A DNA stretch of 64,000 nt from Callorhinchus milii (Eukaryota), in the NCBI RefSeq assembly GCF_018977255.1, contig NW_024704742.1, forward strand, positions 13,580,001 to 13,644,000, given 5' to 3'. Positions 1-64,000 of this stretch are shown here, piece after piece. A program made the position numbers and the translations under genes. How positions within the stretch are numbered: the first letter of the stretch is position 1; each line of letters starts with the position of its first letter. Under the pieces are notes generated by a model, which did not search any database, was not told the DNA's origin, and saw only the letters and a program-made list of their open reading frames with translations.

Positions 1-548
1 AAAAATATTAGCAGACAGAGATTATTTGGCATATTAGAAATTGGGCTAAATTTTGTCCAACAAATTCTCAATTATGGAACAACTTTACTCACAAATATAG
101 TCCTTGATGATCTTCACAAAATTTACTGACACAAAATTTATTTGACTGCTCATGACCTTGTTTTACGAAATGAGCCACTAGAAAATGTTTCAATATAGTG
201 TAGCTGCATGCTTTATACAGTATCTTATAACTATAATGCCTCAGCAGCACAAAACAAAGGCCTCAGGATCTAAAGGCAACCTGAGCTTCCTTTCCGTTCT
301 CGTGATCTGAACACAATGTCATATATTGATAGACCAGCAATGTGTGGTACAGGACAGTGCAGGTCACCATTGCACATTAAAAAGGGTCGAGACCATTTAT
401 GCCTCTTTCCAACATACAATAAAAGACTTAATCATGTCAAACTTAGTGAATGGGGAACATTTTAATGTTTAATGCAAATGCAAAAATGCAAACGCAAGGA
501 TTATTATTTATCACATCAAATGTTTGCTGGATATGGTGGAGGATATGG

Positions 549-992
549 TCGAATTCAAGATCCTCATCCTCACCTACAAGGCCATTCACGGCCTTGCTCC
601 CTCCTACCTCTCTGACCTACTATCCCCCTACTTACCTGCCCGTACACTCCGTTCCTCTGGCTCCGGTCTGCTCCACATCCCCCACCCCAACCGCCCTACC
701 ATCGGTGGTCGGGCCTTCAGCCTCTCAGCCCCTAGGCTCTGGAACTCCATCCCCCAGTGCCTTCACCGCCTCCTCCCTTTCCTCCTTCAAGGCCGGTCTC
801 AAGACCTTTCTCTTTGACCGTGCCTTCAGCTCCCCTCTCGACTCTCTACCCCCTCCTCGCTCCCTCCCTTTCCTCCCCTCACCCTGACCATTTCCCCCCT
901 GCTCAGGTCCTGACCCAACTGTACAGCACCTTGGGACATCCTCCCGACGTGAAAAGCGCACTATAAATGGAATCTTGTTGCTGTTGTTGTTG
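549..992 (+). mobile_element. 3' fragment of the same L2 family
   Basis: Translates [20 protein letters not shown]..., near-identical to the C-terminus of the 19933-23181 ORF. Same 3' stem-loop and (GTT)n tail. Confidence 0.93.
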
Positions 993-1871
993 AGGTGGAT
1001 CCTGCCCCCTCCATTATACAACAACCCTTACCCTCATTGTACAACATTCATCAAAAAATGTAAAATTTAAATCATGCATAAAACTCTGAGCCGGTGTTTT
1101 AAGTGATGTTTTACAAAAATTGATAATTTTCGTGGTTATCAGTGATACGTCTCCTGAAGCAAACAACCAAAGTTGCCTTCAGCTTTTAAGCCTTAAGCGT
1201 TAGCCTTTGATCAGTCCTCACAGCTGCAGTTGTAAATCTTGACAGTTTTGTCTCTCCAGACATTGCAAACCATGTTATCACTGCTAACAATTTAGAGAAG
1301 CTGATCAAATTGCCGGAAGCCATCTGTTATGTTGTTGTGACATAACCTGTAGTCCATATTTCAGACAGCCCAGGAGCTCTGGTTATTGTACCTTATTGCA
1401 AGAGGCAGCAGACATTACTCATAATAATAATCCTTGCATTTCATATAATGCCTTGTCATGTCAAAACATTTCAAAGCACTTCACAGAGTTTTCTGTAAAG
1501 TGTACTGACTGTATATTTGTAGGTAAACACGGTAGCCAATTTGCACACAGTAATGACCAACAAGAAAGCAATCATAAAGTGAATGACTGATTGTTTTATC
1601 TGAGGATCGTTGACTAGGACATCGGGAGAAACCCCTTTCTCTTTTTGAATTTACTCATCAGTTTCATCAGTGCATTCATCAGAATTCCCTCTAATTCCCT
1701 TGTGATGTGGTCAATGTTTCAATGCCCACCGCCCCCTTCCATGTTCTTTTATGAATGAGAGTGACTGTATGTTTTTATTCCTTTTGTGTTGTAAAATAGA
1801 TATAGAAGTTACCAACCACCTATAGTTATGTGCTAAAATGTACATTAGTTTCTAAATCAACAACAGAACCG

Positions 1872-2020
1872 ACCGTTCTGATGAAGGTTTGCGGACCCGA
1901 AATGTTGACTCACTTTCCTTTCTCCATAGATGCTACCTGACCTGCTGAGTGTTCCCAGCGACTTCTGTTTTTGTTTCAAACTTGTTTCAAACAGCATCTG
2001 CAGTATTTTGCGTTTTGTTC
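1872..2020 (+). mobile_element. Penelope-like terminal repeat fragment with degenerate hammerhead motif
   Basis: ctgatgaaggtttgcggacccgaaatgttgact followed by ...agatgctacctgacctgctgagtgttcccagc...cagcatctgcagtattttg. Homologous to the copies at 14434 and 47466. Confidence 0.7.
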
Positions 2021-4723
2021 ATATTTAATTCACTGCCACTTCTCTTCTAAGAATGCCTACCTTGAAGAAGTTCTGCTCTTCTCAAATCTAGTTCTTCCAG
2101 GTTCCTTCTCTAAGTCACTTTATAATTGTTATGTACAGATATTAATTATTACAGCATCATAGCAAATGCAAGCTAGGACACCTAGCTATCTGGAAATATC
2201 GTTGCTTACCCCTTCCTCAAAGATTCACTTGATGTTGGCTTGATTTAAAAAACACAGAGCCTTTAATTTAGTAGTGGCACTTAGAAAATGTAGCTAGTAA
2301 AGTTAATATTCTAGGTCTTGAACCAAAGCAGATGTTTATGAAAACATGATCGAACCAGAACAGCCACTTGGGATAGCAAGTTCAGTGAGTACACAGAACA
2401 TGGAACATTTGGGTACAATTCTCTAGTTAATTTATAAAATCTCCAGAGGTTGCATAAGTTAGATGGTGAATGAATCGTTTAAGGAGATGAATCTCTGTAA
2501 AGTCCATCATTGATCCTCAGATCAAATAACCTTGAGTTCTGCACAATTACCTTGAGGATCAATGACTATTACCACTTTGTTCAACTTTGACCAATAGCAT
2601 GCTACAGATGATGCCGCATATTTCCATGACTCCACAGCACAAGCATGAATCATCATGCTCCACTGAATATTTTACCATTGATCATATTCATCATAACCTT
2701 CGAGCCATTTTTGTGTTGATAGATATACAAGAACGTTCAATATCTGCACAAATGGCTTCCTTGTGTTTGTGAAAACAATGTGGCTATCAGATAATCTCCC
2801 TAAGCCTTATACTAGAAGAATGAAGTTTGTCATTAACTTCACAATTATTTATTGCACATTGCATTCTGCAATTTGGCTGCCGTGTTTGCCAACATATACA
2901 CAATCATTACAAAATCCCATGATTTTGGAGAGTGAAAAGTTGTCAAAATAAATTCAACGAGTGCATTAAATAGGAAAATGTTGGTTTAGAAAAGACAAGG
3001 ATCAATATGATTGAAGGAAGTATTCACCAGGCTTTAGAGATTAGATTAATGAGAGAGGAAACTCAGAGCAATATAGTGAACTAAAGAAGATTAATAAAGA
3101 GGAGGGAAATAATGAAGATTAAAGAAGGAAAGGTGATAGGGAGTGGTTTTCTAGAGAGAATGAATGAGGTTGTCATTACATCATTCATTGCTAATAAGCA
3201 ATATCTGGACTCACTCTTACCTTGTGTAGCCTCTAATTATAATAATAATCTTTCCATTTGATGTAATAATAATAATCCTTGCATTTGATATAGCGCCTCA
3301 TCACGTCAAAATGTCTCAAAGAGTTTCACAGAATACAATGAAAACTGAATTTACTTTATATTTTGATATAGCACCTTATCATGTTGTTGAAACATCTCAA
3401 AAGTGTTGTAAAGTGTTGTGACTGTGCATTTGTACACAAATGACTGAATATATATTAACTGGTTTATTCAGCTGGTCCAGATCACTCAGGCTAAAAACAG
3501 TATAACAATTATAATAATCTGTGCATTTGATATAGCCCTTTATTGCCTTGTTGAGATAGCTTAAAGTGCTTTACTGGATATAGTGTAAAGTTCTGTGTTT
3601 TGTAGGGGAATGCAACAGCAAATATGCAAGTATTAAGCGCCCTGGGATGCTACTCTATGTGAGGGGCATTACATAAATCCAAGTTATTGTTGTATTTTAT
3701 ATATGGGGTGGTGGGGTGGGGGGGGGGAGAGATGTAGCATTTTACCAGAAGGAATGCTCAGTCTGTGAACATGATGTAACCAATATTGTGAAAAATGTTT
3801 AGAAACACCTTTTAGAAAATATTCAGACCCATAGTTATACAACCATAAAAGCATAGAATGGAAGAAGGCTATCTTTATTCAGCCCATTGTGTTTGTGCTG
3901 GCTCTTTGAGCAATCCAGTCAATCCCTTTATCTGCCTTTCACCTTACTCCTGCAAGTTACACCATGATATATTCATATAAGATAATAATTGATAGTTATG
4001 TTACATGGCTGTTTGTGGATCTCTTAACATTTGAAGAGAAATTGTGGTTATTTTTGCATTACTTTGTTGGAATTCAATAATAAATTCCTTTAAAGGGAGT
4101 GTTCAGCTTTCTAAGCCTAAAACTGACAAGAGCAAACACCACTGCCCCATCACCTGAACAGAAATACACTTGTGTGCATAAATGCTGAATTACTGCTGTT
4201 TCAATGTTTTAGATTTCTACGTTACAAACAAAACTCATAATTATACTTAAAATGTCTGGTGTCAAATTAACTCAGTTGGTACAGAAGGTTGCAGATTCAA
4301 ACCTTATGTCAGGATTTGAGCTTATTGTCTGTGACAGTGAAGTATTCTGGGACATCAATACAAATAATTTTAAAACAAATTAAAATCAAGTATTATAATA
4401 AATGTGACAACACAATGTAAAACTTTTTAATGGAACATAAAGATGCCTAATGCACTGTGGCAGACACATACTGCGAAGAGTGGATGTAGCTGTGCCATGT
4501 TGCACTGCTCTGGAGCTGTTTTTTGTTAGCAATGTCACCTGGACAGGCTTGCATTGCCTTTAGTCAATTGGAATGCAGTTTATTGCAACACTGCACCATC
4601 CTGGGACTTGTGTGTTGGACATACATTTGCTGGACAATAAAGTTTCACTAATCACCACAGCTGCCGGAACAGCCTGCTGCAATCTTGATTTTGAGTTATG
4701 ATGAGCTATATAACTATGTAGCT

Positions 4724-4772
4724 ATATATATATATAGCTATATATATATATATATATATATATAGCTATATA
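4724..4772. repeat. (TA)n microsatellite interrupted by GC
   Basis: tagctatatatatatagctatatata...tagctatata. Confidence 0.9.
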
Positions 4773-4774
4773 GT

Positions 4775-5610
4775 GACCTAGATTTGCAGATGCGTCTGTA
4801 GATGACATCAAGTTAGGGGTACTCTGAAATCAAAAGAGACAACAAAGATCTTATGTTGCCTGACACTATATACACATTAAGTTATTACAAATAAATGCAA
4901 AGTACTGCATAGAGGAAATAAAAATGAAAGATACACAAACACCATGAATGGGATAGAACTGGGGGTGGGTGGGGGGGAACTGAAAGAGATCCAGGAATGT
5001 TAGTTGACTCATGCCTCACCATGTTAAAACCATGTGAAGCAACAATAAATAGGGCAAATAGAATGTTGGGCTACATTGCTAAATCAGTTAATTTTAGATA
5101 CCCAAACATGCTCCAGTACAGTGCTGTGGTCAGGCATTTGTTCTATTTGCTATGGTCAGGCATAGTTCTGGACACTTCAGCAAAAGAGTTTCCCAGCTCA
5201 AAACTCAGTAAAGAGGACAGCAGCAAGGTTATTTCTGGTGTTCAAGGAATGACCTTGAAGCAATAATTAGACAAGTTATGTATCTTCAGCCTTGAAAAGA
5301 GACTTCTCAGAGGGGCATTATAGAGATAGAGTTTATAATGGGATTGCTAAAGTAAACCCAGCACAATACTTTCAGATTTGCCAAAGGATTTGCCAAAGAA
5401 CAAGCGATCACAAATTCGGGATTGCAAAGGGCCATTTCAGGACAGGCACCAGGAAGTTTTTCTTTACCCAGAGATGAAGAAAGAATAATGATCGGAACAG
5501 ATCACTGGGAAGGGTCGTTGAGCCAGTACCCTGCATTCCATTATGAACATCTTATTACAAGTAGGTCTTCCAGAGCATGAGATCAAATGGCTCAAAGATC
5601 CTTCTTCGAC
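4775..5610 (+). mobile_element. Decayed CR1-clade LINE 3' fragment
   Basis: Broken RT/C-terminal motifs: DDIKL, ANRMLGYI, YSAVVRH, LEKR, FRTGTRKFFFTQR. Many stops and frameshifts. Confidence 0.8.
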
Positions 5611-6152
5611 TGACCCTCCCTTGTTTTCTTGTGTGATCTAACATTTCTTCATTTGTTTCTCTATTTCCTGAAGGAGCTGGGGCACCTAATTCCTCGGAGA
5701 CTGAGTTCTTGATTCTGGGTAAAATGGTGCTGAACGGCAGTATGCCTGATCAATATATTTGTTTTGGTTTCACTCTGTCTACATCATTGTCTTATTTCTG
5801 AATTTCCAGGGTACAGTCTTCAACAAAGAATGTGGGATCAAGGGGAGTACGACAGAAACTGGAGCTGCGATTTCTTTCCAAATGACAAAATATTTTTAAC
5901 CTGGTTCTGTTTCATTGTTTCTCTGCTAAGGAGAAGATTCAGACATCTACCAGATGGTGTGTTTGTATCTCTTCAGTAGAAAAAATCTTCAAAATGATTT
6001 AAGACCTGAGAATTTGGGAATGGGTCCTTTCTGATTCAGTTGATCAATGTTCTTTAGTATGTTACTGCAACCAATCAGACAAGACTAGGCTCTGTATTAA
6101 ACTGTTACAGACCCTGAAATCCTCCAATGCAGATTACAGTGTTTTTATGGTA

Positions 6153-6166
6153 CAGCAGGGGGCAGC
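6153..6166 (+). promoter_or_regulatory. Candidate CTCF-binding motif
   Basis: cagcagggggcagc resembles the CTCF core CCAGCAGGGGGCGC and lies in unique sequence. Motif match only. Confidence 0.35.
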
Positions 6167-8013
6167 AAAGCTCAAATATTGAATGAGCCACACCAGCTAT
6201 CTGCACATAAAACTCATGTGCAGGCTTGTCAAACAAATATTTTACAGATTTTATGGCAATGCTTTTTATTATACTGTAAACTGACACATGATTTCCCCCC
6301 CCCCAATTAACTATAACAATCAGAACTTCAATAACATTAGATCGCTGATAACAGCCAGAATCCCCTTATAGCCCTGGAGCACTAATAATATGTGTTACCA
6401 CTGGACCTTATGTCAAGCCTTTGTGAGATCACTATGTTTCACCAAATCAGTTAACCATGGAATGAATGGCAGGATGCCAATTAATCTGAACTGAAGCCAA
6501 AGCAACTGAGAATAATGTCATTATTGCAATACTCTTATGTACAAAGTTTCAATAGTTAATGGCTGCAACTTATTCCCTTAAATTGAAGATCATCTAAACG
6601 CTTCAGCTCCTTCAACAGATAGCGTGCCACATTCAATCATTTGGAACAATAGTTCTACCAGAGAATTGTTGTTCAATAGCTTTTCTGAAACGTTTGTGAT
6701 AGCAATGGTTTCAATACTATTGCTGAGTAACTTGGTCAGATAGCAACTGAGCCATTGATGCTTGAATTAATTTGTGGATGGTGAAAACTGGGGTGTTCTG
6801 TTTCAGGCGAATAGATATATTTTTCAATAGGAAAGAAAAAGAAAATGATTGCCAGGCAATCTGTTTTTTCAAATACTAGAAAATTGGGATCTGTCTCACT
6901 TTCTTCAATGACCTAACTTTCAAAATAACATGATGGATATGATGGGTATATATATATCAATCATACACAATACCTATTCAACCTTGGCAGTCAAGACAAA
7001 AGGTTTGTGGGCTGTATGTTTTGCTTTCAAGGTTAAGCTGAGGCCAGTTCAAGCATCTTAGTAGGTCTCTGTGACAAAATGTGCTGAGACAAAGGAAATT
7101 ATTGTAAGTTATTGCATTTCCAAGGAACCAAGAACACAACATGGAATTATTTTAAAGGCTGCGATGTATGTTTTCAACATGTCCACTTAGCTAAACATGA
7201 GAATCGTAGAATCATGTTATAGAACAGAAACACCATAAAAAATCAGAGCACATTGGTCATTATTCATTGTTTTATTAATATAGATGACCAGAATATTGGA
7301 GATTAAACATAGAGCTACAAAGCCACTATATCAAACATATCCTGTAGTCTTATTTCAGACTAAAGTTTGATTTCGGTGTAATTACCACTAGTAACCACTA
7401 GATGTGACTGTGATGCTTTATTAAAATTTCCAAGTACACTACTAGATTTCTATATATTAGTCTGAGCACCCATTTGGAAAGTAGATATTGTTTCTTTCTG
7501 GAGCATTTTTTCTCTTGATTAGTTTTTATTTCTTCCTGGATAATTTTTAGTGCTCATTAAATAGAGACTTGTCATATGGTTCTCCGAGAAGCTTCAATAC
7601 CTACTTAAACCCCGAAAATATCAAATTGTAACATGGTGTGATTCCTATCATCATTGAGCCACTTTTATGTATGAAAACTGCAATTATTTTAATAGTGACT
7701 ATTTAAATCGATATCTGAAGGAAATGATATAGGAAGACTTCCACTGTAGACTGAATGGAAAAGCAGCTTTATAATAACTTAGATTAGTTTGCATTCATCT
7801 CCTTGATCAATACTGAGTAAAATTCTTACTTAGTTTAGTGCAAATGGCTATGAATATGAATAATTCTGATCCATACAAACTATCATAAACAGGTATGACT
7901 TAGGCACTTTGCAGGATTTGAATGGTTCGATGATCCTTTAAACTCCAAAAGCAATCTATAAATGATGTCTGCAGCTGGACCCATCACAGAATGTCTCTCT
8001 TCTGTAATTCTTA

Positions 8014-9010
8014 ACAACAGTAACAATTTTTATTCACATAGTGCCTTTTACACTAGTAAGACAACTCAAAGCTCTCCACACAACTTTCCCCTCCGTGGTC
8101 ATCTTAAAATCACCTCTGAGCCTTAGCTGGGTGGGAGCTGAGGAGGGGAGGAGAAAGATATCAGAAGTATAGTGGAAAAGATGCCTCTCAAGGTGGGTTT
8201 TGAAGGTGAAGAGTAAGGGACCAAGTTGGAGGGACATCGAAATGAATCTCCAGAGAATGGAGGTAGAGTGGCTGAAGTCTACCCTAACAATGATGGAGCA
8301 GAGCAGGTGAGGGTGTCAGGGTTAGGGTGTGGTTATGGAGGCATTTGCAAGTAAGAACAAGAATCTTGAATTCAATCTGCTGGGTAATGGGGAACCAGTG
8401 AAGCTGAATAAGGATAGGATAAAGGACTCATGGAGTCAGGTGAGGGAAATGAGGTCTGTAGAGGTCTGCTTGTGTCAGAAGAAGTTGCGTAAACTAGTAA
8501 GTTGGGTATTAGAGAAATCAAGCCTGGAGGCAAAGAAGGAATGGTTTACCCAACAGTAGCCTAGTTGAAGGCATTTGGTAGCCTAGATGGAGAGGAAGTG
8601 GCAGAGATGGGTGCTGTTGGGAAAGTGAAAGAAAGCAGAGGAAGTGAGAATATAAATGTAAGGATTGATGGATATTTGGGGATTAAGCGAGACGCAGATG
8701 TTCTGCACTAACTCTGTGAGATGGAGGCTTTTGCCATTAGCGCCTGTGGTGAGAAGTCACTGATGGAAGACAATAATCCAAGCAGGAAAACATCAGACTT
8801 GTTGACATTGAGCTGTAGGACTTGACTCCAAGATTTCAGGTCTGACTTGCAATCATTCAGAATAGAAGTGTTCCTGGAATCGAGAGGGAGGGAGTTGGGT
8901 GACATCCACGTATATGTGCTTACGATTCACCAAGGGGAAGGTGAAGAGGAGAGGACCAAGGATAAAGGCCTGAGAAGCACTGCACTTGACTGTGCGGGAG
9001 CAGGAAGAGG
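8014..9010 (-). mobile_element. Old decayed L2 fragment
   Basis: Minus-strand remnants FKTHLE.HLF, LQLNVNKSD and a YVDV (YADD-like) region. L2-type 3' end near 8020-8075. Confidence 0.7.
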
Positions 9011-11025
9011 AATCATAAGAGGATTAACTATTAACCATTAACCATCTATTATTGTTGCAGCATTTTTTGTCCAAAGGAAATGTACTAAATTCAGCCCATG
9101 ACCAGATCTCAATACTCAAGTGATTAAGTTGTATGTTGAATGTATTTTATGTTTTATGAGTGACATGAAAATCACCTGGACCTGTTTGTGTTTAAAACGT
9201 TCCCAATGATTATCTTTCTTATTTGTGCTATGGATTCCTTTGAGTCTTGCAAACAACAGAACATGCAGAAATGTCCAATCACATGGTCTTGATGGACAAG
9301 ACCAGGAAAGCACCTTATTTCAGGGTTGCTTGCTAAGGAATGTGGGTCAGTCAGCTCCATAATGCTACGGTGAGGACATCCTGTCACAAGTGAGACGGAG
9401 CTGCACATGACTCACTGTGGTTAGTCCCAATTTGTGGCTGGTACAAATGAGTAAAATAAAGTGCTAAAATTATATAAATAATAAATAATAAAATTATATT
9501 ACTGTGAGTACAGTAAATCTTCAGTTTTCTCACCTTACTGCTGAAGTAAGTAGCTTACTGTAGTTGGCTCCAGGCTTCTACACATCCCTTGTCTCCTCCG
9601 CTCCACCAACGGCAGTCGTACTTTCAGTCATTATGCCCCAAAGCTAACCACTACCCCATGAAACTTTCTGCCTCAATCCCTCTGCCTTGTCCCCTCCTAG
9701 TCCATCTTCAGATCACATTTAAGACCTTTCCGTTTGATTGTGCCTACCTCCCCTCTCCTCGGCTCAGCTCCAAGCTCCGCCAATGTTAAGCATTCCGAGG
9801 TGGTAACCACATGAAGAATGCTATAAAAATGTTGTTGGTCTTGAAGGCTATAACTTATGCTGGGCTATTCCGTGACTGTAAAGTGGCCAGTCTTGAAATG
9901 TGAGCCTAAAATGAGGATATTTATTCAAAAACAGAAACAAATTTCTCCCCATTGCCCTGGCTAACAACCTGCTCAGAAATTATTGGTCATTCATTTCATG
10001 GCTATTTGTGGCACACTGTTGTGAGCAAATGGGCTGCAGCGTTCATCTACAAAATACACAGTCACTACATTTTACAATGAATCCTACGAAGAGCTTTGAG
10101 ATGTCTTGATATGAATGGAACTACATCAAATGCAAGGATTATTAATATTAATATTATTTATTAAACTAACATTTTCTTGCATCGGTTTCCTTTTAAGCCC
10201 CTTTATAATTTTCAATGTTACATGCACAAGGCAGGAGCCCCAGATCCATGCTAATTGTTTGCTGGGATAGGCCAGAGGCTGGAAGTGTCATCCCTGCTCC
10301 TTCTGTGAAACCCTTACACAGCGGTGGCTTGACTTAAAAACTGTGGAGCCTTGAAGAGGACAATTTAGCTGTGCCACACTGAGAAAATTGTACCTATTGT
10401 AACAATAAAGGAGTAAAAAATTCATACAATTCAGTACAATGGGGCTAAATATTTTGCACAGTGGAAAATTATTTCGGAGTGGCATGGAAATTGTGAAAAT
10501 CCATGTTTAGCAGCAAAGAAACCCAGAACTCTTACATGAATAAATACATTTCTTCCAGTGCCAGTGGCAATTAAATCCATTCACAGGCTGATCCTGCTGA
10601 ACTATAGATGATTTTCAACACTTGAAAAGGACAGTATGCCCTTTCAGGCTCTGCGGGTCTCCTCATTCAGAAAATAGCGCCAGAACTTTAGGATGCATAA
10701 TGGAGTGCAATTAGATGCACAGGATGTTTCTCACTGAGAGAAAAATTAAAAATAGTAACAAACCCTGGACTAAATTATCGAGATTGTTTAATTAAATCCA
10801 CACTATGATTATAGATTGGAAGATTAAAATTATGGATAATGTCCATTGAGACTGGGACATAAACTGTAGTATAATACTTTCCAGCAAAGAGTAAACGGAA
10901 ACAAAACCTTTCCTACCAGAACAAATGAAAAACTCCTTTTGAGACAAGCTGCAGTTCTTCACCTGAAAGCAGACATAGGTTCTAATGTGTATTATTAATA
11001 ATGATAATAATGATAATAATAATAA

Positions 11026-12079
11026 GGGTTAGGTTTTGATAATATAAGCACAAGATCAAGTTACTACTACTCGTTATTATGAAAATAAGATTTGGAAGAG
11101 AAAACATTGATCCGAAATGCCGAATATGCCATCAATAATGATAATCCTTACATTTGGTGTAGCGCTTTATTATGTTTTTAAGACATCTCAAAGCACTTCA
11201 CAGAATATACTGAAAGTGAATTGACTATTTTGTGGGCAAAATGTGGCAGCCAATTGCGCAGAGCAGTGTCTCACAAATAGTTGTGGATTGAGTGACCAAA
11301 TTTATTTTTAAAAAAATTAAGGAATTATTACCCACAGAAAAGCAATCCTCCAATCAACTAACAAACGGGTTCCTACTTACTGCTAGGTGAACAGAGGCAT
11401 GTGGAGTAAGGAAACTTGCCTAAGGTTTTGCCCTGCCCGGGAATCAAACCCATGTCTTCTCGCTTGTGAGGCAAGTGCTCTGACCACTAAGCTCCAGGAC
11501 TCCACAAGTACCAGAAACAGTAGACTACATATTACCATCCTGCCCAACACTAGTGCCATCTGAGTACCTGAATCAACATAACAATGGAGCTAAATATATC
11601 CACTGGACAATCTGTACACACTCTATGACATCAAAAGGTAACATCACAATAATCTGGACTCACAAGCGCAAAGAGATAGGACACAAATCTGTAATAAATC
11701 AGATATCATAAAATAAACTAGATTGTACATGCAGTATTATTAGTATGGCCGTTACAATTGACTACAATGTATGAAATAAGGAACTAGAGAAGATCAGGAA
11801 GAATGTTGATCTACAAATTGAATACGGACACATGTGGCAGTACAAGATGAGGATAGTTTATATAACCAATGGTGCAACTGGGACTGTTAATAAGACATTT
11901 CAGAAATTACTTGACAAGATATCTGGTGCACAAAATGTCCATCTGCGGCAGAAAGCATTTGTTTTGGGAAGTTGAGATTTACTGAAAAAAGTAACCATCC
12001 ATTTAAGTGTAAAATATTGTAATCTTACTGAAAATCATTTAGAAACTATCTCCACAGAGTGATCTAAACTGCAATCACA
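11026..12079 (+). mobile_element. R4/Dong-clade non-LTR retrotransposon 3' relic (zinc knuckle + restriction-like endonuclease), interrupted by a SINE
   Basis: Translation across stops, frameshifts and the SINE: AQDQVTTTRYY...IDPKCRICHQ|VPETVDYIT..SCPTLVPSEYLNQHN..AKYIHWTIC...MAVTIDYNV..KELEKIRK.VDLQIEYGHMW...GATGTV...QKAFVLGS. TAA repeats flank both sides. Confidence 0.85.
11136..11505 (-). mobile_element. tRNA-derived SINE (long variant) nested in the R4/Dong relic
   Basis: Minus-strand head gtggagtcctggagcttagtgg..., conserved body, L2-like 3' end and (ATT)n tail. Confidence 0.9.
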
Positions 12080-13277
12080 TAATAATAATTATCCTTATAT
12101 TTAGTATCACATCTTTCAAGTTGGGAGGATGTCCTTAAGCGCTTCACAGGATATACTGGATATACTGTCTAATTTGTAGGCAAATTTATATGTGAACTTA
12201 TATTGATGCAAGGTCGATGCTGCTCATTTTAGTGGTAATTGCTACAATTGTGCTGCTGATTCCTCAAAATATCCAGAATAAATGGAGGCACAGGCAGCAT
12301 GAATTGTGCATGACTCTTGCTCTTGCTACCTAGTGGGAAAAGATGGTTTCAAGAGCAGTCCAATTCAGAGTGTAGTGTAAATGTCGAAGGAATGACTGGC
12401 ACCGATCTCTCTCCTCCACTATTGATTTAAAGTCCTTGTGCTGTCTCAGTGCTCTGAGACACGAGAGAGCATTATTTAAATGCAAGTTGTTGTCATCTAA
12501 TGAGTGAATGGCAAGCTTTCAGTCGGCTGTTTTATTAAAAATATTTATAAAGAGCTAGTTGCAGAACTGGCTCTTTAATCAGATTTCATCTTGTCATATC
12601 AATAGCTAGACATCTCAAAGATGTGATAAAACGCTACATCATATGCAAAGATTATTATTATTAACTATATGCTGGGTCAAAGTTCATTACTGTGCAAATT
12701 AACATCTGAATGTTTGCCACATTGGGATGGATACGGTCACATCAGTGCTTGTTCTAACTTCACTGTAGATAAACTGATATCATTTTTCTAAAAAAAAAGG
12801 CTTGTCCAATAAAATAAGAATTTCCCTGGATAGTCTAAGAGTTAAGAATGGTGTAATGATATGCAATTTTGTGGAGGGAATTAACTTAACATTTGCTTTG
12901 TGCCATTAGAGGCTATTTTCTCCTTGATAGAATTCTGACATGTCTGAAATTGATATAATTGAGGTCAATTAAACCCGTGTGAGGTTAATACTGTTAGAAA
13001 AAAAAGTGGGTTAGAATTTGGATATATGTGTAGGTAAGTCTTGTAATACCTAATTTGGGTCTGAGTCATTCTACATAAACCAACTCAAAAGAAATATTAT
13101 AGCTGCAGCTATTGGCTGTCTTTAGAAGTGAAGTACAGGTCTGATTATAACACCTTTTAACTCTTTACTCACAGCTCAGAGGTCGAATGACTTGTCTGGA
13201 TGTACTTCAATGTGCTACCAATATCTGCCTAAATTACGCAAATCTGTACATATAAGGAGAATATAATTGTAACTGAG

Positions 13278-13740
13278 GTGTCAACCTGGCTCAGAAGTAT
13301 CACCTGTCAGTCAAATGGTTGTGGGTTCAAGCCCCTCATCGGGATTTTTAATGCATACAGTCTAGGTTCACATCTCAATGCAGTGCTGGGGTTGTTGCAT
13401 TATTAGATGAGATGTTAACCTACGTCCCATCTACCTATTCAAGTGGATGTTAAAGATTCCATGGCATTATTAAAAAAAGGAAGAGATTTTCTCCTAGAGA
13501 CCTAGCCAAGAATCCCACCCCCACTGCAAAAATAAATTGGCCATTCGCTTCTCCTTTGTTTGTGGGATATTGCTGTGCACAAATTGAGCTGTTGTGTTTG
13601 TCTATAAAATACACTGTCACTACACTTCACAGTAAATGTCCACAAAGTACACAGTGACTAAGTTACACAGCATATCATGTGAAAGACTTTGTGATGTCTT
13701 TGCAATGTGAAGTGTATCAAATGTAAGGATTATTTACTAT
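13278..13740 (+). mobile_element. Older tRNA-headed Deu-domain-type SINE (SacSINE1/AmnSINE1-like)
   Basis: Head cctggctcag...ggttgtgggttcaagccc, central ...ggatgttaaagattccatggcattatt..., then tttgtgggatattgctgtgcacaaatt and the shared tail. Related copies near 26725-27050, 27535-27750, 48280-48400 and 56690-56950. Confidence 0.7.
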
Positions 13741-14433
13741 TTTTTTCATAATTGACAAGCACAAATGGTAGCCACAAATAGCAATAATTTACATGAGCAC
13801 AGTGTTAGCAAGGGTTGAGATGAAATCATAAGTGTCATTTAATTTTTTTTATATGAATGCAAAGTATCAGAGGGCAGCAACTTTATATGACGTAAGCACT
13901 GATGTTCAGTTCTCACAATTAGTGTATTTGCCTGGTAAAATTAGCTTCTGCAGTCAATATGGGATAGTCTCAAGGTCAGTATATGTGTGGACCAGTGTAA
14001 GAAAAAGGAATTTTTGCCTGTCAGAATACATAGCCACTTACTGATCATCAGAGAATCAACTGCAGGATACAAAGGCTAACTTCACTAAGTTAATTAAGTT
14101 AAATGGCAAGATAGTGCCATTCCTTCCAGCATTAAGTCTCTGATTGGTGTGAATTTGGTACAAAAACATGCAAGCTCTTTGTTCAAGCTGCAGATTGATC
14201 GGTGTGTGGAAATGAATGGCACTCTCTTCCTCTGCAGGTGTTGCTTTGCATCTCTGGAGTACATGATTGGTCAGCCATCTGTGGTCTTTCTTACTACTTC
14301 TCTGTCATGTTTCTTCTTTCTCTAAGTTCCAGCTAACAATTGCACGCACATTGTAGTTATATTGCATGGATTTTCATTACAAATTTGTCTCTTTTGACTA
14401 TTGTTGCATATAACAAGGGAATGAAAATACAAT

Positions 14434-14541
14434 AACAAAAACAGAGAGAGCTGAGAAAACTCAGCAGGTCAGGCAGCATTTATGGAGAAAGGAAAGTGAG
14501 TCAACGTTTCGGGTCCACGAACCTTCGTCAGAATGGGTGGA
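14434..14541 (-). mobile_element. Penelope-like terminal repeat fragment with hammerhead motif and 14-bp target-site duplication
   Basis: Minus strand ctgacgaaggttcgtggacccgaaacgttgact. Flanking direct repeat aatgaaaatacaat at 14420-14433 and 14542-14555. Confidence 0.75.
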
Positions 14542-15355
14542 AATGAAAATACAATGTTTCGTAACAGATTTGATGATTAGAATACAAACCCTTGAGTGTC
14601 CAGTGCCGTGAGACATCCTCCCGACATAAAAGGCGCTATAAAATGCAATTTGTTGTTGTTGCTATGTTTCATTGAATCCAGTCGGAACCATCACATTTTT
14701 ACATCAATTCCGACTCCGCCCACCAGCCCCCAGCTTCAGCAAGTCGTTGGGTCCAAGGCCCATTCCAAAATAGTGTGACGCAGTCTTGGATTGTGTTATA
14801 AATAAACAAATAAATAAATAACAAAAGAGCAAATAAATAATCTTTGCATTTGATGTAGCTCCTTAGCACACCATGGAAATGTCTCAAAATGCTTTACAGA
14901 ATTTTACAGTGTCTGTGTGTTTTGTGGGTGAACACAACAGCCTGTTTGCACACAGCAATGTTCCACAAACTGTTACATGTTGTTTTAAGACTTAATTGGC
15001 AATTGGACATTAAGAATGAGAAGCAGGCACGCATAAAAAGATTCTGGGAAAGTGACTGGGCAGATTGTGGAAGACTGGAAGTGTAAGGTTTAAATAAAGG
15101 AACTTGTGAATGAATCTAAACCGTGTTTTGGAATTACAAACTTTACACAAACAGCCATGAAGTGAAGAAAAATTTTATCTGGAGAACTATTGGCCACAAC
15201 ACTGAGAGAAACTTCCTTCTCTTTTCAAATTGCCATGGGATCTTTAATATGCACCAAAACAGGAAGATGGGACCTCAACTCATACGAAGGCCAGTATCTT
15301 CAATAATGTAACACTCCCCTGCATTGAAATGTCAGCATAGACTTTGAACCAAAAG

Positions 15356-15708
15356 TAATAATAATAATCTTTTCATTTGATATAGTGCCTTGTCACATAT
15401 TCAAGATGTCTCAAAGCGCTTCACAGAATATACTGTAAAGTGAATTGACTATGTTTTTTGTGGTCAAAACATGGCAGCCAATTTCGCACAGCAGTGTCCC
15501 ACGAATAGTCATGAATTGAGTATTGTTATTTTTTTTTGAAGCAATTATTACCCCCGGAAAAGCGATCGGCTAATCGACTAACTTACTGTTGGATAAACAA
15601 AAGCATGTGGAGTAAGGAAACTTGCCTAAGGTTTAGCCCTGCTGGGAATCAAACCCAGGTCTCTCGCTTGCGAGGTGAGTGCTCTAACCACTGAGCTACA
15701 GGACTCCA
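15356..15708 (-). mobile_element. tRNA-derived SINE (long variant)
   Basis: Full tRNA-like head, body and (ATT)n tail, homologous to the other copies. Confidence 0.9.
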
Positions 15709-16039
15709 AAGTACTGATTGAATCCCATGGAATCTCTTGAAGTGACATTGAAATGCCATGTTAGGTGACTGAAAACAACAATGATAGTGTGGAAATGTTT
15801 GGGCTCAACAACTATGTCTAAGTCTTGGAGGAGGGGAGGAGAAAAGATTCATACCGATGACCAGTCTTTACGAATAGTTAAAAAAACTAGAATGCTAATT
15901 TACTGCAGCACCCAGTCCCAAAGTCATAACAGTGCAGGGTACCAGTATATGTGTTCCGAGGTATGGACTTGGACTGTGTGACTATCAGTCATAAAAAGGC
16001 CTATTCTCTGTTCTGTGGGTAAAAGAAAAAGGACTACAT

Positions 16040-16396
16040 AATAATAATGACAATCCTTGCATTTGATATGGCGCCTTATCACATCTTCAAGACGTCTCAA
16101 ATCGCTTCACAGAATATACTGTAAAGTGTAAAATGAATTGACTGTGTGTTTTGCGCCTATTGCCAATTGCGCACAGTAGTGTACCACAAGCAGTTGTGGA
16201 TTGAGTGCCCACATTTTTTAAAAAAAAGAGATTATTCCGCGGAAAAGCGATCCACCAAACGTCCGAACAACTGGGTTCCTATTTACTGCTAGGTAAACAG
16301 AGGCGTGTGCAGTAAGGAAACATGTTTTGCCCTGCCCGGGAATCAAACCCAGGTCTCTCACTTGCGAGGTGAGTGTTCTAACTAATATGCTACAGA
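16040..16396 (-). mobile_element. tRNA-derived SINE (long variant)
   Basis: Same head, body and tail as 15356-15708. Confidence 0.88.
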
Positions 16397-16760
16397 TCAT
16401 GTTCTCCAGCTGGAGTCAGGCACTAGTAGGATATTGCACTATCTACAACATCAATTAAAAATCCCTTAATAGATGGACATGTCTGATTGTTGCTTTATTT
16501 CTGACTCTTGCCAGTTTTGCCTTATTATCTGAAAGCAAGAAAATGTAAGGTACATTGAGGTTGTATTCTGCTTTTCCTTTAAGCAACGCATAAATGGTGA
16601 AGATCACATTATAACAATAAAGCATTAACAACGCTTTTTTTTTAACCGGGACTGAAAAGGCTAAAGATACGGAGGAAGAAAATTAAAGTTCGAGTGTTTT
16701 TTTTTGCGGCTGTAATTGTTAAAATAACGTAATGCTTTTTTAAATAATCATTATTTCAAA

Positions 16761-16908
16761 ACAGAATATACTGTAAAGTGAACTGACTGTATATTTGCCC
16801 ACAAATATACAGTCAATTCACTTTAGAGTATATTCTGTGAAGTGCTTTGGGACGTCTAGAAGATGTGAAAAGCGTTATATCAAATGCAAGGATTATTATT
16901 ATTATTAT
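16761..16908 (+). mobile_element. 5'-truncated SINE with a fold-back inverted duplication
   Basis: 37-bp arms at 16761-16797 and 16802-16838 (2 mismatches), then the normal SINE 3' end and (ATT)n. Confidence 0.85.
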
Positions 16909-17399
16909 ACCCTCAAAGAAAAAAATCCTGAGGTAGTTAAATGCTGGCATTCAAATCTACAGATCCACTAAGCATACGTTTTCCCACTAAGTATGACTTT
17001 CCCAGTTAAAATAACCTTTTCTTCTATGCACACATCAGGCTGCACACTGCCAAAAGATTTAATCTGAGATATGCCTTCGCTCATGTTTTAAAATCTGTCA
17101 CTTTGTCGCAAAAAAAATTCTGCAATTGTCACAAAAGGAAGCAAAGTACAAAAATAGCAGTTAATCTACATCAGTTCTGTTGATGATGCTAAGTGAAAAG
17201 GTTAGACTAGAGTCTCTCAAAGACACAGTGCCAGTCTGTGGTAGGCCGATGGCAGTTCCACACCAGATCTCTCTTTAAATTGAATGACTTGACAGTTTAA
17301 TTCACCAACAGAACTTTGAATAATAATAATCCTAACATTTGATGTAGACAGCCTTTCACAATGAGAGTCAATCTTGGGTGTAAAAAGAGTTGAGAAACA

Positions 17400-17760
17400 T
17401 TACATCATAATATTAATTCTGATGAAGAAACATTTTAGGCCTATTTGATTTCATTCCTCCAGAATACTCACTCTACAGCCAAGCTGTTTTTAAAGGAGTC
17501 CAGTTTCCAGGCCTCAAGTACCCTTCCAGGTAACCTGCTTCAGTTGTTAATTACCTTGTGGGTGAAAAATGTATCTTGGTATCTGTCCTGAAATTGTCTT
17601 TGCTATCCTGAACCTGATGTTCTAGTGATAAATAATTACTAATAATACTACGTCCTCTCGTTCTGCTGTCTTGCATCCAAAAGTATTGAACTCAGTTTAC
17701 TTTCTCAACTCCATTTAACATTTTAGACTCTTCTCACTTCCATCACCACGCTTAAGGTAC
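17400..17760 (-). mobile_element. Decayed CR1 3' fragment
   Basis: Minus strand resembles the CR1 C-terminal region (ggttcaggatagcaaagacaatttcaggacagataccaag...ttcacccacaagg), similar to 5400-5520. Confidence 0.55.
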
Positions 17761-19779
17761 TGACTTTCTCACTGAAATCTCTTTCATTGTGTCCTCTGAC
17801 TGATACTTGGAATGCTCGAAGGCTGCTCTGTGTTACTGATAGAAACATTGTTTTATGCATAGGGTTTTTTCTCCCCTTTTCTTGAATTGGAAATGAATCT
17901 GTCTTCACACCCAGTGCTGAAGAAATTCACCAACAGAGCTTTAAATAATAATAATCCTAATATTTGACATGGACAGCCTTTCACGTTGGGAGAGTATCTC
18001 AATGGTGCTTCATGGGGATTTATTGTAAGGTGTAATGACTGTGTATTTTGTACGCAAATACAACAGCTAGTTTGTGCACAGCAAACTAAAGTACATGAAT
18101 GTTGCACAAACAACTATGAAATGAATCCCTCCTATTTTATCCCCTCCCCCACTAGCTTTAAATAATGTGATATGATGTAATAATCACAATGATATGAGTT
18201 ATATCAAGAATTATAATTCTGAGGTAAGAATATCTTTGAAAAACAATCTCATCCACAGTTGCAGCATGAGAACCAACAGACAAGTTTGGCAGCAGAGCGC
18301 AAATGATATGCTGAAATACCAATGGGACTAGTGTGGCAATAAACACAGATTGACAGGTCTCACATTGCTGTGTCCCAGACTACAGCTGTGTCACCATGCA
18401 GAGTGGGGGCAGACGTTTTGCCTCCAGGGAAGGGACCACAAAAGTCATAGTCACCCAATGGAGGTGTTTTGCAATCCTCAATGACATTTCCAGAGCAGCA
18501 TTCGGTGACTGTTTTGGGTTAGTTGAGAGAAACATTGCTTTGTTAAATAGGATTGTTCTTCCCCTCTCCTTGAAATAGAATTTGATTCTTCTGTCAGCAC
18601 CAAACACTTATAGACGTTAAATTAACATATTGGCATTGATGGCATCCACTTGCTTAGATCAAGTTGGCACTTTGCCCAATGAAACCAGGCAGAAAAAAAA
18701 GCTAGAATGAAAGCTTATCCTCAAATAATGCTAATTGTTACATTTTGAACTTCAGAGACTAGGAATATTCCAGAAATTAGCCGATTTAACTCTCCGAGTC
18801 TTTCAGTTTTGTCCACCATAATAAAAGTAAAATATTGCACTTCCTGTTTGTCCTTGGCTCATGGGCTTGTATTTTCCTGGTTTGCAGTAAATGAAGAAAT
18901 GCTTATAAAGTGGGGGAAATTCAGAGATCATGGCTGGATTGAAAAGGAGGTGGGGGGTTGTGGGATATAAGCAATTGATTTATTTGTACAAATAAGTGCC
19001 AACCAAATAAGAAAGTGCCTACAGTGTGGTTTAGCTTGCATTGTGTGAATAAATGTATAATGCCATGTCATTTTCAGAAACTCACAAATGTAGGGGTTGT
19101 GTTTCAGGACGTGGTGGTTTGTATATCTAATGCGATTCATGAAAAGGTCATCCTTCCAATTGACTTTGTACAGGTACTGTCATTGATTCAACCCAGTTTA
19201 GTTGCTAATTTTGTTACTGTTGGAAAAAATAGTACACAAATATGACATGAACCATTTCCACTGGTAAGGGAGTCAGTGATGAAGAGACATGGTTATAAGA
19301 AAGTAACAAACAAGAAGAGTGAAAGGGGAGCTTAGGAGAACTTGTTTTACTCAGAGAATTCTTGGGTTGTGAAATGCCTCTTCTAAGTAAAATGGTAGAA
19401 GCAGATTCCATTTTGGGTTTTGTGAAAGAAGTAGATAGGTATATGATAGATAGAAGCTAGCAGTCATATGGGAATAATGCAGGGCAACGGGATTGAATGA
19501 ACAGCTTGCTCTGAGAGGCAATGCAGACTCGGTTGGCTGAATGACCTTCTCCATTATAAATATCTATGATTCTATGAAAAATATCAGGAATCATCAGTAG
19601 AGATATGTTAAAAATAGCTGCTATGCAGAATTTTAGGGAGTGTCCTATTGAGGAGAGAGTGTGCATTCCAATCCAGATCAATGGGAAAGTTCCATGCACA
19701 GGTAGCATTCATATGTGGAACTCTCCATCTAGTTTGATAATGGGCTTCCGCATATATCAGACATGCAGTTAACCAAGTA

Positions 19780-22700
19780 CAACAACAACAACAACAACAA
19801 GATTCCATTTATAGAGCGCCTTTCACGTCAGGAGGACGTCCCAAGGCGCTGCACAGTTGGGTCATGACCCGAGCAGGGGGGAAATGGTCAGGGTGAGGGG
19901 AGGGAAGGGAGGGAGAGAGGAGGGGGAAATGGTCAGGGTGAGGGGAGGGAAGGGAGGGAGCGAGGAGGAGGAAGAGAGTCGAGAGGGGAGCTGAAGGCAC
20001 GGTCAAAGAGAAAGGTTTTGAGACCGGCCTTGAAGGAGGAAAGGGAGGAAGCAAGGCGAAGGCACTGGGGGATGGAGTTCCAGAGCCTCGGGGCTGAGAG
20101 GCTGAAGGCCCGACCACCGATAGTAGGGCGGTTGGGGCGGGGGACGTGGAGCAGACCGGAGCCAGAGGAACGGAGGGTACGGGCAGGTAGGTAGGGGGAT
20201 AGTAGGTTGGAGAGGTAGGAGGGAGCAAGGCCGTGAATGGCCTTGTAGGTGAGGATGAGGATCTTGAAATCAATCCTCTGGGGGATGGGGAGCCAGTGGA
20301 GGCGAGCGAGGGTGGGAGTGATGTGGTCCCGAAGCCTGGTGCGGGACAGTACACGAGCTGCAGAGTTCTGAATGACCTGCAGCTTGTGGAGGGAGGTGGC
20401 GGGAAGGCCGGCGAGGAGAGAGTTCCCATAGTCCAGCCTTGAGGTGACAAAGGCGTGAACCAGGGTTTCAGCAGCGTGAGGGGTGAGGTAGTGCCGTAAT
20501 CTGGCGATATTCCGGAGGTGATGGAAGGCGGTGCCAGTTGTGGTGCGGATGTGAGGGAGAAAGGACAGCTCAGGGTCGAACAAAACGCCGAGGTTCCTGA
20601 CTGGCTTTGAGAGGTGGAGAGTGCAGCCTTGGATGCTGATGGTGTCAGCGCCTGAGGTGCGGAGGCGCTGACGTGAGCCAATCAGGAGGGCCTCGGTTTT
20701 TCGCACGTTGAGCTGAAGAAAGTTGTCTCTCGTCCAGGACTCGATGTCGGACAGGCAGGCTGTCAGGACATCGGTGGTCGTGGAGTTGAGAGTAGAGGAG
20801 GAAAGGTAGAGTTGGGTGTCATCCGCATACATGTGGAAGTTAACCCCATGTTTGCGGATGATGTCACCAAGGGGGAGCATATAGAGGGTGAAGAGGAGGG
20901 GACCGAGGACAGAGCCCTGAGGGACACCACATGAGACAGTACGGGGGGTGGAGGAGAAGCCATTCGTTGAGACGAAGTGAAGACGGTGAGAAAGGTACGA
21001 CCTAAACCATTCAAGGACAGTGCCTTGAAAGTTGAGGTGGGAGGACAAGCGGTGGAGTAGGATAGCGTGGTCGACCGTATCGAATGCTGCCGATAGGTCG
21101 AGGAGGACGAGGAGACAGAGGGAGCCCTGGTCACAGATGGTCAGGATATCATTGGTGACCTTGACCAGGGCAGTTTCTGTGCTATGAGCAGCACGGAAAC
21201 CTGACTGAAGGGGTTCAAAAAGAGAATGGGTGGAGAGGAAAGAGCGCAGTTGGGAGGCGACAACTCTTTCCAAGACCTTGGAGAGAAAGGGGAGGTTGGA
21301 GATGGGCCGGTAGCTTGATAGCTGCGACGCATCAAGGGAGGGTTTTTTCAGGGTGGGCGTGATGATGGCAGTTTTTAATGGAATGGGGACAGAGCCAGAG
21401 GAGAGGGACAGGTTTATGATGTCAGTGATATGTGGGGCAAGAAAATGGAGCTGGGAGATAAGGAGTGGAGTGGGGATGGGGTCAAGGGAGCAGGTGGTTG
21501 GTTTTAGGGATAGGATGAGTTCAGTGACAGAGGGTGGGGAAACGGGTACGAAGGTGTGTAGGGGAGGATGGGTAGGAGTCGGAGTGTGGGAGGGAAGGGG
21601 TGGGTGGTGGGTGGAAGTTGGAGGGGAAGTGACCGCGGAGCGGATTCCCTTGATCTTGGATTCAAGGAAATCCAGCATCTCCTCGCAGTGAAGGTTGGAG
21701 GAGATGACCTGCGCGGGGTGGCGGGGGGGACGGAGGAGTCGGGATGTGGTGGAAAACAGTAGCCTGGGGTTGTTCTTCGCCTCCAGGATTATCCTGGAGT
21801 AGAAGGACGACTTGGCCGAGGCTAGAGTGGAGCGGTAAATTTTGAGGAGGTCCAGCCAGATTTGTCGGTGGACCGTTAAGCCGGATTTGACAAAGGTGCG
21901 CTCAGCAGCCCGCACCTGGCATTTCAGTGAGCGGAGGTGGGTGGTGTACCAGGGGGAGGAGCGGGAGTAGGAGACAGTGCGGGAAGTGATGGGGGCAAGA
22001 GTATCGAGTGTGGAGGAGAGGATATTGTGGAGGAGGGAGAGAGGAGAAGAGGGGTCGGTGAGGGTTGAAGGCCAGAGGGAGAGGAGTTCAGAGGACTCCA
22101 AGGCATCGGTTAGGGATTGTGGGGGTAACTTCTTCCAAGGGCGGTAGAAGATGGTGGTGGGTCTGGTGGAGGTGGGGAGGGGGGTGGAGGTGGTGAAGGA
22201 GATGAAGTAGTGGTCGGAGATGGCCTTGTCGGTAATAGTGACATCCGAGACACTGAGGCCCCGGGTGATCACCAAATCGAGTGGGTGGCCGTGACTGTGA
22301 GTGGGGGAGTTTATGTGTAGGGAAAGGTTGAGTGAGGAGAGCAGGGAAGAGAAGTCTGTGGAGATGGAGCAGGAGGGGGTGAAGTGTAGGTTAAAGTCGC
22401 CCAGGATGATGAGGCGATCGGAGCAGAGGCAAAGAGATGTGAGGAGTGTTGAAATGTCAGAGATGAAGGTGGGAGAGGTTTTAGGGGGCCGGTAGAGGAG
22501 GAGGATTTTAAGGGAGAGGAATGAGGGGTGGGAGAGGGTGAGGTGCTCGAAGGAGGGGAAAGAGCCAGTGGAGTAGGGGGATAGGGCAAGTGGTGTCCTT
22601 GAGATAAGGGCAACACCACCGCCACGGCGGTTGGGGCGGGGGATGTGGTGGGAGGTGTAGCCGGGTGGCGTGGCCTCCGTGAGGGGGAAGGTGTCGCCTG

Positions 22701-23180
22701 GGGTGAGCCACGTTTCTGTCAAGGCCATGATATCAACGTTCTCATCAAGGATGAGATCGTTGATGACCAGGGCCTTGTTGGAGAGGGAGCGGACATTTTG
22801 CAGTCCGATGTGGAGGGAGCGGTTGACAGAAGGGTGTGTGGGAGGGGAGGGGGGTCCAGGTTGTGAGGCAGGGGTGGGGGAGATGGGGATGAGGGAGGAG
22901 AGGTTGACTCCCCGGGTCTGTGTCCGGGGTGGCTGGCGAGAGTGGTGGGGAATGGGGCAGTCGGTGTGGCTGCTGCTGGACAGCCAACGCCGAGTGCCAC
23001 GGTGAGCCCGGCGGAGGATTCCCAGACTGGAACAGAGGGAGGTTGTGGGAGGGTCAAGTGGGGATAGAAGACGAGAGGGACGGAGAGAGAGGAGGAGAGA
23101 GCGGGAGAGATGCAGAGGGGGGAGGGTTTGGGGGGAGAGAGGAGGGGGGAGGGAGGGAGGGGGTGAGGGGGCTCGGGTCA
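19780..23180 (-). mobile_element. Young L2 LINE copy with no ORF1 visible (probably 5'-truncated), 3' stem-loop and (GTT)n tail
   Basis: Contains the ORF above. 3' end on the minus strand reads agcgccttgggacgtcctcctgacgtgaaaggcgct...aaatggaatc(ttg)n. Possible TSD aagta at 19775-19779 and 23181-23185. Confidence 0.95.
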
Positions 23181-23181
23181 A
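19933..23181 (-). CDS. L2-clade LINE ORF2: apurinic endonuclease + reverse transcriptase, uninterrupted 1082-codon frame (true start not seen)
   Basis: APE motifs [53 protein letters not shown] motifs [62 protein letters not shown]2-type C-terminus [10 protein letters not shown]...LHWLPI...[10 protein letters not shown]. The TTG 'start' lies at the insertion junction. Confidence 0.96.
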
Positions 23182-24127
23182 AGTAAAAAGCTCTTCTCAT
23201 ACGACTGTGTGTATTCGTAAGAACCATCTAACATGAATTGAAACCTGGAATCTGCGATCTTCTCAATTCTAGAAATCCTATCAATCTTGAGCTGCTCTAT
23301 TTAAATAAATAATACAGTAAAAATAGGAACTCAGTCTCCCCTGATGGCTTAGCAGGAAAACACCACCCAGTGCAATTTGGTACTTATATCCTTCAGTTCA
23401 GTGATCACAGTTTAAATTAAATAGCTGAATTACATCTTCATTATTCATGCCTGTCAGCACTTTAAGGATCCAAACCCCTCTCAATCATTTTTCCTCTGAT
23501 ATTGATGCTGAGTCTAATAACTTAATCTGACTCACAAGGTCCCAGTAATCCACTGATCCCTGTCTTAATACTGTATAATGTTTGTACCATACTGTAATAC
23601 TGTAAACTGTATTTCTAGTTCCATTTTCACAGTGGAAATTGGACTTTGCTTCCTAGTTTTATTGAATCGATGGTTGTGGGTTAATACATGATACACTGTG
23701 ATCCAGGCTATGTGTAGCGGTTTGATTTCTTGGCCTCAGTCTGTGTCTAGGTAGTTGTATGGTCAGATGGAGATCATGATGGAGGAGACATTGGATGCTC
23801 TAGCTTTATATTATCTGAATGCTAATTCCACATTGAATTCAGAGACTATCTGAAGAGAAATTGACAGCAGCTGAAGGAACAAAAGGTGGACAGTACAGGT
23901 AAGGACTGAAAGACAGAGATCAAGCAAAGGGGAATTTGTGAGAACAGTACTGAAGACAAATAATGAGCAAGCAAATGGGAGGACCAGATGGAGAGGCAGT
24001 GAGAGCAGGAGAGAGATTGAGAAGCAGATGGCAAGAACAGACATCGATAAACAACACAGTTAGGGAGAGAGTGAGCAACAAGGAAGCATGCATGCACATT
24101 GTAGAATGCTCTTGCTGCAAGAAAAAT

Positions 24128-24895
24128 ACATTAGAATACATTAGAATATACAGCACAGAAACAGGCCATTCAGCCCAACTGATCTATGAGCCTCCTCCTG
24201 CCCTTCCTCGACTGAACCTTCAAGCATAGCCTTCTATTCCTTTCTCCCTCATGTACCTGTCTAGCTTTTCCCTTAAATACATCTATGTAATTTGCCTCAA
24301 CAACTCCTTGTGGTAGCACGTTCCACATTCCCACTATTCTCTGTGCAAAGAAATTCCTTCTAACTTCCCAATTTGATCTATTTGTGACTATTTTATATTG
24401 ATGGTCCCTGGTTTTGGTCTCCCCCACAAGTGGAAACATCTTCCCTATGTCTGCCCTATCAAAACCTTTCATCATGTTAAAGACCTCTATCAGGTCACCC
24501 CTCACCCTCCTCTTTTCAAGAGAAACGAGTCCAAGCATGTTCAGCCTTTCCTGATAGGTATAACCTCTCAGTTCTGGGATCATCCTTGTGAATCTCTTTT
24601 GCACCCTCTCCAGTGCCCACAGTGTGATCTAACCAAGGTTCTGTAGACGTTTATCATAACTTCCCTGCTTTTCATTTCTATCCCACTAGAAATGAACCCC
24701 AATGCCTGGTTTGCNTTTTTTTATGGCCTTATTAACCTGCTTTGCTACTTTTAGTGAATTGTGTACATGTACCCCTAGGCCCCTTTGCTCCTCTACCCCA
24801 TTTAGGTTTTTATTTTCCAGGATGTATGTGACTTCCTTATTCCTTCTACCAAAATGTACCACCTCACACTTTTCTACATCGAAATGCATTTGCCA
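24128..24895 (-). mobile_element. CR1-clade LINE 3' fragment
   Basis: ORF pieces MHFDVEKCEVVHFGRRN...LGVHVHNSLKV and QKRFTRMIPELRGYTYQERL..LGLVSLEKRRVRGDLIEVF...RRNFFAQRIVGMWNVLP. CR1-type 3' end with short tandem tail. Confidence 0.93.
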
Positions 24896-25645
24896 TGATA
24901 CCTGCTAGCAAATAAACCAAGTAGACATTGGGATCAAAGCACAAGTGACAATCTTCCAATGTGGTACAAGGATCAGAGAACTGATGTTTTACTGCAGCAT
25001 CTTTAACCTTAAATCGGTGCTCACTTTCATCCTGACTTTATACATTTTGTTCATTATGATAAATTGAGAACACTTTTCCCGAATGAGAAGTAAAGTCTCT
25101 GTTGAAGAAATTATTTGGAGACATTATTCATGATATAAATTGCAAAGTGTTTTGAGAAAAAAGCAATTTCATCAATAGAAAAAGGTATTCCTATAAAATT
25201 TCCCCCAGGACAGTTGATATAAAGAGAAATCCATGCCATGTGGTAATAGGTTAGGAGTTGTAAATCTTGGATAGAAGTTCATATCTGACACCCCATTCAT
25301 AAAACAGAAAGCAGAGATTATTTCAAAGCTTCCCCCATTTCAGGGTCTTATGTCCTTATGTCTTCTGAAGATCTGCCTGCATTCTAACATGCCTTTGTTC
25401 TCCATGCACTTCACAGTACACAAAGGTAGAAGGGAAAGGAAATAAATAAGTTTGAATTCAAATAAAAGTGCAATGAAATTGAGGGTGAATGAAAAGCAAG
25501 CGGTCATTTATAAAGACAAAAGGCAATGTGACTTAAAAAGTTAAGATTCAACATTCCAATTGATACTACATCAACAGGCTTCTGTATTCCATGTTCTCAC
25601 ACTCCTGTGTGAACAAATGTTTTCTGATCTGACTTCTAAGAGAGG

Positions 25646-26000
25646 GGAGTCCTGTAGCATATTGGTTAGAGCAGCATCTCACAGGGGAGAGGACCCAGGT
25701 TCAATTCCTGGGCAGGACAAAATCTTAGGCAAGTTTCGTTACTCTACATGCCTCTGTTTGCCTAGCAGTAATTAGGAATCCATTGTAAGTCGATTAGCAG
25801 ATTGCTTTCTGGAGATAATAATTCTTTTTTTAAAAAAATGGTCAATCAACCATGTCTGTTTGTGGGACACTGCTGTGCACAATTGGCTGCTGCATTTCAC
25901 CCACAAAATATACAGTCAATTCATTTTACAGTGTATTCTGTGAAGTGGTTTAAACGTGTCAATGACGTGATAAGGCTCCATATCAAATGCAAGGAATAAT
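25646..26000 (+). mobile_element. tRNA-derived SINE (long variant)
   Basis: ggagtcctgtagc...ggttcaattcctgggcaggac head, then body and tail. Confidence 0.88.
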
Positions 26001-26338
26001 CGGCTTAGCATTAGTTTTAAATTATGTCCCCTTGTTTACACCTTGTTATTTAAAAGGAAGTATAAAAAGATTGGTTACGCTGCCATTCAAAGCTTGAATC
26101 ATTGGAGAGTGGGATATTTAATCTTTTGTTTTGAGGAAACAATCCATAGATTAGTGGAATGGGTAGCTGTTTCTTGTAGCAATTACTTTCATAAAGAAAT
26201 CCCAGTTTCTTATCAAACAGAATGACTGGAGCTGGCAATAGTAACACTAGAGAACTCTGAAAAGATTGTCGGCTGAGACTGATTGATAGTTTGCGGTGTT
26301 GGTGTAAGAGTTCACAGGATATCAACTTTATATATGTA

Positions 26339-26647
26339 GTGGAGTCCTGTAACTCAGTGGTTAGAGCACTCGCTTTGCAAGCGAGAGACCTGAGTTCAAT
26401 TCCAGGCAGGGCGAAACCCTGGGCAAGTTTCCTTACTCCACACTTATAATAATAATCCTCCAAAAAAACCAAAAACAATAATAAATTGGTCATTTTCAAT
26501 CTACGACTGTTTGTGGGACAGTGCTGTGCGCAATTGGCTGCCGCGTTCGCCCACAAATATACAGTCAATTCACTTTACAGTGTGTTCTGTGAAGCACTTT
26601 GGGACGTCCTCCCAACGTGAAAAGCGCTATATCAAATGCAAGGATTA
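26339..26647 (+). mobile_element. Young tRNA-Ala-like SINE (short variant)
   Basis: A box taactcagtgg, anticodon arm ctcgc-tttgcaa-gcgag, B box gttcaattcc. CpGs retained. Highly similar to the 37216 and 60899 copies. Confidence 0.93.
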
Positions 26648-26724
26648 CAACTTCTAAGGCGGAATCCAGGAAATAGGGCACTCCAATGCAATCAGTGGAC
26701 TGGAACTGGGTTCCATGTGGTGCC

Positions 26725-27050
26725 TCTAGGCTGGCTCAGTTGGTGGCACTCTTCCCTCTGAGTCAGAAAATTCTACAAGCCCCGCATTGGGACTTTGAGC
26801 TCATAGTGTAGGCTGACATTCCAATGCAGTACTGGGGGAAGCGTTGCATTGTTGGAGGTGTTGTCCTTAGGATGAGATATTAAACCAAGGTCCCATTTGC
26901 CTGTTCAGGTGGATGTTAAAGATCCCATGACACTATTCAAAAAGAGAAGGGAGTTTTTTCCATGTCTTAGTCAACAATTCTCCAAATTAAAAATATTTAC
27001 TTACTAGTAGTTTTGGGGATATTGTTGTGCACATATTGGCTGCTGTAATA
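26725..27050 (+). mobile_element. Older Deu-domain-type SINE
   Basis: ggctcagttggtggcactctt...gagtcagaa...ggctgacattccaatgcagtactg...cctgttcaggtggatgttaaagatcccatg. Confidence 0.75.
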
Positions 27051-28139
27051 GTGGCAGTGATTGGGCAGGAGGGAGAAGCTGTAAGTGCTATTTTTCAGCA
27101 GAATGACCTTTATAAATTTCCAGAACCCTTTGAGGCCAGAACTTTGCTGCATAACATCAGAGTTACTGTCATAACTCTGACACTGGAGAGTGGCAGAAAC
27201 TCATTTCTCTTAAATAATAGAGTTGTTGGTGCTAATCTGCAGTGTTTAGTGCCAAATTCAAATCAAAGTGTGGCACCAAGCCAACCCACATTATTTACAA
27301 CAGCTCAGTTGTCACAACTAAAATCGTGTCCTGAATATTTACAGATCTATAGCTCTCAGAGCTCTGGTAAACCCGGGGACTTGTTTTCTTGCTAAGGGTA
27401 AACATTTCATTGTTGGCATATCATTATTTCATATTAAGTGAACAGTCACAGAGTCATAGTTGTTTTCTGTTGCCTTATGAAGCTGTTTCTTCATAAGGCA
27501 AGCTCTGCAGCTTTAAACCGTGGGAGATTTGCTATGTGTCAGCCTGGCTCTCGCCTCTGATTCAGAAGGCTGTGAGTTCAAGACCCGCATCGGGGCTTTG
27601 AACTCACATAGTCTAGGCTGACACTCCACTGCAGTGCTGGGGGCTTGTTGATTGTTGCCCTTCGAATAAGGTGTTAAACCAAGGTCCTGTTCTGGTGGAT
27701 GCTATAGATCCCATGAGACTTGAAAGGGGAGGGATGTTTCTTCCCCATCAATTCCCAAAATGAGGGAGGTTGGAAGGGTGGGGGTTCTGAAAGGCTGAGA
27801 TCAGATCAGAATCTGATTTGATTAGAGATCAGAAGGGCCATCTTGTGAAATATAAAAAATATAAAAAACTGGAAAAATAAAATGTAGCAGTCAATGACAA
27901 ATTTAGATACCACTCTGGGGTCAGATTATTTTTTGATACTAGTTTTCATTGTTTTGAGGCAGTGTTTTGAATTATATAATTATACAGTTCAGAAGAACTT
28001 GGTCCATTGAGTCTTCATCTGCTCTCAGAGCAAGGTGTTCATTCAATCACAAGGTCCTGCCTTTTCTTCATACTCCCTTCACCCTCGATCATATACCTGT
28101 CTACTTCAAAATGACCATCTGATAGAACATATCTCCAAG

Positions 28140-28660
28140 TCTCTTTCAAAGCACAAAAGAACTACGTGAGGCTTGATCAAAAAAATCTTGGCAATTGTGC
28201 ATGCCATTGAGGAAGTTCATGAATATATTTATGGAAAGAAACAAGGAGAGGCTGAGTCTGCCCACAAGCTGTTGGAAATAATTTTCAAGAAAGCATTATA
28301 GCCAGCTGCATCCACATTGCAGAGAATGATAAATGAGACTTTGAAAATACTTGCTGAAGGTGAAATCCGGACCAGCAAAAGGGCTGATTATTGCAGATAA
28401 TCTATTGACAGTTGTGAAAGTGACTGGAGACTTGCAGGACATGGATGAGGATGAATGTGAGGTAAGTATAACGCAGATGATAGCTAAAACAGAATTTAAA
28501 TATAAAAAGATAAAGTCAGACACTTTTGAAGATGTAGCTAAACAGGATTTAAGAACATTCCATGAAGCCTGTTAAAAGATACAACCAAACATCAAGAAAA
28601 AATAGATCATATTTTGGGGCTATAGAGATTAAATAATGGTACAAAATGAACGATTGGGGT
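28140..28660 (+). mobile_element. Ty3/Gypsy LTR-retrotransposon pol relic (RNase H region)
   Basis: Across frameshifts: KAQKNY...ILAIVHAIEEVHEYIYGKK...ESAHKLLEIIFKKAL*PAASTLQRM..RL*KYLLKVKSGPAKGLIIADNLL. Matches the Gypsy pattern AQ.NY..E.LAIV....FH.YIYG...ETDHKPLE.IFKKPL...RLQRM..RLQ.Y.....PGK...IAD.LSR. Confidence 0.8.
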
Positions 28661-31600
28661 GAGATATGCAATGTTGCTTTACAGGTATGTTACATCAAAT
28701 TTATTTTTAACTGACTCATAAGTAAGATAAAGTCATAAAGAATCTGAGCTGAATTATTGCAATTATTACACAGTGCACTGGAGATCACAAAGTGACTATA
28801 TGAAGCCTGTCCCAGGATAGAGCGGTAGGTGGGGCAGGAAGCCATGGCACGGCCCTCCAAATGACCAGAGACCCCTCCGATACATCTGAGCATACACGCC
28901 CCATCTCTGCCAAGTACTCACACCAGTCACGGGATAGGGAGGGAGGTCTCTGTGACACAAGACACTATCTTATGGGACGAGTTATCTGATCAATTTTACA
29001 TTATAAAAACTTACAAGAATTTCTAGAATGCGACTAGTTACGTGTTAAGCAGATTGACTAGTAACATAGTATCCCTTATTAATATTTTGTTTGTGAAGTA
29101 GCTGGGATATTGACAGTATGGTAAATAGCTAGGGTTGACTTCTCAGGAGTTTACTATAATTCATATTCTGTATTTAAGGAATCTCTTAATTTAAATTAAA
29201 CTTTTGACCCCAATGCAAACTGTACATGAATGGAAACCCGCCCCTGTGACACAAATACCAGAGATGCATTGAAATATATACAGTGACTACTCTTGATGTA
29301 CAGTCATACAGAAAGGGACAGATATCATGTCAATAGATTTAAGGTAGTGATTGATTTGCCTGCTGTTCACAGCTTTACTGACTGTTGTAGAAATGAATCT
29401 ATGACCTGCATTTTAGCGTCTTTATAAGCAATAGGACTATAGCAGTAATGAAACAGTAAAGACAATCTGAGAAGGACAACTTCAAATAAATTAATCCCTT
29501 ATAGAGACTAATATTGAGAATACTTATGAATATGAATTTGCAGATGAGATGCAATTAAAGCCAGAAGTGGCAGAGTGGTTATTAACACTGCTGGGTATAG
29601 AAAGTGTTAGGTGAAATGGATGCAGAGGAATAATCTTCTCAGCTACCTGGATTACTCGGACAACCCACCCTTTCTGATGCCAATTGACACACAAGCTTTA
29701 CAAAAACCTATTTGGTGACCTAGCACTCCGCGCAATGAAACAACTTGTGTCAAAATGTGTTGCTATGTTGCAAAAACATCATTGATAATAATCTTAATAT
29801 TTGCATTTGGTATTGAAACTTGTTATGTGAAAACAACAAAATGTCACAGATTTCTTTGTTAAGTCTAGTTACTGTGTATTTGCAGGCAAATACAGCAGGC
29901 AATTGGCTCACAACAAAGTCCAACAAACAGCCAGTTAATACTGAGCTGCCATTTTCAAGTGGATTTTAAAAATCCTTTGGCATTATTTGAAAAGAAAAGA
30001 TAATTCCTCTCAGTCTCCTGTCCTACAATCCTTCAGTGACATTGAACATTCATCTCCGGTTTGTTTGTAAGGCCCTGTTGTGCACCAAATGGCTGCCACA
30101 TTTGGCTACATAAACAGACTGAAATCTTCGAGGTCAATAAAATTGCAAAGTCTTTCTTATAAATGTTATGGAGGAACATGGCTTAACTTTTCTTGCAATG
30201 CTCTCACAAGATCAAAAGACAGGTCCAGATGTCTTTTGCTCATTTGATCTTACCTTTTCAGAATACCCAACGTTCCAACCACCATTACACTATGAAGCTG
30301 TTTTTTGAATGGGTTCAGTGTCCTGACCTCAAACACCGATCCTGGTGATCTGTTCCACTTGTTCATTACTCTGGATAAAGACATGCTTTCTGGTGTCTTG
30401 TAACGTATGACTTCACAAGATGACCCAACACGTTTGGATGACAAAGGCCTTTCAGCCTATTTTATCTCATTCTGGCGTAACCACCTTACAGCATCAAGCT
30501 GTCATTTGACATCTTTCAGTCTGGGCAATTCTTTGCATGAGGTTTGTAAATCACAGTGTCCTGGACAAGCAAGGGGGTTCTGGAATGCTACCCTATGCGA
30601 CGGGCGCTAAATAAATGCAAGTTATTGGAGTTGTTGTTGGTTGCCCTGTCAGAAATCATTTACAATTTCTCCTTGGTTTAGCCAGAAAGGTATCTTGCAA
30701 TTGCTTTGCTTGCCTGCTAACATTTTCCATGTCCCTATTCCTGGGAGCGATACATTTGGGGACTGTTTAAAGTGACTGCAGCAATATCTGTAATCTAACA
30801 AGAAATGCAAGGGACCTGACTGGCTTTGTATTGCCATGGAAACATTAGGTAGAAACAACTTTCGCAGCTGCTAAGGTCAAAAGAAGTAAGAGGACAGCAC
30901 TGTATCTTATTTTGCAATGAAGTACCAGGAGAAGGGATTGATAAATTCTAATTATGAGCAGCACAACTCCTAATGGAACTGGACTGAACTCTGAAGGCAT
31001 CATCCACTGGAAGTCTAATTTGAGCTGAACAGCAATGCTGAAAGTGGCGTTTATACAAGAGACATCACAATTTTTGTTTTGGTCAGCTAGGTGCCTGCCA
31101 CACACAAAACACCTCTCGCGTACTTTCATACAGAATCAGTTTCAATTTCCCAGTTCTGGAGTTTGGAATGACTAACATTCCACTTGTCCATGTCAGGAGA
31201 ATACAATCATAATAATAATTAATAATTATTTTAATAACAATAATATGATTATACCATATAATAATATATATTATTTTATAATATAAAACCTTATGTCATC
31301 AAGACATCTCAAAGAGCTTCACAGGACTTCACAGGACATACTGTAAATTGGACACTTGATGTATTTAAAGTGTGGATTTGGGAGATGCTAAGGGATTAGA
31401 GCCTCTTCCTTCAAAAATGTATGTTGTAATGTTGGCTTGATTTAGTTAACAGTTTAGTTTGCCAATACGAAGCACAGATAAACTTCCCACTGCTTAATCA
31501 GCTCGGAAATCCCTATCTCTCAGGGCAACTAGCCTTTGCAGAATTGTCAGGAAATGATTAGGAAAAAGCTTGATCCCAATGACCTATTGAAATTACTGCT

Positions 31601-31749
31601 CAGTTAACGTCAGACAAGCAGCAATGTCCATAAAGCAAATAAATGATGGGTTGACTTCTGCCCCTCATTATAACTCAAATTAACAGTGCTTCTAATCCCC
31701 AGACTCCACCTCGCCTCAGCCTGTAAGATCATTTCATTTTAACATTTAA

Positions 31750-31935
31750 GATTATATAAAATTGTGGAAAAAATCTTCCATTCACTCTTAATTTTGAATC
31801 TAATTTTCTGCAGTTCTTGGAAATAACCGATTTCCAAATTAAGACCCAATTTTATGAAATTTCCACAATTCAGTGCAATTTTAAATTTTACGGCATATTG
31901 GTCCACAGACTGAGACTTGGTGAAATTTCAGGCTC
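31750..31935 (-). mobile_element. Fragment of the AT-rich MITE family with GGGCCTGAAATTTC termini
   Basis: Reverse complement aligns by eye with 49619-49730 (gcctgaaatttc..agtct.agtctgt.gacca...aattgtg.aaa.ttc.taaa). Confidence 0.65.
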
Positions 31936-33834
31936 TACATCCTAGTTTGGTTCCATTTTGAGCTGCCCTCTCATACTTAGTATTTATAGTTTCTTCAGTA
32001 AATTGTCTATTAGAAATTGACAAAGTAAAGTAAAACATAGGATCACTTGTACAAACTTTGGAGTGTCATTTTGTCATGGCCTACACCTGTTACTGTGTTT
32101 CTCTGCAATCTAACTGGATCTCTCCTACAAGCCACAGCTGTGCAATGAGTGACAACAATTTGCTTGACTGATTTTTTGTTGAACCTGAAGCTCAGCCTTA
32201 CACCTGACCTAATTGTTGAATCCTCCAGTGTTCCAGACAATGAACATCATATTGCGGTGCTCCCTCCAATTCTTCCAGACCATCCAAACTTTTACAAAAC
32301 ACCACTTAATCTCACTTCCCTTCACTTCGCATAGCAGTAAAAAAAGATTCACCTTTATGGAATCTTCCAAGGGTCTGAAAATCAATAGCTTTCTTTAAGG
32401 GTCAACAGTTCTACACCTCCTCTCTGTTTAATCAAACTGTTGTCAAGAATCATTCCTATCGCTCCATGCCTTCTTCTCTCAAGCAAACACAGGTCAAGTT
32501 CTGTTCTTTTGTCTTCAAAGCAACACTTTTTTTCTTGTCTGTTTCTCTAAACAGTCAACTGATACTGTGAATTTGAAGCTCAAGCTGTTAAACAACAAAT
32601 GCAACCTAAGAAAGTTCAAGGCCAATACACATCACTTTTTCCTCCTTCTCCTCTACCTCTCAGTGCCAAGGGTTTCTTAATTCAGAAGCATGATACTTCT
32701 TTTAAACCCTGTTTCCCCGAAGGTGATTGCTTAGAACCACTGCATTATGTGCTATTCCGATTCTATTTAGTGTTTTATTTAAGTACGTATAAACAAAATC
32801 AAATATAATAATGATGCTTCTTACATTTGATACATCACCTTTTACATTATGTGAATATCTCAAAGTCCTTCACAGAATTTAGAGAAAGTGACTGAATATT
32901 TTGTAGGTAAGCACAAGGGCAATTTGTGCACAGTGATATCCCACAAACATCTATTAACTGAATGAACAATTTTATAGTATTCTGTTCATTTAAACAAATT
33001 AACTGTTATTTTCATTCAGAGATTAACTGTGGTTTCCTTCTCCACTGCTTGAAAAATGACTATTAAAAGCAAATCACAAGCTTACAACAATAACCACAAC
33101 AACTTACATTTATATAACACCCTTTATGCAAGATAGCATGAAAACAAAACTAGATTTGAATGAAGAAAGGCTTTATCATGTTTGATCTCATCCTTCCAGA
33201 ATACCTGCTGCCTGACAAAAAATATCGCAAATTCTGTACCTTACAACAAATATCACATCAATCACTGCAACCTACACCTCCCCCCTCAACTCCTCACCCC
33301 AACAGTATCTGCTTGTACAGATTGTATTTGGCTCATAAACGTCTTATCCTTTCGCTTCCTGGTCATCTCCGCAAATAAGAAATATGTGAGGTTTGTCAGT
33401 CCATGTACAACACTCAGAAGTGATAGGCTTTTAGCTAATTCAGAACAGATGCTGTTCAGCACATTCAGTACCACAGACCCTATTAATCAGCAGTACTGAT
33501 TATGTTCTCACATGTTTTCTACATTTTCTACATTCAAGACATAGGAAATAGCTTTTTGATTGTAATGTTCTTGCAGTCCAGTGAACGGTCTTGTCTATTT
33601 CACCCATGACACTGAATCAAAGGGAATGAATAATGCTGTATTTGGTGTGGTGATTATCACTGGTGATTTTTATCGCCGATGATAACAATCACATCAGATG
33701 TTGCATTCTCTTCCCCCCCCGCCCCCCCCAAACATTAAGGCTATTAACTTTTTGGTAGATTTAATTCACATTCAGTTAAAAAATAGCTTTTATAATATGG
33801 AAAGGATACTGATCATTGATTCCTGCATCATCTT

Positions 33835-34060
33835 GTGTGTGTGTTTGTGCATTTGTGTGCACACATGTGTATGCATGTGTGTCTGTGTATGAATATGTGT
33901 GGTTCGTGGTGGTGTGTATGCATGCGTATGATTTATGACTGTGTGTGTGTGAATGAGGATATGTTTGTATGTGCCTGCTTGTGTATATTTAAATGTGTGC
34001 GTGTGTATGACTGTGTGTTTGTGTGTGACTGCGTTTGTGTGTTTGTGCTTAATGGTGTTT
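33835..34060. repeat. Degenerate (TG)n low-complexity tract
   Basis: Continuous tgtgtg-rich run; the source of the Cys/Val-rich pseudo-ORFs. Confidence 0.9.
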
Positions 34061-34116
34061 GAGTGAGCTGAAGGGGGAGGTGACTATTATTTCATAGTTT
34101 ACCACTTAATATAATA

Positions 34117-34300
34117 CAGTAAACTCCTTATAACTCGTCACTCCAAGGAAAAAGTGCTTAGTGACGAGTTGTACAGAGTGGTGAGTTAGGCATATGCATA
34201 AATACGTAAATAAATGCAGCTGGGATATTGACAGCATGTTGACTTGTTAACAACAAGTTGTAACAAGTTAAGCCAGAGTCGAGTTATCAGAACTTTACTG
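34117..34300. mobile_element. 184-bp Tc1/mariner-pogo (Tigger-like) MITE
   Basis: TA flanks at 34115-34116 and 34301-34302. Imperfect 21-bp TIRs cagtaaactccttataactcg / cgagttatcagaactttactg. A related right-end remnant lies near 28975-29158. Confidence 0.85.
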
Positions 34301-34825
34301 TATGTTACCACTGGTGGTAAGAACATTTATTGTAAATGCTGCTAATTCAAATTTACCACATATTTACAACTTTGACTAAAACATTAATTAAATCAATTAG
34401 CAGAAGATTTGAATCAGCCAGAAGAGTATTTCCTTCCCTCATGCTGTATTCAGTCACATTTAAAATATGTTTAAATCCTACAGCTAAACATCTTTGCAAG
34501 TTCCACAATATCTCTCCTGAGTAGAGTCTTAGTCACTGGTGCTGCCCAGGAGATTGTTTTTAAGTCTGGTAGTCCAGTGTCCTGGCCACAACTACTCTTC
34601 ATGGCAACCTGTTCCAGTTGATAATTTCCCTCTAAGTAATATGTTGCGTGCAAGTATTGTCTATTGCTTGGAACTATTATAAGAAAAATTAACAGGGTAG
34701 TATTTTGGTGATGCATAATGTAGTAATAAAGGACATATAATCAGACAGCATGATTTCTGAAAGTAATGAAGCACACACACCTGCAAATTCAATGCTGATT
34801 TCCAGGTGAGGTCAATCTTTTCCAG

Positions 34826-35157
34826 GTGGAGTCCTGTAGCTCAGTGATTAGAGCACTCGCCTCGCAAGCGAGAGACCTGGGTTTGATTCCCGGCAGGAGA
34901 AAATCTTGGGTAAGTTTCCTTACTCCACACGCCTGATAATAATCCCTCAAGAAAAAAATATAATAATAAATTGGTCACTTCAATTCATGACTGTTTGTGG
35001 GACACTGCTGTGCGCAATTGGCTGCCGCTTTTCGCCAACAAAAAAAGTACAGTCAATTCACTTTACAGTATATTCTGTGAAGCACTTTGAGACGTCTAGA
35101 AGACGTGAAAAGCACTATATCAAATGGAAGGATTATTATTATTATTATTATTATTAT
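34826..35157 (+). mobile_element. Young tRNA-derived SINE (short variant)
   Basis: gtggagtcctgtagctcag head with ctcgc-ctcgcaa-gcgag arm; long (ATT)n tail. Confidence 0.93.
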
Positions 35158-37215
35158 CACTCTAGTCTTGGGAAGCTTATCCACCTTGTGTGTTGCTAGG
35201 TGCTAGGACCTTGATGAGTTCCATAATTGTGACAAAATTGTCACAAATGGTCATGAAGCTAACAACCAACTTTTCTGGAGGATGGTTAGCCAGGATATCG
35301 GAAGAAGCTCCCTTCTCTTTTTGAAATAATGCATTAGAATTATTAACATCCATCTAAACAGGCAGATGGGAGCTTGGTTTAACGTCATCTGAAGGACAGT
35401 GATTATGATCATTAATAATACATTAGCTTGATCATTAACCTGCCAGGCTTGTGGAGATGAGACAAAGGCATAGAGGAATAAACACATGGCAGATTGGGTA
35501 ATTCTTCCCTGTTCCAAGACTCAGGCGTGACGCAGGAAGAAAGGGCAGAAAATAGTGATTTATTGTCCATTTCTTAGCAGAATCATTTAACTGATTCCTA
35601 ACTTCATAATTAACGCTCTCTTTCGTTCAGTGATTGTGATGAATGGTTGTTATTAATCTTTGAATTTATCATTTTGAAACATTTCTGACAACCAAATTGT
35701 AACACTGAGACATTCTTTATAACAGGTGTCTCATCATCAGTGTCCTTGAGAAACCAGCAGAATTTTTAGAAAAATGCAACATTTTCTGTCTATTTTAATT
35801 ATCATGGGAAATAAGTTTGCTTTAAGTAATCATGTCATCAGGGTATTCAAATTTCATGTTCTCTGTAGCTCGGTTGGTTAGGCACTGGATTTGGGATCAG
35901 AAAGTTTTGTTATTGAAATCCAATCTGTCACTCATCAGCACCTTGGGACGTACTCCCGACGTGAAAGGCGCTACACAAATGTAATCTTGTTTTTGTTGTT
36001 TTCGATTTTAATACAATATCTAAAAACAGGGTTTTTCACTAATTGAACTGGCTTTGAAGGACCACACAAGAGAGTTACGAGTTAAGAAGACAGTTGTTCT
36101 ACTCAACTGGTTGTGTGCCCAATTATGCCATCAATTTCAGAGTCCAACTTTGGATTGCTTGCTGCTGAATTGCAGCAAGTGGATGTCCAGCTGTGATATC
36201 CTAGTATTTCAGAATCAATTGATTTATTTACAGTTTGCTTACAAGTGTAGCCTGATATGTACATATCTGACACAAGCTTGCTCCAGCTATCTCACAAGTC
36301 GCCTGAACAGTTACTGAATGTTATCCCATCAACTTTAGGCAGCACATTGGGTATAAATTCTATAGGTTGAAATTTATCTTCTGTGCATTTCAGAGAGTCC
36401 AGAATTTGGTAAGTTCTTAAATGCAATCTTAATTTTAAGGCTGTTTTTTGCCTATTTATTTCTGTAAGTTCTTAAAAGATATCTTAAGAGAATTATTTTA
36501 ACAGAAGACTGACAAGAGTTCAGATTAAAATCAATTATTTGCCAATTTCTTGATGCTCTGAAATGCTATGAAAATAGAATCAGTGTAGACTCAAGTGTAA
36601 TTTCTCCTATTATATTTTAGATGACACATTCGTGCCCATCAATTAAATTAATTGCCCTCGAATTGGGGCATGGAGTGTGTCATCTCTGAAAAATGGATTG
36701 TGCATGCAGGAGAATCTGCTCTATGTTCATCAGGGCTGTATCATAAACAGAACATGCGTACCCCGTATTTTCATATTTTGGTCAGCTTTTTTTTGAGTTT
36801 GTAGTTTCAACAGGCCTGCCTTCCAGTAACCCTTTGAACATTCATCAAACCTCATCACTAACCTTCTTGAATTATGTTTATGGCTTCCCAAAGTCATGTA
36901 GCTTTGATAAACAATATCCCAGTGGATAAAGCTCTTCATCTCAGCTCTGGCGCCTGACTTTTACTAGTAATTAAGTCACACCCTATTGATCTTATTACTA
37001 TGTGCAACCTTTTGTGTGTTATAAACATTGACAACCCCTATCAATAATTCTTTAATGGGAAGATGGCATGTAATGAACGACTAGCATCACAGTAGTCCTT
37101 TTTCTATATTTGCATGTGTCGTTTTATCAATAGAGTTAATAATAATAATAATAATCCTTGCATTTGATATTGCGCTTTTCATGTCTTCCAGACGTCCCAA
37201 AGCGCTTCACAGAAT

Positions 37216-37542
37216 ATAATAATAATAATAATAATCCTTGCATTTGATATAGCACTTTTCACGTCGGGAGGACGTCCCAAAGCGCTTCACAGAACACACT
37301 GTAAAGTGAATTGACTGTATATTTGTGGGCAAACGCGGCAGCCAATTGCGCACAGCAATGTCCCACAAACAGTCGTAGATTGAAAATGACCAATTTATTA
37401 TTTTTTTTTTGGTTTTGGAGGGATTATTATCAAGTGTGTGGAGTAAGGAAACTTGCCCAAGGTTTCGCCCTCTGCCTGGAATTGAACTCAGGTCTCTCAC
37501 TTGCAAAGCGAGTGCTCTAACCACTGAGCTACAGGACTCCAC
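37216..37542 (-). mobile_element. Young tRNA-Ala-like SINE (short variant), with an extra tail-only copy at about 37138-37215
   Basis: Near-identical to 60899-61216; the 3' stem-loop and tail are duplicated in tandem. Confidence 0.93.
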
Positions 37543-40500
37543 AGCCGAGTTGTATTGCATTGATGAGTGAAGGCATTATTCTATTATATTAATAACTAAC
37601 TATTAATCTTTAGTACATGCTTTATGCACTAGGAGAATATGTGGAGGAATATTTTGATGATATTGTCATAATTGTTTTAGATCAAATTAGCAAGGTGTTA
37701 AGAATTACATTATTCTGATCAGCCATTGTGGTATAAGGGCTTGGTGCAAAATCACATTCAATGTAGAATTAGTCTCTGTGTCTGTGATCAACGCTAATTA
37801 TTGAGCAGCAATCTGGCACCTAAGTAAACAAAAAATCATGTATTGCAATTAGTATTGCAGTACAGAGAGATAAATGACCTACCACTGCAAAAATCTTAAA
37901 CTATTCAGGGAGAATTTGTCTCTGTACTGCAATACTAATCGCCGTGCTCGACTGAGATAAAAATAAATAAATATAGACCAGAATTTAAAGTTGTAAATTT
38001 AGCCTAAGGATCAGCTGATGTCAATATTGTATATACCATAGAAACAAATATAAAAATCAAAGTACACACACCTCCTTGGTCCAACAGCATTTAGCTCAAA
38101 ATCATTAGAAAAGAAGAAACACAGTGATCAACAATCAATAATAATAATAATCCTTGCATTTGATATTGTGCCTTCTCACATCTTCGAGACATCTAAAAGC
38201 GCTTCACAGAATATACTGTAAAGTGTAGTGACTGTATATTTTGTAAGCAAAACGCGGCAGCCAATTGTACACAGAGGTGTCCAACCAACACTCTTGGATT
38301 GAGTGACTGAATTATTATCATTTTTGGGGGGAGGTTTGATTTATAAAACATGTGCAACAATAGAGTCAGGATTTCAACACTCCAACACTGCACCACTGTA
38401 GATGCAATCTTTCATAAAGCATTTGATAATCATTGAACCTGTTAGGAAACATCACATTGTTCACCGTATGAATTGGAATTGGAATTGATTTTCAGTAAAT
38501 GTGAGGACCTTGGCAGCCTAGCACATCTTATTCTCCACTAATTAAAAAATGACTTGATCCTAAAAGAAATAGTAAAAATGCTCAGGAAGCTTTACAAGTC
38601 TGCAGTAATGTATCATCCGATGACAAATGTAGGAACAACATACTGAGAAACTATGTCTGATACAAAATGTATCATTGGACTTTGGTGAATACATTCTAAA
38701 CTTCACAATGCTTATCTTGAAGCACGTACAGTGTTTTAGAGTAAATCCACTCAAACAAACAATGCCATTTTTCACAATGCCATTTTTCACGCGCAGAAAA
38801 AGAATCTGATTTTGACTAGAAATAATTGAGACTTGGCATGTCTATAAAGGCCTCAGGCTTCAGAAAGCTGGCAACAGGACTGCTTGCTCATGAGCATCTG
38901 GTGTTTCAGACAGAGTGAAAATTAGAAATTCATATAAACCCTGTACTACTTCAGTGTTCTCTCAGAGACACTGCATGAAGACAAAGGTGTTTCCTCTCCA
39001 ATGCCTCTACAGTCTCTCCCCTGAGGGTTGCATCTGCTAATTAGAATTTCCAGAGATACCATTGCAATGATTTGCTTCACTCATCTAGGCTCCGAGTGAA
39101 ATTTCTCTCCCTGTTAGAGCTAACAGCAATAAAATGTACAGAGTTTTGATTTTTTTATAATAATAATAATTTCCAATGCATTTAATATTATACCTTTCAT
39201 GTCAGGAGGGTATCTCAGAGTGCTTCATGAAATTTACCGTAAATTGTCATAGTTGCTTATTTTGTATTGATTTTTGGCAATAAAATGGCCTTCATTTAAT
39301 ACACTCCACCCTGGTATTTCAAGCAGATATTGAAATTAATAATGAAGTTGTGAGTCAAATTACATGCACATTAACATTTCCTGAAAAAGGAATTGATATA
39401 TGTTTTGAGTTAAAGTTTCTTATGAGCTGGCTTATTAAACGTGTGTTAATTTCATGCTAAACACAGTCAAATGTTCGAAAAAGTCTTGTGAGCACATAGC
39501 CCAAACATTAGTATCCTGCTCCAGTAGTGACAGTAAGTTACAAAAATGTTTTATATCATCAGCCAAACAACAACTTGTATTTATAAGTGCCTTTCACAGT
39601 GAATAATGCCTTGAAGTACTGAGTGACAGGCTTGGACGTCAAGCAAGAGAGAGAAGGGAGGTGGAGGTGATGATAGAGGAAGTCAAAAAGGTAAGTTTTG
39701 AAGTGGGTTTGAAAGATAGACAAAGAGGGGACAAAGTGGAGGGATAGAGACAGGGAGTTGCAAAGATTATGGGGCATAGTGGCTGAAGGCTCGACCACCG
39801 TTGCTGGTGTGGAGGAGTTGTGAGATGCACAGCAGGTATGTTAGCTGAGTGAAGATAGAGGCATCTAACTTGTCATTGTTAAGAGTAATATAATACACTA
39901 TTTAATTGTTTCTTCTGTAATGCTGTGCTACGGCTGGTGATTATTATATCATCAACGTTGCATTATTCACTCCGTACATTTTTCAATACTTACTGTTCAT
40001 TGCTGACCTTAGTTTTTAATGTAATATAGGAAATGCCATTGAATTGAGGCTTAAGTATAATGACAAAATATTTTATTTTTATAACCCCTTCTCGCTCCAG
40101 AGATTTGGATATACATAAATTCACCCACAGAATACATACAGTCAAATCACTTATCAAATGCAAGGATTATTATTATTCATTATTATAATATACAATCTTT
40201 ACATTTGATATAGACCCCTTCACGTTGGGAGTATGCCTCAAAACGCTTCGCAGTATATACTGTAAGGTGGTGTGACTGTATTAATAATAATAATCCCTGC
40301 ATTTGATATAGCGCCGTATTACATCTTCGAGACGTCTCAAAGCGCTTCACAGAATCTATTGTAAAGTATATACTTTGTGGACGAAGCATGGCAGCTAATT
40401 GCACACAGCAGTATCCCACATCCTGGGTCTCATCAAGTTTAGCGAACTCTGCTATTACCTTCAGCTGTCAGCCTGGCTCAACTTGTAGCCCTCTCCTTTG

Positions 40501-41074
40501 AGCTGGAAAGTCAAGGAAATAATCTTATTACATCGTCAGGACATCTCAAAGTGCTTCACAGAATTTACTGAGCAGTGAATGTGTATTTGTAGGAGAACAC
40601 AACAGCCAATTTGTTAACAACAATGTTCCACAAACAGTCATAAATTGAATGGCCAATTTTTTTTCTTGTTTGTGCCTTTTTAAAATTGGAGATTACTTTA
40701 GAATTCACCTCAGCTTTGTATTGACGAAAATTTGAATTAGTACTGACAACATTTAGCCAAGCACTTGACTTCTTTTTAACCTGAGGACACACATGGCATC
40801 ACTGTGCGGAATAAGGGCTTTCTATTTCAATAAGCCAACACAGCGTTGTGGAGACTGGGTGTTTTGTATTGTCATTCCTAATTACATTTGCATTGATGCA
40901 GTGATCTGGAAAAGAATATATCCTGACTAATTGGACTGTTATGGCAGGCTGATACTTGTTCGTAGGAATAATATACAGTAAGCTTTCAATGAATGTTTAG
41001 CAGTTGTAAGAAAATGAAGAGGTACTTACAGATAAGAAACAAACACTTTTATGGTCAGTTTTTGCTTCCATTTA

Positions 41075-41760
41075 ATAATAACAATATATAGTGTCATTCA
41101 TGTAGAATAACTTGGAGCTTTTGACAGTGACAGGACTGATATCAAGAAGGGAGAAGGGGAGAGATGACAATAAGTGTGGTCAAATAAGATGGTTCAAAGT
41201 GGGACATGAAGACAGATAGAGAGGGGGGTGAGACAGAAAGATTGAGGGAGGGAACTGGGGGAGTAGAATTGGAAAGCTTTGTGACCAATAGGTAGGATGG
41301 GGATGAGCAGAGGAACAGGATAGAAGGAGATCAGAGATCCAAGAAGATGTTAGGAATTTATTCCTCTGGTGGGGGAATCCAGAACAAGGGGGCATGGTGT
41401 TAAAATTAGAGCAAGGCCATTTAGGAGTGAAATCAGGAGGTAGTTTTTCACCCAAATGGTTGTAGAAATCTGGAACTCTCTCCCCCAAAAGGCTGTGAAT
41501 GCTGGATCCATTCAAATTTTCAAGACTAAAGTGGATAAATACTTGTTGGGTCAGGGTGTCGAGGAATATTGGGCAAGGATGGGCAATTGGACTTAAGGTA
41601 CAGATCAGCCATGATCTTATACAATGGAGGAACAGGCTTGAGGGGCTGAATGGTCTACTCCAGTTCCTATGTTCCTAGGTGAGGGTGAGGACCTGGAAAT
41701 CGATCCATTGAGAGACAGGGAGCTGGTGGAGTCTGTCAAGGACTGGAGTGATGGATATGG
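41075..41760 (-). mobile_element. Old L2 fragment (-) with a nested CR1 3' fragment (+, about 41352-41678)
   Basis: CR1 part encodes ..SRTRGHG..KIRARPFRSEIR..FFTQMVVEIWNSLP and ends ...cctatgttccta. Purine-rich L2 sequence lies on both sides. Confidence 0.75.
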
Positions 41761-41890
41761 AGTTTGGTTCAGGAAATATTTAGGATTTAATGTAACATTT
41801 TCCATCAATGAAATTAATCTTTTAAAAATTAAATTGCCAATTCATTTAAGACATGGACGCCTTGGGTAGTTTCCCAATATTGTCTAGACA

Positions 41891-42273
41891 TAATAATAAT
41901 CCTTGCATTTGATATAGTGCCTTATCACATCTTTGAAATGTCTCAAAGTGCTTCACAGAATATACTGTAAAGTGAATTGACTGTATATTTTGTGGGTGAA
42001 ATGTGGCAGCCAATTATGCGCATTAGTGTCCCACAAACAGTCGTGGATTGAGTGATCAAATTATATTTCTTATTTATTTTATATTTTTGAAGGCTTTATA
42101 ACCCTGGAAAGTGATCCACCAATCGGCTAACAACCAGTTTTCTACTTACTGCTAGGTAAACAGAGGCATGTGGAGTAAGGAAACTTGCCTAAAATTTCAC
42201 CTCACCCGGGAATCAAACCCAAATCCTCTTGCTTGTGAGGCAAGTGCTCTAATCAATATGCTACAATACTCCA
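41891..42273 (-). mobile_element. tRNA-derived SINE (long variant)
   Basis: Same head, body and tail as the other copies. Confidence 0.88.
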
Positions 42274-42647
42274 GATTGTGGTAAAACTGATCCTTGGTGT
42301 AGGTGAGGTTGGATCAAATCAATTCTTTTGACAAAGTGATTGCCTGACCTTTGTACCCAAAGTGGTGAAAAATGTGACATTTCATAACAAATTTGATGTC
42401 ATCATGTTAAGAATTAATACCCCAAATTTTAGCACAAGGGTCCAAAGTCTCATTCAAAATTGTTCATCCTCTAGAATGTCTGCTCAGTATTAGCAGACTG
42501 AGAATACTTTCTACCAAGCCCTCCAAAGATAGATTTGGTACTGCTTCACAGGATACTGGTTGAGTTGAGCTGATGTCCCATTTTCAGCTGCACAAAAAGC
42601 AGAATCAGTGGTGAAGTTTAATAGAGAGATAGAAAGATGCTTACTTG

Positions 42648-42946
42648 GGTAGGAACAGGAGCAGGCCATTCAGCTCCTTGAGCCTGTTCCACCATTCTAT
42701 TAGATCATGTCTGATCTGTACCTCAACTCTAATTAGCTGCTTTTGCCCCAGGGATACCTTTATACCCTTACCTAACAAAAAAGTCTATCCACCTCAATGT
42801 TGAAAAATTTAATTAGTGGAGGTATAAAAGGTTAAGGCTAAAGCACAAAGTATTAGGATTAAAAGACCGATCAAGATCTTATAAATTGACGAAAAAGCCT
42901 CAGTGGGCTGAGTGCCGACTTCTGTTCCTATTCCCTATGTTCCTAC
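42648..42946. mobile_element. Two CR1 3'-end fragments in opposite orientation
   Basis: taggaacaggagcaggccattcagc... (-) followed by ...gggctgagtgccgacttctgttcctattccctatgttccta (+). Confidence 0.65.
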
Positions 42947-43717
42947 AAATATGGTGTCCTTCATGAATGGGAGAATAGAAATCTTCAGGCCCTATGTATT
43001 GTGCTGAGATCGAAGGGAAGATTCAGACCCAAAACCAATCAATAATGCATTGACTTTAAATTCTGCTGCTTCTTAACCAATTCAATGTAATCACATCAAA
43101 CTGTTATGAAATGTTGCATTTTTCACCCCTGTAAATTTTTCTTACATGATCTCTATTTTCAGTTATTTTCTCCTGCTGTCCACATCAATCATATCTGTGC
43201 TGCAATTCCGATTTTTTTTTCAGCTAAACAGTGCAATGCCCTGTCTCACCCTAAAGCTTCTTTAATTATTTCCACTTCAGTGAATACTGCGTTCCAGCTC
43301 TGAAAATTTTAAAAAAATTGATTTATGCCAGGTTGTGGGTTTAAAATGTACATCAAGAGCAGAAAGCCTTTCCAATATGAAAGGGTGTGGCCTTTGGACT
43401 GTGGCCTTTGGACAAATCATATCTACAGAGCGCATAAAGTCTGACAAAAGTTCAAAGAGAGATCCAAGAAGAGGAAGATCAAAAGGTCACTTCCCTACCC
43501 CCCAGCTCCTCCCAAGCCGAGGTATGCGAAGCACTTTGAGATGTCTTCACAATGTGAAAGGTATTATATAAATGTAGGTTGCTGTTGTATTCTGAGGAGC
43601 TGGTAAAGAGGATAGTTGAAGCAGTGAAGCCACGAAGTGTGCAAATTACATTGTAATATCTTCTTCCCTGTCTCACTTCTGTGAAGAAAATTCAAAGTAA
43701 AATCGTGAGAGAAAGCA

Positions 43718-43945
43718 GTTCCCCTGATGGCCAAGTGGGTAACAGACTGTCCTGTGAAGCACTAAACCATACGGACAGGAAGGTTGGCTACAGGGTCGAA
43801 GCCCAGTCTGTGCTGAATTAGTTGTTCTCAGCCAAGGGGAGTTATAATATATCTCATGACCCTTGAATTAGGGGAGAGTCAGCTGGAAGATACATGTGTG
43901 TGGATGTTGAATAAGGATAGAGCTTGGATATGAGACACTGCAATT
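43718..43945 (+). mobile_element. Ancient tRNA-headed SINE-like repeat of a different family
   Basis: cccctgatggccaagtgg...ggtcgaagcccagtctgtgctgaattag. A related head lies at about 23338 (ccctgatggcttagc). Confidence 0.5.
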
Positions 43946-44028
43946 CTTTTCTAACTTAAAATCAGTCTACTCATACTGTTTGGGTGATACGATGTTCAAT
44001 GGCTGAACCTCTTGCAACAGTAGTCAAA

Positions 44029-45135
44029 TACAACAACAACGATGATAACAACAACAACTTGCACTTATATAGCGCCTTCCAACCAGGGTAGTGTCTCAGG
44101 GTGCTTAACAATGGTGGAGCCTGAGTCCGAGCCGGGGGAGGGTGGAGGTGGCCATAAGCACGGTCAAACAGGAAAGTCTTCAGGCGGGACTTGAAAGAAG
44201 GGAGAGAGGGGGCAAGGTGGAGGGATTGAGGGAGAGTGTTCCAGAATTCTGGGGCGTAGTGGCTGAAAGCATGACCTCCGATGGTGGGGCAGAGGGTGTG
44301 AGTGACGAGTAGGAGGCCGATGCCAGTCGAGCGGAGGCACTGTGTAGTGGATTGGGGAGTGAGGAGGTCGGAGAGGTAGGGAGGTGCCAGGGAGTGAATG
44401 GATTTGAACACGAGAGTGAGGATCTTCAGGTCAATCCATTCGGTGATGGGGAGCCGGTGGAGCCTTGCCAGAGCTGGTGAGATGTGGGTACGGAGTTTGG
44501 TCGGGGTGAGTGTGTGGGCAGGGCAGCAGAGTTTTGAATGAGCTGGATCTTGTGAATAGTGGAGCTGGGGAGACCAGGGAGAAGTGTGTTTGAGTAATCC
44601 AGGTGGGAGGTGACAAACATATGCACGAGGGTTTCGGCTGCATTCGGTGTAAGTTACGGTTGGAGGAGGGCAATGTGGCGGAGGTGGAAGAAAGCGATCC
44701 TGGTCAGGGACTGGATGTGGGGAAGAAAAGACAGTTGGGGGTTGAACTGGACACCTGGGTTGCACACTGTTTGGGTGAGTCTGAGGGTGAGCCCAGGGAG
44801 GTTGAGGAGTTTAGATCTGCAGGAGCGAAGACGTTGATAGGAGCCAAGGAGTATGGCTTCCATCTTGTCCACATTCAGCTGCGGAAGTTTGCACTCATCT
44901 AGACCTTGATGTCTGCCAGACAAGCTCATAGAACATCAGCAGAACTGGAGTTGGTACTGAAGGAGGCAAAGTAGATTTATGTGTCATCCGCATACATGTG
45001 GAAGTTTACCCCGTGTCTGTGGATGACATCGCCCAGAGGGAGCATATAGATAAGGAAAAAGGAGGGCCAAGGATGAAGCCCTGGGGTACCCAGCAGTTGA
45101 CTGGGCGGGGGCAGAAGGAAACACCATTTGCTGAG
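44029..45135 (-). mobile_element. L2 3' fragment of a diverged subfamily, frameshifted
   Basis: [51 protein letters not shown], and a (GTT)n-like tail. Confidence 0.92.
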
Positions 45136-46472
45136 AAAATAGGAGAAGATAATATAATAATAATAATCATAATCATCATCATAATCATCATTGCACTGAT
45201 GTAATGTAAGGCCAATAGGTTTATTAGACTATTAGACTGTGCAGCATTGCTGCCAAATTTAATTTATATTAGTGTGTGATGAATCATACTCTAGTCCTAA
45301 AGTTTAAAGACTTGTCTGATTATACATTCTGCCTCATTTTGTTTTAGAAAAATTAGAATATTCCATCACTAATTTCTGAATCAATCTGTCAGAAATGACA
45401 ACAAGCATATTTCTTCAAGAGTACAGTCCAGACAAATTAGTTTTCTCAAGCGGATAATTTCTAAAGGTAAAAACGTACAGTGCTGTGATTTCTGTGCAAA
45501 ATGCACTGATAAATTGCTCTGTTGGTAAATGCAGCCTCGGGTGGGTGGCCAGTAAACTTATATAGACAACAAAATTTAATTTGCAATGTTTCTTAATGGG
45601 ATTCCTTAATAATGAATAATTTGTGAGACAGAGCCTTTATTAACGAATCCTGTGACAAACACTGCAAATTAAGTCCCAATATGTACTTGATGGAGATTTT
45701 CTGTAGATTCTGAGATGTGCAATATGTTACATGCAAATACAGTTGGTATCACACAAAATTTCCTCAGAAACTTGCCCCTGACACTACCGGGTGAAATTTG
45801 TAACGATTCATAACATAAAATAACATGATCCACATTTGTCTTTTTAAACTTACAATGTGCTGCTTTACATGATGCTATGAGAATGGCAATATAGTATTGA
45901 AATGAAGTTGTGACAATGAAAATGAAGGCTCATCAAGGTAACGGTTGCAACAATAAAATGTGTACAGTTGCATTTACAATAACCTTTAGCACTGAGAGAA
46001 AGAAGTGAGATTTACTCATTCATTGTTAACAGAATGACAGCGTAGATAAAAGAATTGTCATTTTACTAAAGTATTTAGAACAAGAAATTATTCTTGATTC
46101 AGCAGCAGGCTAAAATCAATACCTTTCTTATTGCACTCTAAAATGATGGATTAATATTGTTACCAATGTTCGACATGTGCTGTCAATTCCTAGTAAACTG
46201 CAAACACATTTTGTTTTCATCCAATTTGCTTTGCATTCACCAGCTGACAGAAGTCCCCTATCAATGTACCAACCGCACTATACATTCTTAAAATTAAGGT
46301 CAACAACTTGCGATTGGTATATTGATAAGGGACTTCTGTTTTTTTAGCTTTTTTTATGTAGGATGAATGTCACAAAGTGTGTAACATATAGGAAAGGGAA
46401 CAGCAACAAGTGATAAAGAAGGAAAATTGAAGGAGGTGGACCAAAGCTTGGTGAAAGAGATATGTTTTAGGA

Positions 46473-46562
46473 GGGTCCTGACCCAACTGTGCAGCGCCTT
46501 GGGATGTCCTCCTGACGTGAAAGGCGCTTTATAAATGGAATCTTGTTGTTGTTGTTGTTGTT
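46473..46562 (+). mobile_element. Very short 3'-end insertion of the young L2
   Basis: gggtcctgacccaactgtgcagcgccttggg...aaatggaatc(ttg)n, near-identical to the 3' end of the 19780-23180 copy. Confidence 0.9.
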
Positions 46563-47465
46563 TTGAAGCGAGGAAGAGAGGAAGTGAGGCAGAGAGATTC
46601 TGGAAGTGGCTGACTGCTTAACCAGCAATGTTGGCTATCCTGGCTATATCACCAAATACCAGACTTCCCTTTGCCCAGTCAGCAGAAATATTTATTTGAC
46701 CCAAAGAGCCACTTCAGCACTGTAATTTGCCTCTGCTACAGCTACTGACTGCAAACCCTTGCTCAACATCCCAATGCCAGAGGGGAAATTTGATTTAGAA
46801 TGTGTACGGCACGTGTACAGAGAATTTGTTTTATCTTTCAGTGAACAGGATGCTACCAGCGTTTTATAGATAACATGCCAATTCAAATAAAAGTGGAGTA
46901 TCCACAAAAAGGGACAATTGAGCATTTATATTGAATTAACCAGCACTAGTGCATTCTGCTTAGTAGACATTTACTTTGACAAAAGTTTGCAATTGCACTC
47001 ATTCTGTGGAGAAAGCAATTTAGATATATCAGTTGACATAGCACAAACCATATTTTAGAATCGGTAAAGTCTAGTTACGTTCAAATGATTTCCAAAGATG
47101 TAGAAGAAAAATATGGTTATAAAAACTTATTTTATCTTTAGCAAACAATCCTAGCTTTTAGTACAGCCCTGTGACCCTCCCTCCTCTGCTCCTAGGCGCA
47201 TTGACTAAATATGTGTTATCAGAAGTAAGTAGGCATGCCCCAGAGGGACTGCATTTAGTTTAATGGGGTTTGGGTGCTCTGGACTGCTGGACTGACAGCC
47301 ATTGCAAAATTGCCCAAAGCACTGCAATGAAGAGTTTGCAATAATATACAGACAGTCCTCAAAATGAGAGTTGGAATGATTACATAACTCATTTGTAACT
47401 GAAAGGCCTATATTAACTGAACCTCTCCAGTATAGAGAATCAATGTCACACAGACTCCTGTAACA

Positions 47466-47647
47466 AAATGCAAAATACTGCAGATGCTGGAAATCTGAAA
47501 CAAAAACAGAAGTTGCTGGGAACACTCAGCAGGTCAGGCAGCATCTATGGAGAAAGGAAAGTGAGTCAACGTTTCGGGTTCACGACTCTTCATCAGAACT
47601 GCTTGACCTGCTGAGTGTTCCCAGCAACTTCTGTTTTTGTTTCAGAT
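47466..47647 (-). mobile_element. Penelope-like insertion: terminal repeat with hammerhead motif plus an inverted partial copy, 10-bp TSD
   Basis: Perfect 45-bp inverted repeat at 47492-47536 and 47604-47648. Direct repeat tcctgtaaca at 47456-47465 and 47648-47657. Hammerhead core on the minus strand at 47564-47600. Confidence 0.8.
47564..47600 (-). ncRNA. Minimal type-I hammerhead ribozyme-like motif
   Basis: AGUU-CUGAUGA-A-GAGUC(GUG)AACCC-GAA-AC-GU-U-GACU: both conserved core boxes present, stem I AGUU/GACU, imperfect stem II, palindromic ACGU stem III. Confidence 0.6.
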
Positions 47648-49618
47648 TCCTGTAACATGTGTGTTTCGAGGCTCTCAGCTGGATGAATATGACCACAAGA
47701 TGGTTTTTCTACCCTTTCAATGAGGGCAAAGGAAAATCTCCCATGGACTCAGTGTAAAAACATATTCTCCAGTCTGTGACTTCAGAACTGGGTATTTTTT
47801 TAGAGATAAAGATGCTGGAATGATATGAGATGAAGGTTATTTTCAAACACTATGAGTAAAAAATCATTAATGATAAAAAAATGCAGAATGATCTAAATTA
47901 CTGATCAAAGTATTGATGCTGATAGGGTCTCTTAGCTAGTTTGTGCTAGAGGTGTAATGTTACTACATGTTTATGACTGAATACAGTATGTTATCATGGA
48001 CAGTAAGGTCCAGCCTCGGTTCGGGTGCCAAGCCATTATTGTTAAGATCGATGCCTGGTGCATTTTAATGATGTGAAGGCATGCTAAGGATTTACTTTAT
48101 ATCGTGTATGTTTGGACAGGCCATTAACAATCAGAATTTTGGTTTTGCCAGTTAATTGACAGAAAGGCAGAAAGGCAGAAATGTTGTCAATCAGGATTCT
48201 GAGGACAGAAAACCACACGGATGCAAGAATACTTCAAACAATGAATGGAGTGGGGTGGGGGGGAGGAAAACATTCTGTACAGCCCGGCTCAGTTGGTAGC
48301 CCTCTTATCTCTGAATGAGTAGGTTGTGGATTCGAGCCCCACCTCAGGACTTTGAATTAATAGTCTTGGCTGACACGACAATGATGTGCTGCATTGTTGG
48401 AAGCGCCAACTTGTAGGAACCCCATGCTGATGTCTCTGCGAGAAGATCCTTTGTGAATTGTGTTGTGAAGGCATTTTGAAAGTGCTGTGGTGAATGCCAC
48501 ATTTTGAAAATGTTATTTTGAATAGCAACAACAAATACAACAAGTTACATTTATGTAGCGCCTTTCAAGTTAGGAGGATGTTCCAAGGAGCTGAATAATT
48601 TGCCTTTGACTGCAGCACAGCAGCTCATATTCCCACTTACTTCTTGCTAACCCTGCAAACCATGGCCCAAATTAGTCCTAGCTGGACAAGCAATGGGAAG
48701 CTTGCCAGACAAGCAGTATTGCAACAAATACTTTGGGACCCCACAACTTGGCTCTTGCCAACCTGTGTCTGAACTCTCTGGGGTAGTAACGCAGTAAGCA
48801 TCCCTCCAGGGAGAGAGTGTACATACTATAACAGACAAATGGTCAAAACAAACTATAATAGTGAAGGTTCAATTACAGTATCATAAAGATGAGCTCTCCC
48901 ATAGATTGAAAAATAATTTTATTTATTATAAAATAAATCTTCAATCATCTCAATAAAAGGGGCTCACTCACACACAGGTGCATAAACAACCCCTGGAATT
49001 CAATTCTGTATAAGATGTCAGTGCAATCCAAACTAGTGAATGTGTTAAAGCAGAAGGATCACTAAAAAGTAAATAGAGTGAAAGCTGATACAGCTCCAAA
49101 TACAGAGAAGTGCATTAGATATATATGATGAATGTACTATTTTACCTTGCAAAACAAAATAGGAAGTCCAGAGTCCTTCCAACAGAAGTAAATTCTGTTC
49201 TGACACTTCACTGGAATATTGTATTGAACTGTAATATTACAATTGCATAAATATTAGTTTGAAACAAATAATTCTACAGAAATTAAGTGATCTGCACTGG
49301 AATTTCCTTGTATTTAAATCATGATAAATCTAAAATAAATTCGTGATTGTGAGATGCTAAGTGATATTTCCATTTGAATACTGCTTCAATTAATTATTTT
49401 AACATTTAATGGTTAGTTGCAATATGCATTAATCAAACTTATAATAATAATCCTTGCATTTGATATAGAGCCTTATCACGTCATTGAGACATCTCAAAAT
49501 CATTCAGAGGATATACAGCAAAGTAGATTGACTGTATTTTGTGGGAAAATGCAATTGGTAGTGTATTGGTCATATTTCTTTGGTTCAAGATACAAAAGTT
49601 GACAGGGCTAAGGTTTTA

Positions 49619-49807
49619 GGTGCCTGAAATTTCTCTTAGTCTTAGTCTGTATGACCATTTTAACCTTAAAATCAAAGAAATTGCAGAATTGTGAAAAATT
49701 CTTAAATTCAGACTTAATTGGAAGTCAGTTCCTTTTCAGAATTAAAAAAAAACATTTTTCCTAATCTTCTTAAGATTGCTTTTAAGAAGGGTAGAAATTT
49801 CAGGCCC
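49619..49807. mobile_element. About 190-bp MITE with TA flanks (superfamily not assigned)
   Basis: ta-gg(t)gcctgaaatttct ... agaaatttcaggccc-ta. A second copy lies at 31750-31935 and a lone terminus at about 42980-42994. Confidence 0.7.
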
Positions 49808-50844
49808 TATTGAAGGCCATACTTGCATTTATATAGCGCTCATCAGGCAGGGTAAAGTCTCAGAGTGTGATAAACCAGCTTCAAGGTTTTTTGTCCATCA
49901 TACATGACAAGCATCGCGTTCACTAAACCTGCCATCCACAATGCTGTTTGAAGCGGCTGAAGTCACTCTGCTATTCAGCCCAAGTTATTGAACTTTATGG
50001 AGAGTTCAATGCCTTTAAACTCTGAAGGCCACCAGCTTACTTTGTATTGCTTAATGGCCTGTGGCGTGCCTTTTATTGCAGTGAAAGTTAAGAGGTCCCG
50101 GTTCCTGAAAGGTTGTATTGCTTGGAGTTATGTAAGTCCTACGTGCTGAGTAGAGAGTAACTTTTTTTTAAAAGACCAGTGTTGGATGTGAACTTGTTTT
50201 CTGAATCATTGGGAACCAGATTCACTTATAATTTCTGCTTGAATAGACATGCATGATTCGTACTGGACCAGCGAAGAATTTTGGGAATGAATCCCTTGGT
50301 GCAGTTTCTTCCACTTAGTGAATGAACTCCTCTTTATGTTTCCCTCCAGTTCTTTGTTAATAGAGCCGTGTTTACTCAGGTGCATTATAGTTCCATTTCA
50401 AGGAACATATTTTTAATCATTTTTCAAATCTCTCATGATCCATTGGTCTAGTGCATGAAGCTGCAGCTGTAATTTTACTGACCTAGAAAAATAACCCTGC
50501 TTTCATAACTTCAATGATATTCTCCTTCAGGTGAGATGTTAAATCAAGGCACAAATTGTCTGCTCAACAGACACATCACAACACACTATGAGATCCCCCC
50601 TGACATGAAATGTAAGGATTGTATATTATTATGACAGTTATGGAGAAGAACAGTGGAGTAGGATGCAGTGAGCAAGCAGCATCAACACCAGCTCAAGTGT
50701 GATGGGTTGATTGGCCCTCTGTACATAAACATGTTATTGGGGGAAAAATTGTGCTACTCTTCAAAGCAATCCTTAATTCATTTCAGTAACACTTTAATAA
50801 CTACCAGCAGGTGTCGACACTCACCAGGTAAATAGTTTGTTCCA

Positions 50845-51745
50845 CTGCTGCCCTGACAGAATGTCTGTCAGACATCAAATCCTGGATGAGAGCTAACTTT
50901 CTACAGTTGAACATCAACAAGACTGAGGCTCTCCTGATTGAGCAAGGCCCTCCACACCTCAGGCACTGTAACAGCATTACCATTCACGGATACCCACTCC
51001 ACTTCACTAAACCAGTCCAGAACCTTGGTGTCTTGTTTGACCCTCGATTATCTTTTCTACCCCACATCTATGTCTGCTCTGCCTTCCCCCCACCTCCACA
51101 ACAATGCCTGGCTTCCACCGCAGGCAGCCAAGACCCTCATACACGCATTCATAATATCCAAGCTTGACTACGCAAACCCCCTGCTTGTCGGCCTCCCCAA
51201 CTGCTCCCTCCATAGATTGCAGATCATCCAGAACCCTGCAGCCCGTGTCCTCTCCCGCACCAGACTCCGTGACCCTATCATCCCTATCCTCACCAGACTC
51301 CACTGATTTCCCATCACACAGAGGATACAGTTCAAGATCCCAGTCCTCACCTTCAAAGCCCTCCATGGTCTTCCTCCCCCTATCTCGCCGACCTCCTAAC
51401 CCCCTACCAACCTGCCCACTCCCTCCGCTCAGTGGGCTCTGGCTTGCTTCACGTACCCCTGCCTCGCTCGCCCCACAATTAGCGGGCGGGCCTTCTGCCA
51501 CTCTGCCCCCACCCTCTGGAACTCCATGCTGCAGTCCTCTGCCTCACCCCATCCCTTGCCTCCTTCAAGACCTGTCTCAAGAACCTCCTCTTCGAACGTG
51601 CCTTCGGTCACCCTCCTTCCCCTCTGCCCTCCACCCTCCCCAATCCTGACCCCCAGCTCGGGTCCGAAACATTGATTGTCCAGCACTTTGGGATGTCCTC
51701 CCAACATGAAAGGCGCGATACAAATGTGTTGTTGTTGTTATTGTT
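50845..51745 (+). mobile_element. L2 3' fragment, frameshifted
   Basis: [51 protein letters not shown], then the L2 stem-loop and (GTT)n tail. Confidence 0.93.
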
Positions 51746-51897
51746 TTTCTTCTTCTTTTTAGGATCCAAGTACTGCCAATTAACTCATAGTGAGTGATAA
51801 GATTGGAGTTGTCAGTCATAGCCCACCCAACTGGTAGAAGTTTTTTGGGAATTAGAAGAGGGATGATTTCAGGGCAGCACCAGCTAGTGTTTTTTTT

Positions 51898-52070
51898 CAT
51901 AGATTCATAGAATATTACGGCACAGAAGGAGGCCATTCGGCCCATCGAGTCTGTCCCGGCTCTTTGGCAGAGCAAGTCACTTTCACTAACCCCAATCACC
52001 AGCTTTTTCCCCATAACCCTGCAAACCCGTCTTCCCCAGATACCTATCCAGTTCTCTCTTAAAAGCTGTT
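51898..52070 (-). mobile_element. CR1 3'-end fragment
   Basis: catagattcatagaatattacggcacagaaggaggccattcggcccatc is a CR1-type terminus. Confidence 0.8.
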
Positions 52071-55000
52071 CATTAAAACATTGCTTAAATAAATTAAGAA
52101 ACATTTTAAGGAGTACTCTAGATTTTCCCCTGGGATTCTAAATGCACAGTATATGATTTTTAACCTTAGGACATTTAAAACAGTTAATTTTTTGAAATAA
52201 GGGTATGGGTGTTTTTACCCACTGTAATTACTAGGTTTTTCCACACTGAGACACTAGAGCATCTATATTGACTAATCTCAATAATACACATGCTAGGATG
52301 AACAAGGTTTAACAGGACAGTTCTCAGTGGGAATGAAAATTGCAGCCATTGAATAGGACTTAATGGGTTGCAGAACCCAGTTCACAAGGTAAGTGCTATA
52401 ACAAGTGGTATATGGAAGGGGGAGGGGACAAGATTCGGGATGAACCAAAAATGCAGTTAACTGTGTTTTTAAAACCTGTCCTTAAAATAGGTTCAGGAAT
52501 GATACTTCTTTTCCCACTTGCCATACACACTAATGTGGAGGGCAGAGTGCATCTATTGAAGATTCAATACCAGACCCATTGTTTACGCCGGTGAGAAGCA
52601 GACCATCATTATTGCTGACCACAAGAGCAACGTTTTGGTGCAATTTTACCAGATACTGGTTGAACGGTGAAATAAAATGCTGAGGTTGGACAATGAATTA
52701 AGTTAAGTAAGGATAAAGTCTGTCATGTGTTGCCATGAAGCCAGCACATTAATATATTTCTCCCTATTGGGGTTTGACATGCAATATTCGCAAACCAGAT
52801 CTGTGACTTACTATTTGTGTTTTTTGGATTCTAAACTTTACATCAAGATTTGCGAATGTGAAAGAGCCAGAAAGCAAAACTGTTGGCAGGACATGGTTGC
52901 AATTAGCAATAAAACCAAGAAATCTATTTTGGAAATATCATATTGTAGACCCCATTGACATATTTTGACTGTGTTCAATCTCCATATAAACTTTCCAGTA
53001 TCTATAGGTCTGAAAATGGCAGAAAAGGCAAAAGAGCAAAGCTTCCCCTCCCACAACCATCTGTTTTGTTCTCTGCTCTTCACATTTCACATTTGGCAGC
53101 TTTCAGGAACTGCAATTGGTCTTTTAATTTTTTTCCCAAATGATAATAACCCTTGCTTTTGATATGGTGCCTATCACATCTTTGAAATGTCTCGAAGCTC
53201 TCCACTTAATTTATTGTAAATTGTAGTGACTGTGATATTTGTAGAGAAACTCAGCTAGCAAATTTGCTCACAGCAATGTTCTACAATCAGTCAGAAGTGA
53301 ATGAGCAATTTTATTGGGGAGATTGTTGGCCAGAACACTCCCTTTTCTTTTTGAATAGTGCCATGTGTTCTTTTGTGCCCCCCTGAACTCTGTTTAATAA
53401 AGGAAGGACATTTTGCCAATGTTTAGACTGGATTGTGAGCTCAAATTCCCGACTAGGTGGCAAATTAGACAGCAAAATAGAAGGTAGGAAGATACAGAAA
53501 CAAGATTTCGCCATTTGAAGCGGAACCAGTCCAGTGTAGAGGATTTTACAGAAGCACATGTAAAAATTAATAAAAACTGCAACTAAAACTAAAGTAAAAT
53601 AAATGCGTATCAATCTACATTATATACTGTAGTTTTTTAACGCCATCTTTGGAGAGACTCACCAGATGGTTTGGGATGCTGGTGTATGAGCACTCTGTGC
53701 TATTGAGATATAGGATTAGGGTTTAACTTCACAATTTCCAGTTTTGGGAATTTCTCAGTGAGCTGGGGAAATTGGAGGAAGCAGTGTGTGAAGGGGAAAA
53801 ACTTGTCACATGGAAATTATGGAAATCAGTGAGAAAATCAACTTGTAATGCATTCCTACACCCTGTGATATCCATTTCAACAGCAGCATTAAAAGAAGCA
53901 GAAGAGCAGGTTGCATCTCACTGCAGTCTCAGTATGGAAATTTTGTCAGGTGATGGAATGGCAATTGGCCTTGTTTTGTAAAAAGAGAATAAAAGAGAAA
54001 AATCCAATGTGCAAAAATAACCTTTTGATAAATAATCTAAAGTTTGTTTAATTTTGTGTGGAAGAAATCTGTGTCAGTATTTGACATTGATGATATTGTT
54101 TGAAGATCTACATGCTGGTTGATTGATGATTGCTCCCATTATATCTCAGCAGTTCCATACATACAGACAGACAGTTTAGCTGATAGACTTACCCGTGTGT
54201 TTGATTTTTATACTTTTACCAAATTGAAATATTGACAGAGGCCACAGTGGGCATCACTGAGGTCCACAGATTGAAGTGCCCTTTTCATTGAGGTTTTAGA
54301 TCGTGATCTCTGCTCCGTAACAACAAGTATAGGGAAATAATTTAGCTCCTAACATAGTGAATGATTCAGGCACTTTTCGTAGCCAAGTAAGCTGTATTTC
54401 TGCTCCTATCTGAAAAGTAACATTCTACTTGGCACTAGTTAATAGGAAATAAGCTGCACTTAACTGGAACATGCACACATCTTTAATAAGAAATGTAGAC
54501 TCTAAAATAGCAACATAATCTGATTTTGTAAATAAACAACCAACAATTATTAATTATTTTTGCGAACCCTCCCTCCAAAATCACCATCATGTGTTATAAT
54601 AAGAGGAGAATGCAGATCTTTTTCTGGAGGGTTTTAGTCACGTACGTGAATAGGTAATTGAGAGTGATTAGCACCAGTGATTACAATGAAGCAGGCAATT
54701 TTACATCCTTTAACATAAACAGATGTGATAGCTCCCAGCACAGCTGTAGCAGCCTGGCAACAGACCTAGCAACATGAGAAGCAAGGAGACAAGTGTTAGT
54801 CTTCCACCAGTGGGCAACCAGAAGAACACAACACCTTTGACAATGCAATACTTCCCCCCAAGTATCAGCTTGGACTGGCAAATGGCAATGTGGGGCTTGA
54901 ACTACATCCTTCAGACCAAGACATACATATTTCACAGTATGGACAAGTGTGCACTTCCATCTGCAATCACTACATGGGACGCTTCAGATTTTGCATACTT

Positions 55001-58000
55001 GGGATTTGAGATTAACCAAACCACACATTTTACTAATCTGATAATTCTAAATTGGAAGTCACAATTAATGTAATAAATCCGTTTTGCAATAATTGCATTT
55101 TAGAGCCTTTTGTTAAATAAACATTTTACTCTTGAATGATACAATTTGTTTGAAATGTAAATACCCAACTTTTGTATGAGTGACCCAAATCATTTTTTTT
55201 AATGAATTTTCTGCACTTATTGGCATACAGTTGATCTGCTAGTAAGTAATTTTGACACATTTTAAAAGGTTGTGACCAATGCTCCAAAAACTTACCTTGG
55301 TTCAGGAGACACTTTTGTCTTCCATGGTAAAGCCTCACCATAGAAAACATGAGCCTCCAAATATGAAAATGGCAGCTTTTCTGTTTCAAAANTTTTTGAA
55401 AGGTTATAATAATAATTCTTACATTTGATATAGCACCTTATCACATCTTCGAGTGAGCAGCAGAGTGGGATTAGATTGGGTGGCTCACTTGGAGAGAAGA
55501 GCCAGAGTAGATTTATTGTGCTGAAACAGCCCATTTCTTTGCTGTAATTTTTTACTAATCTATGGTTTTACTGTGCTCTGCATTTTCCTTAAAGAAAAAT
55601 AGAGAGATTCATCTTACACATTCATTTATGCACATGCTCAATGTTCAAAGAAGCTGTTGCTGGCATAAAACTTTCAATTAACATGTGCAGCAAGAAAAAA
55701 AATTCATTCTAACCCAGGGTTGAATGGGGGGGGGGGGGGGGGTGGGGTTTGGGGGGAGGAGGTGAAGGAAGAAAAACTTTATACCAGAAAATTAACCTCA
55801 GGGTTCATCTAGTAAGGCATGATATCCTCAGAGGCGAGCCTTTCTTATGAATTTGTGTTGCTTCATTTCTGTTAATAAAATAGTCTCATAATACCAAGGT
55901 GAACTTTTCATACAACATGCACATCCTCAGTGAATAAAGATTTAATTGCCATGAAACCACTCCATGTGGATGCATTTTCACCACCAAGAGAAGGCTTGTG
56001 GAGAAGACAGCAAGTGGAAAGCTGTGATGTTGATTTACTAGATCTAGATTATCGGCAGCCTTTCTATTAATACAGCTCCTTGAAAGAATGCATTCAAGAT
56101 GTAAACTGTTTATATCAATATTTACAGTATGGATAGTAATGGGATTCTGCAATGGTATTTCATAGGAGTGAAAATAAAAATAATCATATTCCTGTGCGAA
56201 AGCATCGGCTTCAGTGAGCAGCTCACCACTTCTTTCAGCTTGAGAAGAATGAACAAGACAGTGAAAGTCAGAGAACGTCACCTGGGAGAACTGAAAGTAC
56301 AAGGAAAACTCAATGATCTTTATGTCTTAAAAATACATATTTTTAAATACACTAAAACAGCTCGAACATTGTAACTGTGTCATTTGGGAGAAAGACATTG
56401 TAATCCACATTCAGTTTCCCACAGAAGCATAATCCGCAATCACCCACAAAACACAGTAACTCCACGTCCCAATATATCCTGTGAAGCACTTTGGGATGAC
56501 TTCCTGATGTGAAAGGCCCTATAACCAAATGCAAAGTTTTAAAAAACATTTTACTTATTAAATCCTCTGAAGCCAAATATAGATTTGTATTATTTTCTTT
56601 TTAATGTGGGGGCAGCGTTTTTATGTTTCTCAGATCTTCACAGATCATGCAGTAGTTCCTGTTTGTCAATCAGCTGCAGTTGGTAGCATTCTTGCATTTG
56701 TGTCGTAAGGTTGTGGGTGAATCCTGCATCTGGGACTTTGGAGCAGGTCCAGACTGATACTCCAGTACAATTCTGGGAAAGTGCTGCATTGTTGAAGATG
56801 CTGTTCTTTGAATGAGGTGATGAACTGACTGCTCAGATGGAAATTCAACGACTGACATGACATTATTTGAAAAGTCATTATATATTACAGAAACCTCTGA
56901 AATGCTTTGAGACCTTTCAGTGTGATAAGGCACACTGTCTCAAATGCAAGTATATTTTTCCACTAGAGGATGCCAGAGAACAGCTTTGACAATGTGTTCT
57001 ATCTTGAGGAAAAATGCCAAATCTTGTAATCATATTATTGCCTATGGGATGTTGCTGACATAGATTGGCGCTTTTGCCTATATAACAACATTCACTACAC
57101 TTCAAAGCAACTTGTTTTGCTATGTGCTTTGAGACATTTTGGCGTGATAATGCTTGCATTTGATAAAGCAGCATATTATTTGTAATCAGTGATTAACATT
57201 ATACAATAGAATTCTCTAAGTTTTTGTTCATAAATTTAGACTTTATTCGAAACTTCAACAGTAAGTCCTACACTTAGCCATAATGGCCTTTTTAGACCAT
57301 TTCAATGGGTAGTAAAAATGTAGATGCTGAGATGTGCCTAAAGCATTATGACACGATGATTTTCATTTGAAACACATTTGTGCACTGCTGAGCATGTCTG
57401 TTCTTTCACAAGATGTTGGAAGCAGCTCGCACACAGTATATTTATGCACTAATGCCTGCTTATAGAAATTGAGGGCCGAGACACCCTGCTAAGTGGCTGG
57501 ATATTTGGATGTAATACTAGGTTCTGAAGTCTGCAGAAAACCCAGTTATGTCAGTTAAGTGAAAAGAGCCATAATTGAAATCACACAAGCTCGACTTTGG
57601 AAAATGTCACACAGACAGCGAATGTATAATATACTTACATATAAAATCTATTCAAGGGAAATATGATGTGGGTCAGCTCTCAGTGAAAGCTGTTAAAGGT
57701 CACAAGGGAAACGGTCAGCAATCAATACTTTAAAGCAGACATTTGTCACAGAAGAAACCTGTCTGGAAGCAGTGTGATAAGGCACTGTATTGACTAATGG
57801 TAATGCAGTGTCATTAGTCAACATTCAGTAAGAGGTGTAAAAATTAACTGACACACCTGATAACCAAGAGCTTGATATTAAGAGTTACAGTTTATATGCC
57901 AAATTACGATATTGTTTTTTGGTAATTGGAAGCTTCATGTGTCTATGGAATATTCCTTTCCAGAAGAAGGTACGTTTTTTAACGTTTTACCTTTTTAACG

Positions 58001-60429
58001 AAAATTAATCCAATAACCAATGTGGTTGATAGGTAAAGAACCCAGAGAACAGTTTTTTTTAAAAAAAGTTTTTACTTGAAAGATAAAGAAAATCTCAATC
58101 TTGTATTTGTTGAACCAATGAAAATCTGTGAGAAACAAGGGTATTAGTATGCTCAACAAAAATTTACACTGATACAGAATCTTTCAAATTGGGCGAATGT
58201 CTCAAAAGCTCTTTACAAAGTTTGATGTTCTCGCAGTAACTCACAAGTAAAAAGGTCGAAAAAAACATAAGAGAGACTGAGATAAATCAAGAAGCATTAG
58301 TTAGATGATGCCACGTTTAGGTTTTAAATCTCTATAAGTTGTATTAAAGAAAGGAAAGATTGAGAGAAGCTCAAGGAGTTTCTTAGTGTTGAGGTCCTGG
58401 GAAAGAACAAGCTGTTAACCTGATTTACCATTATAACTGACAGCACAACGTTGAAATTCTGGTACAAAACTGTAAAAAAGCTAATGCCAGTTGGGGGAAG
58501 GGGTCTTTGCACTAGTTCATTTGCATTCTGATATTCCAGGAAAAGCACACATATTTCCTAGAACCATCAGCAAAGGAGAAGTGGCACAGTCATTTACAGC
58601 ACAGCACGCAAGGGGTCATCTGACAGGATAGTTAGGCGACTTGACAAGGCTGTGGCACCAAGCAACTATGTAAGGGGGAAAAAGCTTTCGAAGGCTAGAG
58701 TTCAGAATTATCGACATTGCGGATTATGCCGTTATGCGGAACTCGCATTTTATTAGATCATGTGAATGTGCTGTTCTATCTGAATTCAAGCTCGCAGGCC
58801 ACACCAACTTATCCTGCATCTTGCGTCACCAAATCCCATGGCCCCTGTCAATCTGTTGAACAGTAACTCTGAACAGTAGACAAAACTCCAAAAGCATTAT
58901 ACACTTTCACGGGATCAATAAAGCATTATTACATTGCAGGCCATCTGAGAGGAACTTCTAATCTCAGAACAGAATGGACATTTCCATTAGTGAAAACAAC
59001 AGAAAGGAAAAACAATAGCAGATTGATAGAACTTGCACACAAAAATATCATTTAACATATATAATAAAACTTTTCCTCTCAGGAAGATCTAAAATGTAGA
59101 TTAGGCTAATAACATATGAACTAACCATCGCCAGTTGAAGGCAGGTATCCTCAATTATGTAAGTATCCAATGAAAAGGATTACCTAAATCACCTGAATAA
59201 TAATAATAATCCTTGTATTTACAGAATGGTTAGTCTATGAGCTATTGGACCACTGTGCATGTTGGATCCCATTGTCTTGACTTGGGAAAATCTGTACTCT
59301 TCCAAACATGTTACGATCTTACAGTCTTTTTCCAAATTTCCTGGCTTTCAGGTTTCCTCTCAAATTATTCTGCCTATTTGCCTGCCTGTTCAGTGGACAC
59401 TAAAGATCCTGCGATACTATCTGAAAAATGTTGGGAGATTCCCTGATTCTCTCCAGAACCAGGTCATCAATTCTCCAGTTAAATTTGATTAGTAACTTCA
59501 TGGAGAATTGGCTGTCGTATTTGCTCAAAAAAATATTGTCACTACCCTTTACATTAAATCTTGTGAAATATTTTGAAGCATTTCGCTGACTTGATAAGGT
59601 GATATATCAAATGCAAACATTATTATTTATTGTATTCTATTTTGCTGTAGGTGATGATGCAGCTTTTGGTTCTTCCATCAATTCATTGAATCTGTTCTTT
59701 CTCCCAATGTATTCCTTCTCCACATCAAAGATTTCCTCAACATAGCATTCAACCCTATTCATGCTTTTTCTATTGATTGCTTTTTGCATTCATCAACTTT
59801 AATCCTTTTATATTTGTTTATATGATCTTTCGATGTCACTGTTGATTACCTTAATCTTGGCTCATGTGTTTGCCCATTATGAGCTGATAATTTTGTTTGT
59901 TTGTTATTGTTCCAGGAAAGTCATCTGTATCCAGTGTAACGTGGATGTATTTGATATTTATTTTACATGCAACCTTGTCCTGGCTTCCCATCTCACCGCT
60001 CCCCATACATCAAAACCATTTGCTCTGCATTTCAAAAAAATCACCCAAAATAAAAAGTTAAAAAAATCTCAAGCAAGACCTATGTTCAGAATACATCACA
60101 TCCTGTCAATTTATTTAAAGGGAAACTTTCTGTGGCATCATACCCCGACACTACCCTGCGTGAGGGGGGTGGGGCTATATAACTGTTTTGTTTATATGTG
60201 GGACTCTCAGTCTGCTTTGGACATTGTTAAAAATGGCTGTAGGTTTTCATGTGAGTCAGATATCTGACTTATCAAAAATAAATCCTGATTCTTCGCATTT
60301 GAATAAAGGGAGCCCAGACACCCAAACACATTGTTTTATATATATATTCTGATACCATCTGTCATCATTCTGATACCATCCTGCTACTTTAACAGTCTGT
60401 AAGATGCTTTGGACATATGTTATATAATA

Positions 60430-61309
60430 CTAGCTGAACCCGTTGCAGCTTCGCTTGCAACCAAAGGATCCAATATAGAATGTAGATTGACATACAGACA
60501 GACACACAGAGAGACATTTTGTCTTTATATTCAGCTGGGAGGAACTCCTTTGGGAGGACTCCCATCAAAGCTACGCTAACCAGCAGGTCTTCGAATTATT
60601 GCAAGGCTTTGGAGTAGATGAACATTTGCAGTTTTTCCTGCTTCGGGCATGATGTACAGGTTTTGAGATGAATCCACACGTGAGCATCCAACATAGAATT
60701 GTCCATGGTAAAAGGTGTATTCAGGGTGTATTCAAGAAAAGGCCAACAACCTTTAAGCTCTGCCCCTGGGCCTTGTTAACTGACATGGCAAAGCACATTT
60801 GAATAGGGAATTTGGAGCCTTTGGAACTCAAATAGGCAGTCATTGTCCCCTTTGAACTGACCAGTCAGAATAGTTGCTTCTATAACACATGACCCCTATA
60901 ATAATAATAATAATCCTTGCATTTGATATAGCGCTTTTCACGTCAAGAGGACGTCCCAAAGCGCTTCACAGAACACACTGTAAAGTGAATTGACTGTATA
61001 TTTGTGGGCGAACGCGGCAGCCAATTGCGCACAGCAATGTCCCACAAACAGTCGTAGATTGAAAATGACCAATTTATTATTGTTTTTGGAGGGATTATTA
61101 TTAGGCTCTGTGTGGAGTAAGGAAACTTGCCCAAGGTTTCGCCCTCTGCCTGGAATTGAACTCAGGTCTCTCACTTGCAAAGCGAGTGCTCTAACCACTG
61201 AGCTACAGGACTCCACCCCTAGTTGAGAGAACTCCTGTTGGGAGGACTGTAGCTCCCGTGACAACCCAAAAGACTGCCATACATTTGTTGCAGAATATAT
61301 TAGTATAGA
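60430..61309 (-). mobile_element. Non-autonomous Helitron with intact termini and a PIF1-type helicase remnant
   Basis: Minus strand: a|TCTATACTAATATATT ... hairpin gttgcaagc-gaa-gctgcaac ... gggttcagCTAG|t. Internal translation VIEATILTGQFKG..FEFQRLQ.FPIQMCFAMSVNKAQGQSLKVVGLFLNTP..HGQFYVGCSRVDSSQNLYI...KTANV.YSKALQ*. Confidence 0.92.
60899..61216 (-). mobile_element. Young tRNA-Ala-like SINE inserted in the Helitron
   Basis: Full-length copy; TSD cccta at 60894-60898 and 61217-61221. Confidence 0.94.
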
Positions 61310-61689
61310 TGTATCTCTTTAACAGGTTGTGTGCTTTCCTATGCTGCTACTTTGTTGCAGAATACCATTCATACCTCATGTTTTGGGGCTCAATTAAAAC
61401 ATTTTTGAAATACAGCTCATCAATGATCGGAGGTCCCTGAAAAAAAAAGGGCCCATGACACTCTTGCAATCAAGACCTTTCCGATAAGGTATAAATCATG
61501 TCTCTATTCACCTATTTACTTGCAGATGTTCATGCACTGGTTGTCTGGTCACATTCTACAAAGAGCTTGGTCTGCAAAGATTAGAAAAAGAAGGCTTCAT
61601 AAGCATCAAGGGCCACTGCTTTACATTCATGATAATTATGAAAAAGAATCATCCATAAATAGTGTATAAGTTTAGAACATTGCAAGTTG

Positions 61690-62587
61690 ATCAGGCTCCG
61701 CTGATTCCCCATCACCAAATTGACCGATTTCAAGATCCTCACACTTGTGTTCAAATGCCTTCACTCTCTGGCAGCTCCCTACTGCTCCAACATCCTCACT
61801 CCCTAATCCACTCCGCTCGACAGGCACCGGCCTCCTACTTGTCCCTCGCACCCTCCACTCATAAGACCATAAGACATAGCAGCAGGAGTAGACCATTCAG
61901 CCCCTCAAGCCTGCCCCGCTATTTAATAAGATCATAGCTGATCTTCTAATCTAATTCCATTTACCCGCCCTATCTCTATATCCCTTAATCCCTCTATCCT
62001 TTAGAAATCTGTCAACCTCAGTCTTGAATATGTTCAAGAACTGAGCATCTACAGCCTTCTGGGGTAGAGAATTCCACAAATTCACTACCCTCAGTGAAGA
62101 AATGTTTCCTCAACTCAGTTTGAAAAGACTGACCCTTAATCATGAGACTATGACTCCTAGTTTTAGATTCTCTAACCAGGGGAAACAGTCTCACAGCATC
62201 TATACCCTGTCAAGACTCTTAAGAATCTTATAGGTTTCTATAAAATGACCTCTATTTCTTCTATATTCTAGAGAATATAGGCCTAGCTTACTTAACCTCG
62301 TAGGTTAACCACCTCATCTCAGGAACCAACCGAGTGAATCTGTGTTGCACCCCACCATCAGATGTCACGGTTTCAGCCACTATGCCCCAAAACTCTGGAA
62401 CACTCTCCCTCAATCCCTCTGCCTTGCTCCCTCCCCTTTTTCAAGTCCCACCTGAAAACCTTCCTCTTCGACGGTGCTTATGGACACCTCCCCCTCCACC
62501 CCTGGCTTGGAGTCAGGCTCCACCACTGCTAAGCACTCTGAGATGCTACCCCATGTGGAGGGTGCTAAATAGGTGCAAGTTGTTGTT
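61690..62587 (+). mobile_element. L2 3' fragment (+) interrupted by a CR1 3' fragment (-, about 61860-62352)
   Basis: L2 sequence ...ttcaagatcctcacacttg...caccctccact resumes as accatcagatgtcacggtttcagccac... after the CR1 segment, which begins cataagaccataagacatag. Confidence 0.85.
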
Positions 62588-63589
62588 TGTCTTGATCAAT
62601 CTTCCCTCAAATTTATTAATAATGATCCTTACATTTGGTATAACACCTTTCACATTGTGAGAGTGCCTCAAAGCTCAAAGAGTAACTGTGTATTTTGTGG
62701 GTGAATGCAACAGCCAATTTAGCCCAGCAATGGCCAACAAACAGCTAAGAAGTGCACAACAAAATTTATTGTAAATATTTAGAGAAAATTTATTGATATT
62801 CCGGTGCATTACTTGATTGCCTTCTGGTTGCTTGGCCTTGCTCCTTTCCTTTGCTTCGAAGAATCCCTTTAAATTGTATCTATATGACTGCACATTTTGT
62901 CAATAAACTTCCTTGAATTCTTCCTCCTCTCCCTCTCCTCGGTGCTCCCTAATGCCTCTGTGAAATGCTTTGAGTTATTCATCTGACATGAAAGGTGATA
63001 TGTAAGTGTCAGTTGTTGTGGCTGTTGGATGCATGCCTGTGAGTTTGACAAATAAGAAGAGTCCCCAGTTGCAGTAGTATGTGCAAGCCATTTGTCTGCT
63101 AATGAAGAATGGTCAAGTGGGTGATGAACCGGTGTACAGCTGGCTCCTATGGCGCCATACTTCAGCAAATCAGCTTTCAGGAGAGGAGCGAAGAAAATTG
63201 TCAACAGAACAGGATGGAAACATTTTGATTAAAGCAAAGATCGCAATTTTAAAAGATTGATAGCCACTTTTCTTTCTTCTCCTAATGGCAACAATTGGGT
63301 TATTTATAGAATCACGGAAAGTTTACAGCACAGGAGACGATTCACCCAAACATTGTCAACTTTGACCTATTCCTAGAGTTGTCAATAGATGGAGACAGAA
63401 ATTATCCTTGAGGATTTTATTACAATACAGTGGTTATTTAACCTTTCCTCTGTGAAACAGTGATTTTATTGAAATTAATACAAATATCTGATTTCCAGTG
63501 ATGACCTATAAGGTAAAGGCATTGTCCAGTCTACACGTGCCACAGAAGCACTTTGAGACTTGTTTTATTTCATCTTCGCGGACTTGCCC

Positions 63590-64000
63590 TTGCCTGGATC
63601 GAATCCTATCTTTCACGGTCTCCACTTTGTTGCCTCTAACGGTTTCTCCTCCAGCCCCCACACTGTCACGTCTGGCGTCCCCCAGGGCTCTGTCTTTGGC
63701 CCTCTCCTCTTTAATATCTACATGCTCCCCCTTGGTGACATCATCAAATCTACATGTATGCGGATGACACACAACTCTATCTTTCTGCCTCCACAGACTG
63801 CCTGTCGGACATCAAGTCCTGGATGAGGGCAAACTTCCTACAGTTGGATGTGAACAAGACTGAGGCCTACTGATTGGCTCGAGCCAGCGCCTCCGCACCT
63901 CAGGCTCTGGCAGCATCAACCTCCATGGTTGCACACTTCAACTCACCAAGCCAGTCAGGAACCTCGGTGTCTTGTTCGACTCTCAACTGTCTTTTCTCCC
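63590..64000 (+). mobile_element. L2 RT fragment running off the window end
   Basis: [67 protein letters not shown]; frameshifted. Confidence 0.93.

Follow-up and report, generated by a model that had tools for sequence, protein, structure and literature searches.

The analysed stretch comprises 880 letters (60430–61309) of the window, as we call the whole 64,000-nt stretch of DNA under study, and the element in it is read on the minus strand. In this direction, it begins with a non-coding segment (61222–61309) that starts with a TC motif and, as judged from depth and bridging contigs, lies inside a longer repeat. Then follow a tRNA-Ala-headed SINE with an (ATT)n tail (60899–61216, minus strand), the disrupted C-terminus of a Helitron Rep-Hel helicase (60596–60892, minus strand), which is spread over several frames with its stop 166 bp from the 3′ end, and a 3′ UTR with a hairpin-like stretch at 60533–60563 (minus strand). 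The last feature is a high-copy terminal module (60430–60531, minus strand) composed of a short GTCT-type microsatellite, a core, a subterminal hairpin (60442–60461), and a CTAG terminus (60430–60433) next to a T. An earlier note on this DNA took the whole for a complete Helitron with both termini, split by a young SINE. The motifs behind that description are all present in the sequence, namely A|TC at 61310|61309, the hairpin at 60442–60461, and the CTAG ending at 60430 with a T after it. The junctions at 61310|61309 and 60430 show no TSD, and removal of the SINE with one TSD copy indeed leaves 880 − 323 = 557 bp.

An index search with 60430–60898 retrieved 21 sequencing runs sharing words with this part of the element. 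The word share was 50–75% in four runs of organism B and 4–6% in runs of organisms A, C, D, and E. Four of the 21 runs, X10 (organism B), X1 (A), X7 (D), and X8 (E), were aligned to 60050–61700 at 80% likeness; the other 17 (X2–X6, X9, and X11–X21) stand outside this contig alignment, and small or zero word shares among them were given no weight. Depth is given as the sum over contigs and should not be read as a copy number. The SINE dominates the alignment, and the records listed amount to 40 of 722 variant rows, 15 of 3,357 joints, 24 of 3,589 loose ends, and 32 of 335,637 pieces, totals that themselves leave some records uncounted. Two X10 contigs match the window without difference, one of them, contig 9, crossing the 60430 junction with 0 differences. 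The locus is therefore real, and organism B is either the window's own species or very close to it. The same SINE abounds in all four runs, which indicates that organisms A, B, D, and E are related. Self-BLAST of the window gave SINE copies only and revealed no second Helitron copy in it.

The SINE is flanked by a TSD of 5–6 bp, TAGGG(G), at 61221–61216 and 60898–60893, and loose ends of its family gather at 60898 and 61216. It differs from its closest sibling in the window, at 37.2–37.5 kb, by 7 mismatches in 309 aligned bases (2.3%). This low divergence and the TSD on both sides agree with the proposal that a younger SINE sits inside the element; the insertion is young, and much younger than the helicase paralogues described below. 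Its target, 60893–60898, lies within a few bases of the start of the helicase homology, so that the insertion coincides with an apparent deletion junction. All five ARAGORN calls of tRNA-Ala (15634–15705, 26344–26413, 34830–34901, 37467–37537, and 61141–61211) correspond to SINE heads. The four other heads are 2–17% different from the 61-kb copy; they are of differing ages and are not tRNA genes.

The helicase remnant, of superfamily 1, represents the last 90 or so codons of a Rep-Hel protein and ends with a stop at 60598–60596. It contains three frameshifts, near 60814, at 60714–60721 (an 8-bp local duplication), and near 60620, and about 11 codons are missing near 60845 in comparison with related proteins. 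A 30-residue single-frame piece retrieved 117 proteins at E values of up to 0.001 among 1.84 billion representatives. In tblastn back to the window, all 117 matched the remnant; the match covered two or more frames for 86 of them and three frames for 13. The best sum E value, 2e-16, was obtained for P0078 with three collinear frames, which confirms the frameshifted helicase motifs previously described for this region; the match is far beyond chance. When five frame pieces were aligned, each separately, with 228 proteins, the best six were 64–68% identical over 87 residues. These six include a hagfish protein and two full Rep-Hel proteins, P0137 and P0163, which carry PF14214 plus PF05970, are 67% identical over 87 residues, and have the same C-terminal stop as the remnant. 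Collinearity over the five frame pieces and the same stop were also found for P0216, P0142 (Myxine glutinosa), and P0174 (Rotaria sp.). Word-index protein searches with single frame pieces yielded 1 and 9 candidates, none of them scoring, which is weak evidence. No ORF carrying HUH Rep and helicase domains is left intact, and no Rep-Hel match occurs elsewhere in the window.

The sole Pfam match of the raw pieces, a weak one to a generic helicase C-terminal domain (E 0.016), would also suit a piece of a cellular PIF1 gene whose termini arose by chance. The decision between Rep-Hel and cellular PIF1 was based on ranking in PDB. A 47-aa frame piece had an E value of 1e-3 with Helraiser and of 0.13 with human PIF1; a second frame piece had no PDB match. 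For P0078, the respective values were 6e-70 for Helraiser and 3e-16 for the best PIF1 structure, and those for P0137 were 6e-263 and 3e-22; P0115 too ranked Helraiser far above PIF1 structures. Because Helraiser is placed above PIF1 for both the remnant and its relatives, and since full Rep-Hel proteins with PF14214 are among the nearest matches, the remnant is identified by sequence comparison as a fragment of a Helitron Rep-Hel and not of cellular PIF1. The many dispersed paralogues and the transposon-type 3′ edge described below speak against a PIF1 gene fragment as well, and we regard this origin as exceedingly improbable.

Fourteen of the 32 pieces listed (of 335,637) are helicase paralogues, which differ from the window by 9–15% (mean, 12%). 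All 14 are 6–19 letters shorter than the window over 60596–60892; these lengths are consistent with the 8-bp duplication being private to the window copy. Eight of the nine majority differences listed for the coding part alter a residue in the window copy, as expected of unselected decay.

The subterminal hairpin at the 3′ end has a 6-bp stem, a 1-nt bulge, a 2-bp stem, and a 3-nt loop, and it ends 12 nt before the terminus. Its folding energy of −5.7 kcal/mol (z −1.8) was equalled by 12 of 200 shuffles, and a perfect stem of at least 6 bp at similar spacing accompanies 24 of the 480 CTRR-T sites of the window. Unaided, the combination of hairpin and CTRR is thus poor evidence for a 3′ end. 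In all four runs, however, the depth at 60437 is 102- to 604-fold that of the flank bin 60330–60385, and a partial depth bin places the edge within about 4 bp of 60430. Given this sharp edge, the 3′ end is accepted: 60430 is a genuine family boundary with a hairpin-CTAG terminus. The terminal module occurs at many loci, its inner limit near 60531 being estimated from depth bins. One majority variant at 60437 was present in at least 124, 109, 95, and 70 contigs of the four runs, the counting being capped at 128.

Within the module, depth over 60465–60515 rises to 71,000 in X10, roughly eightfold the value at the hairpin end. The microsatellite-plus-core is common to more loci than the 3′ terminus, and the microsatellite may inflate the depth. 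On the other side of the terminus, the left flank contains a separate low-copy repeat at 60106–60273, with a depth of about 140–540 in X1 and X7 and 47–172 in X10, compared with 1–85 beside it. The similarity of this flank to the repeat upstream of the element is due to chance (135 and 158 of 500 shuffles).

An alternative is a composite locus. A Rep-Hel 3′ fragment whose own older end lies at 60533–60563 would have gained, through end bypass or nesting, the 3′ end of a small high-copy Helitron that extends from 60430 to about 60531. The putative older end is a second hairpin-like stretch of −7.9 kcal/mol (z −2.5; 4 of 200 shuffles), and depth falls from thousands to about 130–370 between 60511 and 60554. 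Four long paralogue pieces among those listed end at 60583–60586, though contigs go on. Moreover, 60533–60560 is a degenerate direct repeat of 61221–61248 (28 bp; score 34, matched by 1 of 500 shuffles), which places copies on both sides of the helicase remnant, and both end bypass and compound Helitrons are documented in parts of PMC4778049, PMC4224331, and PMC2997563. Cover nevertheless persists between the two putative ends: the implied depth at 60554–60582 is about 108, 244, 371, and 10, as against 160, 148, 363, and 28 at 60610. A surplus of short derivatives with one 3′ end is also normal for a single family. In a nested variant, the TC at 61309 would be the 5′ end of the short element and the insert would be bounded by AATATA; this requires an edge at 61309, where depth is level. 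We consider a composite origin of either kind unlikely.

Part of the 28-bp repeat, 61233–61245, has about 10 letters in common with a tandem-SINE spacer of X10 (depth about 1070), the top one among the rows listed (12 of 800). Also, the SINE head has an inverted match of 13/15 in the upstream segment, which is marginal (9 of 500 shuffles).

At the opposite side of the element, the junction A|TC at 61310|61309 and the A/T-rich run after the TC resemble what we take to be the appearance of Helitron 5′ ends. Together with CTAG|T at 60430, they would fit a complete internal-deletion Helitron of 557 bp, extending from TC at 61309 to CTAG at 60430, with an A|T insertion site next to a repeat of no relation to it. 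The contig alignment revealed a mid-copy dispersed repeat at 61248–61506 that is continuous over 61309. The ratio of depth at 61272 to that at 61323 was 0.98, 1.13, 0.59, and 0.94 in the four runs. Two of the 32 pieces listed (of 335,637) bridge 61309, neither with a large indel, and none among these 32 ends there. X10 record 16 spans 61269–61506 with 40 differences and 5 gap letters, 41 letters lying inside 61309 and 197 outside; it is a paralogue, since it comes from the window's own species and yet is 17% different. X7 record 24, which could be an orthologue, spans 61248–61412 with 30 differences and 0 gaps, 62 and 103 letters lying on either side of 61309. Furthermore, a repeat split by the element would resume past 60429, whereas the repeat outside 61309 does not do so and flank depth there is only 1–85. 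It follows that the element did not split the upstream repeat.

The complete 557-bp form is therefore improbable. The TC at 61309 is internal and not supported as a 5′ terminus, being either a vestigial inner end or a chance motif. Of the two termini claimed in the earlier note, the 3′ CTAG stands, with its 102- to 604-fold edge, but the 5′ TC is not confirmed; other copies do not end at this position, as follows from the level depth in all four runs and the two bridging contigs. The 14-mer ATCTATACTAATAT occurs once in the window at 0–1 mismatch, that is, without a second window copy. Repeat cover continues to at least 61506 and fades between 61506 and 61561. The sole A|TC in this bin (61525–61527, minus strand; 61527|61526) can be named, as a guess only, as the outer 5′ end. 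No terminal inverted repeat was found within 60300–61450, a range that stops short of the outer end.

A stretch of about 36 bp within the upstream repeat, at about 61470–61505, has an implied depth of about 25,000 in X10, compared with about 500 beside it, and is very high in all four runs. This motif seems to be common to another abundant repeat. The upstream repeat also contains an internal duplication (21/24; score 30.5, 0 of 500 shuffles).

With 61309 removed as an edge, the relation of the upstream repeat to the Helitron has to be considered. The two could simply abut: a 5′-truncated Helitron fragment (60430 to about 60895) would have come to lie next to an unrelated repeat (61248–61506) after a local deletion, and the two would never have transposed jointly. 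The helicase homology begins within a few bases of the SINE site, and tblastn with 228 proteins gave no Rep-Hel match in 61222–61309 or the upstream repeat. Upstream paralogue contigs are 17–18% different, compared with 9–15% for helicase paralogues, and X7 record 24 ends at 61248. Evidence to the contrary comes from the 28-bp repeat, which links the upstream segment to the Helitron 3′ UTR, and from about 14 X10 contigs over 61258, a number similar to that on the helicase. None of the 32 pieces listed (of 335,637) joins the helicase remnant to 61248–61506 without the SINE. The 15 joints listed (of 3,357) are all SINE joints and include neither an empty site nor one skipping the element. In our opinion, mere abutment has some claim to attention but is not likely.

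The explanation we favour, and consider fairly probable, sees in the locus the remains of a canonical Helitron (Helitron1/HLE1) longer than 557 bp, a relic that is old, inert, and non-autonomous. It retains the hairpin plus CTAG|T end, the 3′ UTR, and the broken Rep-Hel tail, and is joined to the upstream repeat past 61309. Stated more broadly, the element is very probably an HLE1 derivative, but without a complete 557-bp form, and it is probably either longer than 557 bp or composite. Its old and decayed state follows from paralogues that are 9–15% apart, the eight residue-changing differences out of nine, and the SINE at 2.3%. The features that define HLE1, as given in parts of PMC11417382 and PMC2997563, were recovered as follows. 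A hairpin plus CTRR coincides with the family boundary at 60430 in all four runs, and Rep-Hel-type helicase sequence is present. Dispersed copies were found as well, with 4–23 contigs per run on the helicase part and at least 70 to at least 124 at 60437.

By analogy with Helraiser, as described in sections of PMC4778049, Rep-Hel supplied by an autonomous copy would have nicked at a 5′ end and unwound the strand, paused at the 60442–60461 hairpin, and cut after CTAG. The copy would then have been pasted at an A|T site without a TSD. The mobile unit would have moved in trans and would have exceeded 557 bp, its 5′ end lying outside 61506 or having been lost since. The presumed order of events is transposition, then decay, and then insertion of the SINE almost exactly at the join between upstream DNA and helicase. 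The family may have spread before or across the split of the four related organisms and may later have decayed without selection.

Helraiser/Helibat1 (PDB 7lcc; parts of PMC4778049 and PMC11417382) is similar to the relic in its hairpin about 11–12 nt from a CTAG followed by T, its Rep-Hel C-terminus, the lack of a TSD, and many short non-autonomous copies with a common 3′ end. Unlike Helraiser, the relic possesses neither a Rep domain nor an unbroken frame, depth is level across its putative 5′ TC at 61309, and the helicase belongs to a different family, with about 57% identity over 30 residues. Heli1Xen1 and Heligloria (sections of PMC12001565 and PMC2997563) are vertebrate HLE1 with few coding and many non-autonomous copies, like the family of the window. 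These two display very high identity between distant taxa, and Heli1Xen1 is recent; the window family, in contrast, is 9–15% diverged and was seen only in organisms with one common SINE.

HLE2 elements (Helentrons/Helitron2, DINE-1 type) share with the relic that they are rolling-circle elements. DINE-1 reportedly carries a GTCY microsatellite, like the one at 60490–60515 of the window. HLE2 has short terminal inverted repeats and T|T targets according to part of PMC11417382, whereas the relic ends with hairpin-CTAG|T and its protein groups with Helraiser.

The earlier note had also raised the possibility of horizontal acquisition, on the premise that Helitrons are patchily distributed in vertebrates. 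The premise is weak: Helitrons are reported from the whale shark genome (in the part of PMC8455134 concerned), and a 23-vertebrate survey names them as lost in birds (in a passage of PMC4350176). The family occurs in all four related organisms with copies that are 9–15% divergent, and the related Rep-Hel proteins, which come from aquatic invertebrates, hagfish, and metagenomes, reach 64–68% over 87 residues as the nearest of 228 proteins. The best 30 of these 228 are 56–68% identical, with no outlier. This is family-level protein likeness, as against the >80% DNA identity used for Helitron transfer in a section of PMC2997563. Horizontal transfer is thus unsupported, although an ancient transfer would be compatible with the protein matches listed, which are the top-ranking ones. 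X1 record 1 and X7 record 17 agree in the span they cover and almost entirely in their differences, a hint of a common ancestral insertion. Exact-motif scans gave 0 and 1 match in metagenome contigs, 1 in prokaryote genomes, and 0 in viral contigs; the two matches (L001 and L002) are of a 20-mer only and are attributed to chance.

A bolder scenario assigns the locus to a family of Helitron1 elements missing from the catalogues and present in each genome as hundreds of short copies or more. The common ancestor of several cartilaginous fishes would have acquired the family horizontally from an aquatic invertebrate, and the family would then have multiplied there; the locus would be a compound member with new 5′ and 3′ ends. 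We regard this scenario as doubtful. If true, it would represent the first shark Helitron burst to be described, and this in genomes regarded as poor in DNA transposons. The host may be a cartilaginous fish, to judge by a composition rich in tRNA-SINEs and LINEs, which fits PMC5381603. The cartilaginous fish lineage is described as LINE- and SINE-dominated in parts of PMC5381603 and PMC6817897. In the literature, mainly open-access texts, shark Helitrons are mentioned at superfamily level only, and no paper on a shark Helitron family was found. The main text of PMC7070016 contains none of the words Helitron, shark, Chondrichth-, or cartilaginous, and in the accessible portion of PMC10468316 Helitron appears in the reference list only. 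For the word Helitron, the whale shark supplements gave one Pfam row, an unrelated one, and no TE table.

As it is, the locus matters little, since the transposon class of which it is a decayed copy has been well studied. Its value is modest and lies in providing a seed for curating a Helitron family seemingly abundant, if the host is a cartilaginous fish, in a LINE/SINE-dominated lineage. Insertions in common between genomes could be used as phylogenetic markers. The locus also illustrates that a convincing TC motif need not mark an element end.

Elsewhere in the window, a stop-free LINE ORF of 1087 aa with endonuclease and reverse transcriptase domains is located at 19933–23196 on the minus strand. 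This LINE, presumably of an L2-like clade, is a young and possibly intact copy.
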